Shown here piece by piece: positions 1-64,000 of a stretch of DNA of 64,000 bases. Origin of the DNA: a virus. The translations under genes were made by a program, and so were the position numbers. Location: the IMG/VR virus record IMGVR_UViG_3300020455_000006, positions 58,670-122,669 of that record; one strand, given 5' to 3'. Below the pieces are notes generated by a model. That model was not told the origin of the DNA, did no database searches, and saw only the letters and a list, made by a program, of their open reading frames with translations. Positions within the stretch are counted from its first letter, which is position 1, and every line of letters starts with the position of its first letter.

Positions 1-224
1 GAGGGATTGACTCTTAGGGAGTGCATACATGGCAAGGGTTCTCAGACACCCGCCCAAGTTCAACCAGTTTGGTATAAGGGAACATATAATGAATATGCTA
101 ACAGTATAAAAACTTATATCCAAGAAATGCTGTAACAAAACCACATATAAAATTGGCACAAGACACACCCTAAAATCAAACTTTCGTGATTATAATGAAG
201 GAGTCCAAACAAATAGTAACAACT

Positions 225-491
225 ATGCCAACTAAGTCTATCGCTAAAGTAACAACAACTAAAGCAAAGACTAGGACTAGAGTAACAACAACAAAACTCA
301 AAAGACCTGCTAAGAGTGTACTTACTCTAAATCACTACGTTAGAGACTATCAGTCAAGAGTAAAAATTCACAATTATGAGTTTCAACAATTCTTGAATGA
401 TTGTAAAAAAGGTATTCAATTAGTAAGACAATCTTCAGAGAATGTTTATAACTATGCTCTACAATCTTACAAAACACACTTCAATGTGTGA
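225..491 (+). CDS. Hypothetical early protein, basic Thr/Lys-rich N-terminus
   Basis: ORF 186..491; ATG at 225 (MPTKSIAK) preferred, downstream of TATAAT at 191-196; followed by a terminator. Confidence 0.6.
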   Translation: MPTKSIAKVTTTKAKTRTRVTTTKLKRPAKSVLTLNHYVRDYQSRVKIHNYEFQQFLNDCKKGIQLVRQSSENVYNYALQSYKTHFNV

Positions 492-510
492 CAGTCAATG
501 AATTGACACA

Positions 511-532
511 AGCACCCTAGAGGTGCTTTTTT
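511..532 (+). terminator. Intrinsic terminator
   Basis: AGCACC-ctaga-GGTGCT hairpin followed by a T run. Confidence 0.65.
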
Positions 533-575
533 CTTATCGTAAGAAAACCAGTTGAGATAGTGTCACAAGTACCCC

Positions 576-604
576 TTCACAAATCCCATTATTCAGACTA
601 TACT
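576..604 (+). promoter_or_regulatory. sigma70-type early promoter
   Basis: TTCACA-N17-TATACT, 26 nt upstream of the ATG at 631. Confidence 0.75.
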
Positions 605-630
605 ATTAGTATAGCAATCAATCAAACATC

Positions 631-1002
631 ATGAGAAAAATCGAAAGACAAATGAACTTCGCTCTATCCAATAAGGGCAATTTCTCAAGTTCAAACACTT
701 CTGTTTCTTACCACCCTTCAGAGAATCTTTCGGAAGTGAGACTACATGGCAATCTAATTGCATGGTTAGACCACACTAAGCAAGTATTAGCACTTAGTTC
801 GGCAGGGTGGCATACTAACACCACTAAGTCTAGACTAAATGCTTTACTCTTTGAGTTCAATACTGGCATTAGTGTATTTCAGAAAAACTGGGATTGGTTC
901 GTCTCTGACTTCTCAGGTAAGAAAAAAGTTGACTTTTATGATGGAATTTTAGTCACTAAGGAGGGATTTTCGTCAATTCACTCACACCCTGCTGTAGCAT
1001 AA
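631..1002 (+). CDS. Conserved phage hypothetical early protein
   Basis: 123 aa with LHGNLIA and GWxTxTTKSRLNALL motifs, recalled from cyanophage early proteins; has its own promoter. Confidence 0.8.
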   Translation: MRKIERQMNFALSNKGNFSSSNTSVSYHPSENLSEVRLHGNLIAWLDHTKQVLALSSAGWHTNTTKSRLNALLFEFNTGISVFQKNWDWFVSDFSGKKKVDFYDGILVTKEGFSSIHSHPAVA

Positions 1003-1344
1003 GTTACAGCAGTTCGTCCATTTGATACGCAATTACTTCGTTATGCAACTATTTTCGTCTAAAGTTCGTCTAAAATCCCTTGATATGACTTCGTTTTCGT
1101 TATCAAGAGATATATACAAAAGTTTACATGAAATGAACAGTTATGATGCTACAATTATGGGTATCAACTGTTACACGCAAAAGAATAAAAATGTTTCAAA
1201 AAACATTTATTGACTCTTTATAGATGTTACAAAGGTGTGTATCATTTGTTCTCTTAGCGAGCATGGCATAAAAGTCAAGCAAATACTAGGAGACCCACAC
1301 AGAATCCCCGATACAGGCACTTGTAACATATTATACATGGGACT

Positions 1345-1368
1345 TGTGCCAATATATGAACTGGCACA
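1345..1368. promoter_or_regulatory. TGTGCCA-N10-TGGCACA inverted repeat (early-region motif)
   Basis: Perfect 7-bp arms; degenerate copies at 141-160, 487-510, 548-567 and 2320-2339. Confidence 0.65.
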
Positions 1369-1848
1369 GCAAGACACAATGATACCACAGCGAGTATCAT
1401 TTGATACACGAACAGATGCTACAATATGCTGTAACATTTGATACAGGCACTATTGTAACATATTATACCTGGTACTGTACCAGATTTACATGACCTTGTA
1501 AAGTACCAATGATACATTCTGACGTATCAAATGTTACATGGTATAATATTATACATGAACATGTTCAGGTATCATTTGATACAACTTCATGTTATTACAA
1601 ATAATTATAAGTTGGCAGGGGGAGTGGCGAATATTTTCTAAAGTCCTACCCCAGACTTGCTTACCCTAATTTTAACAAATTTCTCAGGGCAGTACAAGTA
1701 CATTTGATACATGTACATGTTCATGTAACATATGATACATCTGGTTTAGATTCTACTTCCATTCTAGCAAAGATTTTTTTTATATGCAATGTACATTTTA
1801 TACAATGTAAAATATGATACATGGGCGGTTTCCCGTACCTTTTACAGG

Positions 1849-1877
1849 TGGCAATCTCTGGAAGGACATGTTAAGAT
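1849..1877 (+). promoter_or_regulatory. Putative sigma70 promoter with extended -10
   Basis: TGGCAA-N17-TAAGAT with TGn before the -10, upstream of the ATG at 1906. Confidence 0.5.
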
Positions 1878-1905
1878 TAGATTGTTCGACAGCAAATCTT
1901 TTATT

Positions 1906-2274
1906 ATGTTCCCTTCAACAATCCTTGAGACAATCAAAGCAAACACACCTGCACCTGCTAGATCATTCAACATCAACACTAATAGCAGAGACCTTGACTT
2001 TCAGGTATCAACTAAGCAAATCCTCCAGATACTTAGAAAGAATCCTCAAGGTATGACACTTACAGAAATTGCACAAGCAGTTGACCCTAACTGGCAAACA
2101 ATGAACTGTAAGAGAATGTTCAAACAGGCGATTGATCCTCTATGCCTTCGTGATGATGTTCGTTTCACTACGTCCAAATCTGGCAAGCGTGTAAAGTACT
2201 TCCCAACTCGTGTTTCTAAGCGTTGGTTAGTCAAAGAACTTTTCAACACATTTGCACAGGCGAAAAATTCATAA
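1906..2274 (+). CDS. Putative winged helix-turn-helix DNA-binding protein
   Basis: ILQILRKNPQGMTLTEIAQAV helix pattern, then a basic wing-like segment (VRFTTSKSGKRVKYF); start moved from 1789 to the ATG at 1906. Confidence 0.65.
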   Translation: MFPSTILETIKANTPAPARSFNINTNSRDLDFQVSTKQILQILRKNPQGMTLTEIAQAVDPNWQTMNCKRMFKQAIDPLCLRDDVRFTTSKSGKRVKYFPTRVSKRWLVKELFNTFAQAKNS

Positions 2275-2412
2275 TCGCTAGACTCTGGCAATGCCAATAA
2301 GTCCAGAGTCGAACACAAACCAGTTGACAGAGTGTCAAGTGATCTTGTTACCTCACACTATATCATTTGTTACTTGACACCTTGTCAACACCCCTGTATC
2401 ATTTGATACACG

Positions 2413-2442
2413 AAATCGCAGGTAAATCTTGCGATTTTTTTT
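2413..2442 (+). terminator. Intrinsic terminator at a convergent junction
   Basis: AAATCGCA...TGCGATTT hairpin plus T tract. Confidence 0.6.
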
Positions 2443-2541
2443 ATATTGATGGGGGCGGTGCGTTATTAAAAAGTACCTTCTATCTAACCTACAAACGTTT
2501 CCCAACGCCCTCGGTATCATAAATCAAAATTTTTTTCCCTA

Positions 2542-3285
2542 TTAAAAAACGCCCCTTAGATTTTTTTCCAGTATATCTGCTATCATAACATGACCCTTCT
2601 TGGTAGGATGTTTAGAGAGTGGGTTGAGTAAACCTTTCATCTCTCCAAGTTTGATTCTTCTTTCAGTCTTGATATGAGTATTGACAAATGCTTCATCTGT
2701 AGGTTGCCATGTTGAATAATGATATGATTGATCTTCAACAGTCATACGAGTCAATAGGTCTACTGGTAGAAGTCTTGGTATTTCTAAAGGATACTTGTGA
2801 GTATTGAATGTATCAAACCAATAGTTCTGTATACCTAACGATTCAAAGAAGAGATTCCAATGAAGCATTTGATGAGCAAGTAACTTCACTTCATGTTCAT
2901 GATTGTAGAAGTTCTCGGCATACTCTATTGCATTGAATACTTTGTAATTAGTATTATAAGATACGTTCTTGATTCTTTCTTCTTTTGCAAGATAGAGTTC
3001 ATTACGGGCAGTTGAAGTGATTCCCCATAATACGATAGTTTTTTCTTTTGGACGCTCTGTGAAATACTTACATGCTAATCGAAATTGTTTCTGATTACTT
3101 GACCCACCTTTTGAAATATTGATGTTATTATATCCATGTCTTTGTGATAAGATAGCACGAAAAGAATACTTGTTAGCATTCTCTTCACTCTTATAGTGTT
3201 TATAATATTGATCTAGATTCTCACCTTTTTCGTATCCACATCCGATACCCCAAGTCCAAGAACATCCAAGTGTTATAAGATTCAT
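2542..3285 (-). CDS. SGNH/GDSL-like hydrolase or acyltransferase family protein
   Basis: N-terminal LGCSWTWG, NISKGGSSN, C-terminal HPTKKGH. Confidence 0.75.
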   Translation of the reverse strand: MNLITLGCSWTWGIGCGYEKGENLDQYYKHYKSEENANKYSFRAILSQRHGYNNINISKGGSSNQKQFRLACKYFTERPKEKTIVLWGITSTARNELYLAKEERIKNVSYNTNYKVFNAIEYAENFYNHEHEVKLLAHQMLHWNLFFESLGIQNYWFDTFNTHKYPLEIPRLLPVDLLTRMTVEDQSYHYSTWQPTDEAFVNTHIKTERRIKLGEMKGLLNPLSKHPTKKGHVMIADILEKNLRGVF

Positions 3286-3371
3286 ACGTGTGGATCATAC
3301 TTACGCATTATGTAGAGAGCGATAAGAGCACCAACACTAGATGCACCAAGAACAATTAGAAATAAAGGCAT
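3282..3371 (-). CDS. Small single-TM membrane peptide (29 aa)
   Basis: Manual translation MPLFLIVLGASSVGALIALYIMRKYDPHV*; stop overlaps the next start (ATGA). Confidence 0.6.
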   Translation of the reverse strand: MPLFLIVLGASSVGALIALYIMRKYDPHV

Positions 3372-3435
3372 AACATTTGAAAAATAATAGGGTTCCTCTT
3401 ATACACAACGTCCCATCAATATAAGAGGAAAAAAA

Positions 3436-3603
3436 GGGAGGTTGGATTCCTGTATACCAACAAAGAACGGGCATTACTACAGTAGTAAGTTTTACGTCCT
3501 TGCCTGAGACCCGACTGGTAAGTCGATTCACCTTTCGGTGCAGCACCACCTGTGTCTCATCACCTTATCCAGCGTTTGCCAGAAAGATTATTCAGTCACT
3601 CCC
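3436..3603 (-). ncRNA. manA: Structured ncRNA, probably the manA RNA motif
   Basis: Closing helix GGGAG/CTCCC; internal helices TGAGAC/GTCTCA, CACC-GAAA-GGTG, TCGAC/GTCGG, AAGGACG/CGTTCTT, TTACTA/TAGTAA, GTTGG/CCAAC; ACACAGGTGGTGCTG core recalled from cyanophage manA RNAs, so the family name is from memory. Confidence 0.7.
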
Positions 3604-3626
3604 GACGTAACCGTCGTTACTCTATT

Positions 3627-3655
3627 ATTATAGTACATGTGAATGAAGTTGTCAA
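3627..3655 (-). promoter_or_regulatory. Perfect consensus sigma70 promoter driving the ncRNA
   Basis: Minus strand reads TTGACA-N17-TATAAT. Confidence 0.9.
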
Positions 3656-4146
3656 CAAATATCCTGACCGAAAAAAGTATATTCATCAACCATCTCCTGT
3701 ATTGTTTTTCGACAATATCTACAGTCAACTTTCTGAGAACCCCAACCATTCTCTCCTAGCACACGGTTCTTACGATACTTGTTCCATAACTCTTTACGTT
3801 TACTGATTTCCATTTCTCTGTAGGATTCAAGGTCGATACAGTACACATGATTATCTTCATCATGGACAAAGTTACCTATAGTGTAATCAGTAAAAGTCCA
3901 AGGAGATTCTCTTTCTACAAGTTCACGGTATAATATATGAGAGAACTTATGCCCTACAAACTTACCTTTGATATACTCTGATGTTGTAATTATGGATAAA
4001 CCTTCGGTAGTATAAGAGAAGGATGGTACACGTATTTCTGTAAATGTATCCTTATCTTTCTGTAATTGATTCAAACGAGTAACTATTCTATCAAATTTCT
4101 CTTGAGACTCATAGGTCTTATGTTTTATAATTGTAAATTTGTTCAT
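3652..4146 (-). CDS. Small protein-kinase-like (APH/LPS-kinase-type) protein
   Basis: D-x4-N catalytic-loop-like FTDYTIGNF followed by YCIDLE; C-terminal CxxC. Confidence 0.45.
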   Translation of the reverse strand: MNKFTIIKHKTYESQEKFDRIVTRLNQLQKDKDTFTEIRVPSFSYTTEGLSIITTSEYIKGKFVGHKFSHILYRELVERESPWTFTDYTIGNFVHDEDNHVYCIDLESYREMEISKRKELWNKYRKNRVLGENGWGSQKVDCRYCRKTIQEMVDEYTFFGQDIC

Positions 4147-5045
4147 AGATGTTTTCTACCGAATGCATAGAGTTCTTCAGTCAATGGTTCAATTTCTGTG
4201 TTTTGGTCTTTGAGTCCTTCTATGTCTTTGTTCTTTGACATGTACTGATTAGGATAAAGGTTTTCTGGTTTGATTTCGTAATCTAGAAATTCAGACAACC
4301 TATCAAAAGATTCGTTATGGTACGATGAGTTCCAAAATTTCTCCATTTCTACTACCAAAACATTTTTATTACCATAACTCTTTCTAAATTTTTCGATGTT
4401 ATCTTCGTAGTAACAATTTGTACTAAATCTTGATCTTTCGCAACACCAGCGAAATAATTTTTGTTGCTTCTTAGTACGTATGTAATGATTATACATCAGA
4501 TCATCATTTTTGACAAACCTCTGCAGTTTTTTTCTTTTATGTTCATTGGAATGGTACATGGTAATTAGACCGCCCATTTCCTGATAGTAACGAAAGACAG
4601 GATCTGCAAGTAGTATTGTTACCCTCACATCAAAGTGGGATTTCAAAGCGTTTGCATGTGCTGTCAGAAATTCTTCTGGTAAACTGATGTTATAGTTGGA
4701 GAAATCACATACTGCATGATACTCAGGAAACATATCTCTCATATACTGCATATGATAGATGTATTTGTCGAATGAGTGCTCTGGTTCTAGCAGTGCCTGA
4801 TAGTGGTCTTTATTGTATTCTGCAGTAATCTCTGGTAGTTCTCCTGTACGAAAATCAGGTCGTCTCTCTGTATATCGTTCAATCATCCAGTTCGTAAAAT
4901 CTCTCTGGTTGGTATGCATCATATGCAGGTAATGAAACTCTTTCTTATAACCTGCATGGCAATACTTAGCATTACGAAGAGTGTAGTAGAAAGGAGTTGT
5001 ACCAGCATAAGGTGTGCCTGGATTCAGTAGAAGTTTAGGTTTCAT
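4143..5045 (-). CDS. Sulfotransferase-fold protein (paralog 3)
   Basis: PGTPYAGTT, KEFHY, DFSNYN, ADPxxR; start at MKPKLL (5045) is coupled to the upstream stop. Confidence 0.7.
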   Translation of the reverse strand: MKPKLLLNPGTPYAGTTPFYYTLRNAKYCHAGYKKEFHYLHMMHTNQRDFTNWMIERYTERRPDFRTGELPEITAEYNKDHYQALLEPEHSFDKYIYHMQYMRDMFPEYHAVCDFSNYNISLPEEFLTAHANALKSHFDVRVTILLADPVFRYYQEMGGLITMYHSNEHKRKKLQRFVKNDDLMYNHYIRTKKQQKLFRWCCERSRFSTNCYYEDNIEKFRKSYGNKNVLVVEMEKFWNSSYHNESFDRLSEFLDYEIKPENLYPNQYMSKNKDIEGLKDQNTEIEPLTEELYAFGRKHL

Positions 5046-5995
5046 CGATTCCATTCCTCTGGTATACTCCCGTAGCATTTCTCCCAGTCTGTATATACAA
5101 AACCCAGATACTGTTTCGACCATTCGTATAACTCAGGGGTTATGTCCTCAAAGTCACTTCCCCATTGGTCTTTCAAAGCTTCATAGTGTGGTGCTTTTGT
5201 TCCTAAGTCAGGCACATAGACATTCTCATGTATCTTTGTAATCTCATAGTCTAAGAATTTTGAAAGTCTCTCACATTGTTCTGCTTGTCTCTCTGGGTTC
5301 CAAAACTGCTCCATAATAATCGGCAAGACTCTCTCTTGACCGAAAACTCTCACAAACTTCTGAATGTTCTGTGTATAGTATGCAGGTGGGAAGATTGGAT
5401 ATGATGAGATGTAGTGACGAAAGAGTTTGATATGCTGCTTTGACTTAACATAGGCATTGTGCTTGATCTTATGAGAATCAAAACCTGATAGTATAAGTTT
5501 ACCCTGTATAAACTTACCAACCTCAGAGAAATAGCGACGAATCGGGTCACGAAACTGAAACGTGACTCTGACGTTGAAGTGTTGAGACATTTTATCTCTC
5601 CACTCGATTAGAAACTCTTCTGGTAGTTCAAAGTTATAGTTTGTGAAGTCTGCTACTGCCTGATAGGTGCCTTTTGTCTTTTCATGTAGTCTAAGGTAAT
5701 AATCAACGTACTTAGTAATAGTATAAGGTGGTTTGAGTAATTCTTCAGTCTCTTCTCTTGATACAAACTCTCGATTGTCAACCATTTTGATCCAATCTTC
5801 ATCAGGACGTGATCTCTGTCGTAAAGTTTTCTTGTAGATTGATATATCTTGTTCTGATCTTTTACCCATCAGTTTGAGATAACCCATCTCCTTCTGATGC
5901 CCACTATGACAGTACTTTTGTTGTTTAGCGAGAGTAAAGTAAAAAGGAGTGGTTGCAGACCACCCAGTCCCTGCATTTAATAAGAAATCAATCAT
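5042..5995 (-). CDS. Sulfotransferase-fold protein (paralog 2)
   Basis: GTGWSATT, KEMGY, 3'-PB-like RDPIRRYFS. Confidence 0.75.
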   Translation of the reverse strand: MIDFLLNAGTGWSATTPFYFTLAKQQKYCHSGHQKEMGYLKLMGKRSEQDISIYKKTLRQRSRPDEDWIKMVDNREFVSREETEELLKPPYTITKYVDYYLRLHEKTKGTYQAVADFTNYNFELPEEFLIEWRDKMSQHFNVRVTFQFRDPIRRYFSEVGKFIQGKLILSGFDSHKIKHNAYVKSKQHIKLFRHYISSYPIFPPAYYTQNIQKFVRVFGQERVLPIIMEQFWNPERQAEQCERLSKFLDYEITKIHENVYVPDLGTKAPHYEALKDQWGSDFEDITPELYEWSKQYLGFVYTDWEKCYGSIPEEWNR

Positions 5996-6938
5996 AGTTC
6001 CATGATTCTGGCATTGGAAGAACCCTCAACCATTCATCGTAAAAGTGTTTCATAGGTTCTTTTGCATATTCAATGAGTTCAGGTGTCAGTGGTTCCTTGA
6101 GACTATTAGATTGATCTAAAAGATATGTATCGTCTGCATGTGACAATGGCCAAAAGAAATTTGGATGTATTTTATCTATTCGATACCCTATAAATTCTGA
6201 GAGTCTCTCTTTTTGCTCTTTCTCTCTCTTTGGTTCCCAAAACTCTTCCATGATAATAGGTAATACATTATCTTTACCAAATGCCTTGCAATATTTGTTG
6301 TAAGTTTGTGCATAGTCTACATTATGTCTGTCAAAGTCAGTGCTCTCAAATTTTCTTCTGTCAATATAACTCTTGAATAGTTTTTGTTGTTTTCCAAGAG
6401 CAGCAAAGGCACCATACTGCTTCCTACCACATAATCTACCGACTTCATAGTAGAAACGAGTGATGGGATCTGCAAATGTAATTGTTACTTTGACATCAAA
6501 GTGCTCAAGTAACTTCTCAGCGATAGAACATAAGAATACATCAGGTATGTCAACATTATAAGTAGAGAAATCACCAACAGCAGCATAGTCACCCTTATAC
6601 TCATCAAGAAGGAGAAAATACTCCACATACTTCTCAATACTAAATGGTGAACTATAAAAATATTGAAGATATCCATCATCAAATACCTTTTTACGTAATT
6701 CTTCTGCTAATGGTGGAGGATGTATCTTAGCAGTGTGTGAATTATCATATGCTGTATCTAAATTCTTATTTCTATACCTATTGAAGTCGAATGTGTTCTC
6801 TCTTGCTGCTAATGCCCAATATTGTATTTCTTTAGTAACACCTGTTGTCACATAGCGATTTAGATGTTGTAAAGTATAATAAAAAGGTGTGGTTGCTGAC
6901 CATCCAACACCAGGATGCATGTGGAATTTTTGTTTCAT
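5988..6938 (-). CDS. Sulfotransferase-fold protein (paralog 1)
   Basis: GVGWSATT, KEIQY, GDFSTYN, ADPITRF; colinear with its two neighbours. Confidence 0.7.
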   Translation of the reverse strand: MKQKFHMHPGVGWSATTPFYYTLQHLNRYVTTGVTKEIQYWALAARENTFDFNRYRNKNLDTAYDNSHTAKIHPPPLAEELRKKVFDDGYLQYFYSSPFSIEKYVEYFLLLDEYKGDYAAVGDFSTYNVDIPDVFLCSIAEKLLEHFDVKVTITFADPITRFYYEVGRLCGRKQYGAFAALGKQQKLFKSYIDRRKFESTDFDRHNVDYAQTYNKYCKAFGKDNVLPIIMEEFWEPKREKEQKERLSEFIGYRIDKIHPNFFWPLSHADDTYLLDQSNSLKEPLTPELIEYAKEPMKHFYDEWLRVLPMPESWNYD

Positions 6939-6945
6939 CTAAATA
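6939..6945 (+). promoter_or_regulatory. T4-type late promoter
   Basis: CTAAATA upstream of the plus-strand enzyme operon. Confidence 0.55.
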
Positions 6946-6990
6946 ACGGTGTTACCGTTTGAGGTGGCCCTTACTTATTACTTATAAGGG

Positions 6991-7626
6991 ATGTTATTAT
7001 TTGCAGGTGATCAGCACTCATTGGGGTATCCCCTTTACATAACTGGGGAGGTGAGTGTAATATGTGAGAATAGTATATCAAATGATAGGTTAGTCAAGAA
7101 AGTAATAGAGGAGTGTGAAGAAGAGGAGTTTGATTATGTTGTAGTGCAATGGGGTTCATGGGGAAGAGTTGAGATATATCAAGATGGTTGGAAACAACTC
7201 AAACCGACACAGTATTTGAAGAGACAGGAAGAATTACTTCGGGAAGGAAAGTTTATATTGAACCACCAGGATAATTACGAACTCTCTAAACTATGGTATA
7301 CCAAGATAGACAGTGAGCACTTACGTTCAAGTAATCTATGGAGGAACGTTTACTTACTTGAGAACTATCTATCAGGAAGAAATATAAAACATTACTTTTG
7401 GATGGTCAAGAATAACTATGAACCAGTAGGAACTTATATTGAAGATGATAGTCATATCAAGCAGAATCATCAAACTGATACAGGAAATATATTTCGAGAT
7501 CTAAGTCGTTGGAAGAATATGGAGACAGATGTGAGTTTGATTGGTAAAGATATGAAGAGAGAAGATCTTACCGATCATTCTATCTTAGCAAATAAGATAA
7601 TAGAGGTGACAAATGATTTTAGTTAA
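6991..7626 (+). CDS. Degenerate SGNH-like protein
   Basis: LFAGDQHSLG (no nucleophile Ser after GD), SNDR, VVVQWGSWGRVE. Confidence 0.6.
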   Translation: MLLFAGDQHSLGYPLYITGEVSVICENSISNDRLVKKVIEECEEEEFDYVVVQWGSWGRVEIYQDGWKQLKPTQYLKRQEELLREGKFILNHQDNYELSKLWYTKIDSEHLRSSNLWRNVYLLENYLSGRNIKHYFWMVKNNYEPVGTYIEDDSHIKQNHQTDTGNIFRDLSRWKNMETDVSLIGKDMKREDLTDHSILANKIIEVTNDFS

Positions 7627-8302
7627 TGGTGATTCAGTGACATGGGGTTGTGAGTTGACTGAAAATGATGATGATATGGACTACATCAATAAACATCGTT
7701 ACTCGTCTCTCCTCTCTGCAACTAACATCTCTAAAATATCTAATACAAACGAGCGAATTGTTTGGGACACCATTGAGTATATTGAAAAATATGGTAAACC
7801 AGACTTTGTTATTATACAGTGGGCGAATACTGCTCGCTTTGAATGGTATTCAAAACAGAAGAAAAAATGGATAAAGATCTCTGCAAGACATGTCAGTACT
7901 GATTTCAAGGATTGTCATATAAAAGATAGTGATATGAGAGATGCAGGTTATGCGTGGTTCAGAGATGTTGAGACTAAAGAGTTCAGAGAGATGAATTTTT
8001 GGAGACATGTGCATCATTTAGAGTCATATTTGGGCGACATACCTCATTATTTCTATCTTGCAAAGGGAAATGCTTCTTACAGATCGTCAAAATTGAAGAA
8101 AATGAGAAAAAAATGTTTTTTTGAGGAGCATTCAAAGTGGAAAAACATGCTAGACTATACAGAGATAGTTGGAGACAAAGAAAAAAACCCAGATAACTAC
8201 TGTCAGGGGCAAAAATCTTGGATCGGAAGAGCATATGGACAGCATCTTTCGGAAAAAGGACATCAAATCATGGCAAATTTTCTAAATGAACATATTATTT
8301 AA
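7613..8302 (+). CDS. SGNH-like protein
   Basis: VNGDSVTWG, IIQW..RFE, HLSEKGH. Confidence 0.75.
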   Translation: MILVNGDSVTWGCELTENDDDMDYINKHRYSSLLSATNISKISNTNERIVWDTIEYIEKYGKPDFVIIQWANTARFEWYSKQKKKWIKISARHVSTDFKDCHIKDSDMRDAGYAWFRDVETKEFREMNFWRHVHHLESYLGDIPHYFYLAKGNASYRSSKLKKMRKKCFFEEHSKWKNMLDYTEIVGDKEKNPDNYCQGQKSWIGRAYGQHLSEKGHQIMANFLNEHII

Positions 8303-8837
8303 TGGCGATTCTTGGTGTTGGGGATATTCTCTGGCAAATCGTGATGACAGATACGCTTCAGTGCTTGCAAAAAGGTGGGAAGCAGATTTTACAGACCTTT
8401 CTGACCACGGATGTAGCAATCGTAGGATAGTCAGAACTACAATTGACCATGATGTAAGTAAATATGACCTTGGAATCATTTGTATGACGTTCAAAAACCG
8501 TACAGAATTATTTTTAGACGGTAAATGGGAGCATGTGAATCCTGGTAGAGGTCATGGTAAGATGTTTTTAGACTACTATAAGAACTATTATGAAGAAGAA
8601 TATGGTGAATCTGATGAAATTATATTTCGACAAGCTATAATTGATCATTTTGCAGTAAATAATACAGAATTGTTACTCTTAACAGTATCTAAAGATTCAA
8701 AATTGGGGTATGATTTGAATATAAATACACCCGACATCCCTCTAGGGGTAACAAAACACCCTACAGCAGAGGGGCACCGTATAATTTCTGATCGAATTCA
8801 TGAAACGTTTATTAAAATGGATACGTTTCCGCTATAA
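8286..8837 (+). CDS. SGNH-like protein
   Basis: FNGDSWCWG, GCSNRRI, HPTAEGH. Confidence 0.75.
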   Translation: MNILFNGDSWCWGYSLANRDDRYASVLAKRWEADFTDLSDHGCSNRRIVRTTIDHDVSKYDLGIICMTFKNRTELFLDGKWEHVNPGRGHGKMFLDYYKNYYEEEYGESDEIIFRQAIIDHFAVNNTELLLLTVSKDSKLGYDLNINTPDIPLGVTKHPTAEGHRIISDRIHETFIKMDTFPL

Positions 8838-8883
8838 AATGTGGAAATTACGTCGTGAAGACCCCTACATTTACGAAGAGTAG
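8800..8883 (+). CDS. Small basic peptide (27 aa) ending DPYIY
   Basis: Manual translation MKRLLKWIRFRYKMWKLRREDPYIYEE*; below the ORF-track length cutoff. Confidence 0.65.
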   Translation: MKRLLKWIRFRYKMWKLRREDPYIYEE

Positions 8884-8917
8884 GGCATATATAAAATAGA
8901 ACACACTCAAATCACAT

Positions 8918-9316
8918 ATGCTACTCGCTTCTCCACAGGATTACCTGTATCAGATGAAGGCACAAACGAGATCGGAGGCAAAAAAACGTTGGAAGGATGC
9001 GATAAAGGATAAATGGAACAATGTTTGTGCATATTGTGGAGAAAATCATGATCAAATGACTCTTGATCACATACATCCTCAAGTTCTAGGGGGTACAAAC
9101 GAGACAACAAACGTAATTTGTTGCTGCGAAGACTGTAATCGAGAGAAAGGTCATAAAAATTGGGAAGATTGGTACATAAAACAGTTCTTTTTCACTGAAG
9201 ATCGCTATGATAGAATCAAAGAGTGGCAAAGAGTCAAATCTGAAGGACCTAAAAAGCGTTTAGTACGTGGTTCTAAGGGCTGTAAGACTCGAATCGTTAT
9301 AACCAATGGTAGATGA
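8918..9316 (+). CDS. HNH endonuclease
   Basis: CAYC...TLDHIHP...N...CCEDCNREKG. Confidence 0.9.
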   Translation: MLLASPQDYLYQMKAQTRSEAKKRWKDAIKDKWNNVCAYCGENHDQMTLDHIHPQVLGGTNETTNVICCCEDCNREKGHKNWEDWYIKQFFFTEDRYDRIKEWQRVKSEGPKKRLVRGSKGCKTRIVITNGR

Positions 9317-10413
9317 GACCAAAAATATTATCAACGGATCATTTTATCCGCTTTGATCTTGGGAATTATTGTAATTTGAACTGTCCTACCTGTTTTCGTC
9401 AGGCACAAACAGAACTTTGGAACCGTGATCATCCATATTTAAAAGAACCAGTAAAGAAACACCCATATCTTGATAAAACTCATGTTACTTTAGAACAAGT
9501 CAGGGATTGGTTTCCAGAAGACTTTATGAGAAAAAGGATTGGCACCTTAGTTTTCAATGGAGCTTCATCTGAACCAACATTGAATCCTGAATTTGTGGAG
9601 ATATTGAATTATTTTCATGACTTGGTTCCAAAGATAGAAGTATCTACTCATGGATCAACTCGTAATGAGGATTGGTGGTATAATTTGGGAAAGACTAAGA
9701 TATATCCTCTCTTTTCTATAGACACTTTGACACCAGGTAATGAACTTTATCGGATTGGTGCAAATACAGAAAAAATTAAGAAGAATATAAGGGCGTTTGC
9801 TGATGCTGGCGGAAAGGGTGCTGTCAAACTCATCTTGTTCAAGCATAATCAGCATGAGATTGGTGCATTTCGTGACTTTTGTAGAGACCTTGGACAAGAT
9901 TTTTCAATTAGACCTTCGTATGATTTCTCTGGGGACAAAACCTCTTACGAAGTTACTAATGATGGTAGAACATATACGTTAGAAAAGAACACAACTGAAG
10001 ATTATCAAAGAAATAACCCAAGAAGGTTATCTAATCCAGATCCAAATTCTTTTTGTCATTTGACACTCAAGAAAATGATCATTATACATTCAAATGGATT
10101 GGTATATCCTTGCTGTCATATTGAAGGTGAGTTTTTTCGTATGTATGAAAGGTATTTCACGTATGATAATCCAACACCAAAACCAAGAAAGTATAATGAA
10201 AGGTTATATGACGACATCGTAAGTAAAATTGAAGAGCAGGGTGGTATTACAACTCTGTCTTTGAAGCATCATACCCTAGAAGAGGTGATGACAAGTCCCT
10301 TTTTCGATCATGTTCTCCAAGATTCTTGGGCAGATGGATCAAATCAAACCTGTCTCAATTGTAAGACATGGCAAGCAGAAAAATCTCGTGAAAAGTTTTC
10401 CTATATAAGTTAA
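9313..10413 (+). CDS. Radical SAM protein with SPASM/twitch-like C-terminal domain
   Basis: CNLNCPTC (CxxxCxxC); C-terminal C...GLVYPCC...CLNC. Confidence 0.88.
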   Translation: MRPKILSTDHFIRFDLGNYCNLNCPTCFRQAQTELWNRDHPYLKEPVKKHPYLDKTHVTLEQVRDWFPEDFMRKRIGTLVFNGASSEPTLNPEFVEILNYFHDLVPKIEVSTHGSTRNEDWWYNLGKTKIYPLFSIDTLTPGNELYRIGANTEKIKKNIRAFADAGGKGAVKLILFKHNQHEIGAFRDFCRDLGQDFSIRPSYDFSGDKTSYEVTNDGRTYTLEKNTTEDYQRNNPRRLSNPDPNSFCHLTLKKMIIIHSNGLVYPCCHIEGEFFRMYERYFTYDNPTPKPRKYNERLYDDIVSKIEEQGGITTLSLKHHTLEEVMTSPFFDHVLQDSWADGSNQTCLNCKTWQAEKSREKFSYIS

Positions 10414-10488
10414 TGAAACAAACAGACGACTATAAAGTCACTTTGATGTTGTTTTGTATGTCTAGATTTACTAGAATAATGTGTAAGT

Positions 10489-10656
10489 ATGGATTTTGAC
10501 GTTTACTTAGACAAAAAACTGGTTTTTGATCATCTGACTGAAGAGGAAGCGAATGAAAAACGCAATACCTTTCAAATGATGATCAAAGCAGGTGTAAAAT
10601 CGTGCTATACTGAAGAACAGGTGATTGTAAAACCTCATTTCGATGATACTATTTGA
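10489..10656 (+). CDS. Small hypothetical protein (55 aa)
   Basis: Manual translation MDFDVYLDKKLVFDHLTEEEANEK...; resembles the ORF at 14634. Confidence 0.6.
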   Translation: MDFDVYLDKKLVFDHLTEEEANEKRNTFQMMIKAGVKSCYTEEQVIVKPHFDDTI

Positions 10657-11257
10657 TGGATGTTCATTTACCTTTGGTGATGAACTTGAAAATCCCGAAA
10701 AAGATGCTTTTCCTCACTTAGTTGCCAGAATGGGACTAATGGATGGTGCAAAACCTCGTTTATATACAAGTATTGGTGAATGTGGTAAGAGTAATGACGG
10801 TATATTGAGAACAACCATAAATTTTTGCGAAAATAATCCAGTAACATTAGCAATTATACAATTTACCAATTTTTCACGTAGGGAAGTGATGAATTCTGGA
10901 AAAGATACCTATTTTCGGATTAATGCTGAAAATCCTGATGAGGGATCTCTTGAATATTTCAAACATTTTCAAAATAAGAATGACGATGTTGCAAATTATC
11001 ACAAAAACAAATTTTTATTAGAGAGTTATTTTAAAAAAAGAAATATAAGGTACTTTTTTCTAAATTTACAAAAAATGAAATTAGTAGAGGGATATACTCC
11101 TTCATCTTGGTACCACTTAGCAGATAAATCACCTGTTTCCAATATGAAAACTATATTAGGTGGTAAAAGGTGGCATCCTGAGAATTATATCACTGGTCAC
11201 CCTAATAAAAGGGGTCATCAATTGATTGCACAGCACATATATGAAAATATTTTCTAA
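10643..11257 (+). CDS. SGNH-like protein
   Basis: FDGCSFTFG, GKSNDGI, HPNKRGH. Confidence 0.75.
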   Translation: MILFDGCSFTFGDELENPEKDAFPHLVARMGLMDGAKPRLYTSIGECGKSNDGILRTTINFCENNPVTLAIIQFTNFSRREVMNSGKDTYFRINAENPDEGSLEYFKHFQNKNDDVANYHKNKFLLESYFKKRNIRYFFLNLQKMKLVEGYTPSSWYHLADKSPVSNMKTILGGKRWHPENYITGHPNKRGHQLIAQHIYENIF

Positions 11258-11780
11258 CGGGTCATCTTTTTCTGCAGGTAGGTTCCCTGAGATTGTTGCA
11301 GAAAGAATGAATGCGAGTCTTACCAATATATCGATGGTTGGATATAGTAATCGTTCTGTATGGAGGACAACTATTGAAGAGAGTCCCAAAAATTACGATT
11401 TAGCAATCATACAATTGACATCTTGTTCACGACATGAGTATCATGATGAAAAAAAGTGGGTTGAGATTGGTATTGCACTCAATCACAAGAGATTGACAGA
11501 AAAGAGAAGAAAGATATGGAAATATTGGTATGAGAACATGTATGATGAGGTTTATGGTGATTGTGAAGAGAATTTTGCTATTGAAGGAATAAGTGACTAC
11601 TTTGCAAATCAAAATACACCGTGTATAATAGCGACAACGGATAAGTTCACTAAATCAAAGAAATTTGACTTGAATATCTTTGACTTGAATTTTCCAATGG
11701 ATGAAACTCGACATCCTACCGAAAACGGTCACAAAATTATTGCAGACAAGATTTATGAGATTGCTATTTCTAGGATGTAG
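11241..11780 (+). CDS. SGNH-like protein
   Basis: FSNGSSFSAG, GYSNRS, DETRHPTENGH; start set to the ATG at 11241. Confidence 0.72.
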   Translation: MKIFSNGSSFSAGRFPEIVAERMNASLTNISMVGYSNRSVWRTTIEESPKNYDLAIIQLTSCSRHEYHDEKKWVEIGIALNHKRLTEKRRKIWKYWYENMYDEVYGDCEENFAIEGISDYFANQNTPCIIATTDKFTKSKKFDLNIFDLNFPMDETRHPTENGHKIIADKIYEIAISRM

Positions 11781-12423
11781 TTGGACTGCAGGTGCAGAGT
11801 TGGAAGATGAAGAAAAAACTCGATTTAGCACTTTATTGGGTAAAAACCTAAATGCAGAAGTCGTGAATGTTGCATCTGGTGGATCATCCAATCATAGGAT
11901 TGCCAGATTTTTTTTAAAACAAGATTTAGAGTCATTTGACAAAATAATTGCACAATTGACACTTCCAAGTAGGACTGAGTGGTATGATTCTACAGGTAAT
12001 TTCAATAGAGCGAAAATAAAGGCAAAAATGAATACAAATATGAATTGGGGTAAAAAATGGTATAGAAGGCAACTTCAAAATCTAGGAAAAAAATTTAAAG
12101 GAGAGTGGGATCGAATTCTGGTTGATAAAGAGAGATATTTGGTTACAGGTAATTTACTTGATGGTAAAGAGTGGTGGATACATTATTTTGAAGAGATATA
12201 TCAAGATGAGTATGGTATAACTGAAGAAATGTTGATTTTCAATCTTATAAAGAATAAATTAAAGAGATTGAAAAAAGATCATCTTATATTATCAATAAAT
12301 CCCAAATGCACACTACCTATTGATTTACAACTAAATTTAACAAAATATCCACGAGCAAAAGGTAATCATCCAAATGAAATTGGGCATTCGATGATTGCAT
12401 CTGATATAATGGAGTTATTATGA
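11755..12423 (+). CDS. SGNH-like protein
   Basis: FLGCSWTAG, GGSSNHRI, HPNEIGH; start set to the ATG at 11755. Confidence 0.75.
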   Translation: MRLLFLGCSWTAGAELEDEEKTRFSTLLGKNLNAEVVNVASGGSSNHRIARFFLKQDLESFDKIIAQLTLPSRTEWYDSTGNFNRAKIKAKMNTNMNWGKKWYRRQLQNLGKKFKGEWDRILVDKERYLVTGNLLDGKEWWIHYFEEIYQDEYGITEEMLIFNLIKNKLKRLKKDHLILSINPKCTLPIDLQLNLTKYPRAKGNHPNEIGHSMIASDIMELL

Positions 12424-13811
12424 TTGGTTTTAGCGAAGGTTTTCACGATTCTGCGATTGCAGTCGTAAACAAAGGCAACATACGTTTTGCAACTCATTCA
12501 GAGCGATATTCCAAGAAAAAGCATGATCGTTACTTAGATTGCACCGCATCTTCGACTGCACAGATAATAAACATGGAAGAAGGCAATAATGACATTGCTT
12601 TTTACGAAAAACCGCTTTTAAAGAAAACAAGGCAGTTTTATGCAGGTCAATTCAATACAACCTTCAGTGAAAGGGATTTAGGACTAAAACCAACTCAATA
12701 TTTCCCACATCACCTTTCTCATGCTGCTGCAGCGTTTCAGACCTCTATATTCGAGGAAGCAGCGTGTGTAGTTATTGATAGTATCGGAGAATGGGATTGT
12801 ACGTCTATATGGACTGCAAAGATGGTAGAAGGCAAGGCAAAGTATAAAAAGGTGTGGTCACAGCGATATCCGAACTCCATAGGTCTTTGGTATAGTGCAT
12901 TGACCAAATGGGCAGGTCTGAGACCTTTAGATGAGGAATATATCTTTATGGGTATGGCAGCATTTGGAAAACCTGTTCATATGAATGTTGTAGAGAGATT
13001 GAGACATAGGAACTGTCATAAGGGTGTAAGGATATCTGAACCTTACGATAAGTGCGATATTGCTAAAAGTGCCGAAAGAATACTGCAACTTGAATTGAAT
13101 ACTATATTTGACAAGGCAGCACAGTATAGCGACAACATTTGCTATGGTGGAGGTGTGGCACTCAACTGTGTTTGTAATACTGATTTGAGGGAAATGTATA
13201 ATATGTGGATCATGCCAAATCCTGGTGACGCAGGTGGTGCATTAGGAGCAGCATTGTTATCATATGGAGGTAAGGTAGAATTTTCTCCCTACTTAGGATA
13301 TAATATACAACACTACTGTAATCCAAGGGAAATAGTTGACTGCCTCATCGAAAAAGGAATCGCTGGTGTTGCAAATGGCCGTGCTGAGTTTGGTCCTCGT
13401 GCTCTTGGTAATCGAAGTCTATTGGCGGATCCGAGAAAAATTCAAAACAAAGATAGAGTAAATGAGATAAAGAAGAGACAGAAGTTTAGACCTTTCGCAC
13501 CTGCAGTTTTGGAGGAGCATTGTCAGGACTACTTCGACATGCCTTCCCATTCTAGATACATGTCTTATGTGTATAAGTGTAAGCAACCAAAGGCGATACC
13601 TGCCTGTATACACGTCGATAATAGTGCGAGAGTACAAACGGTGCCTGAGACATCGGAGAGCATCCTGAGACCCATACTGGAGGAGTGGTATAGAAGAACT
13701 GACTGTCCTGTGTTGTTGAATACATCACTCAATATAAAAGGAAAACCTATGGTGAATACTTGGGAAGACGCTGAATTATTTGCTGAAAAATACGATATTG
13801 ACGTGTTCTAA
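12420..13811 (+). CDS. O-carbamoyltransferase (NodU/CmcH family)
   Basis: HDSA, HHLSHAA, GGVALNC, GDAG, EFGPRALGNRS, FRPFAP, HVDNSARVQT, NTSLN. Confidence 0.95.
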   Translation: MIGFSEGFHDSAIAVVNKGNIRFATHSERYSKKKHDRYLDCTASSTAQIINMEEGNNDIAFYEKPLLKKTRQFYAGQFNTTFSERDLGLKPTQYFPHHLSHAAAAFQTSIFEEAACVVIDSIGEWDCTSIWTAKMVEGKAKYKKVWSQRYPNSIGLWYSALTKWAGLRPLDEEYIFMGMAAFGKPVHMNVVERLRHRNCHKGVRISEPYDKCDIAKSAERILQLELNTIFDKAAQYSDNICYGGGVALNCVCNTDLREMYNMWIMPNPGDAGGALGAALLSYGGKVEFSPYLGYNIQHYCNPREIVDCLIEKGIAGVANGRAEFGPRALGNRSLLADPRKIQNKDRVNEIKKRQKFRPFAPAVLEEHCQDYFDMPSHSRYMSYVYKCKQPKAIPACIHVDNSARVQTVPETSESILRPILEEWYRRTDCPVLLNTSLNIKGKPMVNTWEDAELFAEKYDIDVF

Positions 13812-13848
13812 ATAAACCAGTATAATGAATTGACAGCGATCATTTGTA

Positions 13849-14604
13849 ATGGCAAAAGGATTCAAGGTGGTTTCGTCTGCACCTAAAACAGATGAAAAGA
13901 AGGAATTTTCTATTGAGAACGCTAGACCACTTATCAAAGGGAAGAGCATAGTATTCTGTCTACCAGGTCGAGGAGTATCATACGTTTACTTGAAAAATTT
14001 TGTATCTCTCTGTTTTGAGTTAGTGCAGCAGGGTGCAAGTATACAGATATCACAAGACTATTCATCTATGGTAAACTTTGCCCGATGTAAGTGTCTAGGT
14101 GCAAACGTATTACGAGGACCTGATCAGATACCTTGGGATGGTAAACTCAAGTATGATTATCAGTTATGGATTGATAGTGATATAGTATTTGGTATTGAGC
14201 AGTTCTATCGTCTTGTATGGATGGACAAAGATCTTGCAGGTGGTTGGTATGTAACTGAGGATGGTCGTACAACATCATGTGCTCATTGGATGGAAGAGAA
14301 CGATTTCAAAGAGAATGGTGGTGTGATGAATCATGAGATGGTTGATGGAATTGTCAAGAGACGCAAACCTTTCACTGTTGACTATACAGGGTTTGGATGG
14401 TTACTTATTAAGAATGGTGTATTTGAAAATGAGCAAATGAAGTACCCTTGGTTCGCTCCTCAGATGCAAGTATTCGAGTCAGGAGAAGTGCAAGACATGT
14501 GTGGTGAAGATGTTTCTTTCTGTCTTGATGCGATCAAGGCGGGTTATGAAATATGGATAGATCCTAAGTGTAGAGTTGGTCATGAGAAAACTAGAATTTT
14601 ATAA
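13849..14604 (+). CDS. Conserved cyanophage glycosyltransferase-like (GT-A) protein
   Basis: WIDSD (DxD), GFG, GEDVSFC, VGHEK; CTAAATA late promoter at 13808. Confidence 0.8.
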   Translation: MAKGFKVVSSAPKTDEKKEFSIENARPLIKGKSIVFCLPGRGVSYVYLKNFVSLCFELVQQGASIQISQDYSSMVNFARCKCLGANVLRGPDQIPWDGKLKYDYQLWIDSDIVFGIEQFYRLVWMDKDLAGGWYVTEDGRTTSCAHWMEENDFKENGGVMNHEMVDGIVKRRKPFTVDYTGFGWLLIKNGVFENEQMKYPWFAPQMQVFESGEVQDMCGEDVSFCLDAIKAGYEIWIDPKCRVGHEKTRIL

Positions 14605-14633
14605 ATGGTTACAAATAATGTACAAATCTAAAA

Positions 14634-14807
14634 ATGGCAGCAAAGTACGATATATACGTTGGGGATAAAAAGGTTCACTCTTCAATCCATGAAGAAGAAA
14701 TGATGGACATCACGCAAACTTTTGCAGATGACTTTTATTCGGTGGGCACACCCCATCCTGATGATGTACGAGTTGAGTATTTGGGCGATGATACAGAAGA
14801 CGAGTAA
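14634..14807 (+). CDS. Small acidic hypothetical protein (57 aa)
   Basis: Manual translation MAAKYDIYVGDKKVHSSIHEEEMMDITQTFADDFY... Confidence 0.7.
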   Translation: MAAKYDIYVGDKKVHSSIHEEEMMDITQTFADDFYSVGTPHPDDVRVEYLGDDTEDE

Positions 14808-14855
14808 AATCCGACAGAAACCTGGCTACGGAGAGTTTATTAGTCTTTTTTTCAT

Positions 14856-14881
14856 AAGGGAGTCGAAAGACTCCCTTTTTT
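14856..14881 (+). terminator. Intrinsic terminator
   Basis: AAGGGAGTC-GAAA-GACTCCCTT plus T tract; separates the enzyme island from the baseplate operon. Confidence 0.88.
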
Positions 14882-14888
14882 ATTGCCT

Positions 14889-14903
14889 CTAAATAGATAA
14901 ATA
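14889..14903 (+). promoter_or_regulatory. T4-type late promoter(s)
   Basis: CTAAATA and ATAAATA in tandem before gp25. The same motif occurs at 25598, 28750, 37680, 38397, 41669, 43885, 46080, 48911, 52619, 56057/56073, 58975, 60677 and 62176. Confidence 0.75.
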
Positions 14904-14923
14904 CACGAGATCGTAGTAAAATA

Positions 14924-15328
14924 GTGCCAGTTCAAAGAACATCTAAAGGTTTCAAAGATATTTCGCTTTCATTCAAGCGTCATCCAATAACCAATGATGT
15001 GCTTCCTCTCAAAAATGAGGATGCTATCAAGAGGGCAGTTCAAAATTTGGTTAGAATACACGTAGGAGAAGTATTCTTCAATGAATTGATTGGAACAAGA
15101 GTAGAACAAGCACTTTTTGAATTAGCAAATGATGATTTTATTGACCCAATAAAAAATGAAATCGAGACTGTGATAACAAACTATGAACCAAGAGTCTTGC
15201 TTAGAAGAGTAGTATTAAATTCTTTTCCTGATGAAAATGCTATTGATATCAATATAAATTATGACATTGTGGGTCTATCTACTCCTACACAATCGCTAAA
15301 CTTTATCTTAGAACCAACTAGGTTATAA
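14924..15328 (+). CDS. gp25: Baseplate wedge subunit gp25
   Basis: FKDISLSF, NEDAIKRAVQNL, NYEPRV; precedes gp6. Confidence 0.92.
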   Translation: MPVQRTSKGFKDISLSFKRHPITNDVLPLKNEDAIKRAVQNLVRIHVGEVFFNELIGTRVEQALFELANDDFIDPIKNEIETVITNYEPRVLLRRVVLNSFPDENAIDININYDIVGLSTPTQSLNFILEPTRL

Positions 15329-17436
15329 TGGCACTGCAACAATACACAAACCTCAATTTTGAGGATATAAAAATTTCAATTAAGGATTACCTTAGATCAA
15401 ACAGTAACTTTACTGATTTTGATTTTGAAGGTTCCAACTTATCAGTATTGATTAATCTGTTAGCATATAACACTTATATTACAGCGTTCAATACTAATAT
15501 GGCAGTCAATGAGACATTCATTGACAGTGCTACTTTGAGAGAAAATGTAGTCTCGTTGGCAAGAAATATTGGATATGTTCCTAGATCTAGAAGAGCAGCA
15601 AAAGCAAAGGTAGATTATAATATTTCAGACTTAGATAGTACAGTAACACAAATAAACTTTGTACCTGGTATTTTATCCAATGGTAGAGTATCTAACACAA
15701 GTTATATCTTCTCCTTACCAGAGCGAGTTTCAGGTACCGCAGAGAACGGAGAATCAGTTGGAACTCTAGAGATATATCAAGGTCAATATCTAGAAACTAA
15801 TTTTATTGTTGATAGTGCTCAAAAAAATCAAAGATATATTCTTCCTAATGAGGGTATAGACACATCAACAATTAGAGTCAAAGTAAGAGATAATGCTGCA
15901 TCCACATCAGAAACAGAATTCAAGTTAGTTGACAATATCTTAGGTATTACATCGACATCGAACATTTATTTACTACAAGAGACAACAGATGAAAGGTATG
16001 AACTATTATTTGGTGACAATATCTTTGGAAAAAAATTGGATAGTGGAAACGTGGTCGAGATATCCTATATCCGCACTAATGGTTCTGCAGGTAATGGTGT
16101 TAGGGACTTTTCATTCTCTGGTAGACTTCTAGATCAAAATGGTGCACTTCTACAGAACTATACACCCATACTAACGGTCAATCAACCATCTGATAATGGC
16201 GATGAGATAGAATCCCTACAGAGTGTCAAATACTATGCTCCAAGGCGATATGCGTCGCAACACAGAGCAGTTACAGCGTCTGACTATGAAGCAATACTTC
16301 CAACTGTATATTCTAATATCGAATCAGTCAGTGCCTATGGTGGAGAAGACTTAGAACCCCCTCAGTATGGAAGAGTGTTCATTGCAGCAAAACCTAGAAA
16401 TGGTAATTTCTTATCTGACTTTACTAAGAAAGAAATATTGTCATCTTTGAAAAGTTATTCTGTGGCAGGGATTGTTCCTGAATTTGTGGATCTGAAGTTC
16501 ATGTATGTTGAGATTGATAGCACCATCTATTATAACGCTAACTTTGTAGGTGATCCTGATAATCTAAGAACTCAAGTTGTATCTGCAATTACATCATTCG
16601 CAGGGGGGACAGAATTGAACAAGTTTGGTGGTAGATTCAAATATAGTAAAATATTGTCCTTAATTGACAGCGTGAATACATCCATAACATCTAACATCAC
16701 AACAGTCAGAATAAGAAGAAATCTCAATGCAAAGATCAATCAATTCGCACAGTACGAACTATGTTACGATAATACGTTTTATGCTCCTAATTCTTCTTAT
16801 AATATCAAATCGACAGGTTTCTCGATTTCAGGAACGGTTGGCACAGTATACTTCAGTGATGAAAAGATAGCAGATACCGATAAAGGTAACTTGGTACTTT
16901 TCCAAATTGTATCAGATGCTGATATCAAAATTCTCTCTAAATCCTTTGGTACTATTGATTATAAGAAGGGAGAAATCATTATAGATACTGTGAATATAAC
17001 ATCGACTGTACAACCTAACAATATTGTTGAGGTTCAAGCAACTCCTGAATCAAATGATGTATTAGCAAGAAAAGAATTGTATTTACAGTTTGATGTTAGT
17101 ATGAGTAACTTTTATATGAGGCAAGACTCTATTGCTTCGGGTGCAAATACATCAGGTACAAGATTTGATGTACAGTCAAGTTACTCAAATGGTCAAAAAG
17201 TAAGAGGTGCTATTATATCAAGCACTACAGGATCTAAAAAGTTAGTAGGTTACGTAGATGGACAACCATATTTCGGACCTTTCCATACTATGAATAATGG
17301 GGCGAAAATGACAGGAGCGAGTCATTCAGATTCAAGTAAACTCATCACATCTACACCCAATATTCTATCTGATTCATCAACCTCAACTTCAACTTCGTCA
17401 TCAACACCATCTAGCAGATCTGGTTCTGGGTATTAA
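15328..17436 (+). CDS. gp6: Baseplate wedge subunit gp6
   Basis: FTDFDFEGS, SATLRENVVSLARNIGY, RAVTASDY. Confidence 0.95.
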   Translation: MALQQYTNLNFEDIKISIKDYLRSNSNFTDFDFEGSNLSVLINLLAYNTYITAFNTNMAVNETFIDSATLRENVVSLARNIGYVPRSRRAAKAKVDYNISDLDSTVTQINFVPGILSNGRVSNTSYIFSLPERVSGTAENGESVGTLEIYQGQYLETNFIVDSAQKNQRYILPNEGIDTSTIRVKVRDNAASTSETEFKLVDNILGITSTSNIYLLQETTDERYELLFGDNIFGKKLDSGNVVEISYIRTNGSAGNGVRDFSFSGRLLDQNGALLQNYTPILTVNQPSDNGDEIESLQSVKYYAPRRYASQHRAVTASDYEAILPTVYSNIESVSAYGGEDLEPPQYGRVFIAAKPRNGNFLSDFTKKEILSSLKSYSVAGIVPEFVDLKFMYVEIDSTIYYNANFVGDPDNLRTQVVSAITSFAGGTELNKFGGRFKYSKILSLIDSVNTSITSNITTVRIRRNLNAKINQFAQYELCYDNTFYAPNSSYNIKSTGFSISGTVGTVYFSDEKIADTDKGNLVLFQIVSDADIKILSKSFGTIDYKKGEIIIDTVNITSTVQPNNIVEVQATPESNDVLARKELYLQFDVSMSNFYMRQDSIASGANTSGTRFDVQSSYSNGQKVRGAIISSTTGSKKLVGYVDGQPYFGPFHTMNNGAKMTGASHSDSSKLITSTPNILSDSSTSTSTSSSTPSSRSGSGY

Positions 17437-20400
17437 TGATAAACACATCAATAACTAAAGTCAAAATTCATGAGGTAGTAAGGAGCCAAATTCCTTCATC
17501 TATCCAATTAGAAAATCCAAACTTTGAAAACTTCTTAGAGCAATACTATATTTCTCAAGAATATCAAGGGGGAACGGTTGATATTGCCGATAATATTATT
17601 GAGTATAAAAGTCTAGATTTTCTGAATAATGAAACTCTGACTGGATTCACATCTCTTACCTCACCTCTTAGTTTCGTAAGTCAAACAATATACGTAGATT
17701 CTACAAAGGGTTGGCCAGAGTCATATGGTCTACTAAAAATTGATAATGAGATAATCACATACACAGGAATAGGTAGCACAGCATTCTTTGGATGCGTCAG
17801 AGGATTTAGTGGGATAGAAAATAATAGTAAAACAAATCAACCAGAGAGTCTTACATTTACAAGTAGTGGTATAACAACTCATGCAGCAGATACTCGTGTC
17901 AATAATCTAAGTAATGTTTTTCTTTCCCAATTTTTGAAGAAGATGAAAAAGCAGGTGTTACCTGGTTTTTCTGAAAGAAGACTCAATAGTGTACTAAATC
18001 AACCTAATTTTATAAGACAATCAACAGATTTCTATAAGTCAAAAGGTACAGAAGAAGCGTTCAAAATATTATTTGGTGCGTTGTATAATGAAACGGTTGA
18101 GATGATTCAACCCGCAAAATTCATGATGAGACCATCTGATGCGGATTATATTGTCGCAGATCTTGTATTATGTGAGGTGGTAAGCGGTAATCCACTAAAG
18201 ATAGAAGGTCAAACTCTTACCCAAGGCGGTGTCAGTGGTTCTATCTATCGTGTAGAGAGATCATTTGTAGGTGAAAAGGATTATTACCAAATAGGAATAT
18301 CAAAAGGAACGCAGATTGGTGAGTTTCAACAAACAGCAAAAACTTTTATAACAAAGACTGTAGGTATCAATACAACGATTATTGATGTTGACAGTACAGT
18401 TAGTTTTGATAGCACTGGTAATTTGACTATTGGTGAAATAATTTTACCCTATACTTCAAAAAACTACACACAGTTTGTAGGAGTTAGCACATACTCCTCT
18501 GCAATCAGTATTGGTTCAACCGTTACACAAGGTGGGGTGGCAATATCTTATGAAGATGGTGACATCAATTCAGAGGTAAGACTCAAAATACTTGGTGTTA
18601 TTAATAAATTTAATGGGTCTGCGAAAACTCAACAAACAGGTAGTTCGATTAATGTAAGTACTTTAGGTATTGAAAATACAGAAAAAAGATTTACTACATG
18701 GATTGGAAATACTGCTGCAAGATATGAAATCAATACTATAACTCAAATATCACCAAATAATTATAGTATTGTATTATTAGGCGATCATGCTTTATATACA
18801 GGTGATACTATTGATATAATTGATCTCAGCATTGCAGGTCAAGGAGTTATTATTCAAGGTAGTATCACAGGTACACCATTATCAGATACTATAAGAGTCA
18901 ACGCTCCAAATATTGATGTCGATGGTTCATATTTTATTAGAAGACAACTCAAAACAAAGAATGGTGAAGCAGTAGACGTACAAAATTCATATTCAAAAGG
19001 ACAAGAAGTTTATGTCGCATCTAATAGTTTACCTCACTGGCAGATAAACCCACAAAAAAGAATAAGAACTTTCTCTACAGCAGGTATAACAACTGATACA
19101 AGTCAATTTACTGTAAATGACCACAACTATAATGATGGTGAATTAGTTTACTACACATCTGATTCCGTAAAACTTACAAATCTCCTTGAGAATCAACCAT
19201 ACTATGTCAAGAAGATTGATCAGAATACACTAGCACTTGCATACACCCCTGAAAACGTCCGTAGAGGGCAGTATATCACTTCGGTGGTAGGATCTGATCT
19301 ATCAGGTATTACAACCCATTTCTTGACCCCTCAGTTGGTTTATAACACATCTGTAGCTGGTCAAAGAATTTTACGTAAGTTTCCTGTGCCTGAGTATAGC
19401 ACAGAAAAAGAAAAGACAGAGCAGGGTGGTATAGGTTTATTTGCTAATGGTGTTGAGATTTACTCATACAAATCTACTGATAAGGTTTATTACGGTTCTC
19501 TAAGAACTGTTGATGTTCTCAATACTGGATCTGGGTATGACGTTATCAACAGACCAAGACTCTCTGTGTCTCAGTCGGGTCATAGTGGTATAGGTGCATC
19601 AGTCGTATCACAAGTATCGGGAAGCATCACAGATGTCCTTGTAGACACACCAGGTGTTGATTATCAAGAAGATCCTAATGTAACCATTCTTGGTGGTAAT
19701 AATACTTCTGCTGTATTGAGACCTAAAATGAAATTTACACCACAAGTGGTTGAATTTGATTCTACCACGACTGGTGGTGTTGTTGATACATCTCTAAACA
19801 AATTTGTATTCAAAACTCCTCATGGATTGAAACCTGGCGAAGAGATCATATACAGTACAAATAATACAGACGCTATTGGTATTGGAACTACACCTGCTAA
19901 ACTAATTGATAATGCATCATATTTTGTCAATTACATCAATGAACATGAAATACATTTAGCAGATAATAATTCTGACGCATTATTAGGGACTGGTGTAATT
20001 CCTATATCTGGTAGTGGTGCTGGTACACATCAATTCAAAACATTCATTTTTAGAAAAAAAGTAGATAAAATTCTTGTTGAGAATAATAGTGTATTCCATA
20101 ACAGATTGGTTTCTACAATTTCAGGAATCAACACATATACAGATACAATCCATATTGATAATCATGGTTTTGAATCTGGTGAGATTGTAAAATACACACA
20201 AGGTGCAGGTGCGATTGGTGGGATGACAAATGAGAAAGAATACTTTATAATTAAACTAACAGATAACTCATTCAGAGTATCGATATCAACCAGTTTATTA
20301 GATTATGTCAATCTTACATCTACAGGTAGCGGAGGACAAACTTTTCAGGATCCTCCTATTAACATTAGAATTGAAGGAAGACAAGGAATTACAACTGCCA

Positions 20401-23400
20401 ACGCAACCGCTACACCCGTCATTAGGGGAAGCATTGACGCAGTTCATGTCTCTAGAATTGGTTCTGAGTACGGTTCTACGGTTATAAATGATAACTTCAA
20501 ACCTAGTATCGATACACAGGAGGGTAAAAATGCCTTCCTACAACCGTTTATTGTAAATGGTCGTGTAGATCAAATCATCATCAAGTATGGTGGAGAAAAT
20601 TTCTTTAGTACACCAGACATCACGATAACTGGTGATGGTATAGGTGCTAAAGCAAAAGCAGTCGTATCTGGTGGGCAGATAGTATCAATCGAAATGATTG
20701 AGAAAGGTGCTGGATATACACAACCTAATACTACTGTATCAGCAAAAACACCAGGTTCAGGTGCGATATATTCTGCGAATATAGATAACTGGACTGTAAA
20801 TCAAGTAGCGAGATATGCGAAGAGTGGTGATATGTCACAGGATGACGGTTTCTATGAAACCGCAACATCACTGGGCAACCCTTATGTAAACTACTTTGTT
20901 CCTCGTAACCTACGTGATTTCTTCAATGATAAGGGAGTTGAACACTCACCTATCTTAGGATATGCGTATGATGGTCATCCAATATACGGACCTCTTTGCT
21001 TCAAAAACGCAGATGGTACAGGTGGTATCACATACTTACAGTCAAGTTACAAACCACTGACTAGGGTAGACGGACCTCCAACATCTCAGTACCCATCAGG
21101 ATTTTTCATAGAGGATTATACTTATGTTGAAGGATTGGGCGATCTTGACGAGCATAATGGCAGATTTGCAATTACTCCTGATTATCCAAACGGAATTTAT
21201 GCATACTACACAACAGTCGAGATTGGAATTAACGGAAACACTAATAGTCCTTTTTTCAATGTCAGAGAACCTCAATTCCCATATGTAATTGGTGACACAT
21301 ATAATTCAAAATATGATTCATTCAATAGTGATTTAACATCTAATCAGGATCTTGATCCAGTAGCACTTGGATTAGTTAGAAATACAAGACCACATAAAAC
21401 AAAGAACTACGAGTTTATATCAAACTCAAATAAGAATACAAAAGAAACAAGTAAAATAGTATCTGTTCAATCGGGTTCTATTGATGATATCACTATTGTA
21501 AGAGATGGTGAGAACTATAATGTAGGAGATAAACTTGTTTTTGATAATACAGATACAAAAGGATTTGGTGCTGTTGGTGAGATTTCTGAAGTTATAGGAC
21601 CAGGCATATCTTCAATTTCATCAGAAATAATTGATTATACAAATATCAAATTTATTTCTGATGGTAAACTAGCAACTGGTATATTCACAGGTGCTCATGG
21701 TCTTTCAAATTCTATAGATGTAATAATACATGGTGCTTCAGATACTTTCGATGGAAATCATAAAATCAAAGTAAGAGAGGTAAGTTCTGGTTTAGGAACT
21801 GCTATGTTGAGTGTGGGTCTTACAACGAGTGTAAGAATGCAAGAGTCAGTCAATAAATTCGGTATCAATGATATTCTAAAAATAGAATCTGAAGAGTTTA
21901 TTATCTTTGGTATTGACACTCTACATAATGAACTTGATTTACTTCGTGCCCAAAATGGCACAGTTGCAGCAGCACATACCTATGGCACTTCAGTCGTAAG
22001 ATTAGAAAAAGAATTCAAGTTTACACCTAAGAATAATACTTTGGTAGAAGGTGAGGTAGCACAATATTTCAGAGGTGATGGTGACGTAGGAGTTGGTCTT
22101 ACCTTTGGTGTAGGTATTGGATCTACAGTATCAACACTTGATTTTGGCGATCAGTTCATACCAAATAGAACAATCTTTTTACCAAGACATCTATTCAGAG
22201 ATGGTGAGAAAGTAACCTACTCACCTGGTGCTGGTACTTCACTTACATATCAAACAGATGCAATGAAGCGTGTGGCTGGTGGATTCAAACGTCCATTACC
22301 ACCCGATGTATTCATCAAAATTATTGACGCTAACAAAGTTGGTATAGTAACAACACTGTCAGGCATTAGTTCAGACTTACAGCAAGTCATGTTTGATGAT
22401 GCTACAGGAATTGGTAACACTCACTCATTCGTATCACAAAGAAGCAATGTAAATGGTGATTTACAGATTAATGAGGTTACTGTACATACTCTCTTACCAC
22501 ATACCCTAAAAGCAAAAGATACTATTGATCTAACAGTAGTCTCAGCTGCTACTATCACTGTGGTTGCAACTTACAGTGATAATACAAGATTTGTAAGTGT
22601 GGGTTCATCTATCAATCCTCCTATAAGTGTAACCACTGGTGACATATTAACTTTTGATTTGTCTTCAACAACACTTGCTGATGTTAACTTAGATTTCTAT
22701 GAGGATCAAAACTTCAAAAAAGAATTTGTTGGATCTGGTAAGTCTGCAATCGAGATCACAAGTTCTGGTGTACCTGGTGATGCTCTTGCAACTAAGACTG
22801 TAAGATTTACTAAGGAAGTTCCTGATGTATTGTATTACAATTTTTCAAGTAAAGACAACAGTAAAATTATTGAAATAGATGATCAAATATCTGACTATGG
22901 TAAGATAACTGTAAATGATAGTAAGTATAATATAAGAACTGGAATCAGCACTGTTACATCAACAACTTTCAAGTATAATCTTTCTGTAATACCAGAAAGA
23001 GTTGGTTATACAACGATATCAGATATAAGATACACTACAACTTCAAAGACTGTCACAGGTCCTCTTGGTAGAATTCTTTTGACCTCTGGTGGCTCATCTT
23101 ATAAAGATATACCAAGAGTATCAGTTGCTTCAACCACAGGTTCTTCATCCGATCTCAAGGCAAAATCAAATAATATTGGATTTATTGATAAAGTAAATGT
23201 TATAGACTTTGGTTTTGACTATCCGTCAGATAGAACCTTGAAACCACAGGCAGCAATGCCACAGGTCTTCTTCTTGAAAGATAACTTTGCTGTTGATTCT
23301 GTTGGTATAACCTCAACAGGAAACAATTATCTTACTGCACCCAACCTTGTTCTATTCAACTCTAAAACAAATACAGTAAATGAACAGGCACAATTTGTTC

Positions 23401-25601
23401 CTGAGATGACAGGTGGTAGTGTAAATAATGTCAAGATAATCAAGAGTGGTGGTAACCTATCAGCTGGAGATGGTAAATTACTTGCAGTTGATAATACGAA
23501 TGGTGTTGGTATTATAAGTGCAACTTATTCTGAACCCCTGAAAACAGTTACACTAAGACTAAAAACTCCATCCCCTCTTGGATTTGGATCAATGAGTTTC
23601 CCATTCTCTATAGGAGATAAAGTATTTGTAGAAAACTTGGGTGTAACCACAGGTAATGGATATAATTCTGTTGATTACGATTATCAATATTTCACTTTGA
23701 CAGGTGTTACAACAAATCCAGGTCAAGTCAATCAAGCACTAATATCATATTCAGTGCCTTCAGCACCTGGTGTTCACGATAGTGGTAATTATGGCACAGT
23801 TGCAAATAAAAAAGATATTGCACAATTTGATTTGTCACTTATCGAAAGTGTTTTCGTCAATAATGAAATTATTTACAGTGGTAAGAACGAAGCAAGAGTT
23901 ATTCTTGGTGATGGTAAAACTACAAATGTACTGAGGGTTGATAGTGTAGTTGGATTCAATACAGGTGATCAAATAATAGGTAAGATATCAAACGGTGGTG
24001 GTACTATTGAAAGTATTCAAAGTTATAGTGGTGACTTTGATACTGGTGTTTCTGTAGAAAAAATATATGGATGGGAGAAAGATACAGGTAAACTAAATCA
24101 GTTCAATCAAAGAATACAGGATAGTGATTACTATCAGAACTTTGCATACTCTCTTAAGAGTTTTGTTGGTATAAGTTCATGGAGTGAACCAGTTGATTCA
24201 TTAGCACATATTGGTGGATTCAAGAAACACTCTGATCATATTATAACCTCTGCTCCTATAGGAATTGGAACAACTGCAACAATTACTGCAGTAGGAACTG
24301 CTGGCACATCTGTAATCTTGATAGACAATGAAGCGAAAGTTTATGAAAGACATGATCATGATACAGGATATGAATTACCTAATGAGGTAGAAAATATTAG
24401 TGATGAGGTTGTATTCAAACATAGTAGGTTTGGTGATTCACTTTTATGTAAAACTAATAGAGTTCTTGAAATAGATGACATCAGCCCACAGTTCTATAGT
24501 GACCCTGACAAAATAAGAGAAGTTGAAATTGATACTTTTGATTCTTCATCATTCTCTGCTGTAAAATATTATGCACAAGTTGTTCTTGATTCTTCTCTCG
24601 GTGTAACATACAATGCAACTCAGTATTGTGAATTCATAGTTACACATGATAATACTAAAGTTTACATCAACCAGTATTCAGATTTATCTGATGCTTTTGA
24701 TTTAGGTGAATTTACCGCAACAATATCAGGCAAAACAATATCAGTTTCATTTACACCATACAATGCATCATTTACTTATGATGTGACTTTCCATAAAGAA
24801 GGTATACCAAATAGTGTGAGTGCGGGTACAACTGCTTTTGCTCATATCGAAAAGACTGGTATCTCATCTGCATACGCTGCATCAGGGTCTCCATCCACTG
24901 TAGTATTCTTTGAGGTAGATGCAACTAAATTCCAAAGTGGTGATGTTCTTGTTGTACACAATGGATCTGGTCAAAAGGAAATAGAAGAGTACAGTTTCTT
25001 ATGTAATGGTGCAAATAGTATTGATTTCACAGACTATACAAACATAGGATCTGGCACAACGCAAGGTAATTTTGATATTGACATGTCAAGTAATATCATT
25101 CAATTCAAGTATACACCTGTTGCAGGTATCGGAGTAACGATACAAACACTGACAACACTTGTTGGTATTGCTACCACAGTGTCATCTGTATCAAGCAATA
25201 TAATGAGTCTTGATATAGGTGATAGTGAATTGAATGCAACTAGAACTACTATTGGATCAGCTGCATCTCCATCTGCAACTATTGTTTCTACTAAGGCATA
25301 CAGTAATTACACGTCAATGCGATATACGGTTGAAATAGAGAATACAACTGATAATGAGCGATCAGTATTCAAAGTTTCCGCTAACTCATTTGGGGGTAAT
25401 GCAAACTTTGCAAAATACAATAACATTTCTAATGCTTCTGATCAAAAACGTGATATACGTAACACTGAACTTATATTGAGTGCTGGAAATGTTGTAATGA
25501 CATTTTTACCTTTAGCAAACAAGTCTTATGTTGTCAGGACAAGTGAAATTAGAATTGATAAACCAGATAATATACCTAACGATACCTCAATAACTCTCTA
25601 A
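17436..25601 (+). CDS. gp7: Very large baseplate wedge protein (gp7-like), 2721 aa
   Basis: FYKSKGT near the N-terminus, IQDSDYYQNFAYSLKS, YHYH-like segment (GYAYDGHPIYGP, DLDEHNGR); lies between gp6 and gp8. Confidence 0.72.
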   Translation: MINTSITKVKIHEVVRSQIPSSIQLENPNFENFLEQYYISQEYQGGTVDIADNIIEYKSLDFLNNETLTGFTSLTSPLSFVSQTIYVDSTKGWPESYGLLKIDNEIITYTGIGSTAFFGCVRGFSGIENNSKTNQPESLTFTSSGITTHAADTRVNNLSNVFLSQFLKKMKKQVLPGFSERRLNSVLNQPNFIRQSTDFYKSKGTEEAFKILFGALYNETVEMIQPAKFMMRPSDADYIVADLVLCEVVSGNPLKIEGQTLTQGGVSGSIYRVERSFVGEKDYYQIGISKGTQIGEFQQTAKTFITKTVGINTTIIDVDSTVSFDSTGNLTIGEIILPYTSKNYTQFVGVSTYSSAISIGSTVTQGGVAISYEDGDINSEVRLKILGVINKFNGSAKTQQTGSSINVSTLGIENTEKRFTTWIGNTAARYEINTITQISPNNYSIVLLGDHALYTGDTIDIIDLSIAGQGVIIQGSITGTPLSDTIRVNAPNIDVDGSYFIRRQLKTKNGEAVDVQNSYSKGQEVYVASNSLPHWQINPQKRIRTFSTAGITTDTSQFTVNDHNYNDGELVYYTSDSVKLTNLLENQPYYVKKIDQNTLALAYTPENVRRGQYITSVVGSDLSGITTHFLTPQLVYNTSVAGQRILRKFPVPEYSTEKEKTEQGGIGLFANGVEIYSYKSTDKVYYGSLRTVDVLNTGSGYDVINRPRLSVSQSGHSGIGASVVSQVSGSITDVLVDTPGVDYQEDPNVTILGGNNTSAVLRPKMKFTPQVVEFDSTTTGGVVDTSLNKFVFKTPHGLKPGEEIIYSTNNTDAIGIGTTPAKLIDNASYFVNYINEHEIHLADNNSDALLGTGVIPISGSGAGTHQFKTFIFRKKVDKILVENNSVFHNRLVSTISGINTYTDTIHIDNHGFESGEIVKYTQGAGAIGGMTNEKEYFIIKLTDNSFRVSISTSLLDYVNLTSTGSGGQTFQDPPINIRIEGRQGITTANATATPVIRGSIDAVHVSRIGSEYGSTVINDNFKPSIDTQEGKNAFLQPFIVNGRVDQIIIKYGGENFFSTPDITITGDGIGAKAKAVVSGGQIVSIEMIEKGAGYTQPNTTVSAKTPGSGAIYSANIDNWTVNQVARYAKSGDMSQDDGFYETATSLGNPYVNYFVPRNLRDFFNDKGVEHSPILGYAYDGHPIYGPLCFKNADGTGGITYLQSSYKPLTRVDGPPTSQYPSGFFIEDYTYVEGLGDLDEHNGRFAITPDYPNGIYAYYTTVEIGINGNTNSPFFNVREPQFPYVIGDTYNSKYDSFNSDLTSNQDLDPVALGLVRNTRPHKTKNYEFISNSNKNTKETSKIVSVQSGSIDDITIVRDGENYNVGDKLVFDNTDTKGFGAVGEISEVIGPGISSISSEIIDYTNIKFISDGKLATGIFTGAHGLSNSIDVIIHGASDTFDGNHKIKVREVSSGLGTAMLSVGLTTSVRMQESVNKFGINDILKIESEEFIIFGIDTLHNELDLLRAQNGTVAAAHTYGTSVVRLEKEFKFTPKNNTLVEGEVAQYFRGDGDVGVGLTFGVGIGSTVSTLDFGDQFIPNRTIFLPRHLFRDGEKVTYSPGAGTSLTYQTDAMKRVAGGFKRPLPPDVFIKIIDANKVGIVTTLSGISSDLQQVMFDDATGIGNTHSFVSQRSNVNGDLQINEVTVHTLLPHTLKAKDTIDLTVVSAATITVVATYSDNTRFVSVGSSINPPISVTTGDILTFDLSSTTLADVNLDFYEDQNFKKEFVGSGKSAIEITSSGVPGDALATKTVRFTKEVPDVLYYNFSSKDNSKIIEIDDQISDYGKITVNDSKYNIRTGISTVTSTTFKYNLSVIPERVGYTTISDIRYTTTSKTVTGPLGRILLTSGGSSYKDIPRVSVASTTGSSSDLKAKSNNIGFIDKVNVIDFGFDYPSDRTLKPQAAMPQVFFLKDNFAVDSVGITSTGNNYLTAPNLVLFNSKTNTVNEQAQFVPEMTGGSVNNVKIIKSGGNLSAGDGKLLAVDNTNGVGIISATYSEPLKTVTLRLKTPSPLGFGSMSFPFSIGDKVFVENLGVTTGNGYNSVDYDYQYFTLTGVTTNPGQVNQALISYSVPSAPGVHDSGNYGTVANKKDIAQFDLSLIESVFVNNEIIYSGKNEARVILGDGKTTNVLRVDSVVGFNTGDQIIGKISNGGGTIESIQSYSGDFDTGVSVEKIYGWEKDTGKLNQFNQRIQDSDYYQNFAYSLKSFVGISSWSEPVDSLAHIGGFKKHSDHIITSAPIGIGTTATITAVGTAGTSVILIDNEAKVYERHDHDTGYELPNEVENISDEVVFKHSRFGDSLLCKTNRVLEIDDISPQFYSDPDKIREVEIDTFDSSSFSAVKYYAQVVLDSSLGVTYNATQYCEFIVTHDNTKVYINQYSDLSDAFDLGEFTATISGKTISVSFTPYNASFTYDVTFHKEGIPNSVSAGTTAFAHIEKTGISSAYAASGSPSTVVFFEVDATKFQSGDVLVVHNGSGQKEIEEYSFLCNGANSIDFTDYTNIGSGTTQGNFDIDMSSNIIQFKYTPVAGIGVTIQTLTTLVGIATTVSSVSSNIMSLDIGDSELNATRTTIGSAASPSATIVSTKAYSNYTSMRYTVEIENTTDNERSVFKVSANSFGGNANFAKYNNISNASDQKRDIRNTELILSAGNVVMTFLPLANKSYVVRTSEIRIDKPDNIPNDTSITL

Positions 25602-25609
25602 ATATACCC

Positions 25610-28600
25610 ATGTCATTTACCTTATCGTCAATCAATAAGACCTTCAACTCAGAGTCAGAAAGTTTTCAACAAACTTTCAATCTGACACATAAGGGTGACT
25701 CTATTTTTAGGAAGAGATTTGATGGGTCAAGTACATCAGTTGTTATAGCAGCTTCTGATACTATTGTCATACCTAATCATTTTTTTATAACAGGTGAGGA
25801 ATTAGTATATGATGCAACTAATTGTAGTGCGATAGGAATCCAACATGGTGTGAATGGTGTGGGAGCAGCGACAACCATGCCACTATCAGTTTTTGCAATA
25901 AAGAAAGGTGAGAATGAACTACAATTAGCAACGAGTAAAGCAAATGCTAAATCTGGTGCTGCGATAGGAATTACGACTGTGGGTATTGGACTTACACATT
26001 CATTTACTGCACAGAAAAGAAATACAAAAGCAATTATAGCGATTGATAATGTCATACAATCACCTCTGTACACAAGAGTAGGTGCTGCTACCACAGTTGT
26101 ACAAGTACAGAATAGAGAGGTGCTTTTAGGAGATGCTTCTTTCTTGAAAGCATATGATCTAATTCAGATAGATGATGAGATCATGAGAATTCAAGTGGTG
26201 GGATATAATGGAAATGCAAATAACTTGCTAGTTGATCGTGAATGGATGGGAACTATAAAGAATGCTCACAATCCAAACACAACGGTGCAGTTGAAATTAG
26301 GTGATTATAATATTATAAACGATAGGATAACTTTTTCTGACGTACCCTTTGGTGGTAATAAAGAAACTGTAGGTGTTTCATCAGAGAACTTTACAGGAAG
26401 TAGTTTTTATGCTTTATCAGAATTACTACCTACTGGCACAAAAGTCAAAATAAGATCCCTAAACCCTCCATCTCCTTTACTCGCCAATAATGATTTTTTC
26501 ATAATTCAAGATGCACCTAATACATACAGATTTGCTGAGACAAAAGGTGAAGCACTCGTTGGTATTGGTATAACTCTTATCAATGCAGGTATTGGTACGC
26601 ATCAATTAATATTATCAGACATACCGATTGGATCTGGATTTCAGGGTAGAACATTTATTAGATCTGATTATGATGGTAACTTGATATTGGATGATATATC
26701 GGGCAACTTTACAGGTATAGGCAAATCCTTTACACTAACTTCAGATGGATCAAATACAACTGGTATCACCAGTGATTTTGGTGCAATACTTATAAACAAT
26801 ATCTTCCAAAAACCAGATATTGATTATGACTTTATTAGTAGTTCAAGTCCTGGTATTACATCAGTAAGATTTACTGGTAATGCTAATAAAGATTATGTTT
26901 CTGAATCTTACAGTGTTGCAGATGTCAATGCAAACAATCTTCCAAGAAAAGGTATAATTATATCTATCGGAAACACACAAGGTTATGGATACCAAGATCA
27001 AAGAGCAGGTATTGCGACAGCAGTGGTGTCAGGACTTGGCACGGTTACAGTGTCTATGGCATTTACGGGTTCAGGATATACTAACGGACCTTCGACATAT
27101 CAAGTATATGTAAGAGGTGGTAGTCCTACCACAGGTGCTGCTGGAACGTTTACGGTCAGAGCAGGTCATATAGAAAATATATTCATGAACACAGTTGGTG
27201 TTGGATATACTTGGACTGATGTACCTAAGATTGATTTTGATCATCCAGTGCCATATGATGATCTCAAATTAGTAAGTTCAGGAACAGGTATTGGTGCATC
27301 AGTTTCTGTGTCCGTTGGAGTTGGTCTTAGTATAATAAGTAGCAATCTTATAAACACTGGATATGGATATACTGCTGGAGAGCAACTTCAAGTTGTTGGT
27401 ATACCAACTAACGTAGGTATAGGAACCACATTCCAACATGCGACATTTACCATAAGTGAGACACAGGATGATGAATTTGCTGGATGGGTATTTGGTAAAA
27501 TGCAGGTTCTTGATAATTTCTCTCATGAATTCAATGACAGGAGACGTGTATTTACACTGACTGAAGATAGTGAACCTATTAGTATTGAATCTGATACTGG
27601 TAGTTTGATTGATTTAGATCAAGTATTAATGATATTCCTCGATGATGTATTACAGAAACCAAATGAGGCATACACATTCAATGGAGGAACTCAAATAGAA
27701 TTCAAAGAAGCACCTAGAGCAGGGTCTTCTTTACAAGTTCTTTTCTATAGAGGAACTGACGCTGATATATCACTCTTGACTGCACCTGAAAGCATCAAGA
27801 AAGGTGATAAGATACAAATACTAAAAACACCATCTAATCCTTCGTTCTTGAGTCAAGATCAAAGAATTATTACAGATACAATTGCAAGAGATACTCTTCA
27901 AACAAACGTTTACAAAGGACAGGGTATAACAGGTGCTAATGGATCAACTATAAGACCAATTGTTTGGAGTAAGCAACAAGACGATATTATTGTGAACGGT
28001 GAAGTAGTTTCTAAATCTAGAACAGTATATGCTGGAAGAATATTCCCTGTGTGTAAGGCAATTAGAAGCATTGCTTCAAATCACACATCAGTTTACGCTG
28101 ATGCTGGTAGTCTTGGATTTAGAAAAACTGAAGAACCTGATGATGCAGAATTCAATGTAAGAATTATTGACACTCAAAATAATACTGGGTTTGGTTCTAC
28201 TACTTTTGTCATGCCAATAAAAGATATTGAGGGTATAGGATGTTCGGGTGATGAAGGTCACATTGTCGGTATAGGTGTATCTGCACAGGCAATCACATTT
28301 GAATTTTTCATACCTAAAAATTCACCACTCAGAGAAAATCAATTTGGTTCTATTACTAAAACAGGAATAGGAACTGGTGATTACTTTATCGTCAGTCGTT
28401 CAAATGTTGGTGCAGTTGGTGGTGGTGTCACAGCATTATCACAAACAAGAGCATCTACAGTTGGTATGGGTAACTCATTTATAGACGGTGTTTATCAAGT
28501 GGGTCACATACAACCACTCGCAGGTATAGGTGAGACTATGCGAGTTATAGCAAACGTTGAAACTAATCATCAACTAAACTTCACAGGTCTTACATCAGGT

Positions 28601-28753
28601 GTAGGTGCGTTCTATGGTGAGTTTAGTTGGGCGAAATTTACCACAGGGGCGATTGGAACATCATTCACAGTGAATACACTTGAGGGTCTGACTGGACTTT
28701 CAACTGCTCCAGAAATTCAAAGAACGAATAAATTACTTCTTGACTACACATAA
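25610..28753 (+). CDS. Virion structural protein (VrlC-like)
   Basis: Gly/Thr-rich; ILDDISxxF and F(L/I)xxVLQKP repeats; in the baseplate operon. Confidence 0.7.
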   Translation: MSFTLSSINKTFNSESESFQQTFNLTHKGDSIFRKRFDGSSTSVVIAASDTIVIPNHFFITGEELVYDATNCSAIGIQHGVNGVGAATTMPLSVFAIKKGENELQLATSKANAKSGAAIGITTVGIGLTHSFTAQKRNTKAIIAIDNVIQSPLYTRVGAATTVVQVQNREVLLGDASFLKAYDLIQIDDEIMRIQVVGYNGNANNLLVDREWMGTIKNAHNPNTTVQLKLGDYNIINDRITFSDVPFGGNKETVGVSSENFTGSSFYALSELLPTGTKVKIRSLNPPSPLLANNDFFIIQDAPNTYRFAETKGEALVGIGITLINAGIGTHQLILSDIPIGSGFQGRTFIRSDYDGNLILDDISGNFTGIGKSFTLTSDGSNTTGITSDFGAILINNIFQKPDIDYDFISSSSPGITSVRFTGNANKDYVSESYSVADVNANNLPRKGIIISIGNTQGYGYQDQRAGIATAVVSGLGTVTVSMAFTGSGYTNGPSTYQVYVRGGSPTTGAAGTFTVRAGHIENIFMNTVGVGYTWTDVPKIDFDHPVPYDDLKLVSSGTGIGASVSVSVGVGLSIISSNLINTGYGYTAGEQLQVVGIPTNVGIGTTFQHATFTISETQDDEFAGWVFGKMQVLDNFSHEFNDRRRVFTLTEDSEPISIESDTGSLIDLDQVLMIFLDDVLQKPNEAYTFNGGTQIEFKEAPRAGSSLQVLFYRGTDADISLLTAPESIKKGDKIQILKTPSNPSFLSQDQRIITDTIARDTLQTNVYKGQGITGANGSTIRPIVWSKQQDDIIVNGEVVSKSRTVYAGRIFPVCKAIRSIASNHTSVYADAGSLGFRKTEEPDDAEFNVRIIDTQNNTGFGSTTFVMPIKDIEGIGCSGDEGHIVGIGVSAQAITFEFFIPKNSPLRENQFGSITKTGIGTGDYFIVSRSNVGAVGGGVTALSQTRASTVGMGNSFIDGVYQVGHIQPLAGIGETMRVIANVETNHQLNFTGLTSGVGAFYGEFSWAKFTTGAIGTSFTVNTLEGLTGLSTAPEIQRTNKLLLDYT

Positions 28754-28779
28754 ATAAACAACAAAAGTCTAATAGTATA

Positions 28780-30318
28780 ATGCCAGCGATCATTACTGAT
28801 CAGATACGAGTCTTGAATGCGTCAAACTTTGTTAGCGGAATAGGAAACGCAAGCAATAGTTATTACGTTTTTATTGGTTTGCCAAATGCTACAGAGAAAG
28901 CTTCGGATTGGAATACAAGCACCCCATCCCCGATTGATAATTTCGATCAGCATGATGACATCTATGATACTCTAATATCTGCTAAAAAAATCAATTCATC
29001 TGATGTACTAAGAGTAGTCTCAAAAATTACTTGGTCTTCAGGAACAATTTACGAGATGTATAGACATGACTATAGCATCAATAAATTGACACCTCAAACA
29101 AGTGCATCTAACTTGTACAATTCTAATTACTATGTGATAAACAAAGATTTCAGAGTATATCTTTGTATATCAAATGGTGCTAGTCCTTCAAATGGTGGTA
29201 ATGGAATCGTTTCGCTGGACGAACCAGTACATACCGATCTAGAACCAAGATTAGAATCTGATGGATATGTTTGGAAGTATTTGTATACTATTAAACCAAG
29301 TGATATTGTAAAATTTGATAGTGCAGATTTCATACCTCTTCCATCTGATTGGTCAATCAACACAGATGTGGCAGATGTAAGAAATAATGCTGTCGATGGT
29401 AAGATTGAGACTGTTATTATTGAAGATGTTGGTAGTGCAAACTATCAATTTACTGGCACAAAAAATAATGTTCCTATAAAAGGTGATGGTTCAGGTGCTC
29501 TTGCTTCTGTTACCTTTATTGATGGTAAACCTTCCTCTGTTCAGGTGACTGATGGTGGAAGTGGATACTCTTTTGCTACTTTAGACTTAGACTCTGTTGT
29601 AACTGGTGCAGGTGCATCATTCTCAGTTATCATACCTCCTTCAGGTGGTCACGGTGCTGATGTATACAGAGAGTTGGGATCAAATAAAGTTTTGATCTAC
29701 TCAAGAATAGAAAATAGTGATATAACAAACCCAGATTTCCCAACAGGAAACCAGTTTGCTCGTATTGGAATAGTCAAAAATCCACAAGTATTTGATAGTA
29801 CAACTGTACTGGATACACCATCTGCATCAGGTCTGTATGGACTTAGATTGGCAGGTGCTGCTACGACAACCATTTCAGTAAAAACTGACGGACAAATAAC
29901 ACAAACAATCAGTGCAGGTACAACTGCTATAGGAAAGATTGTAGGATACGATGCGGTAACAAAAACCTTACAATATTGGCAAGATAGATCACTTGCTACT
30001 GTAGGTGCTGGAAACTCAGTTCCCCGCTTCGGTTACAGTCTAAATAGGTTCACGGCCTCACCAGGTACAGGTGGTAACACTAACATTGTTGTTGATACTA
30101 CAACTGGTACTGAGACATTATCTATTGACACCTCATTCACAGGTGTATCAGTGGATGTAAGTAACAAAAAATACTATTTTGGTCAGTCATACACAAGCGG
30201 TCTTGCCAACCCTGAGATCAAAAAATACTCTGGAGATATTGTATACATTGACAATAGACCTGAAGTTACAAGGGCAACTAACCAACGTGAAGATATTAAA
30301 ATCGTCTTAGAATTCTAA
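28780..30318 (+). CDS. gp8: Baseplate wedge subunit gp8
   Basis: MPAIITDQ.R, YxCxxN, DGYVWKYLYTI, C-terminal QREDIKIVLEF. Confidence 0.93.
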   Translation: MPAIITDQIRVLNASNFVSGIGNASNSYYVFIGLPNATEKASDWNTSTPSPIDNFDQHDDIYDTLISAKKINSSDVLRVVSKITWSSGTIYEMYRHDYSINKLTPQTSASNLYNSNYYVINKDFRVYLCISNGASPSNGGNGIVSLDEPVHTDLEPRLESDGYVWKYLYTIKPSDIVKFDSADFIPLPSDWSINTDVADVRNNAVDGKIETVIIEDVGSANYQFTGTKNNVPIKGDGSGALASVTFIDGKPSSVQVTDGGSGYSFATLDLDSVVTGAGASFSVIIPPSGGHGADVYRELGSNKVLIYSRIENSDITNPDFPTGNQFARIGIVKNPQVFDSTTVLDTPSASGLYGLRLAGAATTTISVKTDGQITQTISAGTTAIGKIVGYDAVTKTLQYWQDRSLATVGAGNSVPRFGYSLNRFTASPGTGGNTNIVVDTTTGTETLSIDTSFTGVSVDVSNKKYYFGQSYTSGLANPEIKKYSGDIVYIDNRPEVTRATNQREDIKIVLEF

Positions 30319-30320
30319 CG

Positions 30321-33300
30321 ATGCCACAGAACACCAACCTAAACGTCAGTCCATATTTTGATGACTTTGACTCAGCAAAAAACTTTAGCAGAGTCTTATT
30401 CAAACCTGGCACACCAGTTCAAGCAAGAGAACTAACCACACTACAGTCTATCCTACAAGGACAGATTGAGAAGTTTGGTAAGCATGTTTTCAAAGAGGGA
30501 TCAATGGTGATTCCTGGTAAATTCAACTACGATCCAGCATATACGTTTGTCAAAATTGAGTCTACATTTTTTGGTGTTCCTGTAGAATCATATTACGATA
30601 AACTTATTGGTCTTAGAATAAAGGGAAAAGAATCTGGTGTCAAGGCAAAAGTTCTTCAAGTATTATCTTCAATCGAATCAGTAACAAATAGTACAACTTT
30701 ATACATCAAGTTTGAAAGTACTTCTGATGATTTACAAAATCAATATTTTGCTGATGGTGAAAATTTAGTTACTCTTACAGATTTCACATACGGATCTACC
30801 ACCATTACAAGTGGAAGTGATTTTGCTACTTGTATTCTTTCTAATGCCACTGGTACATCTAGTGCATTTACAATGAATAGAGGTGTATATTTTGCCCGTG
30901 GTGCATTTGTGGAGGTACAAAATGAAACGCTTATTCTTGATCAGTATTCCAACTCTCCCTCATACAGAGTAGGTTTCTTTGTCAACGAGGATCTTGTCAC
31001 TGCTGTTGATGATAATAGTCTATACGATAATGCTGCTGGATTCTCCAATTTTACTGCTCCAGGTGCTGATAGACTCAAGATTAGTTTATCACTTACTAAG
31101 AAAGGTCTAACAGATTTTCAAGATGAAAACTTTATTGAGTTGTTTAGAACTGATGAAGGTGAAACAAAACTAATTGTAGATAGAACTGTATATAATCATC
31201 TTGCTGATGAATTTGCCAGAAGAACCTATGATGAAAGTGGTAATTACTTTGTAACTAAGTTCGATTTGGAAGCGAAAGAATCATTGAATGATAGGTTTGA
31301 TTATTTTGGAACATACTATGGTAATCAAAAAACAGAAGAAGGTAATAGTCCAAGTAAAGATCTATTGAACATAAGAGTAGGTCCAGGTAAAGCATACGTA
31401 AGAGGTTTTGAGGTACAAACATCTGGTCACGCTTACTTAGATGTAAAGAAACCAAGAACCACACAAGAAATTGAAAACTCTGCAGTTCCATTTCAAGCAG
31501 GTAATAGACTAAGAGTCAATAATGTATTGAGTGCAGCAAGAATAAATCTTGCTGCTGCTACTTCCGATTATGTTGATCTTAGAAGTGCTAGATTAGGATC
31601 TACTAAATCATCTGCTGCAGGTAGTAGTATAGGAAGAGCAAGGATATATGATTACAAACTTCAAAACGCTGGATATACAGGTGATACATCAGTATATGAA
31701 TTATATTTGATGGACATCCAGACAGATACGCAGTTAGTTCTTAATCAAGCACATACTATAAATGTTCCTGCAATTGTTGAAGGTGCATCAAGTGGTGCTA
31801 AAGGTTACATAAGAAGTGCTGTCAGTAATTCTACAACAGTTACCTTGAATCAAACACAAGGTAAGTTTATTATTGATGAAGCAATCATCATCAATGGTGT
31901 TCAAGATGGTAGAATAATTACCTCTGTGACTGAGTATGACCTTGCGGATGTAAAATCAGTAAGATCGACTGCAGCAAGTAGAACTTTTGCTGCTGATGTG
32001 GTATTAGAAACTAAAAAAGATTTCGGTGGAAGATCGTTTAGTATTACGAATGGGGGTGCGGTAACAAGTGGTACAACTGGTTGGGTACCTGAGTTCAAAG
32101 TTGGTGATGTAGTTTCATATAAGATAGCTGCTAATAATGACATCACATATAATGTGGTTGATGCTATAAGCACATCTGGTAATACCATAACTCTTGTCGC
32201 TGCACCTGATACTGTTTCTGGAGTATGTCACAAGGCATTACCAAGTTCCACTGTTACTGTAAGTGGTTTGCAAATATTGTCATCTAAGATAAAAGAATCT
32301 ACAGCTGGGTTCTTGTATGCACAGATGCCCAATACCAACATAGAGTCAGTTGACTTGACAGATTCAACTCTCTTCTTGAGAAAGGAAGATACTTCTCAGA
32401 GTACTGATGGTAATGGTCAATTAACTCTTCCTTCATTGACTGGAACTGATTTAGTGTATGCTCCATTTGATGAAGAGAGATATAATGTAACTTATAATGA
32501 TGGATCAGTACAAGCACTTACATCTGATCAAGTTGTTATTGCTGCTGGTAGTAAATCAGTTACAATTTCTGGATTGACAGCAAGTCAATCAGGTAATGTT
32601 GTAGTACAAAGTACACATCAAAAGAGTAAGGTAAAATCAAAGCAAAAGTCTCTTACAAGAAATGCAATTACACTTATAACAAAATCAAATAGATCATATT
32701 CTGGTGTAAGTTCATCAATCACTGATGGTCTAACACCAAGTGATGTATTTGGTCTTAGAGTTCAAGATAGAGAAATATCTCTTGGAGTACCTGATGTTGT
32801 CAGAGTGACTGCAGTATTTGAATCTTCAGGATCTGGTGCCCCAACAGTTCCCACTCTAACTTTAGCATCCTTCAACGGACCTGCAGGTAATAACTCAGAT
32901 CTTGTTATTGGTGAAGTCGGTGTAGGTAAGAGTTCTGGTGCTTCTGCACTTATTCTTGATAGAAAAGCTGCAAACAAAGTGGAGGTTATTTTTACAAATG
33001 GCAATAAGTTCCAAGATACTGAAGAAGTTACGTTCTCAGAGAGTGGCGTTACTGCAAATCTTTCTTCTTCTTCTGCTGGTGATCCTAACATCAGAAACAA
33101 TTTTATTCTGGATTCAGGTCAGCGAGCTGAATTTTATGATTTTGGTAGATTAGTAAGAAAAGCAAACTTCCCAGAACCACAGGGTCAACTGAAGGTTTAC
33201 TTTGATCATTATGTTATAAACTCAGAAGACTCTGGTGATATACTTACTGCAAGTAGTTATCCACAGCAATATTACGATATCTCACCAGCATTTGAAGATA

Positions 33301-36300
33301 TTAGAAACGTTGATACTATTGATGCACGACCAAGAGTCGCTCCATATTCGGGTTCAAGGTGCCCATTTGAATTTGATGCAAGAGATTTTAGTGCAGGTGG
33401 TCAATCAGCATCTGTATTAGTTTCTGATGAGAATATAACTTTTGATTATAATTTCTATCTTGGTAGAATTGATAGATTATATGTCAATAGGGATGCAACA
33501 TTCACAATAAAGGAAGGTGTACCTGCTGAGAATCCAGTAGAACCAGATCCAATAAATGAGTCATTTGAATTAGCAAGAATTGAATATGCACCTTACGTTT
33601 ATAACGCAACAAAGGATGTCAAGTTAGAATTCCGTGCCAATAAACGCTATACTATGAAGGATATTGGTAAGTTAGAAACTAGAATAGCAAACGTAGAAGA
33701 AGTAACAGCACTATCATTACTAGAATCGAAGACAGAAAGTCTTGTGATAAAAGACCCTGCCACAGGTTTAGATAGATTCAAGAATGGTTTTGTTGTTGAC
33801 CCATTCAATTCATTTGAAGTAGCTGATAAAACAATTGATTCACTCAAATATGATATCAAAGAAGGTAAGTTAGTAGCAAGAAAATTCCATGATAGTATTG
33901 ATCTTCTTCTAGGATCAGAGTCAATTGTTGGAACAAATGGTGCTGCAGACCCTACTGTAGACGCTCGTTTTACTGATGATCTAGGTTCTCCTAATATTAG
34001 AAAGACTGGTGATTATGTAACTCTAGATTATAATGAGGTTGTAGATAGAGAACAACCATTCGCAACAAGAGTTGAGAGTGTAAACCCTTATGCTTTCAGA
34101 GATTGGGGTGGTGTAATGACACTCAATCCAGACTCAGATATATTTGTCAATAGAGTATTCTTTACTGAAGATGGTGGAATAGGATTTAGTAATGACTTTA
34201 TTTCTGAGACAGAACCTGTTCCTCTAATGAGAGAGCAGAACATTGCTTTCACAGCGTCAAGATTGAAACCCAATACTAATATGTTGACATATTGGTCTGG
34301 TATTGACATGATTGAAAACAATGTACGCACCATACCAAAACTTCTAGAAGTTACTCCGATACAGGGTGCTTTCCAAATAGGTGAAACTGTACGTGGACTA
34401 GCGATGTCTACACAAAATAATAGTCAGAGTGCTGACATTAGATTCCGTGTATGTCAACCTAATCATAAGTTTGGTCCGTTCAATGATCCAATAATTACAT
34501 ATCCATCTAATCCATATACTCCATCTCTAGGCATATCATCTTCTTATACAGAAACTTCTACTATCCTCAATGTAGATATGGATAGTTTGAATCAAAAATC
34601 TGATGGAAATTACTTTGGATTCGTAACAACAGGAATGAGACTTGTTGGTGAAACAAGTGGTGCAGAGGCAGACATAACTCAAATAAGACTTATTTCTGAT
34701 GAGTTTGGTGCACTTCTAGGTTGCTATTATATTCCAGAGGGAACATTCCAAAATGGTACTAACACTGCTTCTGTAACAAGCATAAGACCACAAGATGTAA
34801 TAACAGGTCAAAACTTCACATCTGCAGGTGCAGATCATTTCTCTGAAGGGTTTGAGGTCACTGAGACAACAATTACTAGAGTAGAACCAGCACCTCCTGT
34901 AATTCCACCTCCTGTCATTATTCATCATACAGAGGTTATTGAGAGAACTACTGAAAGAGTTATTGTTCAACCTGCTAGAGAAAATGATGATGATCCATTA
35001 GCACAAAGTTTCTATGTTGAAGAAGATACAGGTATATTCTTGACATCTGTAGATTTCTACTTCCTAACAAAATCTGAATCATTACCAGTTGATGTGAGGA
35101 TAGTATCTGTGGAGAATGGATATCCAACCACTAAAGTTTTGAAACATGCGAGAGTCATTTTGACTCCTGATCAGGTAAATGTATCAACAGATGGTACAGT
35201 TCCTACAAACTTCAAATTTACTAATCCAGTATATTGTGTGAAAGGTGAGTATGCATTTGTGATTGGATCTGCTGATGCAGACTATCAGGCATGGATATGT
35301 CAGATAGGTGAAGAAGATATATCAACTTCTGCTTCTCCCGAATTAGGTAAGATCATCGTATCAAAACAACCTACTCAGGGTTCATTATTCAAAGGTCAAA
35401 ATGGATCTACTTGGACTGCTTCTCAGTTAGAAGATCTCAAGTACATAGCATATAAGGCAGAGTTCACAACAGAGGTTGGAACACTAAGATTCTTCAATCC
35501 TGATTTGGGGACTAATGCATCTAGAAATAGATTGGCACCAAATCCAATTGAAACATTCTCTAAGAGAGTAACTGTAGGATTGAACTCATCTATAGTTGGT
35601 GGTTCTGGTTCTGTAGTACATGTGGGATCACAAGTCAAACAGAACAACACCAGTTCAACTGGTTTTGTATCTAATCTTCTTGCACACATTGGTGGTGGTA
35701 ATTCTGGAACCTCACTTCTTATTACAAATGAGGGTACAGGATATGAAGATGGTACTGCTCAAGCAATCTCTTTCAATGCTGTGACAGGTAATGGAACTGG
35801 TGCAACTGGTATTGCCACAGTTTCTGGTGGAGTTATTACACAAATTACAGTCAACAGCACTGGATCAGGATATAGAGTTGGAGATACTCTGACTGGTGCG
35901 ATTGGTGCTAGAGGTTTAGGAAAGAACTTATTAGTAACTGTTGGTGTAACAACAGGTGTGAACGCTATTGAACTTACAAATGTTTCTGGAACTGATTTCA
36001 ACACAACTGATTTGATACAAGTTCAAGATACTAATCTTGGTTATGGAGTTACAATACCAAGCATAATTCCAGCATCAGTAACAACTAATAGTGGTAAATT
36101 TGATGGTAAGCACTTCAGGGTTACCCATGCAAATCATAACTTACACTCTGGTCAAAACAGGGTTGCCATCTCAGGTATTACTGGAGACGCTGTTCCTACA
36201 ACATTGACAGTGGGATATGCAGTCATTGATACAAGTCAAATCAGTGTTGGTAGTAGTTTAGGATTCAACTTCTTTGAGGGTTCACAGGTTACTGCAAGTA

Positions 36301-37406
36301 ATCCTGGTTATGCCTTAATTGGAGAGGAGATAATAAGTTACACAGAGATTGGTAACAATACATTAAGTGGTAGTATAACCAGAGGTATTGATAATACATT
36401 TACACGTACATATATTGTAGGTGATCCAATACAAAAGTATGAATTATCTGGTGTATCTCTAAGAAAAATTAATACAGAGCACAGTCTTGCTGATGTGTCT
36501 AGTAATATTGTTGGTAAGATAACTCTTGATGACTATCATGCTAGAATCACGGGTGATGTTTTATTCAATAGAGACAAGCATGGTGGTGGAGAATCTGGTA
36601 AAGGTTCATCTAATATTCAATTTGAATCAATTGAACCAACACTAAACTTCAGTTCTCCTGAAAATACTAAGGTTGAAGCAAATCTAAGAACATGTAGTGG
36701 AACAAGTATTGGTGGCAATGAAACCTCATTTATTGATAAAGGTTATGCACCACTATCTCTTACTAAAGAAACAAAATACAAAGCACCTAGATTAGTTGCA
36801 TCTCTTGTCAATGAGGCAAATCAGAATGCATTGAAACAATTACCTGGCGGTAAATCACTTACAATGGATGTTGCATTGAGCACATCAGATAAGAATGTAT
36901 CTCCTGTTGTCAATGTATTCAACAGTTCATTGAATACTAAATCATCAAGAGTTAACAGACCTGTTGGAAATTACATTAGTGACAGAAGATCTAACTTACT
37001 TGAAGATCCTCATGATCAGGCATATGTTACTAAACTAATCAAACTAGAAAACCCTGCTACAAGTCTCAAAGTTATATTTGGTGCAAATGTAACTGGATCT
37101 GGTGATGTTAGAGTATTGTATAGATTACAAAGAGTTGATGGTGGTGGTGAAACTGACAAAGTGTTTGAGTTGATGCCTGGTTTTGAAAACTTAGACTCTG
37201 GTGGATTCCTAATAAATGGTAAGAATAATAATGGTAAATCTGACAGAAAGATACCTGCAAGTTTAGAAGGTCAGTTCAATGACTATACATTTACTGCAGA
37301 AAACTTACCTACTTACAATGGATTCCAAGTCAAAGTTGTATTCTCATCAAGTAACCAAGCACAAGCACCTGAATTACTTGACTTTAGGGCGATAGCATTG
37401 GCATAA
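30321..37406 (+). CDS. Large virion structural protein (DUF4815/VrlC-like)
   Basis: NVSPYFDDF, QARELTTLQSILQ, APGADRL, RRTYDESG, DPLAQSF, LFKGQNGSTW. Confidence 0.85.
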   Translation: MPQNTNLNVSPYFDDFDSAKNFSRVLFKPGTPVQARELTTLQSILQGQIEKFGKHVFKEGSMVIPGKFNYDPAYTFVKIESTFFGVPVESYYDKLIGLRIKGKESGVKAKVLQVLSSIESVTNSTTLYIKFESTSDDLQNQYFADGENLVTLTDFTYGSTTITSGSDFATCILSNATGTSSAFTMNRGVYFARGAFVEVQNETLILDQYSNSPSYRVGFFVNEDLVTAVDDNSLYDNAAGFSNFTAPGADRLKISLSLTKKGLTDFQDENFIELFRTDEGETKLIVDRTVYNHLADEFARRTYDESGNYFVTKFDLEAKESLNDRFDYFGTYYGNQKTEEGNSPSKDLLNIRVGPGKAYVRGFEVQTSGHAYLDVKKPRTTQEIENSAVPFQAGNRLRVNNVLSAARINLAAATSDYVDLRSARLGSTKSSAAGSSIGRARIYDYKLQNAGYTGDTSVYELYLMDIQTDTQLVLNQAHTINVPAIVEGASSGAKGYIRSAVSNSTTVTLNQTQGKFIIDEAIIINGVQDGRIITSVTEYDLADVKSVRSTAASRTFAADVVLETKKDFGGRSFSITNGGAVTSGTTGWVPEFKVGDVVSYKIAANNDITYNVVDAISTSGNTITLVAAPDTVSGVCHKALPSSTVTVSGLQILSSKIKESTAGFLYAQMPNTNIESVDLTDSTLFLRKEDTSQSTDGNGQLTLPSLTGTDLVYAPFDEERYNVTYNDGSVQALTSDQVVIAAGSKSVTISGLTASQSGNVVVQSTHQKSKVKSKQKSLTRNAITLITKSNRSYSGVSSSITDGLTPSDVFGLRVQDREISLGVPDVVRVTAVFESSGSGAPTVPTLTLASFNGPAGNNSDLVIGEVGVGKSSGASALILDRKAANKVEVIFTNGNKFQDTEEVTFSESGVTANLSSSSAGDPNIRNNFILDSGQRAEFYDFGRLVRKANFPEPQGQLKVYFDHYVINSEDSGDILTASSYPQQYYDISPAFEDIRNVDTIDARPRVAPYSGSRCPFEFDARDFSAGGQSASVLVSDENITFDYNFYLGRIDRLYVNRDATFTIKEGVPAENPVEPDPINESFELARIEYAPYVYNATKDVKLEFRANKRYTMKDIGKLETRIANVEEVTALSLLESKTESLVIKDPATGLDRFKNGFVVDPFNSFEVADKTIDSLKYDIKEGKLVARKFHDSIDLLLGSESIVGTNGAADPTVDARFTDDLGSPNIRKTGDYVTLDYNEVVDREQPFATRVESVNPYAFRDWGGVMTLNPDSDIFVNRVFFTEDGGIGFSNDFISETEPVPLMREQNIAFTASRLKPNTNMLTYWSGIDMIENNVRTIPKLLEVTPIQGAFQIGETVRGLAMSTQNNSQSADIRFRVCQPNHKFGPFNDPIITYPSNPYTPSLGISSSYTETSTILNVDMDSLNQKSDGNYFGFVTTGMRLVGETSGAEADITQIRLISDEFGALLGCYYIPEGTFQNGTNTASVTSIRPQDVITGQNFTSAGADHFSEGFEVTETTITRVEPAPPVIPPPVIIHHTEVIERTTERVIVQPARENDDDPLAQSFYVEEDTGIFLTSVDFYFLTKSESLPVDVRIVSVENGYPTTKVLKHARVILTPDQVNVSTDGTVPTNFKFTNPVYCVKGEYAFVIGSADADYQAWICQIGEEDISTSASPELGKIIVSKQPTQGSLFKGQNGSTWTASQLEDLKYIAYKAEFTTEVGTLRFFNPDLGTNASRNRLAPNPIETFSKRVTVGLNSSIVGGSGSVVHVGSQVKQNNTSSTGFVSNLLAHIGGGNSGTSLLITNEGTGYEDGTAQAISFNAVTGNGTGATGIATVSGGVITQITVNSTGSGYRVGDTLTGAIGARGLGKNLLVTVGVTTGVNAIELTNVSGTDFNTTDLIQVQDTNLGYGVTIPSIIPASVTTNSGKFDGKHFRVTHANHNLHSGQNRVAISGITGDAVPTTLTVGYAVIDTSQISVGSSLGFNFFEGSQVTASNPGYALIGEEIISYTEIGNNTLSGSITRGIDNTFTRTYIVGDPIQKYELSGVSLRKINTEHSLADVSSNIVGKITLDDYHARITGDVLFNRDKHGGGESGKGSSNIQFESIEPTLNFSSPENTKVEANLRTCSGTSIGGNETSFIDKGYAPLSLTKETKYKAPRLVASLVNEANQNALKQLPGGKSLTMDVALSTSDKNVSPVVNVFNSSLNTKSSRVNRPVGNYISDRRSNLLEDPHDQAYVTKLIKLENPATSLKVIFGANVTGSGDVRVLYRLQRVDGGGETDKVFELMPGFENLDSGGFLINGKNNNGKSDRKIPASLEGQFNDYTFTAENLPTYNGFQVKVVFSSSNQAQAPELLDFRAIALA

Positions 37407-37431
37407 TATATACATTAGATGGTAAAGAATT

Positions 37432-37569
37432 ATGGTCAATGCATGGTCACTTGCAGCAGAAGTATTGGAGGGCACACTAGATGAGACATTCCCAATCAAA
37501 AAGAATCAAGGTGGAGGATCACCCAAATCTGAAGAGGGATGCGAAGACGAAGGCGATAATAAACACTGA
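37432..37569 (+). CDS. Small hypothetical peptide (45 aa) overlapping the next ORF
   Basis: Manual translation MVNAWSLAAEVLEGTLDETFPIKK...; similar small cyanophage ORFs recalled. Confidence 0.45.
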   Translation: MVNAWSLAAEVLEGTLDETFPIKKNQGGGSPKSEEGCEDEGDNKH

Positions 37570-37687
37570 CAGTAGTGCTTACAATAGATATCTCAATGAA
37601 AGAGAAGTAAGAAACACTCAACAAGATGAGATTGATTCTCTTCGTCTTCAGATTGAAGAGTTGAAAAATATGATACGTAATAAATAA
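37481..37687 (+). CDS. Small coiled-coil hypothetical protein
   Basis: KVEDHPNLKRD..TKAIIN motif with a C-terminal heptad pattern. Confidence 0.75.
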   Translation: MRHSQSKRIKVEDHPNLKRDAKTKAIINTDSSAYNRYLNEREVRNTQQDEIDSLRLQIEELKNMIRNK

Positions 37688-37708
37688 CTCTGATACAAGT
37701 AGGTACAT

Positions 37709-38047
37709 ATGGCAGTTCCTGTCGTTAATATTGAAATTGAGCAGGGAACTGACTTTGAAACTCAGTTCGATATAACCCAAACTGATGGGTCAGCGTTGAA
37801 TCTGACTAATAGATCACTGTCTGCAAAAATGCGTAAGCACCATACGTCTTCAGGTAGTATTGGTTTTGGAATTACATTCGGAACAACACCAGAAGACGGA
37901 GAAATTACTATTTCTTTGACAGATACACAAAGTGGTATTGTAACTGCTGGTAGATATAACTATGATATTATCATCACTAATGATGTCACTGGTAAAAAAG
38001 AAAAAGTTATTAGTGGTCAGGCTTTAGTAAACCCAACCATAAGCTAA
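37709..38047 (+). CDS. Virion-associated Ig-like adaptor protein
   Basis: IEQGTDF, GEITISLTDTQ, AGRYNYDI; late promoter upstream. Confidence 0.7.
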   Translation: MAVPVVNIEIEQGTDFETQFDITQTDGSALNLTNRSLSAKMRKHHTSSGSIGFGITFGTTPEDGEITISLTDTQSGIVTAGRYNYDIIITNDVTGKKEKVISGQALVNPTIS

Positions 38048-38397
38048 TGGGATACAAAGTTTCACTGGCAAGTTCATCATCTCTCAACGTAAAGTTGGGA
38101 ACTGGATCGTCTTTGAAAGTACAACAAGGAGGAGGAGGCACAGGAGCTGTGGCACAGAATTTATCAGAACTAAACGACGTAGATCAACAAGGAATCGGTA
38201 ATAGATTCGTGCTTGTTTATGATGCAGTTACATCTGCATTTAAATTCGTAAACCCTGATGAGGTGGTGAATGCTGCTGCTGGTGGTGCTTCTGTTCAAGG
38301 TGGTTCACCTGGTCCTGAAGGTTTCTCGTCCGAAACTATAGATGAATTAGACGTTGCTCTAGACAATAAAATTGACCTAGATGCAGGGGATTTTTGA
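38047..38397 (+). CDS. Hypothetical structural protein
   Basis: LSELNDVD..VLVYD motif; C-terminal LDAGDF. Confidence 0.65.
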   Translation: MGYKVSLASSSSLNVKLGTGSSLKVQQGGGGTGAVAQNLSELNDVDQQGIGNRFVLVYDAVTSAFKFVNPDEVVNAAAGGASVQGGSPGPEGFSSETIDELDVALDNKIDLDAGDF

Positions 38398-38476
38398 TAA
38401 ATATATTTTGACTGTGAAGCAGTCATAATACCTATGATTATGTGAAAATAAACTAAAAGAATTTTAAACAGCTAAT

Positions 38477-41400
38477 ATGGCTTCTCCAATCCTGAAGTTT
38501 AAGAGGGGTAATTTTTCTAACTTACCTGGTTTACAAGCTGGTGAACCTGCTCTTACAGTCGATAAGTTTGATCTATACGTTGGTATAGACTCAACAACAT
38601 CAAATAATAAGTTTATAGGTTCACAGCGTTTTTGGACAGTAGAAACAGCAACAACAGGTTCTGGTGTAAACCTTGTTGAAGGTTCCAACAACGGTAGTAA
38701 CTACATTACTCTAAAGGCACCTGCAAATATAGCTGGTAATCAATCATATGAATTCCCTTCTGCTGCAGTAAACGGTGGATTTTTAAGAAGTAATGCAAGT
38801 GGAACATTAACTTGGGATACAGGATCTGGATTCAACGCTGGTTCATTACCACTTAGTGCATTAGATATAGATGGTGGCACAGATATAGGAGCAGATATTG
38901 TAGATGCTGACTTGTTCATCGTTGACGATGGTGCAGGTGGCACAAATAGAAAAACTACTGCTTCAAGGATGAAGTCATACTTCCTTGGTGGTGGTGCAGG
39001 TGCAAACTTTACAGCGATCAATGTAAGTGGTATAACAACTGCAGGGCAACTCGACGCAACAACCCTAAAAGTTTCTGGTATATCTACATTTACAGGAGTT
39101 ATAAACGGTAACCTTACAGGTAACGTAACAGGTAATACAAACGGTACACACACTGGATCTCTATCAGGAGCAACAGCAGGTACACTTCCAGCATTAGCAA
39201 TTGACCTTGATGGTGCAACTGATATTGGAGGTGCAATCGCAGACGCTGACTTGTTCCTAGTTGATGACGGTGCAGGTGGTGCTAACAAAAAGACTGCTGC
39301 TTCAAGAATCAAATCATATGTTTTAGGTGGTGGTGCAGGTGCTAATTTCGCATCTATCAAAGTATCGGGTATCACAACAGCAGGTCAACTAGATGCTACA
39401 ACACTCAAAGTTTCTGGTATTTCAACATTCACTGGAACTGTTGATATCAACGGAGCGATTGATGCTGATGGTGGTGCTAACATAGCAGGTGGTGAGACAG
39501 TTCTTTCTTCTGCTACAGTTTCAGATCTCACTGACAACAGAGTTGTTATTGCAGGTTCATCTGGTGCACTTGAGGATTCAGGAAATCTAACATTTGATGG
39601 TACTACACTAGCGGTTACAGGTGCTGCTACAGTAGACAATCTTTCATTGAATGGAAATACTGTAACAACAACTTCAGGCAACCTCACACTTGATTCTGCA
39701 GGTGGTACGACAACGATTGCTGATGATACCATAATTTCTGGTAACTTGACAGTCAATGGTACCCAGACAGTTGTAAATTCCACTACAATGTCAGTGGATG
39801 ACAAGAACTTAGAATTAGGTACAGGTGCTGCTGATGACGCTGCTGCAAATGGTGGTGGTATCACAATAGTATCGGGAGATGGTAATAAGACATTCCAATT
39901 TGAAGCAACAGGTGATAACTTAGGATCTTCTGAGAACCTAAACATTGCATCTGGTAAAGCATATAAGATCAATAATACATCAGTTCTAAATGCAACGACT
40001 CTTGGATCTGCTGTTGTAAACAGTTCTCTTACATCTGTTGGAACTCTAACTGCACTTACAGTTTCGGGTGCGACAAACATTGACGCTACTACACAATCAA
40101 CCAGTAATACTACTGGTGCTTTGATTGTTGATGGTGGTGTTGGTGTTGCCAAGAACGTACACGTTGGTGGTACATTAGATGTTGACGGACAACTTACAAG
40201 TGCTGCACCTCTAAGAAACTCAACTGGTGCTGGACTTATAGCTGGTGTTGGTGCTATCAAGAACACTGGTTCTGCAGGTCTTGTTACTGCATTCAAGTTC
40301 ACTGGTAATGGTATTGACACTTACACAGTTGCAGATGGTATTGCACACGTTGCCACAACTGGTGTTGCTGCAACTACATTTACCACATCTCAAACAACAA
40401 CTGCGACTCAAGGTCAGACTGCATTTACAGTTACTGCTGGATATTCAAACGGATTTGTAGATGTATACCAAAACGGTGTTCGTCTAATTACAGGCACTGA
40501 CTACACTCAAACAAACTCAAACACAATTACTCTTGCTGCAGGAGCAACAGTAGGTGATGAGATTGAGACAGTTGCATGGAAGTCATTAGGTGATATTGTA
40601 AACATCAACTCAGTCAACGTTGTTGAAAACCTCAAGGTAACTGGTATAACCACATCAGGTGGAGTCACATTATCCAGTGGTGCATTTACTGGATCTGGTA
40701 GTGGACTCACATCTGGAACAGTTCCAATTTCATCTCTTGATATTGATGGAGGAACTGCTACCACAACACTTGCCGATGCTGACCTATTCATCGTTGATGA
40801 TGGTGCAGGTGGTACAAACAGAAAAGTTACATTCGAGAAACTATCTGATTCTATCTTAGGTGGATCTGGTGGTGCTACATTCGCTGCTGTAAATGTTACA
40901 GGTATCACAACAGTTGGTGGTGTATTCGATGCTAATGGTGGAGCAAACATCTCTGGTGGAGAAACAGTTCTATCATCCGCTACAGTATCTGATCTTACAG
41001 ATAACAGAGTCGTAATTGCTGGTTCATCTGGTGCCTTAGAAGATTCAGGAAATCTAACATTCAATGGATCTACTCTTGCTGTTACTGGTAACGTAACTGC
41101 AAATAACGGTGCAACAATTACTGGAGCAGAGACAACACTCTCCTCTGCTACAGTTAGTGACCTAACAGACAACAGAGTTGTTATTGCAGGTACATCTGGT
41201 GCTCTAGAAGATAGCAATAACCTACAATTTGACGGATCTACATTAGCAGTTACAGGTAATATTACTGCTTCTGCAAACGTCACAGTTAGTGGTAACCTAA
41301 CAGTCAACGGTACAACTTCACAGATCAATACCACAAACACAACCATTGAAGACACCATGTTGGAACTTCAAAAGGTTGATGGAGGTAATCTAAGTTCTGA

Positions 41401-41665
41401 TACTAACAAAGACGTTGGTATTGTAATGAACTACTACAGTGGATCTGCTAAAAAAGCAGCGTTCTACTGGGATGATAGTACTGCAAGGTTTGTTGTTTCT
41501 GCAGTTGCCACAGAAAGTTCAGGTGTTATGACAAACTCCACATCAGGTGGATTTGAGATTGGATCATTATACCTAAACGATTGTGCAGGTACATCACAAG
41601 TCATAAGTTGTTCAGGAACAACTCGTTCTTTAGAAAATATAAATGTAGATGGGGGCACGTTCTGA
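38477..41665 (+). CDS. Tail fibre protein 1
   Basis: N-terminal KRG..LPGLQAGEP; Gly/Thr-rich internal repeats; GNLTVNGT motifs; C-terminal VDGGTF. Confidence 0.85.
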   Translation: MASPILKFKRGNFSNLPGLQAGEPALTVDKFDLYVGIDSTTSNNKFIGSQRFWTVETATTGSGVNLVEGSNNGSNYITLKAPANIAGNQSYEFPSAAVNGGFLRSNASGTLTWDTGSGFNAGSLPLSALDIDGGTDIGADIVDADLFIVDDGAGGTNRKTTASRMKSYFLGGGAGANFTAINVSGITTAGQLDATTLKVSGISTFTGVINGNLTGNVTGNTNGTHTGSLSGATAGTLPALAIDLDGATDIGGAIADADLFLVDDGAGGANKKTAASRIKSYVLGGGAGANFASIKVSGITTAGQLDATTLKVSGISTFTGTVDINGAIDADGGANIAGGETVLSSATVSDLTDNRVVIAGSSGALEDSGNLTFDGTTLAVTGAATVDNLSLNGNTVTTTSGNLTLDSAGGTTTIADDTIISGNLTVNGTQTVVNSTTMSVDDKNLELGTGAADDAAANGGGITIVSGDGNKTFQFEATGDNLGSSENLNIASGKAYKINNTSVLNATTLGSAVVNSSLTSVGTLTALTVSGATNIDATTQSTSNTTGALIVDGGVGVAKNVHVGGTLDVDGQLTSAAPLRNSTGAGLIAGVGAIKNTGSAGLVTAFKFTGNGIDTYTVADGIAHVATTGVAATTFTTSQTTTATQGQTAFTVTAGYSNGFVDVYQNGVRLITGTDYTQTNSNTITLAAGATVGDEIETVAWKSLGDIVNINSVNVVENLKVTGITTSGGVTLSSGAFTGSGSGLTSGTVPISSLDIDGGTATTTLADADLFIVDDGAGGTNRKVTFEKLSDSILGGSGGATFAAVNVTGITTVGGVFDANGGANISGGETVLSSATVSDLTDNRVVIAGSSGALEDSGNLTFNGSTLAVTGNVTANNGATITGAETTLSSATVSDLTDNRVVIAGTSGALEDSNNLQFDGSTLAVTGNITASANVTVSGNLTVNGTTSQINTTNTTIEDTMLELQKVDGGNLSSDTNKDVGIVMNYYSGSAKKAAFYWDDSTARFVVSAVATESSGVMTNSTSGGFEIGSLYLNDCAGTSQVISCSGTTRSLENINVDGGTF

Positions 41666-41694
41666 TAGCTAAATAACCCAGTTATAAAATTATT

Positions 41695-41880
41695 ATGAAC
41701 GAAGAGGTTAATGCTCTTCTGAGGGTTTATCAGAGCAAAGTAAGTCAACTGACTGCAATGAATATTTCTCTTGAAGCAAAACTTCAAGTGTTGAACGCTC
41801 AAATAGAAGCACTCTCCTCCCCTCAAGAGGAATTCAAAGATGCTTCAATACCAAAACCAAAATCAACTGCTAAGAAGTGA
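41695..41880 (+). CDS. Small coiled-coil hypothetical protein
   Basis: 61 aa, NISLEAK heptads, late promoter at 41669. Confidence 0.7.
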   Translation: MNEEVNALLRVYQSKVSQLTAMNISLEAKLQVLNAQIEALSSPQEEFKDASIPKPKSTAKK

Positions 41881-42626
41881 TTTCTGACGAGCAGTTGATT
41901 TTTTATGTCGCAATACCTGGTAGTGGGTGGGCAAAACTGTCTCTGCTACTAGGTTGTTGTGCTAAACTAAATCTCAATAAATCTGACAGAAGAGGAGATA
42001 GGGAGGAGACAGGTAAGCAAGGAGACACAGGATGTGTGCATCATAAGGGAGCATTTTGGGATCCTGGTATGGAGTTTGGTGACGGTTTTGATGATCTAGA
42101 AAAAAATCATACTAAGGAATCTTTCAAGGCTGAGTGTCTGAGACCATTCACTGAAATCAATGATCAGAACTATCTTATTAGATCACATTTCTTTGCAGAG
42201 ACTAAGAACCTGAATTGGTTGAAAAAGAATTTTCCCAACAATAAAATAATCTTGGTACTAAGAGACACTAAGTTATGTTGGGAGGGATGGAATACTGCCA
42301 TGAATTTTACTGGCCGATATCCATCATACAAAGCTTGGATGAAATATACATTCATTAGAGATCATCCTGAAAATTATGATAAGATGTGGTCACTTATGCA
42401 GAGACATGATAAGATGATCAGAGAGTGGGTTAGAGATAATGATTGCTTGATCATTCAGCCAAACAAGACCTTCTTAGATCTATTGGACTATAGATGGGAT
42501 GATGAAGGAAAGGAGGAATATGATAAATTGATTATGGTACATCAATTTTTTAAATCAGAGGTACCAATGTTTGACGCACCATTTGTTTTTCATAATTGTA
42601 ATGACATCTTCACAATTCAATCCTGA
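41877..42626 (+). CDS. P-loop/sulfotransferase-like protein
   Basis: AIPGSGWA, HKGAF.DPGMEFG, RSH, VLRD. Confidence 0.6.
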   Translation: MISDEQLIFYVAIPGSGWAKLSLLLGCCAKLNLNKSDRRGDREETGKQGDTGCVHHKGAFWDPGMEFGDGFDDLEKNHTKESFKAECLRPFTEINDQNYLIRSHFFAETKNLNWLKKNFPNNKIILVLRDTKLCWEGWNTAMNFTGRYPSYKAWMKYTFIRDHPENYDKMWSLMQRHDKMIREWVRDNDCLIIQPNKTFLDLLDYRWDDEGKEEYDKLIMVHQFFKSEVPMFDAPFVFHNCNDIFTIQS

Positions 42627-43383
42627 ACAATTAGTTTTTTTCATTGGTATACCTGGTAGTGGGTGGGCAAAAATAGATTCTTTATTGAGGTGTTGTAGAA
42701 AATTCAATTTCAGTACATCAGATTTCAATGATGAGAGGTGGGAGAGAGTACAAACAAAGTATTATGTTGAACATAAAGGTCACTTTAGCGGACCTGGTTG
42801 TGAGTTTGGTGAGGGATTTCAAGACCTACCAAAATATCATACTAAAGAAAGTTTTATTGAAGAAGCATTGAAACCTTATGCAGAGGTAAACAATGAGCAG
42901 AGTTATATGGTTAAGTGTCACTTTTTCTGCGAAAAACAGAACTTAGAATGGTTAGATAGAACATTTCCTAATAATAAAATGATCTTTGTATTCAGAGATA
43001 AAGATCTATGTGATGATAGATGGTTAACATCTATGACATTTGCTAAGAATTATCCTAAGTATACAGCATGGCAGGTTGTGGATGATCCTGATGAGGAGAT
43101 TGGTAAACATGATCCACGTAATGTTGAGAGTTTCAAAGAATACAATAGGAAACATAATTTATCAATGAGACAATTTTTTAGAAAAGCAATAAAACCAAAT
43201 TTCATAACTTGTCCTACAAGACATTTTTTAGATAAGGTAGGGTTTGAATGGGATGCAAATGGGCAGAAGGAGTACCTTGCATATATTCGTAACTATTGCA
43301 TAGGACCTGCTCTTACATTGGCACCCAGTTGGGATACCTCAATTGGTTTCTACAATTGTCAAGACATTATAGACTTCTCATAA
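42601..43383 (+). CDS. P-loop/sulfotransferase-like protein, paralog of 41877
   Basis: GIPGSGWA, HKGHF.GPGCEFG, KCH, VFRD; start set to the ATG at 42601. Confidence 0.6.
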   Translation: MTSSQFNPEQLVFFIGIPGSGWAKIDSLLRCCRKFNFSTSDFNDERWERVQTKYYVEHKGHFSGPGCEFGEGFQDLPKYHTKESFIEEALKPYAEVNNEQSYMVKCHFFCEKQNLEWLDRTFPNNKMIFVFRDKDLCDDRWLTSMTFAKNYPKYTAWQVVDDPDEEIGKHDPRNVESFKEYNRKHNLSMRQFFRKAIKPNFITCPTRHFLDKVGFEWDANGQKEYLAYIRNYCIGPALTLAPSWDTSIGFYNCQDIIDFS

Positions 43384-43892
43384 TGGAATCTTATTTTAGT
43401 GGAATCTGGAAAGACCAAAATTTTGAATCTCTTAAGTATTCTGGCTATCAGTTGGTCGATTATGTTAATGCTCAGACACCTTCTAGTGTCTTAGATGTAG
43501 GATGTGGTTACAATCGTTTCAAAGGTAAGATAAAAAATCTTATTGGTATCGATCCATACAATGATGCTGCAGATATAAAAGTATCACTAGAAGATTACAA
43601 AGGTCCTTCATCCGAAATTGCACTGTGTTTGGGATCAATAAACTTTGGTGATGAAAAGACTATAGATCATCAGATTGATGTCCTACACAGACTTTGGAGA
43701 AAGGAGGCGATATTTAGAGTCAATCCTGGTATACCACATGACTGGGCAGACTATGGTGATATTGTTTGGTATCCGTGGACAAAAGAAAAGATAAATAATA
43801 TTGCATCACGTTTTAATTACACTGTAAAGTGTATTGAAACTGAACATGTGAAACAGGGTCACAAACGACTCTTTTTTGTATATGCTAAATAA
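43383..43892 (+). CDS. Class I SAM-dependent methyltransferase-like protein
   Basis: VLDVGCG, GIDP, LGSINFG; start set to the ATG at 43383. Confidence 0.8.
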   Translation: MESYFSGIWKDQNFESLKYSGYQLVDYVNAQTPSSVLDVGCGYNRFKGKIKNLIGIDPYNDAADIKVSLEDYKGPSSEIALCLGSINFGDEKTIDHQIDVLHRLWRKEAIFRVNPGIPHDWADYGDIVWYPWTKEKINNIASRFNYTVKCIETEHVKQGHKRLFFVYAK

Positions 43893-43915
43893 CATCGTAG
43901 ATAGGAAATTTTAAA

Positions 43916-44590
43916 ATGCTTTCTGGAACAGATTTCGTCAAGAAGATCAAGGAAGGGAACAAAGAATTATTTGAAGCATCACGCTCAAACGTTCGTCGTT
44001 TCTTTGCATCTAAACCATCTGATGAGTATCTTGTCGAGCACTTCCGTGGACGTATGGTCAACGAAGCTCAGAACATGTATGCCATCGCTGGTCAAGTTGC
44101 ATCCGCAGATCCTTCTACAGACGTAAAAGACTTAGAATTACTAAGCAAGCAAGCTTTGGACGAAGCAAAGCACTTCCGTATGGTAAAGGAAGTAATCGAG
44201 CACATCACTGGTGAAGAACTAGATGTTGCTGCTGCATTCGCTGCTGAAGCAGAGAAGCCACAAGCAAAAGGTGCATCACTTCTTGAGAAGTATGAAGCAT
44301 CAGAAGACCCTGCTGCACTTGCTGCATACCAGTTGGTAGCAGAAGGAAGAGCAGAAGCTGTGTGGAATGAAATGGCAGACTGTGTAGAGGACAAGTTCAT
44401 CTCACATCGCTATGCAACAATAGCTAAAGACGAAGGATTCCACTCAAACTTAGGTGGACGTGCACTTTCAAGATTAGTTGAAGGTAGTGCAGAACTTCAG
44501 TCTCGTGTACTTTCACTCGTTGAAAGAATGAGAGAAGATCTACTAGAGATCAGCAATAAAAATACTGCTACTCCTCTAGCCGTTGTTTAA
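43916..44590 (+). CDS. Ferritin-like di-iron carboxylate protein
   Basis: E...DEAKH...E...DEGFH ligand pattern; own late promoter and AGGA RBS. Confidence 0.8.
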   Translation: MLSGTDFVKKIKEGNKELFEASRSNVRRFFASKPSDEYLVEHFRGRMVNEAQNMYAIAGQVASADPSTDVKDLELLSKQALDEAKHFRMVKEVIEHITGEELDVAAAFAAEAEKPQAKGASLLEKYEASEDPAALAAYQLVAEGRAEAVWNEMADCVEDKFISHRYATIAKDEGFHSNLGGRALSRLVEGSAELQSRVLSLVERMREDLLEISNKNTATPLAVV

Positions 44591-45191
44591 AGGTCTTACG
44601 ACCCTTACGGATCTCATCGTCTAACCAATGCTTCTTGCAAGGAAAGACATACTTATGGTTGGCATCGACGCTTATAAAGTTGTCGATGCCTTCTTTTATG
44701 ACTGGAAATTCTAGCATACGACCAAGATATTCAATATACTTTTCTTTGTATAAGAAGAATGCCTCATGATCTATAAAGTGACATGCGATGTCCTTGTAAT
44801 ATTCTGTAGCAATATCCATTGTACACTCTCCACCAACTCTTACCTGTTGTAGTTCGTTTATATTTCTATCTCTTACAATTACTGCAATGATAGGTTGCAC
44901 ACCCATAGAGATTGCTTTGTAGGCAACCTCTTTTATTTTGGGTGTTTGTCTGATACCATCATAGAAAAAAGGTACACTGACATTTGCACAAAAGAAGTTT
45001 CCCTCTGGAAATTTCAGTTCTTCTGGATATACCCAGTACCTAGCAAAGGGTTCTTCATCACTAGGAACCCAGTAATTATCATGTAGACTCTCCCAACCTA
45101 CCACGTTCGGGTGCATCGAAAAGAGTCGAGCGAATAGATGATTCCCCGATCCCTGAGGTCCTGTTACAATCAGTAGTTTTTTCATTGGCAT
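44568..45191 (-). CDS. P-loop/sulfotransferase-like protein
   Basis: TGPQGSGNHL, EPFA, VRD.NI..QQ.R. Confidence 0.6.
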   Translation of the reverse strand: MPMKKLLIVTGPQGSGNHLFARLFSMHPNVVGWESLHDNYWVPSDEEPFARYWVYPEELKFPEGNFFCANVSVPFFYDGIRQTPKIKEVAYKAISMGVQPIIAVIVRDRNINELQQVRVGGECTMDIATEYYKDIACHFIDHEAFFLYKEKYIEYLGRMLEFPVIKEGIDNFISVDANHKYVFPCKKHWLDDEIRKGRKTFKQRLEE

Positions 45192-45351
45192 TCCAGTGGC
45201 GGATTACTCCGCTAATAATAAAACAATTAGTGATGAGATAAGTAATAAAGATAATAGATCGTACAATGAGTACACTATTATCATACCGCTTCGTCTTCTC
45301 ATCAGCGAAGCTACCCAACGCATATTTCCATATCCTCCATAATTTTACCAT
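45079..45351 (-). CDS. Small membrane-associated hypothetical protein
   Basis: WRIWKYALGSF..D.KT..YD..hydrophobic stretch..TNCFIISGVIRHW; start set to the ATG at 45351. Confidence 0.65.
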   Translation of the reverse strand: MVKLWRIWKYALGSFADEKTKRYDNSVLIVRSIIFITYLITNCFIISGVIRHWNANEKTTDCNRTSGIGESSIRSTLFDAPERGRLGEST

Positions 45352-46049
45352 TAGCAGTGGCAGGGTTTGTCTCCACAGCAAGGTAAGTAATCACCATCCC
45401 CGTCAGAATTTCCATCATTGGGATTAGTTGGGAAAGGTATTCCAGTCTTATTACCATCATCTAGTAGATTGTATTCTACGTATTTGATATATTTTGCATT
45501 CGCATCTTGTTCTAATATTTCATTTACTCTCTTATCATACCATGCTATTGGTATTCCTATATCTAATGTTTTCAAATATTCTGATTTATACAAGTATAAT
45601 AATTCGTAACTTAGAAAAGTTGGATTGTTAAATTTGGGTAATTGGTCTAAGAAATGTCTGGTTGTAGATTCTTCTCTGATCCTATTTTGTTGATTCTTTA
45701 GTATGTTTTGATCCCTTCCTATGACTAAGACTTTGGTATCTATACCCAAGTCCTTTGCATTTGTGCAAAACTGCACCACGTTTGGACACCATTTTGTCCC
45801 TTTACTTTCTATGCCAAGCGGGATACTAATCGAAGTAAAATAATATTGACTCTGCGACCAGTCGAATTTATGCAGTGTTTCTGGATTTTTCCAATATTCT
45901 GCAAAGGGTTCGCTAAAACGATGTGCTTCCCAATAATTGTCAAGCAACGTTTTCCAACCGAAAACATCTTGGTGGAGTGATAAGATCTTTGACCATAGGT
46001 GGTTGCCCGACCCTTGAGGTCCCGTGAGCACGACAAGTGTTCTCTTCAT
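45351..46049 (-). CDS. P-loop/sulfotransferase-like protein, paralog of 44568
   Basis: TGPQGSGNHLW, GRDQNIL..QQ.R, FLSYE; Cys-rich C-terminus PCCGDKPCHC. Confidence 0.6.
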   Translation of the reverse strand: MKRTLVVLTGPQGSGNHLWSKILSLHQDVFGWKTLLDNYWEAHRFSEPFAEYWKNPETLHKFDWSQSQYYFTSISIPLGIESKGTKWCPNVVQFCTNAKDLGIDTKVLVIGRDQNILKNQQNRIREESTTRHFLDQLPKFNNPTFLSYELLYLYKSEYLKTLDIGIPIAWYDKRVNEILEQDANAKYIKYVEYNLLDDGNKTGIPFPTNPNDGNSDGDGDYLPCCGDKPCHC

Positions 46050-46136
46050 ACATAATATTCCCTACAGACTAATTATAACATAAATATCCTTGACTGTATA
46101 TACAGTCAGATTTTAGGTATATACCAAATGTAACTG

Positions 46137-48914
46137 ATGGCATCTCCTGTAATAAAAATTAAGCGTTCTGCCGTACAGAACAACGCTCCTACCGCAGCAC
46201 AATTAGAACTAGGTGAATTAGCTCTAAACACGTATGACGGTAAACTCTTCACAGAAATCAATGATGGCACCACATCAATAGTAGAGATAGGTGGGCATCT
46301 AAAGCATTTAGCAGCGACTGGAATATCAACATTTGGATCAGATAAGGTAGTAGTAGGTGCAGCACAGACTCAGTTTTTAGTAAGAGGAAATGGAAGAGTA
46401 GTCGGTGTTCTTACCGTAGGAAGTGGAAGTGTAACACTCAATGATGATAGTGTAAATGTTGGAGCAGGTACAACGATTCTCACCACTGGATTTCAAATCG
46501 GTGGTAGTGGTGTTTTTGTCCACTCAACTGGATATAACGTAGGTAATACATTTGTTCACAATGCAGGTATTACAGGAGCAGGTGCAAACTTATCTGGAAT
46601 TGTAACTTCTGTAGGATTAGATATCAATGGAAATATAAGTGTCTCTGGAACGGTAGATGGTCGTGATATAGCAACTGATGGTTCTAAATTAGATGGAATA
46701 GAAGCTTCAGCTACTGCTGACCAAACTGCTGCAGAAATAAGAACACTTGTAGAAAGTGCTAGTGATTCCAACGTATTCACTGATGCTGACCATACTAAGT
46801 TAAATGCAATAGAAGCAAGTGCAACTGCTGATCAGACTGCTGCTGAAATCAGAACACTTGTAGAAAGTGCTAGTGATTCCAACGTATTCACTGATGCTGA
46901 CCATAGCAAACTAAACGCTATAGAAGCTAGTGCTACTGCAGATCAAACAGCAGCAGAAATCAAGACTTTACTCAATAGTAATGGTCTTGTTAATGCTCAA
47001 ATAGATGCAAGTGCAGCGATAGCTGGAACAAAGATTTCTCCTGATTTTGGTTCGCAAACTATTGCAACTTCTGGTGTTACTAATTTATCAGGAGAATTGA
47101 GGGCTAATGCAAATATAAAGATGACTAATGCTAGTCCAAAAATTACTTTTACTGATGATAATGATAATCCAGATTTTGAGATTGGTAATTTAAACGGAAT
47201 ATTTAGAATTAGAGATGCAACCAATAGTGCAAACAGGTTAGTTGTAAATACTGATGGTCACGTTGATGTACTTGGCAACTTAGACGTAGGTGCTGGCATT
47301 GATGTCACAGGGAATATCACAGTTTCAGGAACCGTAGACGGAAGAGATGTAGCTACTGATGGAACAAAGTTAGACGGAATTGAAGCCAGTGCAGACGTAA
47401 CTGACGCAACAAACGTTAATGCTGCTGGTGCTGTCATGAATAGTGACTCAACCACAGCAAGTATGAGTTTTGTTGTAGATGAAGATAATATGTCATCTGA
47501 TAGTTCTACAAAGGTACCAACACAGCAGTCAGTCAAAGCATATGTAGATTCTGAGGTTAGTGGTCTGGTTGATTCTGCACCAGGTGCGTTGAATACACTC
47601 AATGAACTCGCAGCAGCACTTGGAGATGACGCTAACTTTTCGACAACTGTTACAAACTCTATAGCAACAAAACTTCCTCTCGGTGGAGGAACAATGACTG
47701 GCAATATTGTCATGTCTGGTTCTCAAACTGTTGATGGAAGAGACTTATCTGTAGATGGTGCAAAATTAGATGCCATAGAGAGTAGTGCCACCGCAGATCA
47801 GACAGCAGCAGAAATACGTACCTTAGTTGAAAGTGCTAGTGACAGTAACGTGTTTACTGATGCAGACCACTCAAAACTTAATGCAATTGAAGCGTCAGCG
47901 ACTGCCGATCAGACAGCAGCAGAAATACGTACCTTAGTTGAAAGTGCTAGTGACAGTAACGCTGGATTAGATGCAGATACTTTAGATGGTGTTAGTTCAG
48001 GATCATTTGTAAGATCAGACGCTACTGATACAGTGTCAGGTGCACTTACATTTACAAATGACGCTACATTTACTGGAAAAATATCTGCATCTAATAATGC
48101 TATACATGCAAATGTATATTCAACTGGTATATCAACAATATCTGGATTCAGATTCCCTACATCCGACGGGGATGAAGACCAAGCTCTTGTCACGGATGGA
48201 TCGGGTTCTCTCTCATTCAAGACTCTATCAGGTGGTGGAGGTGGTGCTACAGGTGCTGCTACAACAATTTCAGCAGGTATAACCACTGCAACTCAAGGAC
48301 AAACAGCCTTCAGCACTCCCCATCCACATAATGATGGCACAAGCACATATAGTTGCCAAGTCTTTGTGAATGGTATAAAGCAAAGACCACAAGGTGCTAG
48401 TTCAACAAAAGACTTTACAACATCAAGTAATTCTACAATTACATTTGTAGAGGGATTGACTGTAGGTGCTGAAGTCGTTTCCGTGGTTTACTTCGGTCAT
48501 ACGATTGATGAGGAATACTTCACAGCGACACAGGGTCAAGTTCTATTTCCTCTCTCAGGAAGTCTGTCAGCCCAGAAAAACTTCAGAGTATTTGTCAATG
48601 GTGTAAAACAAAGAGTTGGATCTGATTTTGGTGTTGCTGCTCCTGTAACATTAGTGCAAGCCTGTGCAGAGGGTGCACACGTAGAAATAGTTTGTGATAA
48701 CGCAGAAGATGCTTTCGTTGCTACAGATCAACAAACAAACTTTACTCCAACATCAACGGATATAAGTGAAGACAACATGCAAGTGTTTGTCAACGGTGTT
48801 CAGTTATTCAAAGGTCTTGACTATACAATAGGAAGTCCATCTGTAACATTCACTGATGCTACAGGTCTCACGGTAGGTGATGAGGTCGATGTATGTATCA
48901 GACGTACCGCATAA
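46137..48914 (+). CDS. Tail fibre protein 2
   Basis: N-terminal IKRSA..P..LELGELALNTYDGKLF; 37-aa repeats; APGALNTLNELAAALGDD; LDADTLDG; C-terminal ATQGQ/VFVNG domains. Confidence 0.88.
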   Translation: MASPVIKIKRSAVQNNAPTAAQLELGELALNTYDGKLFTEINDGTTSIVEIGGHLKHLAATGISTFGSDKVVVGAAQTQFLVRGNGRVVGVLTVGSGSVTLNDDSVNVGAGTTILTTGFQIGGSGVFVHSTGYNVGNTFVHNAGITGAGANLSGIVTSVGLDINGNISVSGTVDGRDIATDGSKLDGIEASATADQTAAEIRTLVESASDSNVFTDADHTKLNAIEASATADQTAAEIRTLVESASDSNVFTDADHSKLNAIEASATADQTAAEIKTLLNSNGLVNAQIDASAAIAGTKISPDFGSQTIATSGVTNLSGELRANANIKMTNASPKITFTDDNDNPDFEIGNLNGIFRIRDATNSANRLVVNTDGHVDVLGNLDVGAGIDVTGNITVSGTVDGRDVATDGTKLDGIEASADVTDATNVNAAGAVMNSDSTTASMSFVVDEDNMSSDSSTKVPTQQSVKAYVDSEVSGLVDSAPGALNTLNELAAALGDDANFSTTVTNSIATKLPLGGGTMTGNIVMSGSQTVDGRDLSVDGAKLDAIESSATADQTAAEIRTLVESASDSNVFTDADHSKLNAIEASATADQTAAEIRTLVESASDSNAGLDADTLDGVSSGSFVRSDATDTVSGALTFTNDATFTGKISASNNAIHANVYSTGISTISGFRFPTSDGDEDQALVTDGSGSLSFKTLSGGGGGATGAATTISAGITTATQGQTAFSTPHPHNDGTSTYSCQVFVNGIKQRPQGASSTKDFTTSSNSTITFVEGLTVGAEVVSVVYFGHTIDEEYFTATQGQVLFPLSGSLSAQKNFRVFVNGVKQRVGSDFGVAAPVTLVQACAEGAHVEIVCDNAEDAFVATDQQTNFTPTSTDISEDNMQVFVNGVQLFKGLDYTIGSPSVTFTDATGLTVGDEVDVCIRRTA
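46698..47961 (+). repeat. 111-bp (37-aa) coding repeats in two blocks
   Basis: Unit IEASATADQTAAEIRTLVESASDSNVFTDADHxKLNA; identical 55-nt pairs at 46740/46851 and 47796/47907. Confidence 0.9.
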
Positions 48915-48934
48915 ATACAAAAAAGTAGTTAGAA

Positions 48935-49789
48935 ATGCCAAGCACTAGACAGGAATTAATTGAATATGGCAAGAGGCAGTTGGGTCATCCTGTCTTGGAG
49001 ATCAACATAGCCGATGAACAAATTGAAGATAATTTAGATGATACTATAATCTTTTATCAAGATCGTCATATGGATGGTGTTGAAAAGATGTATCTAAAGC
49101 ATAAGATAACTAAAGATTTTACTGATACTATACAAGCAACCAGTTCTCCAACTCGTAAAGAGGCAGCAACTGGTCTTACTACAACCACATCTCCGAGTGT
49201 AAACATAACAGGTGTTGGTACTACCACGTTTTCATTTGAAGAGACACAGAACTTTATACAAGTGCCAGATGCTGTGATAGGTATTGAGAAGGTATGGAAA
49301 GTAGATAGTCGTGCGATAGCATCTAACATGTTCAACATAACATATCAGTTATTTTTGAACGAGATATACTACTTTAGTTCTATGGAGTTGTTGAGTTACA
49401 CTCAGACAAAGAGATACCTTGAAGATATAGATTTTATATTACACCCAGATAAACAGATAAGATTCAACAGAAGACAAAATAGATTATACATTGATAGTGA
49501 TTATAGTAGTATGAAGGAGGATGATTATCTTATCATAGAGTGCTATAGAGTATTAGATCCTAATGATTACCCAAAGGTTTACAACGACAGGTGGATTAAA
49601 AATTACTTTACTGCAAAACTCAAAAAACAGTGGGGTCAAAATCTTATAAAATTCCAAGGAGTCAAATTGCCAGGTGGTGTAGAACTAAATGGTAGACAGA
49701 TATACGAAGACGGGGTTGCTGAAATACAAGCACTTGAAGATAAGATGACAACCGAGTACGAATTACCACCACTTGACTTTATAGGATAA
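48935..49789 (+). CDS. gp13: Neck protein gp13
   Basis: RQLGHPVLEIN, KQWGQNLIKF.GVKLPGG..LNG, PPLDFIG. Confidence 0.95.
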   Translation: MPSTRQELIEYGKRQLGHPVLEINIADEQIEDNLDDTIIFYQDRHMDGVEKMYLKHKITKDFTDTIQATSSPTRKEAATGLTTTTSPSVNITGVGTTTFSFEETQNFIQVPDAVIGIEKVWKVDSRAIASNMFNITYQLFLNEIYYFSSMELLSYTQTKRYLEDIDFILHPDKQIRFNRRQNRLYIDSDYSSMKEDDYLIIECYRVLDPNDYPKVYNDRWIKNYFTAKLKKQWGQNLIKFQGVKLPGGVELNGRQIYEDGVAEIQALEDKMTTEYELPPLDFIG

Positions 49790-51177
49790 TGGCACTGAAT
49801 CCTTATTTTTTACAAGGTAGTCAAGGAGAGCAAAGACTTTTACAAGATCTTGCAAACGAGACTATACAAATACATGGCATAGAGTTTGTCTATATGCCAC
49901 GTATCTTTGTCAATACAAAAACTATTTTGAGAGAGGTCACAACATCAAAGTTTGATAAAGCATTTCCAATAGAAGGTTATATAAAGTCATACGAAGGATT
50001 TGATTCTGGATATAATTTACTAACAAAATTTGGTGTTAGATCAACAGCCAACATGGAAGTGTTGATATCACAAGAGAGATATAAAGAATATATTTTACCA
50101 TTACTACGGGGTGTTACAGGACTCACAGATGATCCTGAGAGACCCCTAGAAGGTGATCTATTATATTTTCCACTAAGAGATATATTATTTGAAATCAAGT
50201 ATGTAGATGATGTTGTTGATTTCTATCAACTTAGAAAAAATTACACATACCAATTAACACTTGAGCCATTCGAGTATGGAGAAGAAGAAATCAATACTGG
50301 ATTAGATGCTGTTGATGATGATTTCAGAACTGCTGGATATAATGTAACTATGATATTAGTTGCTGCAGGTTCAACTGCTACAGCGACTGCTGCATTAGCG
50401 TCTGGAGGTATTCATAAGATAGATGTTGTATCAGGTGGTAGTGGATATAGTAATGCACCTACAATACAAGTAGCAGCACCTATAGGAGTTGGTAGAACAG
50501 CAACTGCAGTAGCACTTACAACTTCATTTGGTACATCTAATTTCAAAACATTATCAGTATCATCTATCAAAATTACCGATCCTGGTTTTGGATATACAAG
50601 CATACCTACGGTTGAATTTATTACTGATGACAATAAAGGATCGGGAGCAGTAGGGTCTGCAGGTATTGCTACAACAGGTAGTGTAGGACCTATTACATTA
50701 CAAAGTGCTGGATCACAATACTCTCAGAATCCTTCACTTACATTTTCTGCTGCACCTGCAGGTGGTACAACTGCAATTGGTACAGCGTTTATCAATACAA
50801 CAACAAAACAAGTATCAAGAATTGAAATATCAAATGCTGGATTTGGATATACAGTAGCACCTACAATCACAATCGGTGCTGCATCTACAATCGGATTTGG
50901 TACATATCATTATGGAGATACGATCATCGGTCAATCATCACTCACAAGTGCATTTGTTACTAATTGGGATAATCCTACAGGTAAGTTACTTGCACGTAAT
51001 CTCACTGGTCAATTCTCAGTTGGAGAAACTATTACCAATAATAATGGTGCTGCATACGTTCTAAATAATATCAACTATGATGATGACGACGTTGTAAACT
51101 CTGGTGATGAGATACAAACTTACTCTGATAGTTCAATCTTAGATTTCACAGAGATCAACCCATTTGGTGAGGTATAA
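49789..51177 (+). CDS. gp14: Neck protein gp14 with internal beta-repeat insertion
   Basis: EQRLLQDL..E.I, YMPR, RPLEGDLLYFP, C-terminal DFTEINPFG. Confidence 0.92.
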   Translation: MALNPYFLQGSQGEQRLLQDLANETIQIHGIEFVYMPRIFVNTKTILREVTTSKFDKAFPIEGYIKSYEGFDSGYNLLTKFGVRSTANMEVLISQERYKEYILPLLRGVTGLTDDPERPLEGDLLYFPLRDILFEIKYVDDVVDFYQLRKNYTYQLTLEPFEYGEEEINTGLDAVDDDFRTAGYNVTMILVAAGSTATATAALASGGIHKIDVVSGGSGYSNAPTIQVAAPIGVGRTATAVALTTSFGTSNFKTLSVSSIKITDPGFGYTSIPTVEFITDDNKGSGAVGSAGIATTGSVGPITLQSAGSQYSQNPSLTFSAAPAGGTTAIGTAFINTTTKQVSRIEISNAGFGYTVAPTITIGAASTIGFGTYHYGDTIIGQSSLTSAFVTNWDNPTGKLLARNLTGQFSVGETITNNNGAAYVLNNINYDDDDVVNSGDEIQTYSDSSILDFTEINPFGEV

Positions 51178-52229
51178 TGTTAGGTAATTTTTTCTACAAC
51201 GAGACGATAAGAAAGTCTGTAATAGCATTTGGTACGCTATTCAATAATATCAATATCAAAAAATTTGCTGCAGATGGTAAGACATTGAGCACGGTAAAGG
51301 TTCCGATAGCATACGGACCTATGCAAAGATTCTTGGCACGTATTGAGCAACAAGGAAATTTTGATGATAACGTTGCTATTTCTTTACCTAGATTGTCATT
51401 TGAGTTACAATCATATACTTACGACCCTACAAGAAAAGCATCACCTATTCAAAAGTTTTTCTTTCAGACACCTACTGATAAAAAGAAAGTCAAGAAGATG
51501 TTTCTTCCTGTGCCATATGACATAGGATTCAGACTGAGTTTTGCATGTAAATTACAAGACGATGCACTTCAAATTATAGAACAGATATTACCATTCTTCC
51601 AACCATCATTTCAAGTCACAGTTAACATGCTTGAAGGTGCAGATGAGAAAAGAGATATACCATTTACTCTCAGAAATGTATCATTTACAGATGAATATGA
51701 GGGAGATTTTTCTACTCGTAGATTTATACAATATGATTTAGATTTTGTGTGTAAAACATATTTCTATCAAGAAGTCCCAACTGATGCACAGGGTGTTATC
51801 AAGAAAGTACAAATTGATTACTCAACAAATATTAGAGCACCTAGATCACAAAGATATACTGTTGTACCTGCAGCAACGAAAGATTATAACGATGATACTG
51901 CGACAACCATCACAGCAAGTGTAGATAAAACAAAGACACTTGTCAGAGTAAATTCTGCTGCATCTCTCTCCACTAAAACTTATGTTGAGATAGATAAGGA
52001 AGTAATGTATATCAATGAGATTGATGGCAACAATCTTGTTGTCAAGAGAGGACAGTATGGATCTATAATTACAGAGCACTTTGATGGTGCTATTGTAAGT
52101 CAGGTAGATGCTGTTGACTCAGATCTCATTGAAGTTGGTGACGACTTTGGATTCAGTGAAACTAGATCGTTCTTTGATGTAGATGGTCAAACCTTTAGTC
52201 CACAACAAGGACAGGATGTGAATAACTAA
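51177..52229 (+). CDS. gp15: Tail sheath stabiliser/terminator gp15
   Basis: FGTLFNNI, VPIAYGP, LPRLSFE, QIIEQILPFFQP. Confidence 0.95.
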   Translation: MLGNFFYNETIRKSVIAFGTLFNNINIKKFAADGKTLSTVKVPIAYGPMQRFLARIEQQGNFDDNVAISLPRLSFELQSYTYDPTRKASPIQKFFFQTPTDKKKVKKMFLPVPYDIGFRLSFACKLQDDALQIIEQILPFFQPSFQVTVNMLEGADEKRDIPFTLRNVSFTDEYEGDFSTRRFIQYDLDFVCKTYFYQEVPTDAQGVIKKVQIDYSTNIRAPRSQRYTVVPAATKDYNDDTATTITASVDKTKTLVRVNSAASLSTKTYVEIDKEVMYINEIDGNNLVVKRGQYGSIITEHFDGAIVSQVDAVDSDLIEVGDDFGFSETRSFFDVDGQTFSPQQGQDVNN

Positions 52230-52642
52230 TGGAAAATTATGAAGCTATTGACAAAGCATTAGAAGTCAAAGCAGAAATTGAACATCGTATCAAACCTAAG
52301 AAAAAGGTTGTAAAGGTTGATGAGGATGCACCTCAAAAAGACTATGAATATAGTCGTGCACAATTATACAATCTTGTAGAGAAAGGACAGGAAGCAGTGA
52401 ATGGTATACTTGACGTATGCCAAGACTCACAGCATCCAAGAGCATACGAAGTTGCAGGTCAATTGATCAAGCATGTAGGTGATGTAACAGATAAGATAGT
52501 TGATCTACAGAAAAAAATGAAGGCATTAGATGAAGATAAAGGACCTAAGAATGTTACTAATAATGCACTGTTTGTAGGAAGTACATCGGATCTACAAAAG
52601 ATGCTAAAGAAAGGAATTCTAAATAATAAGGAATCAGAGTAA
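52229..52642 (+). CDS. gp16: Terminase small subunit gp16
   Basis: DYEYSR, HPRAYEVAGQLIK, NNALFVGSTSDLQK. Confidence 0.95.
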   Translation: MENYEAIDKALEVKAEIEHRIKPKKKVVKVDEDAPQKDYEYSRAQLYNLVEKGQEAVNGILDVCQDSQHPRAYEVAGQLIKHVGDVTDKIVDLQKKMKALDEDKGPKNVTNNALFVGSTSDLQKMLKKGILNNKESE

Positions 52643-52644
52643 CT

Positions 52645-53298
52645 ATGGACATACTAGACCTAGCACTGGAAAGAAGAAAAGTTAGGATGAATGAGGCTGT
52701 TGTCTCTGGAACTCTTGCTGTATTAGGAAAAGGTGCACTTGTTGCAGGTAAAGCTATAGGAAAAGGAGCTTTAGTTGCAGGTAAAGCAGGTGCAAAGGCA
52801 GGTGCTAAAGGAGGAAAATTAGTAGCAAAAGGTGCAGCAAAAGGTGCAAAAGGTTCCACAAAAGTTATCAATCCTACAGTTGTGGGTGGTGAGGTAAAGA
52901 AAACTACAACGATAGCAAAGAATGTAAAACCAAAGTCAGGTCCTACTATTGATGTAAAGGCAACAGAGGTTAAGGATGCTAAGAAAGCAACTATGTCAGC
53001 TAAGTCTAGTACTCCTAAAACAAAGTATGGTAAGTCAAAAGGTGGTGATATACAAAAATCTCAGAGTAGTGATATAACAAATAAAGGTAAAGATCAGGTT
53101 GATCCTAAAAAAAATCCAGAGGCAGAAAAACCAAAAGATGAACCAAAAAAAGAAGAACCTAAAAAGGATAATAAAAATAACAAGAAGAAGGGAAAGTCTC
53201 CAGATGTAATAGGTGCAGCTAGTAGGGCGTATGGTAAAACATCCTTCTCAGTCAAAGAACAAAAAACATTTAGAGATTTCTTAGTTCTCTTACAATAA
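52645..53298 (+). CDS. Lys/Ala/Gly-rich low-complexity protein
   Basis: GKGALVAGKA repeats, C-terminal KTFRDFL; late promoter at 52619. Confidence 0.75.
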   Translation: MDILDLALERRKVRMNEAVVSGTLAVLGKGALVAGKAIGKGALVAGKAGAKAGAKGGKLVAKGAAKGAKGSTKVINPTVVGGEVKKTTTIAKNVKPKSGPTIDVKATEVKDAKKATMSAKSSTPKTKYGKSKGGDIQKSQSSDITNKGKDQVDPKKNPEAEKPKDEPKKEEPKKDNKNNKKKGKSPDVIGAASRAYGKTSFSVKEQKTFRDFLVLLQ

Positions 53299-53303
53299 TA
53301 AAA

Positions 53304-54962
53304 ATGCCTACAGCAAGTGACATCTATCTTGGTAATCCAAATCTAAAAAAGGCAAATACAACTCAAGAATTTACAGAGGAGCACATAGTAGAGTTTCTTA
53401 AGTGCAAGGATAACCCTGTATATTTTACTGAAAAACATATCAAGATTGTGAACGTGGATGAAGGATTGGTGTCCTTCAACATGTACAAGTATCAGAAGAA
53501 GTTAATCAAAAATTTCCATAAACATAGATTCAACATATGTAAAATGCCACGTCAGACTGGTAAGTCAACGACAGTGGTATCGTATCTTTTGCACTATGCA
53601 ATATTCAACGATAATGTCAACATTGGTATCCTCGCAAACAAGGCAGCTACTGCTAGAGATTTGCTCGGAAGACTACAAATGGCGTACGAAAACTTGCCGA
53701 GGTGGATGCAGCAAGGAATTGTAGCATGGAATAAAGGTTCATTAGAATTAGAAAATGGATCTAAGATTATTGCTGCTTCTACATCAGCATCGGCTGTTCG
53801 AGGTATGTCATTCAACATCATCTTCCTTGATGAGTTTGCTTTCGTGCAAAACCATCTGGCAGATGATTTCTTTGCGTCTGTATATCCTACTATATCTTCT
53901 GGTAAATCTACGAAGGTTATAATAGTATCTACACCTCATGGTATGAATCACTTCTATCGAATGTGGCATGATGCTGAACGTGGTCAGAATGAGTATGTTG
54001 CTACAGAGGTGCACTGGTCTGAAGTACCAGGTAGAGATAAGAAATGGAAAGAGCAAACAATAAGAAACACAAGTAAACAGCAGTTTGCTATCGAGTTCGA
54101 GTGTGAATTTTTAGGATCAGTCGATACTCTTGTTAGTGCAGCAAAACTTAAGTCACTGGTATATGAACAACCAGTAGAACAGAATGGTAAATTATCTGTG
54201 TATGAAAAACCATACAAGAAAAGAGATTATATTATCACTGTTGACGTAGCAAGGGGAGTAGGAAAAGATTATAGTGCATTTATTGTAGCCGACATCACAG
54301 AGTTTCCTTATAAAGTGGTGGCGACATATAGAGACAATGAGATCAAACCCATGCTCTTCCCCTCTGTGATTGCAGATGTTGGTAAAGCATATAATGATGC
54401 TTATGTTCTATGTGAGGTCAATGATATTGGTGATCAAGTCGCATCTATACTATTCTATGATCTTGAATATGAAAACTTATTGATGGTTGCTATGAGAGGA
54501 CGTGCAGGTCAGATTGTAGGTTCAGGATTCTCTGGTGTAAAAACACAGTTGGGTGTCAAGATGAGTACAACAACCAAGAAGATAGGTTGTTCTAACCTAA
54601 GAACACTGGTAGAAGAAGACAAACTAACTTTCTGTGATTATAATATCATAAGTGAACTTACTACGTTTGTTTCTAAGAAACAATCATTTGAGGCAGAAGA
54701 TGGATGTAATGATGACCTTGCTATGTGTCTGGTTATATTCTCGTGGTTAGTTGCACAAGATTATTTTAAAGAGATGACTGATTCTGATGTAAGAAAGAGA
54801 ATATATGAAGAACAGAAAAATGCAATAGAACAAGACATGGCACCATTCGGTTTCGTGAGTGATGGGTTTGAATTAGAAGAACAAACCACAGTAGAATCTG
54901 ATGGCACTGTATGGAAAACAGACGAGTATGGTGACAGATCTTACATGTGGGATTATATGTAA
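53304..54962 (+). CDS. gp17: Terminase large subunit gp17
   Basis: YLGNPNLK, Walker A PRQTGKST, Walker B IFLDEFAF, nuclease DVARG..DYS and DDL. Confidence 0.98.
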   Translation: MPTASDIYLGNPNLKKANTTQEFTEEHIVEFLKCKDNPVYFTEKHIKIVNVDEGLVSFNMYKYQKKLIKNFHKHRFNICKMPRQTGKSTTVVSYLLHYAIFNDNVNIGILANKAATARDLLGRLQMAYENLPRWMQQGIVAWNKGSLELENGSKIIAASTSASAVRGMSFNIIFLDEFAFVQNHLADDFFASVYPTISSGKSTKVIIVSTPHGMNHFYRMWHDAERGQNEYVATEVHWSEVPGRDKKWKEQTIRNTSKQQFAIEFECEFLGSVDTLVSAAKLKSLVYEQPVEQNGKLSVYEKPYKKRDYIITVDVARGVGKDYSAFIVADITEFPYKVVATYRDNEIKPMLFPSVIADVGKAYNDAYVLCEVNDIGDQVASILFYDLEYENLLMVAMRGRAGQIVGSGFSGVKTQLGVKMSTTTKKIGCSNLRTLVEEDKLTFCDYNIISELTTFVSKKQSFEAEDGCNDDLAMCLVIFSWLVAQDYFKEMTDSDVRKRIYEEQKNAIEQDMAPFGFVSDGFELEEQTTVESDGTVWKTDEYGDRSYMWDYM

Positions 54963-55198
54963 TGGAATTAACTGCAAGTAATGTAATAAAATCATTATCT
55001 GAAATCGCCCCTTATATTGAAGCGGACGGAGGATTTGTAGAGTTTGTAGAGATAGAAGAAGATACAAAGTTTGTCAAAGTTAGATTAGGTGGTGCCTGTA
55101 CAAGTTGTGCAATGAGTGCTATGACACTCAAACAAGGTATTGAAAGTAAAATTCTGCAAGATATTCCAGACTGTAATGGAGTAATACAGGTTCTATAA
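54962..55198 (+). CDS. NifU/NfuA C-terminal domain Fe-S carrier
   Basis: PYIEADGG.VE, VRLGGACTSC, TLKQGIE; start set to the ATG at 54962. Confidence 0.92.
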   Translation: MELTASNVIKSLSEIAPYIEADGGFVEFVEIEEDTKFVKVRLGGACTSCAMSAMTLKQGIESKILQDIPDCNGVIQVL

Positions 55199-55467
55199 TG
55201 ATTGAACCAAAGTGTTTAGATAAATGGGGTTTCTTGGGGTGGAGTGCCACTGGTTACTTACTACCATGTTGTTGGATGGATCATGAAAATATGGATCTTA
55301 TACCTGAACTGGTGCAAGAAAAATTCAAAGTAGAAAATGTTGATTCAATTGATGATATAATACGATCAGAGGAGTGGCAAACTTTTTTTGATACTATAAA
55401 AAACAAGCCAGAAAATGCTCCAAGTGTTTGTCATCATTATTGTGGATCATGTATGGAATCAACCTAG
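55198..55467 (+). CDS. Stand-alone SPASM/twitch-like Fe-S domain protein
   Basis: PKC...GYLLPCCW...VCHHYC. Confidence 0.7.
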   Translation: MIEPKCLDKWGFLGWSATGYLLPCCWMDHENMDLIPELVQEKFKVENVDSIDDIIRSEEWQTFFDTIKNKPENAPSVCHHYCGSCMEST

Positions 55468-56060
55468 ACATATCAAATAGATGTACAAACAGATGTCCTG
55501 GTTGTGCTAGGGAGAAATTCAAGCATGTACCTGGTTCTGATATTACCCTATCAGATATGGAGAAGATTACTGATTTTTTTGAAGCAATAACATTTTGTGG
55601 TCAAGTATCAGACCCCACTCTACATCCTAAGTTTCATGAATTGTTAGCGATATGTATAAAGAAGAACAGAAAGGTTGTAGTCCAGACTGCTGTGGCAGTC
55701 AAACCAAAGATATGGTGGACAAAATCTTTCATGATGTCAATGGATAGAAATGTAGAATGGATATTCGCAATAGACGGTCTACCGAAAGATAGTAATAAGT
55801 ATAGAGTCAATCAAGATGGTGAAAAGTTATATGATATTATGTTGAGATGTGCATCATTTGGTGTCAAAACGCAATGGCAGTATATCGTATTCAACTATAA
55901 CGAGAATGATATCGAATATTGCAAGTCAATTGCGAATGAACATGGTATTAAGTTTTTACAAATAACATCTGGTAGATGGGGAACAGAAGTTTTGAAGTCA
56001 CTTCAACCTTTAAAAAACTATTCAGATATAGGTGGAGTTTCGGTTAGAAAGTACACATAA
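55449..56060 (+). CDS. Radical SAM core-domain protein
   Basis: CTNRCPGC (CxxxCxxC), FCGQVSDP, FAIDG, YRV, F.YNE; start set to the ATG at 55449. Confidence 0.88.
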   Translation: MYGINLDISNRCTNRCPGCAREKFKHVPGSDITLSDMEKITDFFEAITFCGQVSDPTLHPKFHELLAICIKKNRKVVVQTAVAVKPKIWWTKSFMMSMDRNVEWIFAIDGLPKDSNKYRVNQDGEKLYDIMLRCASFGVKTQWQYIVFNYNENDIEYCKSIANEHGIKFLQITSGRWGTEVLKSLQPLKNYSDIGGVSVRKYT

Positions 56061-56116
56061 ATACCAGTTTTTCTAAATAGTTTCAGTCAAAAGTTATGGT
56101 ACTGTAGGGAGTTAGG

Positions 56117-58321
56117 ATGGCACTTCGATTAGCATCTCCAGGTATTTCAGTAAGAGAAGTTGATTTGACCCGTGGGGCTGTGGATTTCAGTCTAAACGTC
56201 GTAGCGGGTTTAGCGGCTCCTTTCAAACGAGGACCTGTCAATGAAATTACTAGAATAAACAACGAAAAAGAATTAATAGATGTTTTCGGCACACCTGGTG
56301 TCGGAACAACTGATAGGCATTACGAGTGCTGGTATTCTGCAGCGAATTTTCTATCATATGGTGGTAAATTAGATATAGTAAGATCAGCAGGTGGAGATCT
56401 AAACAACGCAAACGCAGGTGTAAGCACCTCTGCATTGGGTGGTATCTACGATAGTTCACTCAAAGTTGAGAACTACGATGATTGGAACAACAATCACCAA
56501 GATGATACAACATGGTATTTCGCAGGTAAATATCCAGGTAGTTACAACAACGGAGTAAAGGTATCGGTTATCGACAACTTCGCTGATCAGACAGTGACAC
56601 CAACATTTACAGGTGGTGACATTTCTGCAGTCGTTGTTGGTGCAGGTATTACTCAGGCATTGACTGGAGTCACAGTCGGTGTTGGTACAACTGCTGCTGC
56701 AAGCGGAATTCTAAAAGGAATTGTTGCTGGTAAATCCGCAACTACAGTTGATGTCAAGGTTGTAAGTACAGTCATAGATGGTGAAGAAAAATTAGTTGAC
56801 TATCAATCAAACTCACAGTTCGAGTTCAAAGACGGAACTGGTATTTACTTTACTAACGCTTCAGGAACAAACGTTGCTTCATCAGCAGGTGGAACTCCTT
56901 CGCATGTAGTGGTTGATTGGTATGATCAGCAGAATATTCTGACAAGTGTGGCAGACGGTGGAACAGACCTTGTTACAGTTAAATGGAGATCAGTACTCAA
57001 CAAGCCGAAAGACAGTAATTTTACAAGATCTAGAAACGGTAGAAACGACGCACTTAACATTGTAGTTATAGACGTTGATGGTAAGATTACCGAAGAACCA
57101 GGATCAATCATAGAGAAGTTTGGAAATCTATCTAAAGCATCTGATGGTCAAGGTGTAGGTGGAGCACCAATCTACTATAAGAATTTCCTTGCAACAAACT
57201 CAGAGTACATCTGGTCTGGACAACATGTGACTACTGCAGATGATGCACATCATGGCACAGTTGTCACAGCATCTGGTTACTCATCTGGTTTCACTGCAGT
57301 CACAGACGCAGCTGGACAATGGGGTCAAGAAGCAAGAAACAATAAGTTCTCTTCAATAGGTAACGCAGGTTACAAGTTTGAGTCAGGAAGAGATTACACA
57401 GGAATTGGTCTTTATGATCCACCATTAGGAGACATCCTAAATGGTTATGATAAGTTCAATGATGACGTAAATAGCGACATCAGATTCTTATTACAAGGAA
57501 GTGCACATAAGACTAAGGAAGAAGAACAGGCGAAAGCAAACAAATTGATTTCTATCTGCGAGTTGAGAAAGGATTGTATTACATTCATCTCACCTAACAG
57601 AGAATCAACAGTCAACGTTGCTGACCCTGCAGATCAACTCAAGAATACATTGAGTTTCTTTGGTCCTATCACCGCATCATCTTATGCGATATTTGATACT
57701 GGTTATCAGTACGTTTATGATAGGTTCAACAAGAAGTTTGTTTACATACCAATATCATCAGATATAGCAGGTCTATGTGTAAGAACAGATAGGGATCAGT
57801 TCCCTTGGTTCTCACCTGCAGGTTTGATAAGAGGTGGACTAAACTTCACAGTTAAGTTGGCATTCAACCCTGCACAGGAAGCAAGAGATCAGTTGTACTC
57901 TCAGAGAGTCAACCCAGTTATCTCAAGACCTGGCGACGGTGTAATTCTATTCGGTGACAAGACTGCCATGGCGGTTGAGAGTGCATTCGATAGAATCAAC
58001 GTAAGAAGATTGTTCATCACTCTTGAGAAAGCAATCGAGAATGCTGCTAAGTCAGTGCTCTTTGAACTCAACGATGCTGGAACTAGACAAAACTTTGTCA
58101 ATATCGTTGAACCATTCCTACGTGATGTTCAAGCAAAGAGAGGTATTCAAGACTTCTTACTTGTTTGTGACGAAACAAACAACACACCTGATGTAATAGA
58201 CCGCAATGAGTTCCTTGCTGATATATTCATCAAACCAGCAAGATCAATTAACTTCATTGGTCTAACATTTGTTGCTACAAGAACTGGAGTATCCTTCAGT
58301 GAAGTTGTAGGAACTGTGTAA
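56117..58321 (+). CDS. gp18: Tail sheath protein gp18
   Basis: SPGISVREVD, PWFSPAG, FDRINVRRLF, IKPARSINFI. Confidence 0.98.
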   Translation: MALRLASPGISVREVDLTRGAVDFSLNVVAGLAAPFKRGPVNEITRINNEKELIDVFGTPGVGTTDRHYECWYSAANFLSYGGKLDIVRSAGGDLNNANAGVSTSALGGIYDSSLKVENYDDWNNNHQDDTTWYFAGKYPGSYNNGVKVSVIDNFADQTVTPTFTGGDISAVVVGAGITQALTGVTVGVGTTAAASGILKGIVAGKSATTVDVKVVSTVIDGEEKLVDYQSNSQFEFKDGTGIYFTNASGTNVASSAGGTPSHVVVDWYDQQNILTSVADGGTDLVTVKWRSVLNKPKDSNFTRSRNGRNDALNIVVIDVDGKITEEPGSIIEKFGNLSKASDGQGVGGAPIYYKNFLATNSEYIWSGQHVTTADDAHHGTVVTASGYSSGFTAVTDAAGQWGQEARNNKFSSIGNAGYKFESGRDYTGIGLYDPPLGDILNGYDKFNDDVNSDIRFLLQGSAHKTKEEEQAKANKLISICELRKDCITFISPNRESTVNVADPADQLKNTLSFFGPITASSYAIFDTGYQYVYDRFNKKFVYIPISSDIAGLCVRTDRDQFPWFSPAGLIRGGLNFTVKLAFNPAQEARDQLYSQRVNPVISRPGDGVILFGDKTAMAVESAFDRINVRRLFITLEKAIENAAKSVLFELNDAGTRQNFVNIVEPFLRDVQAKRGIQDFLLVCDETNNTPDVIDRNEFLADIFIKPARSINFIGLTFVATRTGVSFSEVVGTV

Positions 58322-58339
58322 TAGGAGACCCCCACAATT

Positions 58340-58975
58340 ATGGCATTAGACAGAAACATTTTTTCCATACCAAATAATGAGAGGTCAATTGACTCTTTCA
58401 AATCAAGGTTGGTACAGGGTGGTGCTCGTCCAAACCTCTTTGAGGTTGAGATGGACTTCCCTTCAGGTGTAGGTATTTTCGATGAAGAGATTGAGAATAC
58501 AAGACACAGAATGATGATCAAGGGTGCACAGTTACCCGCATCAAACATTGCTGAAGTCGTCGTTCCTTTTAGAGGAAGACAACTCAAGGTAGCAGGTGAT
58601 AGAAGATTCGACCCATGGACAATCACAATTATCAATGATGGTGATTTCAGACTCAGAGAAGCGTTTGAAAGATGGTCAAACTTTATCATCAAAGTATCTG
58701 ACGGATCGGGTACAATCAACCCATCTACCTATTTTTCAGACTGGATTGTAAACCAATTAGGTCGTGCATCTACTGACCTCAACGTAAGAGGAGAAAACAG
58801 TGGTGCTACACTACCAGTTCTTAGAAGATATGCAATGCATGGTTGCTGGCCAAGTCAGGTAAGCCCTATAGAACTATCATACGACACAGCAGACGTAATC
58901 GAAGAATTCCAAGTTACCCTCCAAGTACAGTGGTGGGAAGCGTATAATGGCAATTCTGAAGATTCTGTGGTATAA
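58340..58975 (+). CDS. gp19: Tail tube protein gp19
   Basis: GARPNLFEV, FRGRQLKVAGDRRFDPW, IEEFQVT. Confidence 0.97.
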   Translation: MALDRNIFSIPNNERSIDSFKSRLVQGGARPNLFEVEMDFPSGVGIFDEEIENTRHRMMIKGAQLPASNIAEVVVPFRGRQLKVAGDRRFDPWTITIINDGDFRLREAFERWSNFIIKVSDGSGTINPSTYFSDWIVNQLGRASTDLNVRGENSGATLPVLRRYAMHGCWPSQVSPIELSYDTADVIEEFQVTLQVQWWEAYNGNSEDSVV

Positions 58976-59004
58976 TAAATAGGTCAACACAGTAGAATAT
59001 AATT

Positions 59005-60681
59005 ATGGCAAAACTTTTTGGGTTTGGGCTACCTGAACCCAACAAGGAGAATAAGAATATTATCAGTCCTGTTCCTCAGAATAATGAGGATGGGGCTGAT
59101 TATTTTCTGTCCAGTGGATTTTACGGTCAGTATGTAGATATTGAAGGCGTATTTCGTACAGAGTTTGATGTAATAAAAAGATATCGTGATATGTCACTTC
59201 ATCCTGAGTGTGATACCGCAGTAGAGCATGTGGTAAACGAAGCGATTGTATCTGATAGCAATGATAGTCCTGTTGAAATAAATCTTGATAACCTTCCTGT
59301 TAGTGAAAATCTAAGAAAAGTTATAAGGGAAGAGTTCAAGGGAGTTAAAGACTTACTACAGTTTGATAAAAAAGCACACGAGATATTCAGAAATTGGTAC
59401 GTAGATGGTAGACTCTACTATCATAAGGTTATTGATGTACAAAAACCAGACGAAGGTATACAAGAAGTAAGATATATTGACTCTCTCAAAATCAAGTTGA
59501 TGAGAGTACAGAAGAAAGATAGAGGACCTAAAGGTACACAGGGAATACCTGTTTTACCATATAATGAAAAGGATGCTGTTAGAGATGCTGAAGTAAAAGA
59601 ATTTTACACATACTATCCTCAAGGTATGGCACAGAGGTATGGTTCAGTTGCAGGTAAAGGAATAAAAATATCAAAAGATTCTATAACACATGTACATTCT
59701 GGATTAGTAGATAGAAATAAAAAACTTACTCTCTCTTATCTTCACAAAGCAATCAAGGGACTCAACCAGTTGAGAATGATTGAGGACTCTCTAGTCATCT
59801 ATAGACTATCAAGAGCACCTGAGAGAAGAATATTCTATATTGATGTTGGTAATCTTCCAAAGGTAAAGGCAGAGCAATATCTACGTGACGTAATGTCTCG
59901 CTATAGAAACAAGTTAGTATATGATGCTAACACAGGTGAGATAAAAGATGACAAGAAGTTCATGTCTATGCTAGAGGACTTCTGGTTACCACGTAGAGAA
60001 GGTGGTAGAGGAACAGAGATCTCTACATTACCTGGTGGACAGAACTTAGGTGAACTTACAGATATAGATTACTTCCAGAAGAAACTATATCGTTCACTCA
60101 ATGTACCTGAGTCACGTATTGGTGCTAATGACGGATTCAATCTAGGTAGATCATCTGAGATACTCAGAGACGAACTTATGTTCAGTAAGTTTGTAGGTAG
60201 ATTGCGTAAAAGATTCAGTGGTTTATTTGTTGACCTACTCAAGACTCAACTTATACTCAAGAATATATGCACTCCCGAAGATTTCGAGAAGATGGCAGAG
60301 CATATACAGTTTGACTATAAGTATGACAATCATTTTGCAGAACTCAAGGATCATGAGTTGATGACTGAGCGTCTCAATATCATGGTTGCTATCGAACCTT
60401 ACATCGGTACATACTATTCAAGAGACTATGTAAGACGTAAAGTTCTACGTCAAACAGATGAAGAGATAGAAGAAATGGTACAGGAGATGGAAGATGAAAA
60501 TGCAACAGGAGTTGGTGTACCATTAGAGACGCAAAATCAAATGGTTCAAGGTAGAATTGATGCAGATGTTGAAGCAGCAAAAGCATTAGGGAAGACACCG
60601 AAGGAACCAGATCTTTCAAACTCTAAAGGAGAAGGGGCAACTGAAGCACCCTCAATAGATATCAAGAAGGCGAAGATATAA
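59005..60681 (+). CDS. gp20: Portal vertex protein gp20
   Basis: WYVDGR, RAPERRIFYIDVGNLPK, EDFWLPRREGGRGTEI. Confidence 0.99.
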   Translation: MAKLFGFGLPEPNKENKNIISPVPQNNEDGADYFLSSGFYGQYVDIEGVFRTEFDVIKRYRDMSLHPECDTAVEHVVNEAIVSDSNDSPVEINLDNLPVSENLRKVIREEFKGVKDLLQFDKKAHEIFRNWYVDGRLYYHKVIDVQKPDEGIQEVRYIDSLKIKLMRVQKKDRGPKGTQGIPVLPYNEKDAVRDAEVKEFYTYYPQGMAQRYGSVAGKGIKISKDSITHVHSGLVDRNKKLTLSYLHKAIKGLNQLRMIEDSLVIYRLSRAPERRIFYIDVGNLPKVKAEQYLRDVMSRYRNKLVYDANTGEIKDDKKFMSMLEDFWLPRREGGRGTEISTLPGGQNLGELTDIDYFQKKLYRSLNVPESRIGANDGFNLGRSSEILRDELMFSKFVGRLRKRFSGLFVDLLKTQLILKNICTPEDFEKMAEHIQFDYKYDNHFAELKDHELMTERLNIMVAIEPYIGTYYSRDYVRRKVLRQTDEEIEEMVQEMEDENATGVGVPLETQNQMVQGRIDADVEAAKALGKTPKEPDLSNSKGEGATEAPSIDIKKAKI

Positions 60682-60712
60682 ATAACACTAAGTGTTTATT
60701 TAAAATTAGTTT

Positions 60713-60964
60713 ATGGAACCGCATGAAATTGTAGATCTTGTCGGCACAGACTCACCTTCCTCGGAAGTAGCTGATGCTATTAAGCAAGCACTACTTGTCA
60801 AATCGGCAGCGAAAATTGATGCTATAACTCCTGATGTTGCAAACGCTCTGTTCGGAAATGAACCCGAAGAAACAGAAGACGAAGTAGCACCAGAAGCAGA
60901 GGCAGAGACAGAAGTAGACGCTTCAATTGATCAAGATCAAGAAACTGAACAGGAAGAAGAATGA
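60713..60964 (+). CDS. Small acidic prohead-region protein
   Basis: Glu-rich C-terminus; directly after gp20; TATAAATA at 60677. Confidence 0.7.
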   Translation: MEPHEIVDLVGTDSPSSEVADAIKQALLVKSAAKIDAITPDVANALFGNEPEETEDEVAPEAEAETEVDASIDQDQETEQEEE

Positions 60965-61527
60965 GTGCATCACAACCACTTAAATTAGTAACGGATATTG
61001 GTGAGGTTTCAAGTGCAAACGCAACCTCTGCAGTAACGTCTGCTCAAACTGTGAAGACAGGTGTACTTTACGTTGTTTGTTCAGATGCAAAAGCAGCAGG
61101 TCATATTGCTGTTTGCAACACTGCAAACCAAGCAGGTGTTGGATCTTTCCATGTATGTAAAGGAGATAGTTTCCTATATCGTTACGGACATCCAGCAAAT
61201 TCACCAGTATCAGCAATTAGTAAAGCAGCATCTGCTGTTATTACTATAGACCACACAGATAGTAAGATTCAAGTTGGTGATTACGTCACCCTAAGTGGAT
61301 CAGCAGTAGGTGCTTACAACAGCACAATTGCACATGTAGAAGTTACTGCTAAGTCAAATCCACAACAGTGGAATGACTATAAGCAAACTATTACAGTTAA
61401 TGCTAATACATCTGCACTAGCAGATTTTACAGGAACAGCAACTCTATCTAAGTCTGTCATATTCAGACTCGCACCTGAGACTGCATCAGGATGCACATTA
61501 CACTTACACGAGGTAGGTATCGGATGA
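60961..61527 (+). CDS. Hypothetical virion-associated protein
   Basis: 188 aa, beta-rich, coupled to gp21. Confidence 0.7.
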   Translation: MSASQPLKLVTDIGEVSSANATSAVTSAQTVKTGVLYVVCSDAKAAGHIAVCNTANQAGVGSFHVCKGDSFLYRYGHPANSPVSAISKAASAVITIDHTDSKIQVGDYVTLSGSAVGAYNSTIAHVEVTAKSNPQQWNDYKQTITVNANTSALADFTGTATLSKSVIFRLAPETASGCTLHLHEVGIG

Positions 61528-62171
61528 AATTAATCTCTGAAGAAATTGAATCAGTAGATATTCTGACCGAAGAAAAAGACGGTAAGAAGACTCTATACAT
61601 TCAAGGTCCTTTCTTACAGGCAGAGGTAGTGAATCGCAACAAACGTTGCTATCCTATCAACACCATGATGAAGGAAGTGACAAGATACAATACTGACTTT
61701 GTATCTAAAGGTCGTGCTCTTGGAGAACTAGGTCATCCAGATGGTCCGCAAATAAATCTTGATAGAGTATCACATAAGATAGTATCACTTACACAAGAAG
61801 GTAATAACTTTGTAGGTAAGGCACAAATTCTTAGTACACCCATGGGTAAAATCGCTGAATCTCTCTTAGATTCTGGTGTAAAACTTGGAGTGTCCTCAAG
61901 AGGAATGGGATCTATCGTAAATAGAGAAGGCGTATCTTACGTTGGAGAAGATTTCATGCTTGCTACTGCTGCCGATATAGTGGCAGACCCTAGTGCACCA
62001 GACGCTTTTGTTGATGGTGTAATGGAAGGTAAAGAGTGGGTATGGGAAGGATCAGTTTTGCGTGAAAAGAAAACTGAGGCGATTAAAAAGGAGATAAATA
62101 CCCTCGTAGATCAAGGAATTTTGGAGCAAAATCGTTTAAGATTATTCCAAGACTTCTTGTCAGATCTATAA
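61524..62171 (+). CDS. gp21: Prohead protease gp21
   Basis: NRNKR.Y, GELGHP, GVSSRGMGS, DIVADPSAP; start set to the ATG at 61524. Confidence 0.97.
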   Translation: MKLISEEIESVDILTEEKDGKKTLYIQGPFLQAEVVNRNKRCYPINTMMKEVTRYNTDFVSKGRALGELGHPDGPQINLDRVSHKIVSLTQEGNNFVGKAQILSTPMGKIAESLLDSGVKLGVSSRGMGSIVNREGVSYVGEDFMLATAADIVADPSAPDAFVDGVMEGKEWVWEGSVLREKKTEAIKKEINTLVDQGILEQNRLRLFQDFLSDL

Positions 62172-62219
62172 TTGTCTAAATAATAACAGAAATTCTAAGG
62201 AAAAATACGGAATTAACCA

Positions 62220-63308
62220 ATGGCTGCGAAAACACAACTACATGAAATGGAGAACCAGGTTACCAAGGGTGCAGCAAAAGCTGACCCAATGCCAAAGGCT
62301 CCAAATTATGTTCCCGATGCTGGTGGATCTTACGAAGATCTTGGAGGTCCTACACCTACAAACAGCAAACCAGATGACGACTCTAATAAGTTAAAGACAC
62401 CTAGTGCAAAATTTGCACAGCAAGGTGATCCTCAAACTAAGGGTACTGCTGGAACAGTACAACTACCTGGACCTGCTGCGTTAAAGAGCACAGGATATGG
62501 TCGTGGTGCTAATGAGGAGACACAGCCAGAAGGTGAGGAAGTAGTTTCCGAAGAACCTGCTACCGAAGAAGAGGTAGTTGCAGAAGTTCAAGAAATTGAA
62601 ATCAACCTTGAAGATGATGTGAAAGCATTATTAGAAGGTGAGGAACTATCTGCAGAATTCAAAGAAAAGACCAAGACAATTTTTGAAGCCGCAATCAAAT
62701 CAAAAATTGAACTTGTTCAAAGCAATCTAGAAACTCAGTACGAGAACAAACTAACTGAAGAAGTTAGCAGCATCCGTAATGAGTTGACCGAACGTGTTGA
62801 TTCCTATCTAGAGTACGTTGCAAACGAATGGATCAACGAGAATGCGTTGCAGGTCGAATCAGGAATCAGAGGGGAACTCTCTGAATCCTTTATGACAGGT
62901 CTCAAAGGACTTTTTGAAGAACATTATGTATCAATCCCTGAAGAGAAATATGATGTACTTGAGGCAATGGTCACTAAACTTGATGAAATGGAGACAAAAC
63001 TCAACGAACAGATTGACAGTAACGTCGCTCTAACTCAGCGTCTATCTGCATCTGTCTCCGACAACATCCTTGATGAAGTTAGCAGTGGATTAGCACTTTC
63101 TCAGAAAGAGAAACTTGCAGAACTAGCTAAAGGTGTTGAGTTTGAAAGCGAAGAACAGTACAGGGAAAAACTCTCAACGTTGAAGGAAGGTTATTTTACC
63201 AAACCTGCAGCAACAGAGAACCCAGAAGTCATTTCTGAAGAAGCACCTGTAATGGATACTAATCCTACAATGGATGCGTATGTTCAGGCACTGACTAAGT
63301 TCCAATAA
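62220..63308 (+). CDS. gp22: Prohead core scaffold protein gp22
   Basis: LSAEFKEK..TIFEAA, VDSYLEYV, LKGLFEEHY. Confidence 0.95.
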   Translation: MAAKTQLHEMENQVTKGAAKADPMPKAPNYVPDAGGSYEDLGGPTPTNSKPDDDSNKLKTPSAKFAQQGDPQTKGTAGTVQLPGPAALKSTGYGRGANEETQPEGEEVVSEEPATEEEVVAEVQEIEINLEDDVKALLEGEELSAEFKEKTKTIFEAAIKSKIELVQSNLETQYENKLTEEVSSIRNELTERVDSYLEYVANEWINENALQVESGIRGELSESFMTGLKGLFEEHYVSIPEEKYDVLEAMVTKLDEMETKLNEQIDSNVALTQRLSASVSDNILDEVSSGLALSQKEKLAELAKGVEFESEEQYREKLSTLKEGYFTKPAATENPEVISEEAPVMDTNPTMDAYVQALTKFQ

Positions 63309-63346
63309 ATTAACTAAAACTTAAACCCCCGAAAGGACAAACAATC

Positions 63347-64000
63347 ATGTTTAACTCTGGACAACTCCAGAAGAAGTGGGCACCTCTTTTAGAGGCTGAA
63401 GGAATTGATAAAATTACCGACAACCATAGAAAAGCGGTTACTGCACAACTTCTAGAAAACCAAGAAAGATTTTTAAGAGAGGAGAGAGCATTCTTATCAG
63501 AAGCACCTCCTACAGTAAACACAGACCCTTCAGGCACAGGTAACCCAGGTTTCTCTGGTTCTGCTGCTACAGGTGGTCCCGTTGCTGGTTTCGACCCTGT
63601 GTTGATCAGCCTTATCCGTCGTGCAATGCCTAACTTGGTCGCTTATGACCTAGCAGGTGTTCAACCAATGAACGGTCCTACAGGTTTGATCTTCGCAATG
63701 AGATCAAGGTTCGACAATCAGAACGGAACAGAAGCATTATTCAACGAACCAGATTCAGCATTCTCTGCTCAGAACTCTGCTGCATCACTCACACAGGGTG
63801 ACTACACAGGAGCAACTGATGGAGATAGCGACGTTGGTTTCGGTACAACTGCACAAGGTGGTACAAACCCATCAATCTTGAACGGTGGTGCTAACAATGC
63901 ATACAGCACTGGACAAGGTTTCAAGACACAAGATCTTGAAAAGTTAGGAGATAATACTTCTACTAACGACTTCCGTGAGATGGCATTCTCCATCGAGAAA
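63347..64000 (+). CDS. gp23: Major capsid protein gp23 (5' part, runs off the window)
   Basis: Manual translation MFNSGQLQKKWAPLL...LLENQE...FDPVLISLIRRAMPNL.AYD..GVQPM.GPTGLIFAMRS...FREMAFSIEK. Confidence 0.98.
   Translation, partial: MFNSGQLQKKWAPLLEAEGIDKITDNHRKAVTAQLLENQERFLREERAFLSEAPPTVNTDPSGTGNPGFSGSAATGGPVAGFDPVLISLIRRAMPNLVAYDLAGVQPMNGPTGLIFAMRSRFDNQNGTEALFNEPDSAFSAQNSAASLTQGDYTGATDGDSDVGFGTTAQGGTNPSILNGGANNAYSTGQGFKTQDLEKLGDNTSTNDFREMAFSIEK

Follow-up and report, generated by a model that had tools for sequence, protein, structure and literature searches.

The window analysed here is a stretch of 64,000 nucleotides, corresponding to positions 58,670 to 122,669 of a viral contig of 122,669 bp in IMG/VR. 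By its sequence the source phage is an uncultured T4-like cyanomyovirus: a Pfam search detected Kyano_Gp96 and gp7 matches cyanomyoviruses, placing the palindrome array described below in a cyanophage context. The array lies at a strand-switch point with a long non-coding stretch, and it is accompanied by a small gene predicted to encode a winged-helix protein, by a highly conserved hairpin block and by promoter-like elements on both strands (Table 1). The first 350 bp of the control region are 90-96% identical to close relatives by blastn, and alignment of this region with the related locus L002 requires indels and rearrangements. Neither an integrase nor a second regulator was found near the array, and an Rfam search of 400-3700 (E <= 5) matched manA as the sole family.

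Table 1. Features of the array locus, with positions counted from the first letter of the window.
Feature	Position	Strand	Remarks
gp96-like ORF	631-1002		Hairpin at its stop codon
Hairpin stem CTGCTGTA-loop-TACAGCAG, GTA-N8-TAC match	994-1007		At the gp96-like stop codon; conserved in L002
Non-coding control region holding the array, ~900 bp	1003-1905		Only short, unconserved ORFs
Extended -10 TGcTACAAT (1147-1155) with site 1161-1174 5 nt later	1147-1174	+	Repeat family D1; promoter scan row 1128-1155
Strict palindrome GTAACATATTATAC	1323-1336
Strict palindrome GTATCATTTGATAC	1394-1407
Second extended -10 TGcTACAAT (1417-1425) with site 1431-1444 5 nt later	1417-1444	+
Strict palindrome GTAACATATTATAC, second copy	1455-1468
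N7 variant GTACCAATGATAC	1503-1515
Three sites (1524, 1541, 1569)	1524-1582
Promoter-like TTGATA-18-AATAAT	1576-1605	+	-35 inside site 1569; points into the conserved block
Ultra-conserved 47-nt block GGCAGGGGGAGT...CCTACCCCAGACTT	1614-1660		Hairpin 1641-1645/1654-1658, loop CTACCCCA
Promoter-like TTGTAC-17-TAAAAT	1669-1697	-	Abutted by N7 site 1698-1710; converges on the block
N7 site 1698-1710 and N8 site 1725-1738	1698-1738		Right arm of the inverted repeat
N7 site 1791-1803 and N8 site 1807-1820	1791-1820		Overlap promoter-like TGTACA-17-TATGAT (1790-1818) upstream of the winged-helix gene
Winged-helix protein gene, 122 aa	1906-2274	+
Two exact TTGACA-N3-TGTCAA palindromes	2324-2338, 2374-2388		One-mismatch site 2360-2373 in between; inverted repeat I11
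Strict palindrome GTATCATTTGATAC, second copy	2396-2409		Over the -10 of TTGACA-17-TATCAT (2374-2402)
Intrinsic-terminator-like hairpin and T run	2412-2446	+	11 pairs; closes the cassette

All 12 exact GTA-N8-TAC 14-mers that a preliminary description had placed between 994 and 2409 are present, as are its N7 variants at 1477, 1503, 1698 and 1791 and its one-mismatch site at 2360; an additional N7 variant lies at 2051, within the winged-helix gene. Its hand estimate was less than one match by chance. When the region was simulated 5,000 times with a first-order Markov model, the mean was 0.50 and the maximum 5, and no run reached 12. The excess is also seen on a larger scale. The window contains 39 matches versus 16.5 +/- 3.9 (maximum 26) in 100 dinucleotide-preserving shuffles, and of the 64 matches in the entire contig, on which the genome-wide counts were made, 12 fall within these 1,416 bases; the richest stretch of that length elsewhere in the contig holds 5. 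The inner bases are symmetric as well, the family being GTA-N8-TAC with inner WCA..TGW, and in 10 of the 11 family sites an A directly follows the palindrome on its 3' side. This strict family, tGTAWCAWWTGWTACa, comprises 10 or 11 of the 12 sites and occurs nowhere else in the contig; the strict pattern GTAWHAWWTDWTAC has 10 matches in the contig, all within 1323-2409, and its reversed control has 1.

Two parts of the original picture required revision. The match at 994 does conform to GTA-N8-TAC, but it forms a hairpin stem and scores 14.7 versus 18.7-29.4 for the family, and we do not count it as a member of the family. Likewise, the region had been called non-coding, which is accurate for 1003-1905 but not for the whole span, as it includes the conserved 122-aa gene. 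The clustering itself is real and conserved, the strict motif being confined to a single 2-4-kb locus in each of five contigs rather than spread over many promoters.

The winged-helix gene and the ultra-conserved block, both bracketed by the array, had been overlooked; they offer an alternative candidate for the binder and a definite target for regulation. Homologues of the protein begin at M40 of a 161-aa ORF, which we take as its true start. The family amounts to 284 protein clusters in marine data; clustered at 50% identity, it has only 13 representatives in a set of 1.84 billion proteins. An alignment-based AF2 model (pLDDT 73.3) predicts the winged-helix topology H-b-H-H-wing-H with a C-terminal helix, and was used in place of a single-sequence model (pLDDT 43.8) that we discarded. 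This predicted topology is common to the PadR and MarR winged-helix regulators, which are also among its nearest folds, but the Foldseek matches (PadR, MarR and ROK regulators and the centromere-binding protein AspA) are all weak (E of at least 3e-3, TM 0.4-0.46), and no Pfam family was reached above threshold, HTH_IclR and DUF6958 appearing only below it. A sequence search of PDB chains gave no match below E = 0.4, and a homodimer prediction, run without controls, scored 0.05 and yielded no verdict. Contigs from RNA libraries, which cannot show starts or strand, span 1898-2394 and 2002-2422 with 0 differences and leave 1426-1881 uncovered. The end of one RNA contig at 2422, within the terminator-like hairpin, is weak evidence for the terminator.

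Array, winged-helix gene and 47-nt block occur together across 40 related loci. The array flanks the gene in all 40 loci that hold it, with sites upstream in 36, downstream in 35 and inside the gene in none, and among 45 gp96 loci without the gene none has more than one strict site. Across 33 related loci the identity of the block is 86-100%, and it is still 96% in L067, where the winged-helix protein is only 40% identical. In its local hairpin 85% of cells are paired, and three pairs change on both sides; these two-sided changes stem from two sequences and probably from one event. RNAalifold applied to the block with its flanks gave merely 4-6-bp helices on either strand. We also considered whether the block could be a micro-ORF (ATG GCA GGG GGA GTG ...) and dropped the idea because 1-nt indels among relatives break the frame.

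The sites had been described as mostly not tied to promoters, and this claim had to be abandoned, for many of them abut -35 boxes, cover -10 boxes or stand 5 nt after an extended -10 in consensus geometry, all promoter calls being consensus matches only. In 45 of 405 oriented site contexts a TTGACA-like box follows the site after 0-1 nt, and -10-like boxes peak 23-24 nt after it. At 26 of 47 loci a site abuts a -35 box with TAnnnT at a spacing of 16-18 nt; small genes follow such units after 70-78 nt in L072 and L080. Within the window, site 1161-1174 falls over the expected start point of the extended -10 element 1147-1155, and sites 1541-1582 make up the left arm of I1, an inverted repeat of site pairs (34-41 nt, 85% complementary). 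Most relatives carry site-A-TTGACA-17-TATACT at the position of the plus-strand element 1576-1605. In relatives TTGCAT-16-TATAAT is the analogue of the minus-strand element 1669-1697, and the arrangement of sites 1791-1820 is kept in L002. The palindrome TTGACA-N3-TGTCAA, of which the contig holds three exact copies, two of them at 2324-2388, is by its sequence a second, distinct operator-like motif.

The DNA binding of NtcA, the host nitrogen regulator, depends on 2-oxoglutarate. The likeness of the array sites to NtcA boxes extends beyond the GTA and TAC ends on which it had been proposed, since the inner (T)TGATAC / GTATCA(A) is the strong half of Prochlorococcus sites. We extracted host boxes upstream of amt1, glnA, ntcA and urtA in 24-29 Prochlorococcus genomes. 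GTA[T/A][C/A]AAC..CTAC precedes amt1 in 27 of 27 loci, 25 of them ~97 nt before the ATG, and GTTAC-N3-TGATAC precedes glnA in 25 of 29; the counts for ntcA and urtA are 26/27 and 19/24. The host half equals the phage half-site, with W and C/A variants tolerated in both, and the same TTGATAC half is present in the MED4 glnA oligonucleotide listed for NtcA binding assays in the oligonucleotide table of PMC5767323. On a half-site matrix built from 14 distinct host sequences alone, sites 1161, 2396, 1569, 1394, 1524 and 1431 fall within the top 8 of 122,656 contig positions; these six score 13.9-16.9, host sites score 7.5-16.5 and the contig mean is -13.8 +/- 6.5. Four array sites with TTATAC or AAAATA halves score 2.8-6.9. 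Rank 2 on this matrix is held by a site at 3607 (GTAACCGTCGTTAC), which we rejected as the P1 stem of the manA RNA.

The strict motif is not enriched in host genomes (4, 4, 4 and 0 matches versus 11, 7, 5 and 0 for the reversed control), and these matches were rejected as nitrogen sites, the flanks seen being nth-like, ABC ATPase and flavodoxin genes. Natural host sites are therefore asymmetric and the perfect palindrome is a phage feature. In Prochlorococcus each promoter has a single box, made of a strong and a weak half, whereas the phage sites, with an identical strong half, are symmetric and arrayed. The promoter context differs too. Canonical NtcA-activated promoters, as described in PMC9430850, lack a -35 box and have a spacing of ~22 nt. 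The canonical box is centred near -41, ~22 nt before TAN3T; by contrast, array promoter-like elements have good -35 boxes with a site-to--10 spacing of 23-24 nt, and other sites cover -10 or start positions.

Scattered NtcA sites in cyanomyoviruses were indeed already in print, as the preliminary description stated: the account in PMC3037559 (Sullivan et al., 2010) gives 1-16 per genome in 16 genomes. That study of predicted NtcA promoters in T4-like cyanomyoviruses shares with ours the host system, the phage family, the GTA-N8-TAC box and the idea of NtcA and 2-oxoglutarate, but the sites it describes are distributed over diverse genes, whereas here 10-11 near-perfect sites lie in 1.1 kb at one locus. 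A literature search for NtcA-site arrays or decoys in phages returned scattered sites only, its single 'decoy' match being a proteomics reference. Predicted NtcA sites of cyanophages have been in print since 2010, but singly and dispersed, with no function established for them; the present locus is compact, conserved and abundant, and its ten idealised boxes enclose a phage regulator gene together with a hairpin element.

A set of 10 reference cyanomyoviruses (~1.85 Mb in all) nearly lacks the strict motif, with 3 matches. A related contig (G039; 121 kb, 61% complete) has four strict sites and no detected winged-helix homologue. An unrelated, S-CBS4-like cyanosiphovirus contig (L052/G041) carries four identical copies of GTATCATTTGATAC with a 22-bp period and no obvious promoter spacing; an hli gene adjoins this array, and the ATPase of the contig shares 65.5% identity with its counterpart in Synechococcus phage S-CBS4. 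The winged-helix homologue is absent from this contig (27.7 kb, 39% complete) in a search that detected the positive control. This second array again lies in a cyanophage context. As a caveat, a four-site tandem array of similar palindromes is present in a contig whose terminase is closest (43%) to those of Vibrio phages, which partly bears on a condition that the preliminary description had named as refuting, an identical array in phages of non-cyanobacterial hosts. An 18-bp tandem repeat in L059, L081 and L084 was set aside as unrelated, its contig having a poxvirus-type VLTF3 domain.

We propose a control cassette, conserved in an uncultured T4-like cyanomyovirus lineage, that has the array as its cis-regulatory core. 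Besides the palindromes it would comprise several promoters of the sigma-70 type, on either strand, the 47-nt hairpin element, the winged-helix gene and, at its end, the terminator. The 14-bp palindromes would be idealised, symmetric host NtcA boxes, and host NtcA is the most likely binder because each half is the same as the strong half-site found in promoters of the host nitrogen regulon. That the array is a control locus governed by NtcA-type boxes is a prediction to which we assign roughly even chances. Counting against it are the near absence of the strict motif from reference cyanomyoviruses, its lack of enrichment in host genomes, its single locus per contig, the good -35 boxes with 23-24-nt spacing, the low host-matrix scores of four sites and the array beside the Vibrio-phage-like terminase. 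In operator positions, some sites would abut the -35 boxes of the two promoters facing each other across the hairpin block, some would cover the start points of two extended -10 promoters, and others would cover the -10 of promoter-like elements before and after the winged-helix gene; with this placement, site occupancy would decide which promoters fire. Expression of the phage regulator and of the small RNA-like element would thereby be coupled to host C/N status. In this scheme the motif, its confinement to one locus, its conservation, its identity with the host half-site and the consensus geometry are observed, and we infer the binder, the direction in which it regulates and, if it occurs, a titration of NtcA through amplification of the sites.

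The palindromes could instead be operators of the phage's own winged-helix protein, bound as a dimer in autoregulation, promoter switching or a repressor- or immunity-like function, a reading that we consider possible but doubtful. The NtcA-box likeness would then be coincidental, or the phage protein would compete with NtcA for its boxes. The linkage of gene and array in 40 of 40 loci is what an autoregulated repressor would show, and it extends to the distant homologues in L067 and L053, which also adjoin arrays, and to the 45 gp96 loci that have neither the gene nor more than one strict site. The confinement of the motif to one locus per contig, the operator-like overlap of sites with -10 and start positions, the presence of the gene in RNA-library contigs and the modelled fold, whose weak nearest neighbours include the dimeric PadR and MarR besides AspA, are likewise consistent with it. 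Repeated operators are familiar from phage control regions such as lambda OR/OL, the convergent-promoter switch of P2 and 186 and the stoperators of mycobacteriophage L5, and these share with the cassette a small DNA-binding gene among promoter-overlapping palindromes and face-to-face promoter-like elements, here 1576-1605 (+) and 1697-1669 (-), ~50 nt apart. In contrast to those repressor-operator phages, the source phage is of the lytic T4-like type, and its operator does not co-vary with the protein: the same palindrome stands beside homologues of 93% down to 40% (L067) and 26% (L053) identity, despite strong divergence of the putative recognition helix, KRMFKQAID to KTHYRSQID, among homologues of 26-40% identity. 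Strict sites without a detectable homologue in G039 and G041, both incomplete, also argue against the protein as binder, and the TTGACA-N3-TGTCAA motif just after the gene is an equally good candidate for its own site.

If NtcA is the binder, titration might be primary, with a sponge of strong sites sequestering host NtcA as phage DNA replicates, blunting the nitrogen-stress response and leaving local promoters secondary; this we regard as unlikely. Each genome copy would contribute 10-11 sites at one locus and, as symmetric doublings of the best host half, these should equal or exceed host sites in binding; the tandem array in the S-CBS4-like contig, with no obvious promoter spacing, fits as well. 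A decoy, however, would consist of many strong sites devoid of promoter function, and here a large share of the sites is precisely and conservedly fixed relative to promoter-like -35 and -10 hexamers and start positions. One gene and one hairpin block accompany the array throughout, and a pure sponge would need neither. Less probable still is a replication origin or other nucleoprotein assembly site whose palindromes bind an initiator-like protein. The long non-coding strand-switch stretch, the repeated protein-binding-like motifs together with six TTCGT repeats at 1013-1100, the adjacent small DNA-binding protein gene and the frequent assembly breaks at the locus (in four of five IMG/VR loci the winged-helix gene lies <=1.6 kb from a contig end) would suit an origin. 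Against it, the regular direct repeats beside an initiator gene that mark an iteron origin are not seen in the window, where repeats are inverted and irregularly spaced by 17-156 bp, the siphovirus contig alone showing the 22-bp period; neither a DnaA box nor an AT-rich unwinding element was identified at the locus, the turn in GC skew coincides with the change in gene orientation and is not specific, and contig breaks are expected at any repeat.

The locus reduces to a few direct tests the question whether NtcA serves cyanophages in reading or manipulating the nitrogen status of the host. Should the winged-helix protein prove to be the binder, it would be a first candidate for a dedicated transcription regulator of T4-like cyanophages, which are not known to have the MotA/AsiA system of T4. 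It is also conceivable, though rather improbable, that the cassette is a phage device against the host nitrogen regulator, in which either the amplified boxes soak up NtcA or the winged-helix fold has converged on the NtcA box. In the converged version the phage protein would compete with NtcA within its own locus and also at the host promoters of amt1, glnA and urtA, giving the phage command of the nitrogen regulon. Arrays of this box would have arisen independently in two unrelated cyanophage lineages. The occurrence of the same box array in the unrelated cyanosiphovirus suggests a general strategy.

The window forms the final 64 kb of a 122,669-bp contig (completeness 66% by CheckV), and the source virus is a T4-like cyanomyovirus: a 2,721-aa ORF is ~30% identical to gp7 baseplate proteins from myoviruses of Synechococcus and Prochlorococcus, and ORF 631-1002, just before the palindromes, encodes a Kyano_Gp96 protein (E = 1.4e-35). 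Since the match to isolate phages at the DNA level is limited to a 170-bp piece at 2836-3004, the lineage may be uncultured.

The palindrome array at 994-2409 is real and conserved. All 12 exact GTA-N8-TAC sites counted there in the preliminary description were recovered at their positions, as were its N7 variants and one-mismatch site; simulations of the region gave a mean of 0.50 matches (maximum 5 in 5,000). The density is not general: the window holds 39 matches versus 16.5 +/- 3.9 in shuffles and the whole contig 64, 12 of them within the 1,416 bases of the array, while other contig stretches of 1,416 bp have at most 5. The site family is narrower than GTA-N8-TAC and reads tGTAWCAWWTGWTACa. 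When the contig was scanned with a matrix of 11 array sites, which is circular for those 11 and informative for the remaining contig, the 13 top positions all lay at 994-2409, scores then dropped from 14.7 to 14.4 and below, and no comparable match was found elsewhere in the contig. Likewise, the IUPAC pattern GTAWHAWWTDWTAC has 10 contig matches, every one at 1323-2409. Site 994 was rejected as a true member: it is only the stem of a hairpin located where the preceding gene has its stop codon. In close relatives, identity over the opening 350 bp of the non-coding region is 90-96%. This part includes six TTCGT pentamers, packed within 90 bp at 1013-1100, against 0.65 per kb on average for the contig; the stretch 994-1340 with these repeats is partly kept in two distant loci (L053 and L067).

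The array surrounds a winged-helix gene. The start of the 161-aa ORF at 1789-2274 was placed at 1906 because homologues begin there, which gives a product of 122 aa. Its family is narrow yet abundant: at 90% identity it comprises 284 clusters, none of which has a name or a Pfam family, and in a set of 1.84 billion proteins it has only 13 representatives when grouped at 50% identity. An AF2 model built with an alignment adopts a winged-helix fold (pLDDT 73.3), the closest solved folds being PadR, MarR and ROK regulators, all weak matches (E >= 3e-3). Contigs from two marine RNA libraries span 1898-2394 and 2002-2422 with 0 differences; the gene sequence is thus present in RNA libraries, which falls short of proof of transcription.

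We collected 40 loci encoding a homologue (5 from IMG/VR and 35 metagenomic, at least 2 being one contig filed twice). In all 40, strict palindromes occur within about 700 bp of the winged-helix gene, upstream in 36, downstream in 35 and inside the gene in none. The linkage extends to distant homologues, one 40% identical and adjoining 8 strict sites (L067), the other 26% identical (hhalign probability 87%) and adjoining 6 (L053). None of 45 gp96 loci without the winged-helix gene has more than one strict site. The contig also contains palindromes of another type, TTGACA-N3-TGTCAA, in three exact copies, two of them directly after the gene (2324-2338 and 2374-2388) and one at contig position 15987; the AACCAG flank recurs at 552 beside a degenerate copy. 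In four of the five IMG/VR contigs (L089, L090, L091 and L092) no more than 1.6 kb separates the gene from a contig end. The arrays of two further cyanomyovirus fragments, L072 and L080, and of a cyanosiphovirus contig (L052) are likewise at contig ends; assembly seems to break at array repeats.

Between the sites, a 47-nt block at 1614-1660 is better conserved than the winged-helix protein (86-100% identity in 33 loci; 96% in L067). It can form a hairpin of 5-6 bp with the loop YTACCCCW; pairing holds in 85% of cells, and both sides are altered in three pairs, though in only two sequences. Upstream of the block, the plus strand of most relatives carries a near-consensus promoter (site-A-TTGACA-17-TATACT), and on their minus strand TTGCAT-16-TATAAT, preceded by two sites, faces it. 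In the window, each of the two corresponding elements (tabulated below) is flanked by a pair of sites, and the two pairs together make up a 34-41-nt inverted repeat.

Promoter-like elements of the window, predicted by consensus
Element	Position	Strand	Relation
Extended -10 TGcTACAAT	1147-1155		site begins after 5 nt
Extended -10 TGcTACAAT	1417-1425		site begins after 5 nt
TTGATA-18-AATAAT	1576-1605	+	counterpart of relatives' plus-strand promoter
TTGTAC-17-TAAAAT	1697-1669	minus	counterpart of relatives' minus-strand promoter

The preliminary description regarded most sites as untied to promoters, a view contradicted by the consensus geometry of -35, -10 and extended -10 positions. Besides the tabulated elements, sites 1807 and 2396 overlap -10-like hexamers and site 2360 abuts TTGACA. 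In 405 distinct oriented contexts from related loci, a TTGACA-like box follows the site after 0-1 nt in 45, and -10-like hexamers are most frequent 23-24 nt after it; in 26 of 47 loci, a -35 box with TAnnnT 16-18 nt after it directly adjoins a site, with the reservation that loci related by descent make these counts non-independent. L072 and L080, the latter encoding Kyano_Gp96, share the unit [N8 site]-3 nt-[N7 site]-A-[-35]-16/17-[TATAAT], located 70-78 nt upstream of a series of small genes.

How do these palindromes compare with host NtcA boxes? The upstream regions of four NtcA-regulon genes were inspected in 31 sampled Prochlorococcus genomes, which had been reached via a psbA query. GTA-N8-TAC precedes amt1 in 27 of 27 loci, 25 at -96/-97, in the form GTA[T/A][C/A]AAC[A/G]ACTAC, and GTTAC-N3-TGATAC precedes glnA (25/29), ntcA (26/27) and urtA (19/24). 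The host box therefore combines a strong half, GTATCA(A)/(T)TGATAC, with a weak half, and the phage palindrome is the strong half doubled, with the same variants tolerated (T/A at position 4, C/A at position 5). The same half-site is present in the MED4 glnA oligonucleotide for NtcA binding assays, as given in PMC5767323. With a half-site matrix made solely from 14 distinct host sequences, six array sites fell within the top eight of 122,656 contig positions, with scores on a par with those of the host sites. Four array sites richer in AT scored lower, still about 3 sd over the mean. Five loci of Prochlorococcus genomes G006-G008 (L216, L217, L218, L220 and L224) carry conserved AT-rich GTA-N8-TAC palindromes between nth-like and ABC ATPase genes and beside a flavodoxin gene, not at classical nitrogen genes.

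Our preferred reading, at about even odds, sees the locus as a control cassette of the phage that idealised NtcA-type boxes would govern. Through these predicted boxes several promoters would be regulated, among them that of the winged-helix regulator itself; two box-controlled promoters would converge on the conserved hairpin element, and the state of the cassette would depend on the C/N status of the host. The main rival, which we hold to be unlikely, makes the boxes operators of the winged-helix protein itself. It would account for the constant linkage of array and gene where the gene exists, and for the confinement of the strict motif to one locus per contig (five contigs). Several findings also speak against a host factor: ten reference cyanomyoviruses have 3 strict matches in about 1.85 Mb; host genomes show no enrichment (4, 4, 4 and 0 matches versus 11, 7, 5 and 0 in a reversed control); good -35 boxes and the 23-24-nt spacing are unlike the canonical NtcA-activated promoter as outlined in PMC9430850; and a similar four-site array with a 25-bp period precedes a Vibrio-phage-like terminase gene. 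Three results favour a host factor over the winged-helix protein. The palindrome stays unchanged while the protein's putative recognition helix diverges strongly. In a 121-kb relative (61% complete), 4 strict sites occur but no homologue was detected. The unrelated cyanosiphovirus contig L052 bears, at its end, four copies of the identical palindrome GTATCATTTGATAC at a 22-bp period; no homologue was found in it by a search that recovered that of a control contig. TTGACA-N3-TGTCAA after the gene is an alternative candidate site for the winged-helix protein.

Less likely than either the NtcA-governed cassette or winged-helix operators is pure titration of NtcA, which we consider improbable, and an origin-like assembly appears more improbable still. 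Scattered NtcA sites in cyanomyoviruses were already known (PMC3037559); in our literature search, neither an array of this kind nor a link between one and the winged-helix family turned up, and NtcA decoys in phages were not reported either.

The L052 contig encodes an ATPase that shares 65.5% identity with its counterpart in Synechococcus phage S-CBS4, and beside its array an hli gene can be read. At the end of this contig (L350, ~1400-1604), the hli gene is followed by five 22-nt direct repeats (CCGGCTGGAGGCGTAT...), a hairpin and the four NtcA-like palindromes, within which the contig terminates. The terminase-linked arrays (L070, 2171-2259; L085, 3416-3504) consist of four GTAACAAAT(G/T)ATAC palindromes in 25-bp direct repeats. 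A terminase gene follows about 500 bp later; its nearest matches, at 43% identity, are in Vibrio phages.

Downstream of the array, a full-length manA RNA (Rfam RF01745, 179.9 bits) lies at 3431-3621 on the minus strand behind a 12-of-12 promoter (TTGACA-17-TATAAT, 3655-3627), and two marine RNA libraries contain manA-matching contigs of very high depth, with summed word depths reaching about 1,500. Position 3607, a GTA-N8-TAC match and one of the two other hits in the top eight of the host matrix, is the P1 stem of this RNA and was rejected as an NtcA-like site. The isolate-matching piece at 2836-3004 is inside ORF 2542-3285 (minus strand) and is 80-91% identical to 41 cyanomyovirus records, despite proteins only about 30% identical. 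Its counterparts are mostly unannotated or beneath tiny hypothetical ORFs, in contexts as varied as regA, pstS, gp32, ferredoxin/psbA and gp23, and the stretch could be a mobile or RNA element.

Follow-up and report, generated by a model that had tools for sequence, protein, structure and literature searches.

A cyanophage cassette that pairs a predicted winged-helix dimer with an array of NtcA-type palindromes

Which protein reads an array of NtcA-type palindromes that surrounds, in a phage genome, the gene for one small basic protein? Cyanophages of Prochlorococcus and Synechococcus are thought to exploit the host NtcA/2-oxoglutarate nitrogen signal, for which the support so far consists of scattered predicted sites. 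The array described here lies in a 64-kb stretch of DNA (hereafter referred to as the window) that spans bases 58,670–122,669 of the 122,669-nt IMG/VR record IMGVR_UViG_3300020455_000006, the completeness of which is estimated at 66%. The window is T4-like cyanomyophage DNA: the gene at 631–1002 matches the Pfam family Kyano_Gp96 (E = 1.4 × 10−35), large structural open reading frames (ORFs) follow it and CP12 is present on the contig. The closest cultured relatives of the Gp96-family protein are found in Prochlorococcus and Synechococcus myophages, at less than 60% identity. A CP12-based search of genome contigs returned four contigs from MAGs or draft genomes of non-cyanobacterial taxa, which are probably phage DNA. 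The initial annotation of this locus had offered two answers: an orphan winged-helix-like protein that binds the sites itself, as in a protein-plus-array module, or a gene that is the NtcA-controlled output of the array. We find a cassette of about 1.5 kb that has the winged-helix gene as its one protein gene and 6–12 copies of TGTATCA-N2-TGATACA on both sides of it (Table 1). The cassette is undescribed as far as the literature that we found extends; similar clusters might appear in the site positions that supplement Sullivan et al. 2010 and those that supplement Gazitua et al. 2021.

Table 1 Features of the cassette and its surroundings, in window coordinates
Feature	Position	Strand	Evidence
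Non-coding array region between the Gp96-family gene (631–1002) and the winged-helix gene	1003–1905	.	ORF list, alignment
Looser GTA-N8-TAC sites	starts 994, 1161	.	motif scan
Six TTCGTY direct repeats, at 1013, 1037, 1054, 1065, 1090, 1096	1013–1101	+	motif count, conserved alignment columns
Core cluster of nine strict boxes GTAWMAWWTKWTAC, starts 1323, 1394, 1431, 1455, 1524, 1541, 1569, 1725, 1807	1323–1820	.	motif scans
Inverted repeat TGTGCCA-N10-TGGCACA	1345–1368	.	motif scan
Structured RNA-like element: invariant GGCAGGGGGAGTGNCGA, then a covarying hairpin with a UACCCC-type loop	1609–1676	+	alignment, covariation
Oriented N7 variant site GTACATTTGATAC	1698–1710	+	motif scan
Promoter-proximal N7 variant site GTACATTTTATAC	1791–1803	+	motif scan
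Putative sigma-70-type promoter: TGGCAA (1849–1854), 17-nt spacer, TGn-TAAGAT (1872–1877)	1849–1877	+	reading of sequence and alignment
CDS, basic winged-helix protein of 122 aa, predicted homodimer	1906–2274	+	ORF, homologues, fold and dimer models, codon bias, RNA contigs
3′-UTR stem GACTCTGG...CCAGAGTC	2281–2310	+	compensatory changes in relatives
TTGACA-N3-TGTCAA palindromes, interleaved with the downstream boxes	2323–2337, 2374–2388	.	repeat scan
Downstream boxes: near-exact 2359–2374, exact 2396–2409	2359–2409	.	motif scans
Intrinsic-terminator-like hairpin (2412–2438) and T run	2412–2446	+	hairpin scan
TTCGTCTA repeats	cassette		

The ORF for the 122-aa protein is a real gene. Its start context (ATTATGTTC) is kept across an alignment of 15 loci in which it is accompanied by the Gp96-family gene, and its substitutions by codon position (17/14/39 against locus L007 and 6/5/17 against L014) are biased towards the third position. 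Metatranscriptome contigs of two studies match 1898–2394 and 2002–2422 without a mismatch, a span that reaches from just 5′ of the ATG through to the terminator; because RNA libraries may hold DNA, these contigs support transcription of the gene rather than prove it. In RNA contigs from four metatranscriptome runs, 1120–1847 is uncovered, which is not evidence of silence. The ORF at 1022–1213 was rejected as coding: it has no third-position bias (4/8/8 and 3/6/6) and contains an in-frame stop in L015. The gene thus stays, as first annotated, the only convincing ORF in 1003–2541. The promoter of its own that had been proposed is plausible: it combines an extended TGn with a weak −35 element that scores only 3 of 6, the reason why it was missed by a consensus promoter scan, and at the same alignment columns relatives carry TTGACA or TTGCAC, a 17-nt spacer and TAATAT. 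The nearest box ends 51 nt before TAAGAT, in agreement with the earlier estimate of about 50 nt, and the hairpin scan bore out the downstream terminator.

The gene is no orphan. We collected 284 metagenomic homologues at E ≤ 0.01 among 288 candidates, mostly 109–113 aa long and 75–84% identical, and a representative library of 1.84 billion proteins held 13 clusters of them at 50% identity (E ≤ 1 × 10−3). Those homologues that have names are called 'hypothetical protein'. No match was obtained with tblastn in 50,697 phage records, a set from which records near the window's own genome may be absent, and no Pfam model scored above threshold, the best being HTH_IclR (17 bits against a cut-off of 22). 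DUF6958 matched 19 of 20 family members below its cut-off. A profile search of PDB sequences returned nothing relevant, and in a protein atlas the family matched only unnamed clusters of its own members, with weak leads to MarR_2 and DUF2551. The protein is thus the first described member of a family that lacks annotation and has been seen in T4-like cyanophages only where these are uncultured.

The initial annotation had also described a basic protein with a winged-helix-like pattern, and structure prediction agrees with it. The protein has a pI of 10.29 (20 K+R and 9 D+E), with a basic wing at residues 82–110. Whereas AF2 run on the single sequence gave an unusable model (pLDDT 43.8), a 20-row alignment raised the pLDDT to 68.9 overall and to 70–83 in the core. 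The model contains the three-helix bundle (residues 36–45, 52–59 and 65–81) followed by a β-hairpin wing (strands 85–89 and 96–100) that defines a winged helix, and ends in a long C-terminal helix (105–121). The top Foldseek matches in the PDB are all winged-helix proteins (LmrR, MepR, AdcR, PadR and Hop2), and those in BFVD are winged-helix, MarR-type phage proteins; best E-values are only 1.1 × 10−2 (PDB) and 3.7 × 10−3 (BFVD), none at or below 1 × 10−3, with TM values of 0.4–0.75 over partial alignments. By these models, the protein is a winged-helix fold. The homodimer model scored 0.56 against 0.01 for the best control, a mark attained by 20 of 30 proteins solved as one-chain pairs but by a single one of the 23 proteins solved as lone chains; in the dimer runs, contact agreement was at least 23% and partner pLDDT at least 64. 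The interface is formed by the most conserved stretch of the protein, residues 23–37 (invariant INTNSRDLD(Y/F)QVSTK), which the model pairs as an intermolecular sheet, together with one face of helix 3. The protein probably forms a two-fold symmetric homodimer. Its predicted fold class and C-terminal helix are those of the LmrR, MepR, AdcR and PadR dimers, although the dimer model uses N-terminal strand exchange (residues 23–37) rather than the usual helical bundle. Dimers of the MarR/PadR type are described as binding palindromes (PMC9692554).

The palindromes are strongly concentrated around this gene. GTA-N8-TAC occurs 39 times in the window, against 16.5 ± 3.9 in shuffles (maximum 26), and 12 of the 39 boxes lie within 994–2409. 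Eleven of them precede the ATG, and motif scans recovered one near-exact and one exact box downstream, as had been reported. When up to three mismatches are allowed, the 16-mer TGTATCATTTGATACA has 20 matches (2.4 expected), 17 of them in 1160–2410, and the strict form is found ten times in the whole 122,669-nt contig, always within window positions 1323–2409. The logo of 175 unique boxes reads tGTA[T/A][C/A]A[W][W]T[G/T][A/T]TACa. Because the set was selected on GTA and TAC, only the flanks (T 0.66 at −1, A 0.73 at +15) and the interior (A6 0.96, T9 0.89) are informative; these boxes carry the TGTA-N8-TACA form of an operator, that is, the core with its flanking T and A. Box spacing is irregular (16–160 nt). 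Adjacent boxes are phased, with R = 0.59 at a 10.5-bp period and a mean offset of 0.56 turn (107 unique pairs), although the pairs are not independent and shared descent inflates the p-value. In the alignment, lineages differ in where the boxes lie but retain a similar number of them. One box overlaps a −10-like hexamer at 2397–2402, and the offsets of −10-like hexamers that follow boxes give only a weak peak at 23–24 nt, in a profile dominated by neighbouring boxes.

This pattern leaves a close to negligible probability that the palindromes act as RNA hairpins or are functionless repeat debris. One downstream box, the second, does form the top of the terminator hairpin in divergent relatives, and the 3′-UTR stem covaries (CACTCTGG/CCAGAGTG, CATCTGG/CCAGATG and CAACTGG/CCAGTTG, with a variable loop length). 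But conservation of the outer GTA/TAC and of A6 and T9 in the interior is conservation of sequence, beyond what pairing demands, a 14-nt palindrome whose centre is only 2 nt long is ill suited to form a hairpin, and the box count persists through the turnover of positions.

Gene and boxes travel together. We compared 43 rows, that is, the window and 42 loci (L023 and L029 being duplicates of L008 and L010); the loci gathered were 5 viral and 37 metagenomic, and L182 was added later. The density of GTA-N8-TAC is 6.5 per kb over the 1 kb upstream of the gene (180 sites in 27,562 nt) and 7.0 per kb over the 250 nt that follow it (70 sites in 9,978 nt); the rest of the flanking sequence has 0.40 per kb (31 sites in 76,878 nt). 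A box lies beside the gene on at least one side in 43 of 43 rows. The six rows in which the upstream box is missing have only 2–289 nt of upstream flank, and the downstream box is missing in L014 (443 nt of flank), L015 (48 nt) and L049 (2 nt). Wherever the Gp96-family gene and the winged-helix gene were both present (15 loci), the spacer between them measures 0.78–1.06 kb. In six cultured cyanomyophages, the syntenic region holds small ORFs instead, with no such gene and no array; the loose sites in these regions number 2, 1, 0, 1, 0 and 1, and all of them differ from the AT-rich type. Five cultured myophage genomes (966 kb) together contain a single strict box, and four cultured Prochlorococcus podophages contain none. 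Because the gene and the array are linked in all related loci and are both absent from the six cultured syntenic regions, they constitute one accessory cassette; because all loci descend from one cassette, the linkage is one evolutionary fact, not 43 independent ones.

The more divergent homologues are informative. In L182 the protein is only 39% identical and carries R70H and K73A in helix 3, and the boxes and other non-coding elements are essentially unchanged. A subfamily at 25% identity (hhalign probability 93.7%, E = 1.9 × 10−7) has no GTA-N8-TAC from −900 to +1100 nt in four loci that share one element sequence; it adjoins the same RNA element and a 19-mer, ATGTACATTTTATACAATG, which contains an N7 site and lies upstream of the homologue in L227. 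The co-occurrence of homologue and array that had been put forward as a check therefore stands for the 43 rows and fails in the 25%-identity subfamily, the only place where a homologue was found without the array.

The N7 site is a variant, GTACATWTKATAC (site form TGTACATTTTATACA), that is one base shorter than the N8 box. Its density is 2.9 per kb within the arrays and 0.15 per kb elsewhere, and the contig's two copies lie within the array, each on the plus strand. The promoter-proximal copy is present upstream of the gene in 29 of the 36 loci with at least 200 nt of flank, and no copy was found in five cultured myophages. A different inverted repeat, TGTGCCA-N10-TGGCACA, had been named initially as a second motif for comparison. 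In the window it fills a position of the cassette that is taken by an inverted repeat. The motif is also found in cultured phages that lack the gene, namely S-SSM7 (4 in 8.1 kb), P-RSM1 and P-TIM40, and is therefore a generic cyanomyophage motif and no private operator.

Further elements of the cassette give it some of the look of a replication origin. The direct repeats TTCGTY, of which 6 of the 22 plus-strand copies in the window fall in 1013–1101, number four to six at the same place in 10 other loci and directly follow the stop of the Gp96-family gene in all loci checked. The RNA element has a hairpin in which four pairs show 2, 7, 4 and 3 double changes among 15 sequences; its covariance model found one match in S-SSM7 (30 bits), and Rfam gave no match. 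Box 1569–1582 lies 23 nt upstream of the TATAAG at 1606–1611, with its centre near −42.5, and in relatives a strong promoter (TTGACA, 17-nt spacer, TATACT) leads into GGCAGGGGGAG. A coding role for this element was rejected, since relatives do not share its start codon and its indels differ in length. ARAGORN found no tRNA over positions 1–8000. Initiator–iteron and centromere modules (λ O/ori, plasmid Rep/iterons, ParR/parC) place the gene for a small DNA-binding protein amid its sites, and λ O with its palindromic iterons, or T4 oriE, are the analogues of an accessory replication origin or organizing centre in which the winged-helix protein would bring together TTCGTY iterons, an AT-rich stretch, a G-rich RNA transcribed from a promoter, and boxes for a host factor. 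The position of the repeats, the promoter into GGCAGGGGGAG, the phasing of the boxes and the fact that the array is the end point of many contigs are consistent with such a centre, and the gene is likewise embedded in an array of possible sites with extra direct repeats nearby. We nevertheless judge it very improbable. Cumulative GC skew over the contig has no inflection at the array, the cassette is missing from cultured relatives and therefore not essential, the protein is a single domain of 110–122 aa with no helicase-recruiting part, and the RNA element occurs in many other contexts. Unlike the known modules, which combine regular direct repeats with a partner gene, the cassette has palindromic and irregularly spaced boxes and is dispensable in related phages. 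No partner ATPase, motor, helicase loader or other replication gene was recognized next to the gene, and the two minus-strand genes downstream of it had no Pfam match.

The reading that we prefer, with a rough probability of 0.45 and thus somewhat short of even odds, is that the host NtcA reads the N8 boxes, and that the winged-helix dimer is a regulator of the cassette for which the gene-linked N7 site is the most consistent candidate operator. The N8 boxes would be bound by the 2-oxoglutarate-activated NtcA dimer, and the cassette would serve as a nitrogen-status platform or as an NtcA sink. The winged-helix dimer, made from its own sigma-70-type promoter, would be a private regulator of the cassette, working either through the N7 site close to the promoter or by competing with NtcA at the N8 boxes. 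The box logo fits the NtcA consensus GTA-N8-TAC, including the flanking T and A, by which NtcA sites have been called in cyanophage genomes (PMC3037559). NtcA titration has made use of a MED4 glnA oligonucleotide in which GTTACCTTTGATACA occurs (PMC5767323, Table 1); the half-site of this oligonucleotide, TGATACA, is that of the boxes, and the window site at 1431–1444 shares 12 of 14 positions with it, a likeness only, in a comparison with marine NtcA sites that rests on three glnA oligonucleotides. NtcA is further favoured because the boxes are constant although the protein falls to 39% identity and has lost R70 and K73 in helix 3. From the sequences, such constancy would be explained more easily by a highly conserved host factor than by a fast-evolving phage protein. 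It is favoured also because, at 25% identity, the subfamily retains the RNA element and the N7 site with no N8 box nearby, and because small groups of the box are present in fragmentary contigs of other marine phages in which the homologue is missing.

Two properties of the boxes sit less easily with NtcA. The interior positions A6 and T9 are much tighter than in the published NtcA logos, where T4 and C5 are called 'somewhat conserved' for Anabaena and a weak tendency towards A/T is noted for Synechocystis (PMC3898017, PMC5714215); this extra constraint could come from a second reader. In addition, the strict box is no general NtcA site of cyanophages, since it is nearly absent from the cultured ones. 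Box positions bear on how NtcA would act. In NtcA class II promoters the site is centred near −41.5, with a −10 box of TAN3T and no −35 element (PMC3898017). Relative to the predicted promoters, the box of the RNA element is near class II geometry at about −42.5, whereas boxes are centred near −70 and −87 relative to the promoter of the gene itself. With positions as mixed as −42.5, −70, over a −10-like hexamer and in a terminator loop, simple class II activation does not fit. The proposal that the gene is an NtcA-controlled output is not borne out, given its sigma-70-type promoter and a nearest box near −70 rather than −41.5.

A possible, although somewhat unlikely, alternative is that the winged-helix dimer is itself the cognate binder of GTA-N8-TAC, and that the likeness to NtcA sites is mimicry through which it would compete at host promoters. 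A gene for a symmetric dimer, set among palindromes, is just the arrangement expected of a cognate operator array, which counts against NtcA. The protein is basic, boxes flank the gene on both sides in every close-family locus, 10 of the 10 strict boxes of the contig are local to the gene, and that box is almost missing from the nine gene-less cultured cyanophage genomes. The tight box interior and the phasing of adjacent, non-independent boxes argue in the same direction. Against self-binding, the boxes stay the same down to 39% protein identity despite changed basic residues in helix 3, which is moreover partly buried in the interface of the dimer model, and the distant subfamily has no N8 array. 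An exact match to the consensus of another protein is improbable by chance, and the co-occurrence reflects the descent of one cassette rather than many independent events. Of the protein-plus-array module, the joint inheritance of gene and array holds in every related locus; binding by the protein itself is on balance less likely, given the constant boxes, the subfamily without N8 boxes and the match to NtcA.

The dimer might also have no site in the cassette and act instead on promoters of the host or elsewhere in the phage, with the array tuning its expression or that of the RNA element. The precedent is pMarR (PSSP7_011) of P-SSP7, a small cyanophage winged-helix factor that is reported to act on the promoter of the host gene rne and to contact the RNA polymerase α subunit (Lambrecht et al. 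2022, PMC9692554). Both proteins are small (125 aa for pMarR, 122 aa here), dimeric (by prediction here), winged-helix and cyanophage-encoded, and the cassette gene has its own promoter and terminator and is found in RNA libraries. However, pMarR has a MarR family match and a host homologue, whereas the cassette protein has no Pfam match and is flanked by an array, and no homology between the two was detected (hhalign probability 0.2%). A target outside the cassette would leave unexplained both the downstream boxes and the gene-linked N7 site, which is kept even at 25% identity, and we consider it decidedly unlikely. No comparable cyanophage transcription factor other than pMarR was found in the literature; the family described here, previously unannotated, would be the second such family, its role as a factor being predicted.

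The cassette departs from the NtcA sites so far predicted in T4-like cyanophages, which are reported as scattered; the 16 genomes had 1–16 sites each, 8.9 on average (Sullivan et al. 2010, PMC3037559). It shares with them the core motif and the idea that a host regulator sensing 2-oxoglutarate reads phage DNA. It differs in placing 10–12 near-perfect palindromes within about 1.1–1.4 kb round one gene, at positions that mostly do not fit class II promoters. Conserved and widespread in metagenomes, the cassette concentrates ideal NtcA-type operators around a putative private winged-helix regulator and a structured RNA, and offers a defined, cloneable object for the coupling of phage infection to nitrogen status. 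It might even be a phage-borne nitrogen-status device, in which a cluster of super-consensus NtcA operators, multiplied whenever the phage genome replicates, captures NtcA as sink or decoy and rewires the nitrogen-stress response of the host, and in which the winged-helix dimer, reading the near-identical N7 and N8 sites, gates this capture or hands it over together with a small structured RNA whose promoter is positioned for NtcA; in this full form we hold the proposal to be unlikely.

Similar boxes occur more sparsely elsewhere. An exact 16-mer scan of viral contigs returned at least 116 stretches, mostly single chance matches; among the matches listed, none of the stretches contained a homologue and the largest groups had 4–5 sites. 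One contig, L091, has four tandem boxes with a 22-nt period; like many contigs it ends inside the array, and for that reason is uninformative on the neighbouring gene. The protein encoded next to the boxes of L129 had no match in the phage collection. Small groups of boxes without a homologue are present in other marine phage contigs, which are fragments (17–55% complete); one example is L108, the terminase of which is 79% identical to that of Prochlorococcus podophages.

The box array around the winged-helix gene contains a structured element, which we propose on comparative sequence grounds as a candidate new cyanophage RNA motif. Its hairpin has the loop (A)UACC(C/U)(C/U) and, in an alignment of 15 sequences, each pair shows between 2 and 7 compensatory changes. 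The element has no match in Rfam and contains no conserved start codon. Its 17-mer recurs across viral contigs, in 59 stretches altogether; roughly 40 of these are AT-rich and occupy varied contexts. Coordinates of this and the other features are listed in the table.

Features in and around the cassette and at compared loci (L numbers; coordinates are those of the window unless a locus is named).
Feature	Location	Strand	Remarks
TTCGTY direct repeats (six)	1013-1101	+	immediately 3' of the Gp96-family gene stop
TGTGCCA-N10-TGGCACA inverted repeat	1345-1368		also at many loci, including L013 (cultured S-SSM7), L167 and L170
Candidate cyanophage RNA motif	1609-1676	+	invariant GGCAGGGGGAGTGNCGA, then hairpin
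Other copies of the RNA element	L182 2773-2840; L007 3782-3849; L013 3626-3693		
3'-UTR stem	2281-2310	+	adjoins stop codon; compensatory changes among relatives
Conserved non-coding stretch ATTAAAAAGTACCTTCT.TCTAACCTACAAACGTTTCCCAACG	2464-2539		3' of cassette
manA RNA motif (RF01745), full-length	3431-3621	-	179.9 bits, E = 1.2e-49
Distant relative of the winged-helix protein, 117 aa	L227 3262-3615; also L195, L206, L217		25% identity; hhalign probability 93.7%
Podovirus box region	L108 8480-8960; L097 200-680		non-coding; TGTATCAAATGATACA-type boxes
Boxes in AT-rich viral contigs	L129 10350-10600; L075 1480-1680		

The TTCGTY repeats (consensus in relatives, TTCGTCTA) keep their position in L182, which carries the same cassette, and in 10 further loci that were inspected. 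The TGTGCCA inverted repeat is frequent in cyanomyophage early-gene regions, where a locus of 8-14 kb holds several copies; the cultured phages S-SSM7, P-RSM1 and P-TIM40 are among those that have it. This repeat may form a hairpin or serve as a general-use binding site. On the 3' side of the gene, the loop of the 3'-UTR stem varies from 10 to about 40 nt and, in the relative L047, holds a box. The conserved stretch beyond the cassette recurs in L007, L046, L047, L050 and L182, and it shares 81.8% identity with unannotated intergenic DNA at 49534-49609 of Synechococcus phage S-WAM1. Further downstream, the manA motif has the best RNA-contig coverage within window positions 600-3700: RNA-library contigs from four runs cover it (summed word depth at most about 4,000), and several of its variants occur among them.

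The distant relative (L227; also L195, L206 and L217) has the N7 site on its 5' side and, on its 3' side, a terminator, a copy of the RNA element and a TGTGCCA-N10-TGGCACA repeat; the N8 array is absent.

Many metagenomic contigs (L008, L009, L011, L025, L027, L031, L045, L050, L091 and others) start or stop inside the array or beside it. Assemblies seem to be broken by the array repeats, and the cassette may have been overlooked so far for this reason.

Similar boxes occur elsewhere. In L129 and L075, tandem GACTCGG repeats are followed by a terminator and then by two to four boxes of the cassette type, spaced 23-37 nt apart; neither contig carries a homologue of the winged-helix gene. The L108/L097 region lies on a fragment of a T7-like Prochlorococcus podovirus, whose terminase shares 79% identity with those of P-SSP10 and NATL2A-133. 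Every TGTATCAAATGATACA-type box in it is preceded by a AGTACACATGTACT palindrome, which we take to resemble cyanobacterial LexA boxes, and GTAGGTATTTATAC repeats lie within the same non-coding DNA.
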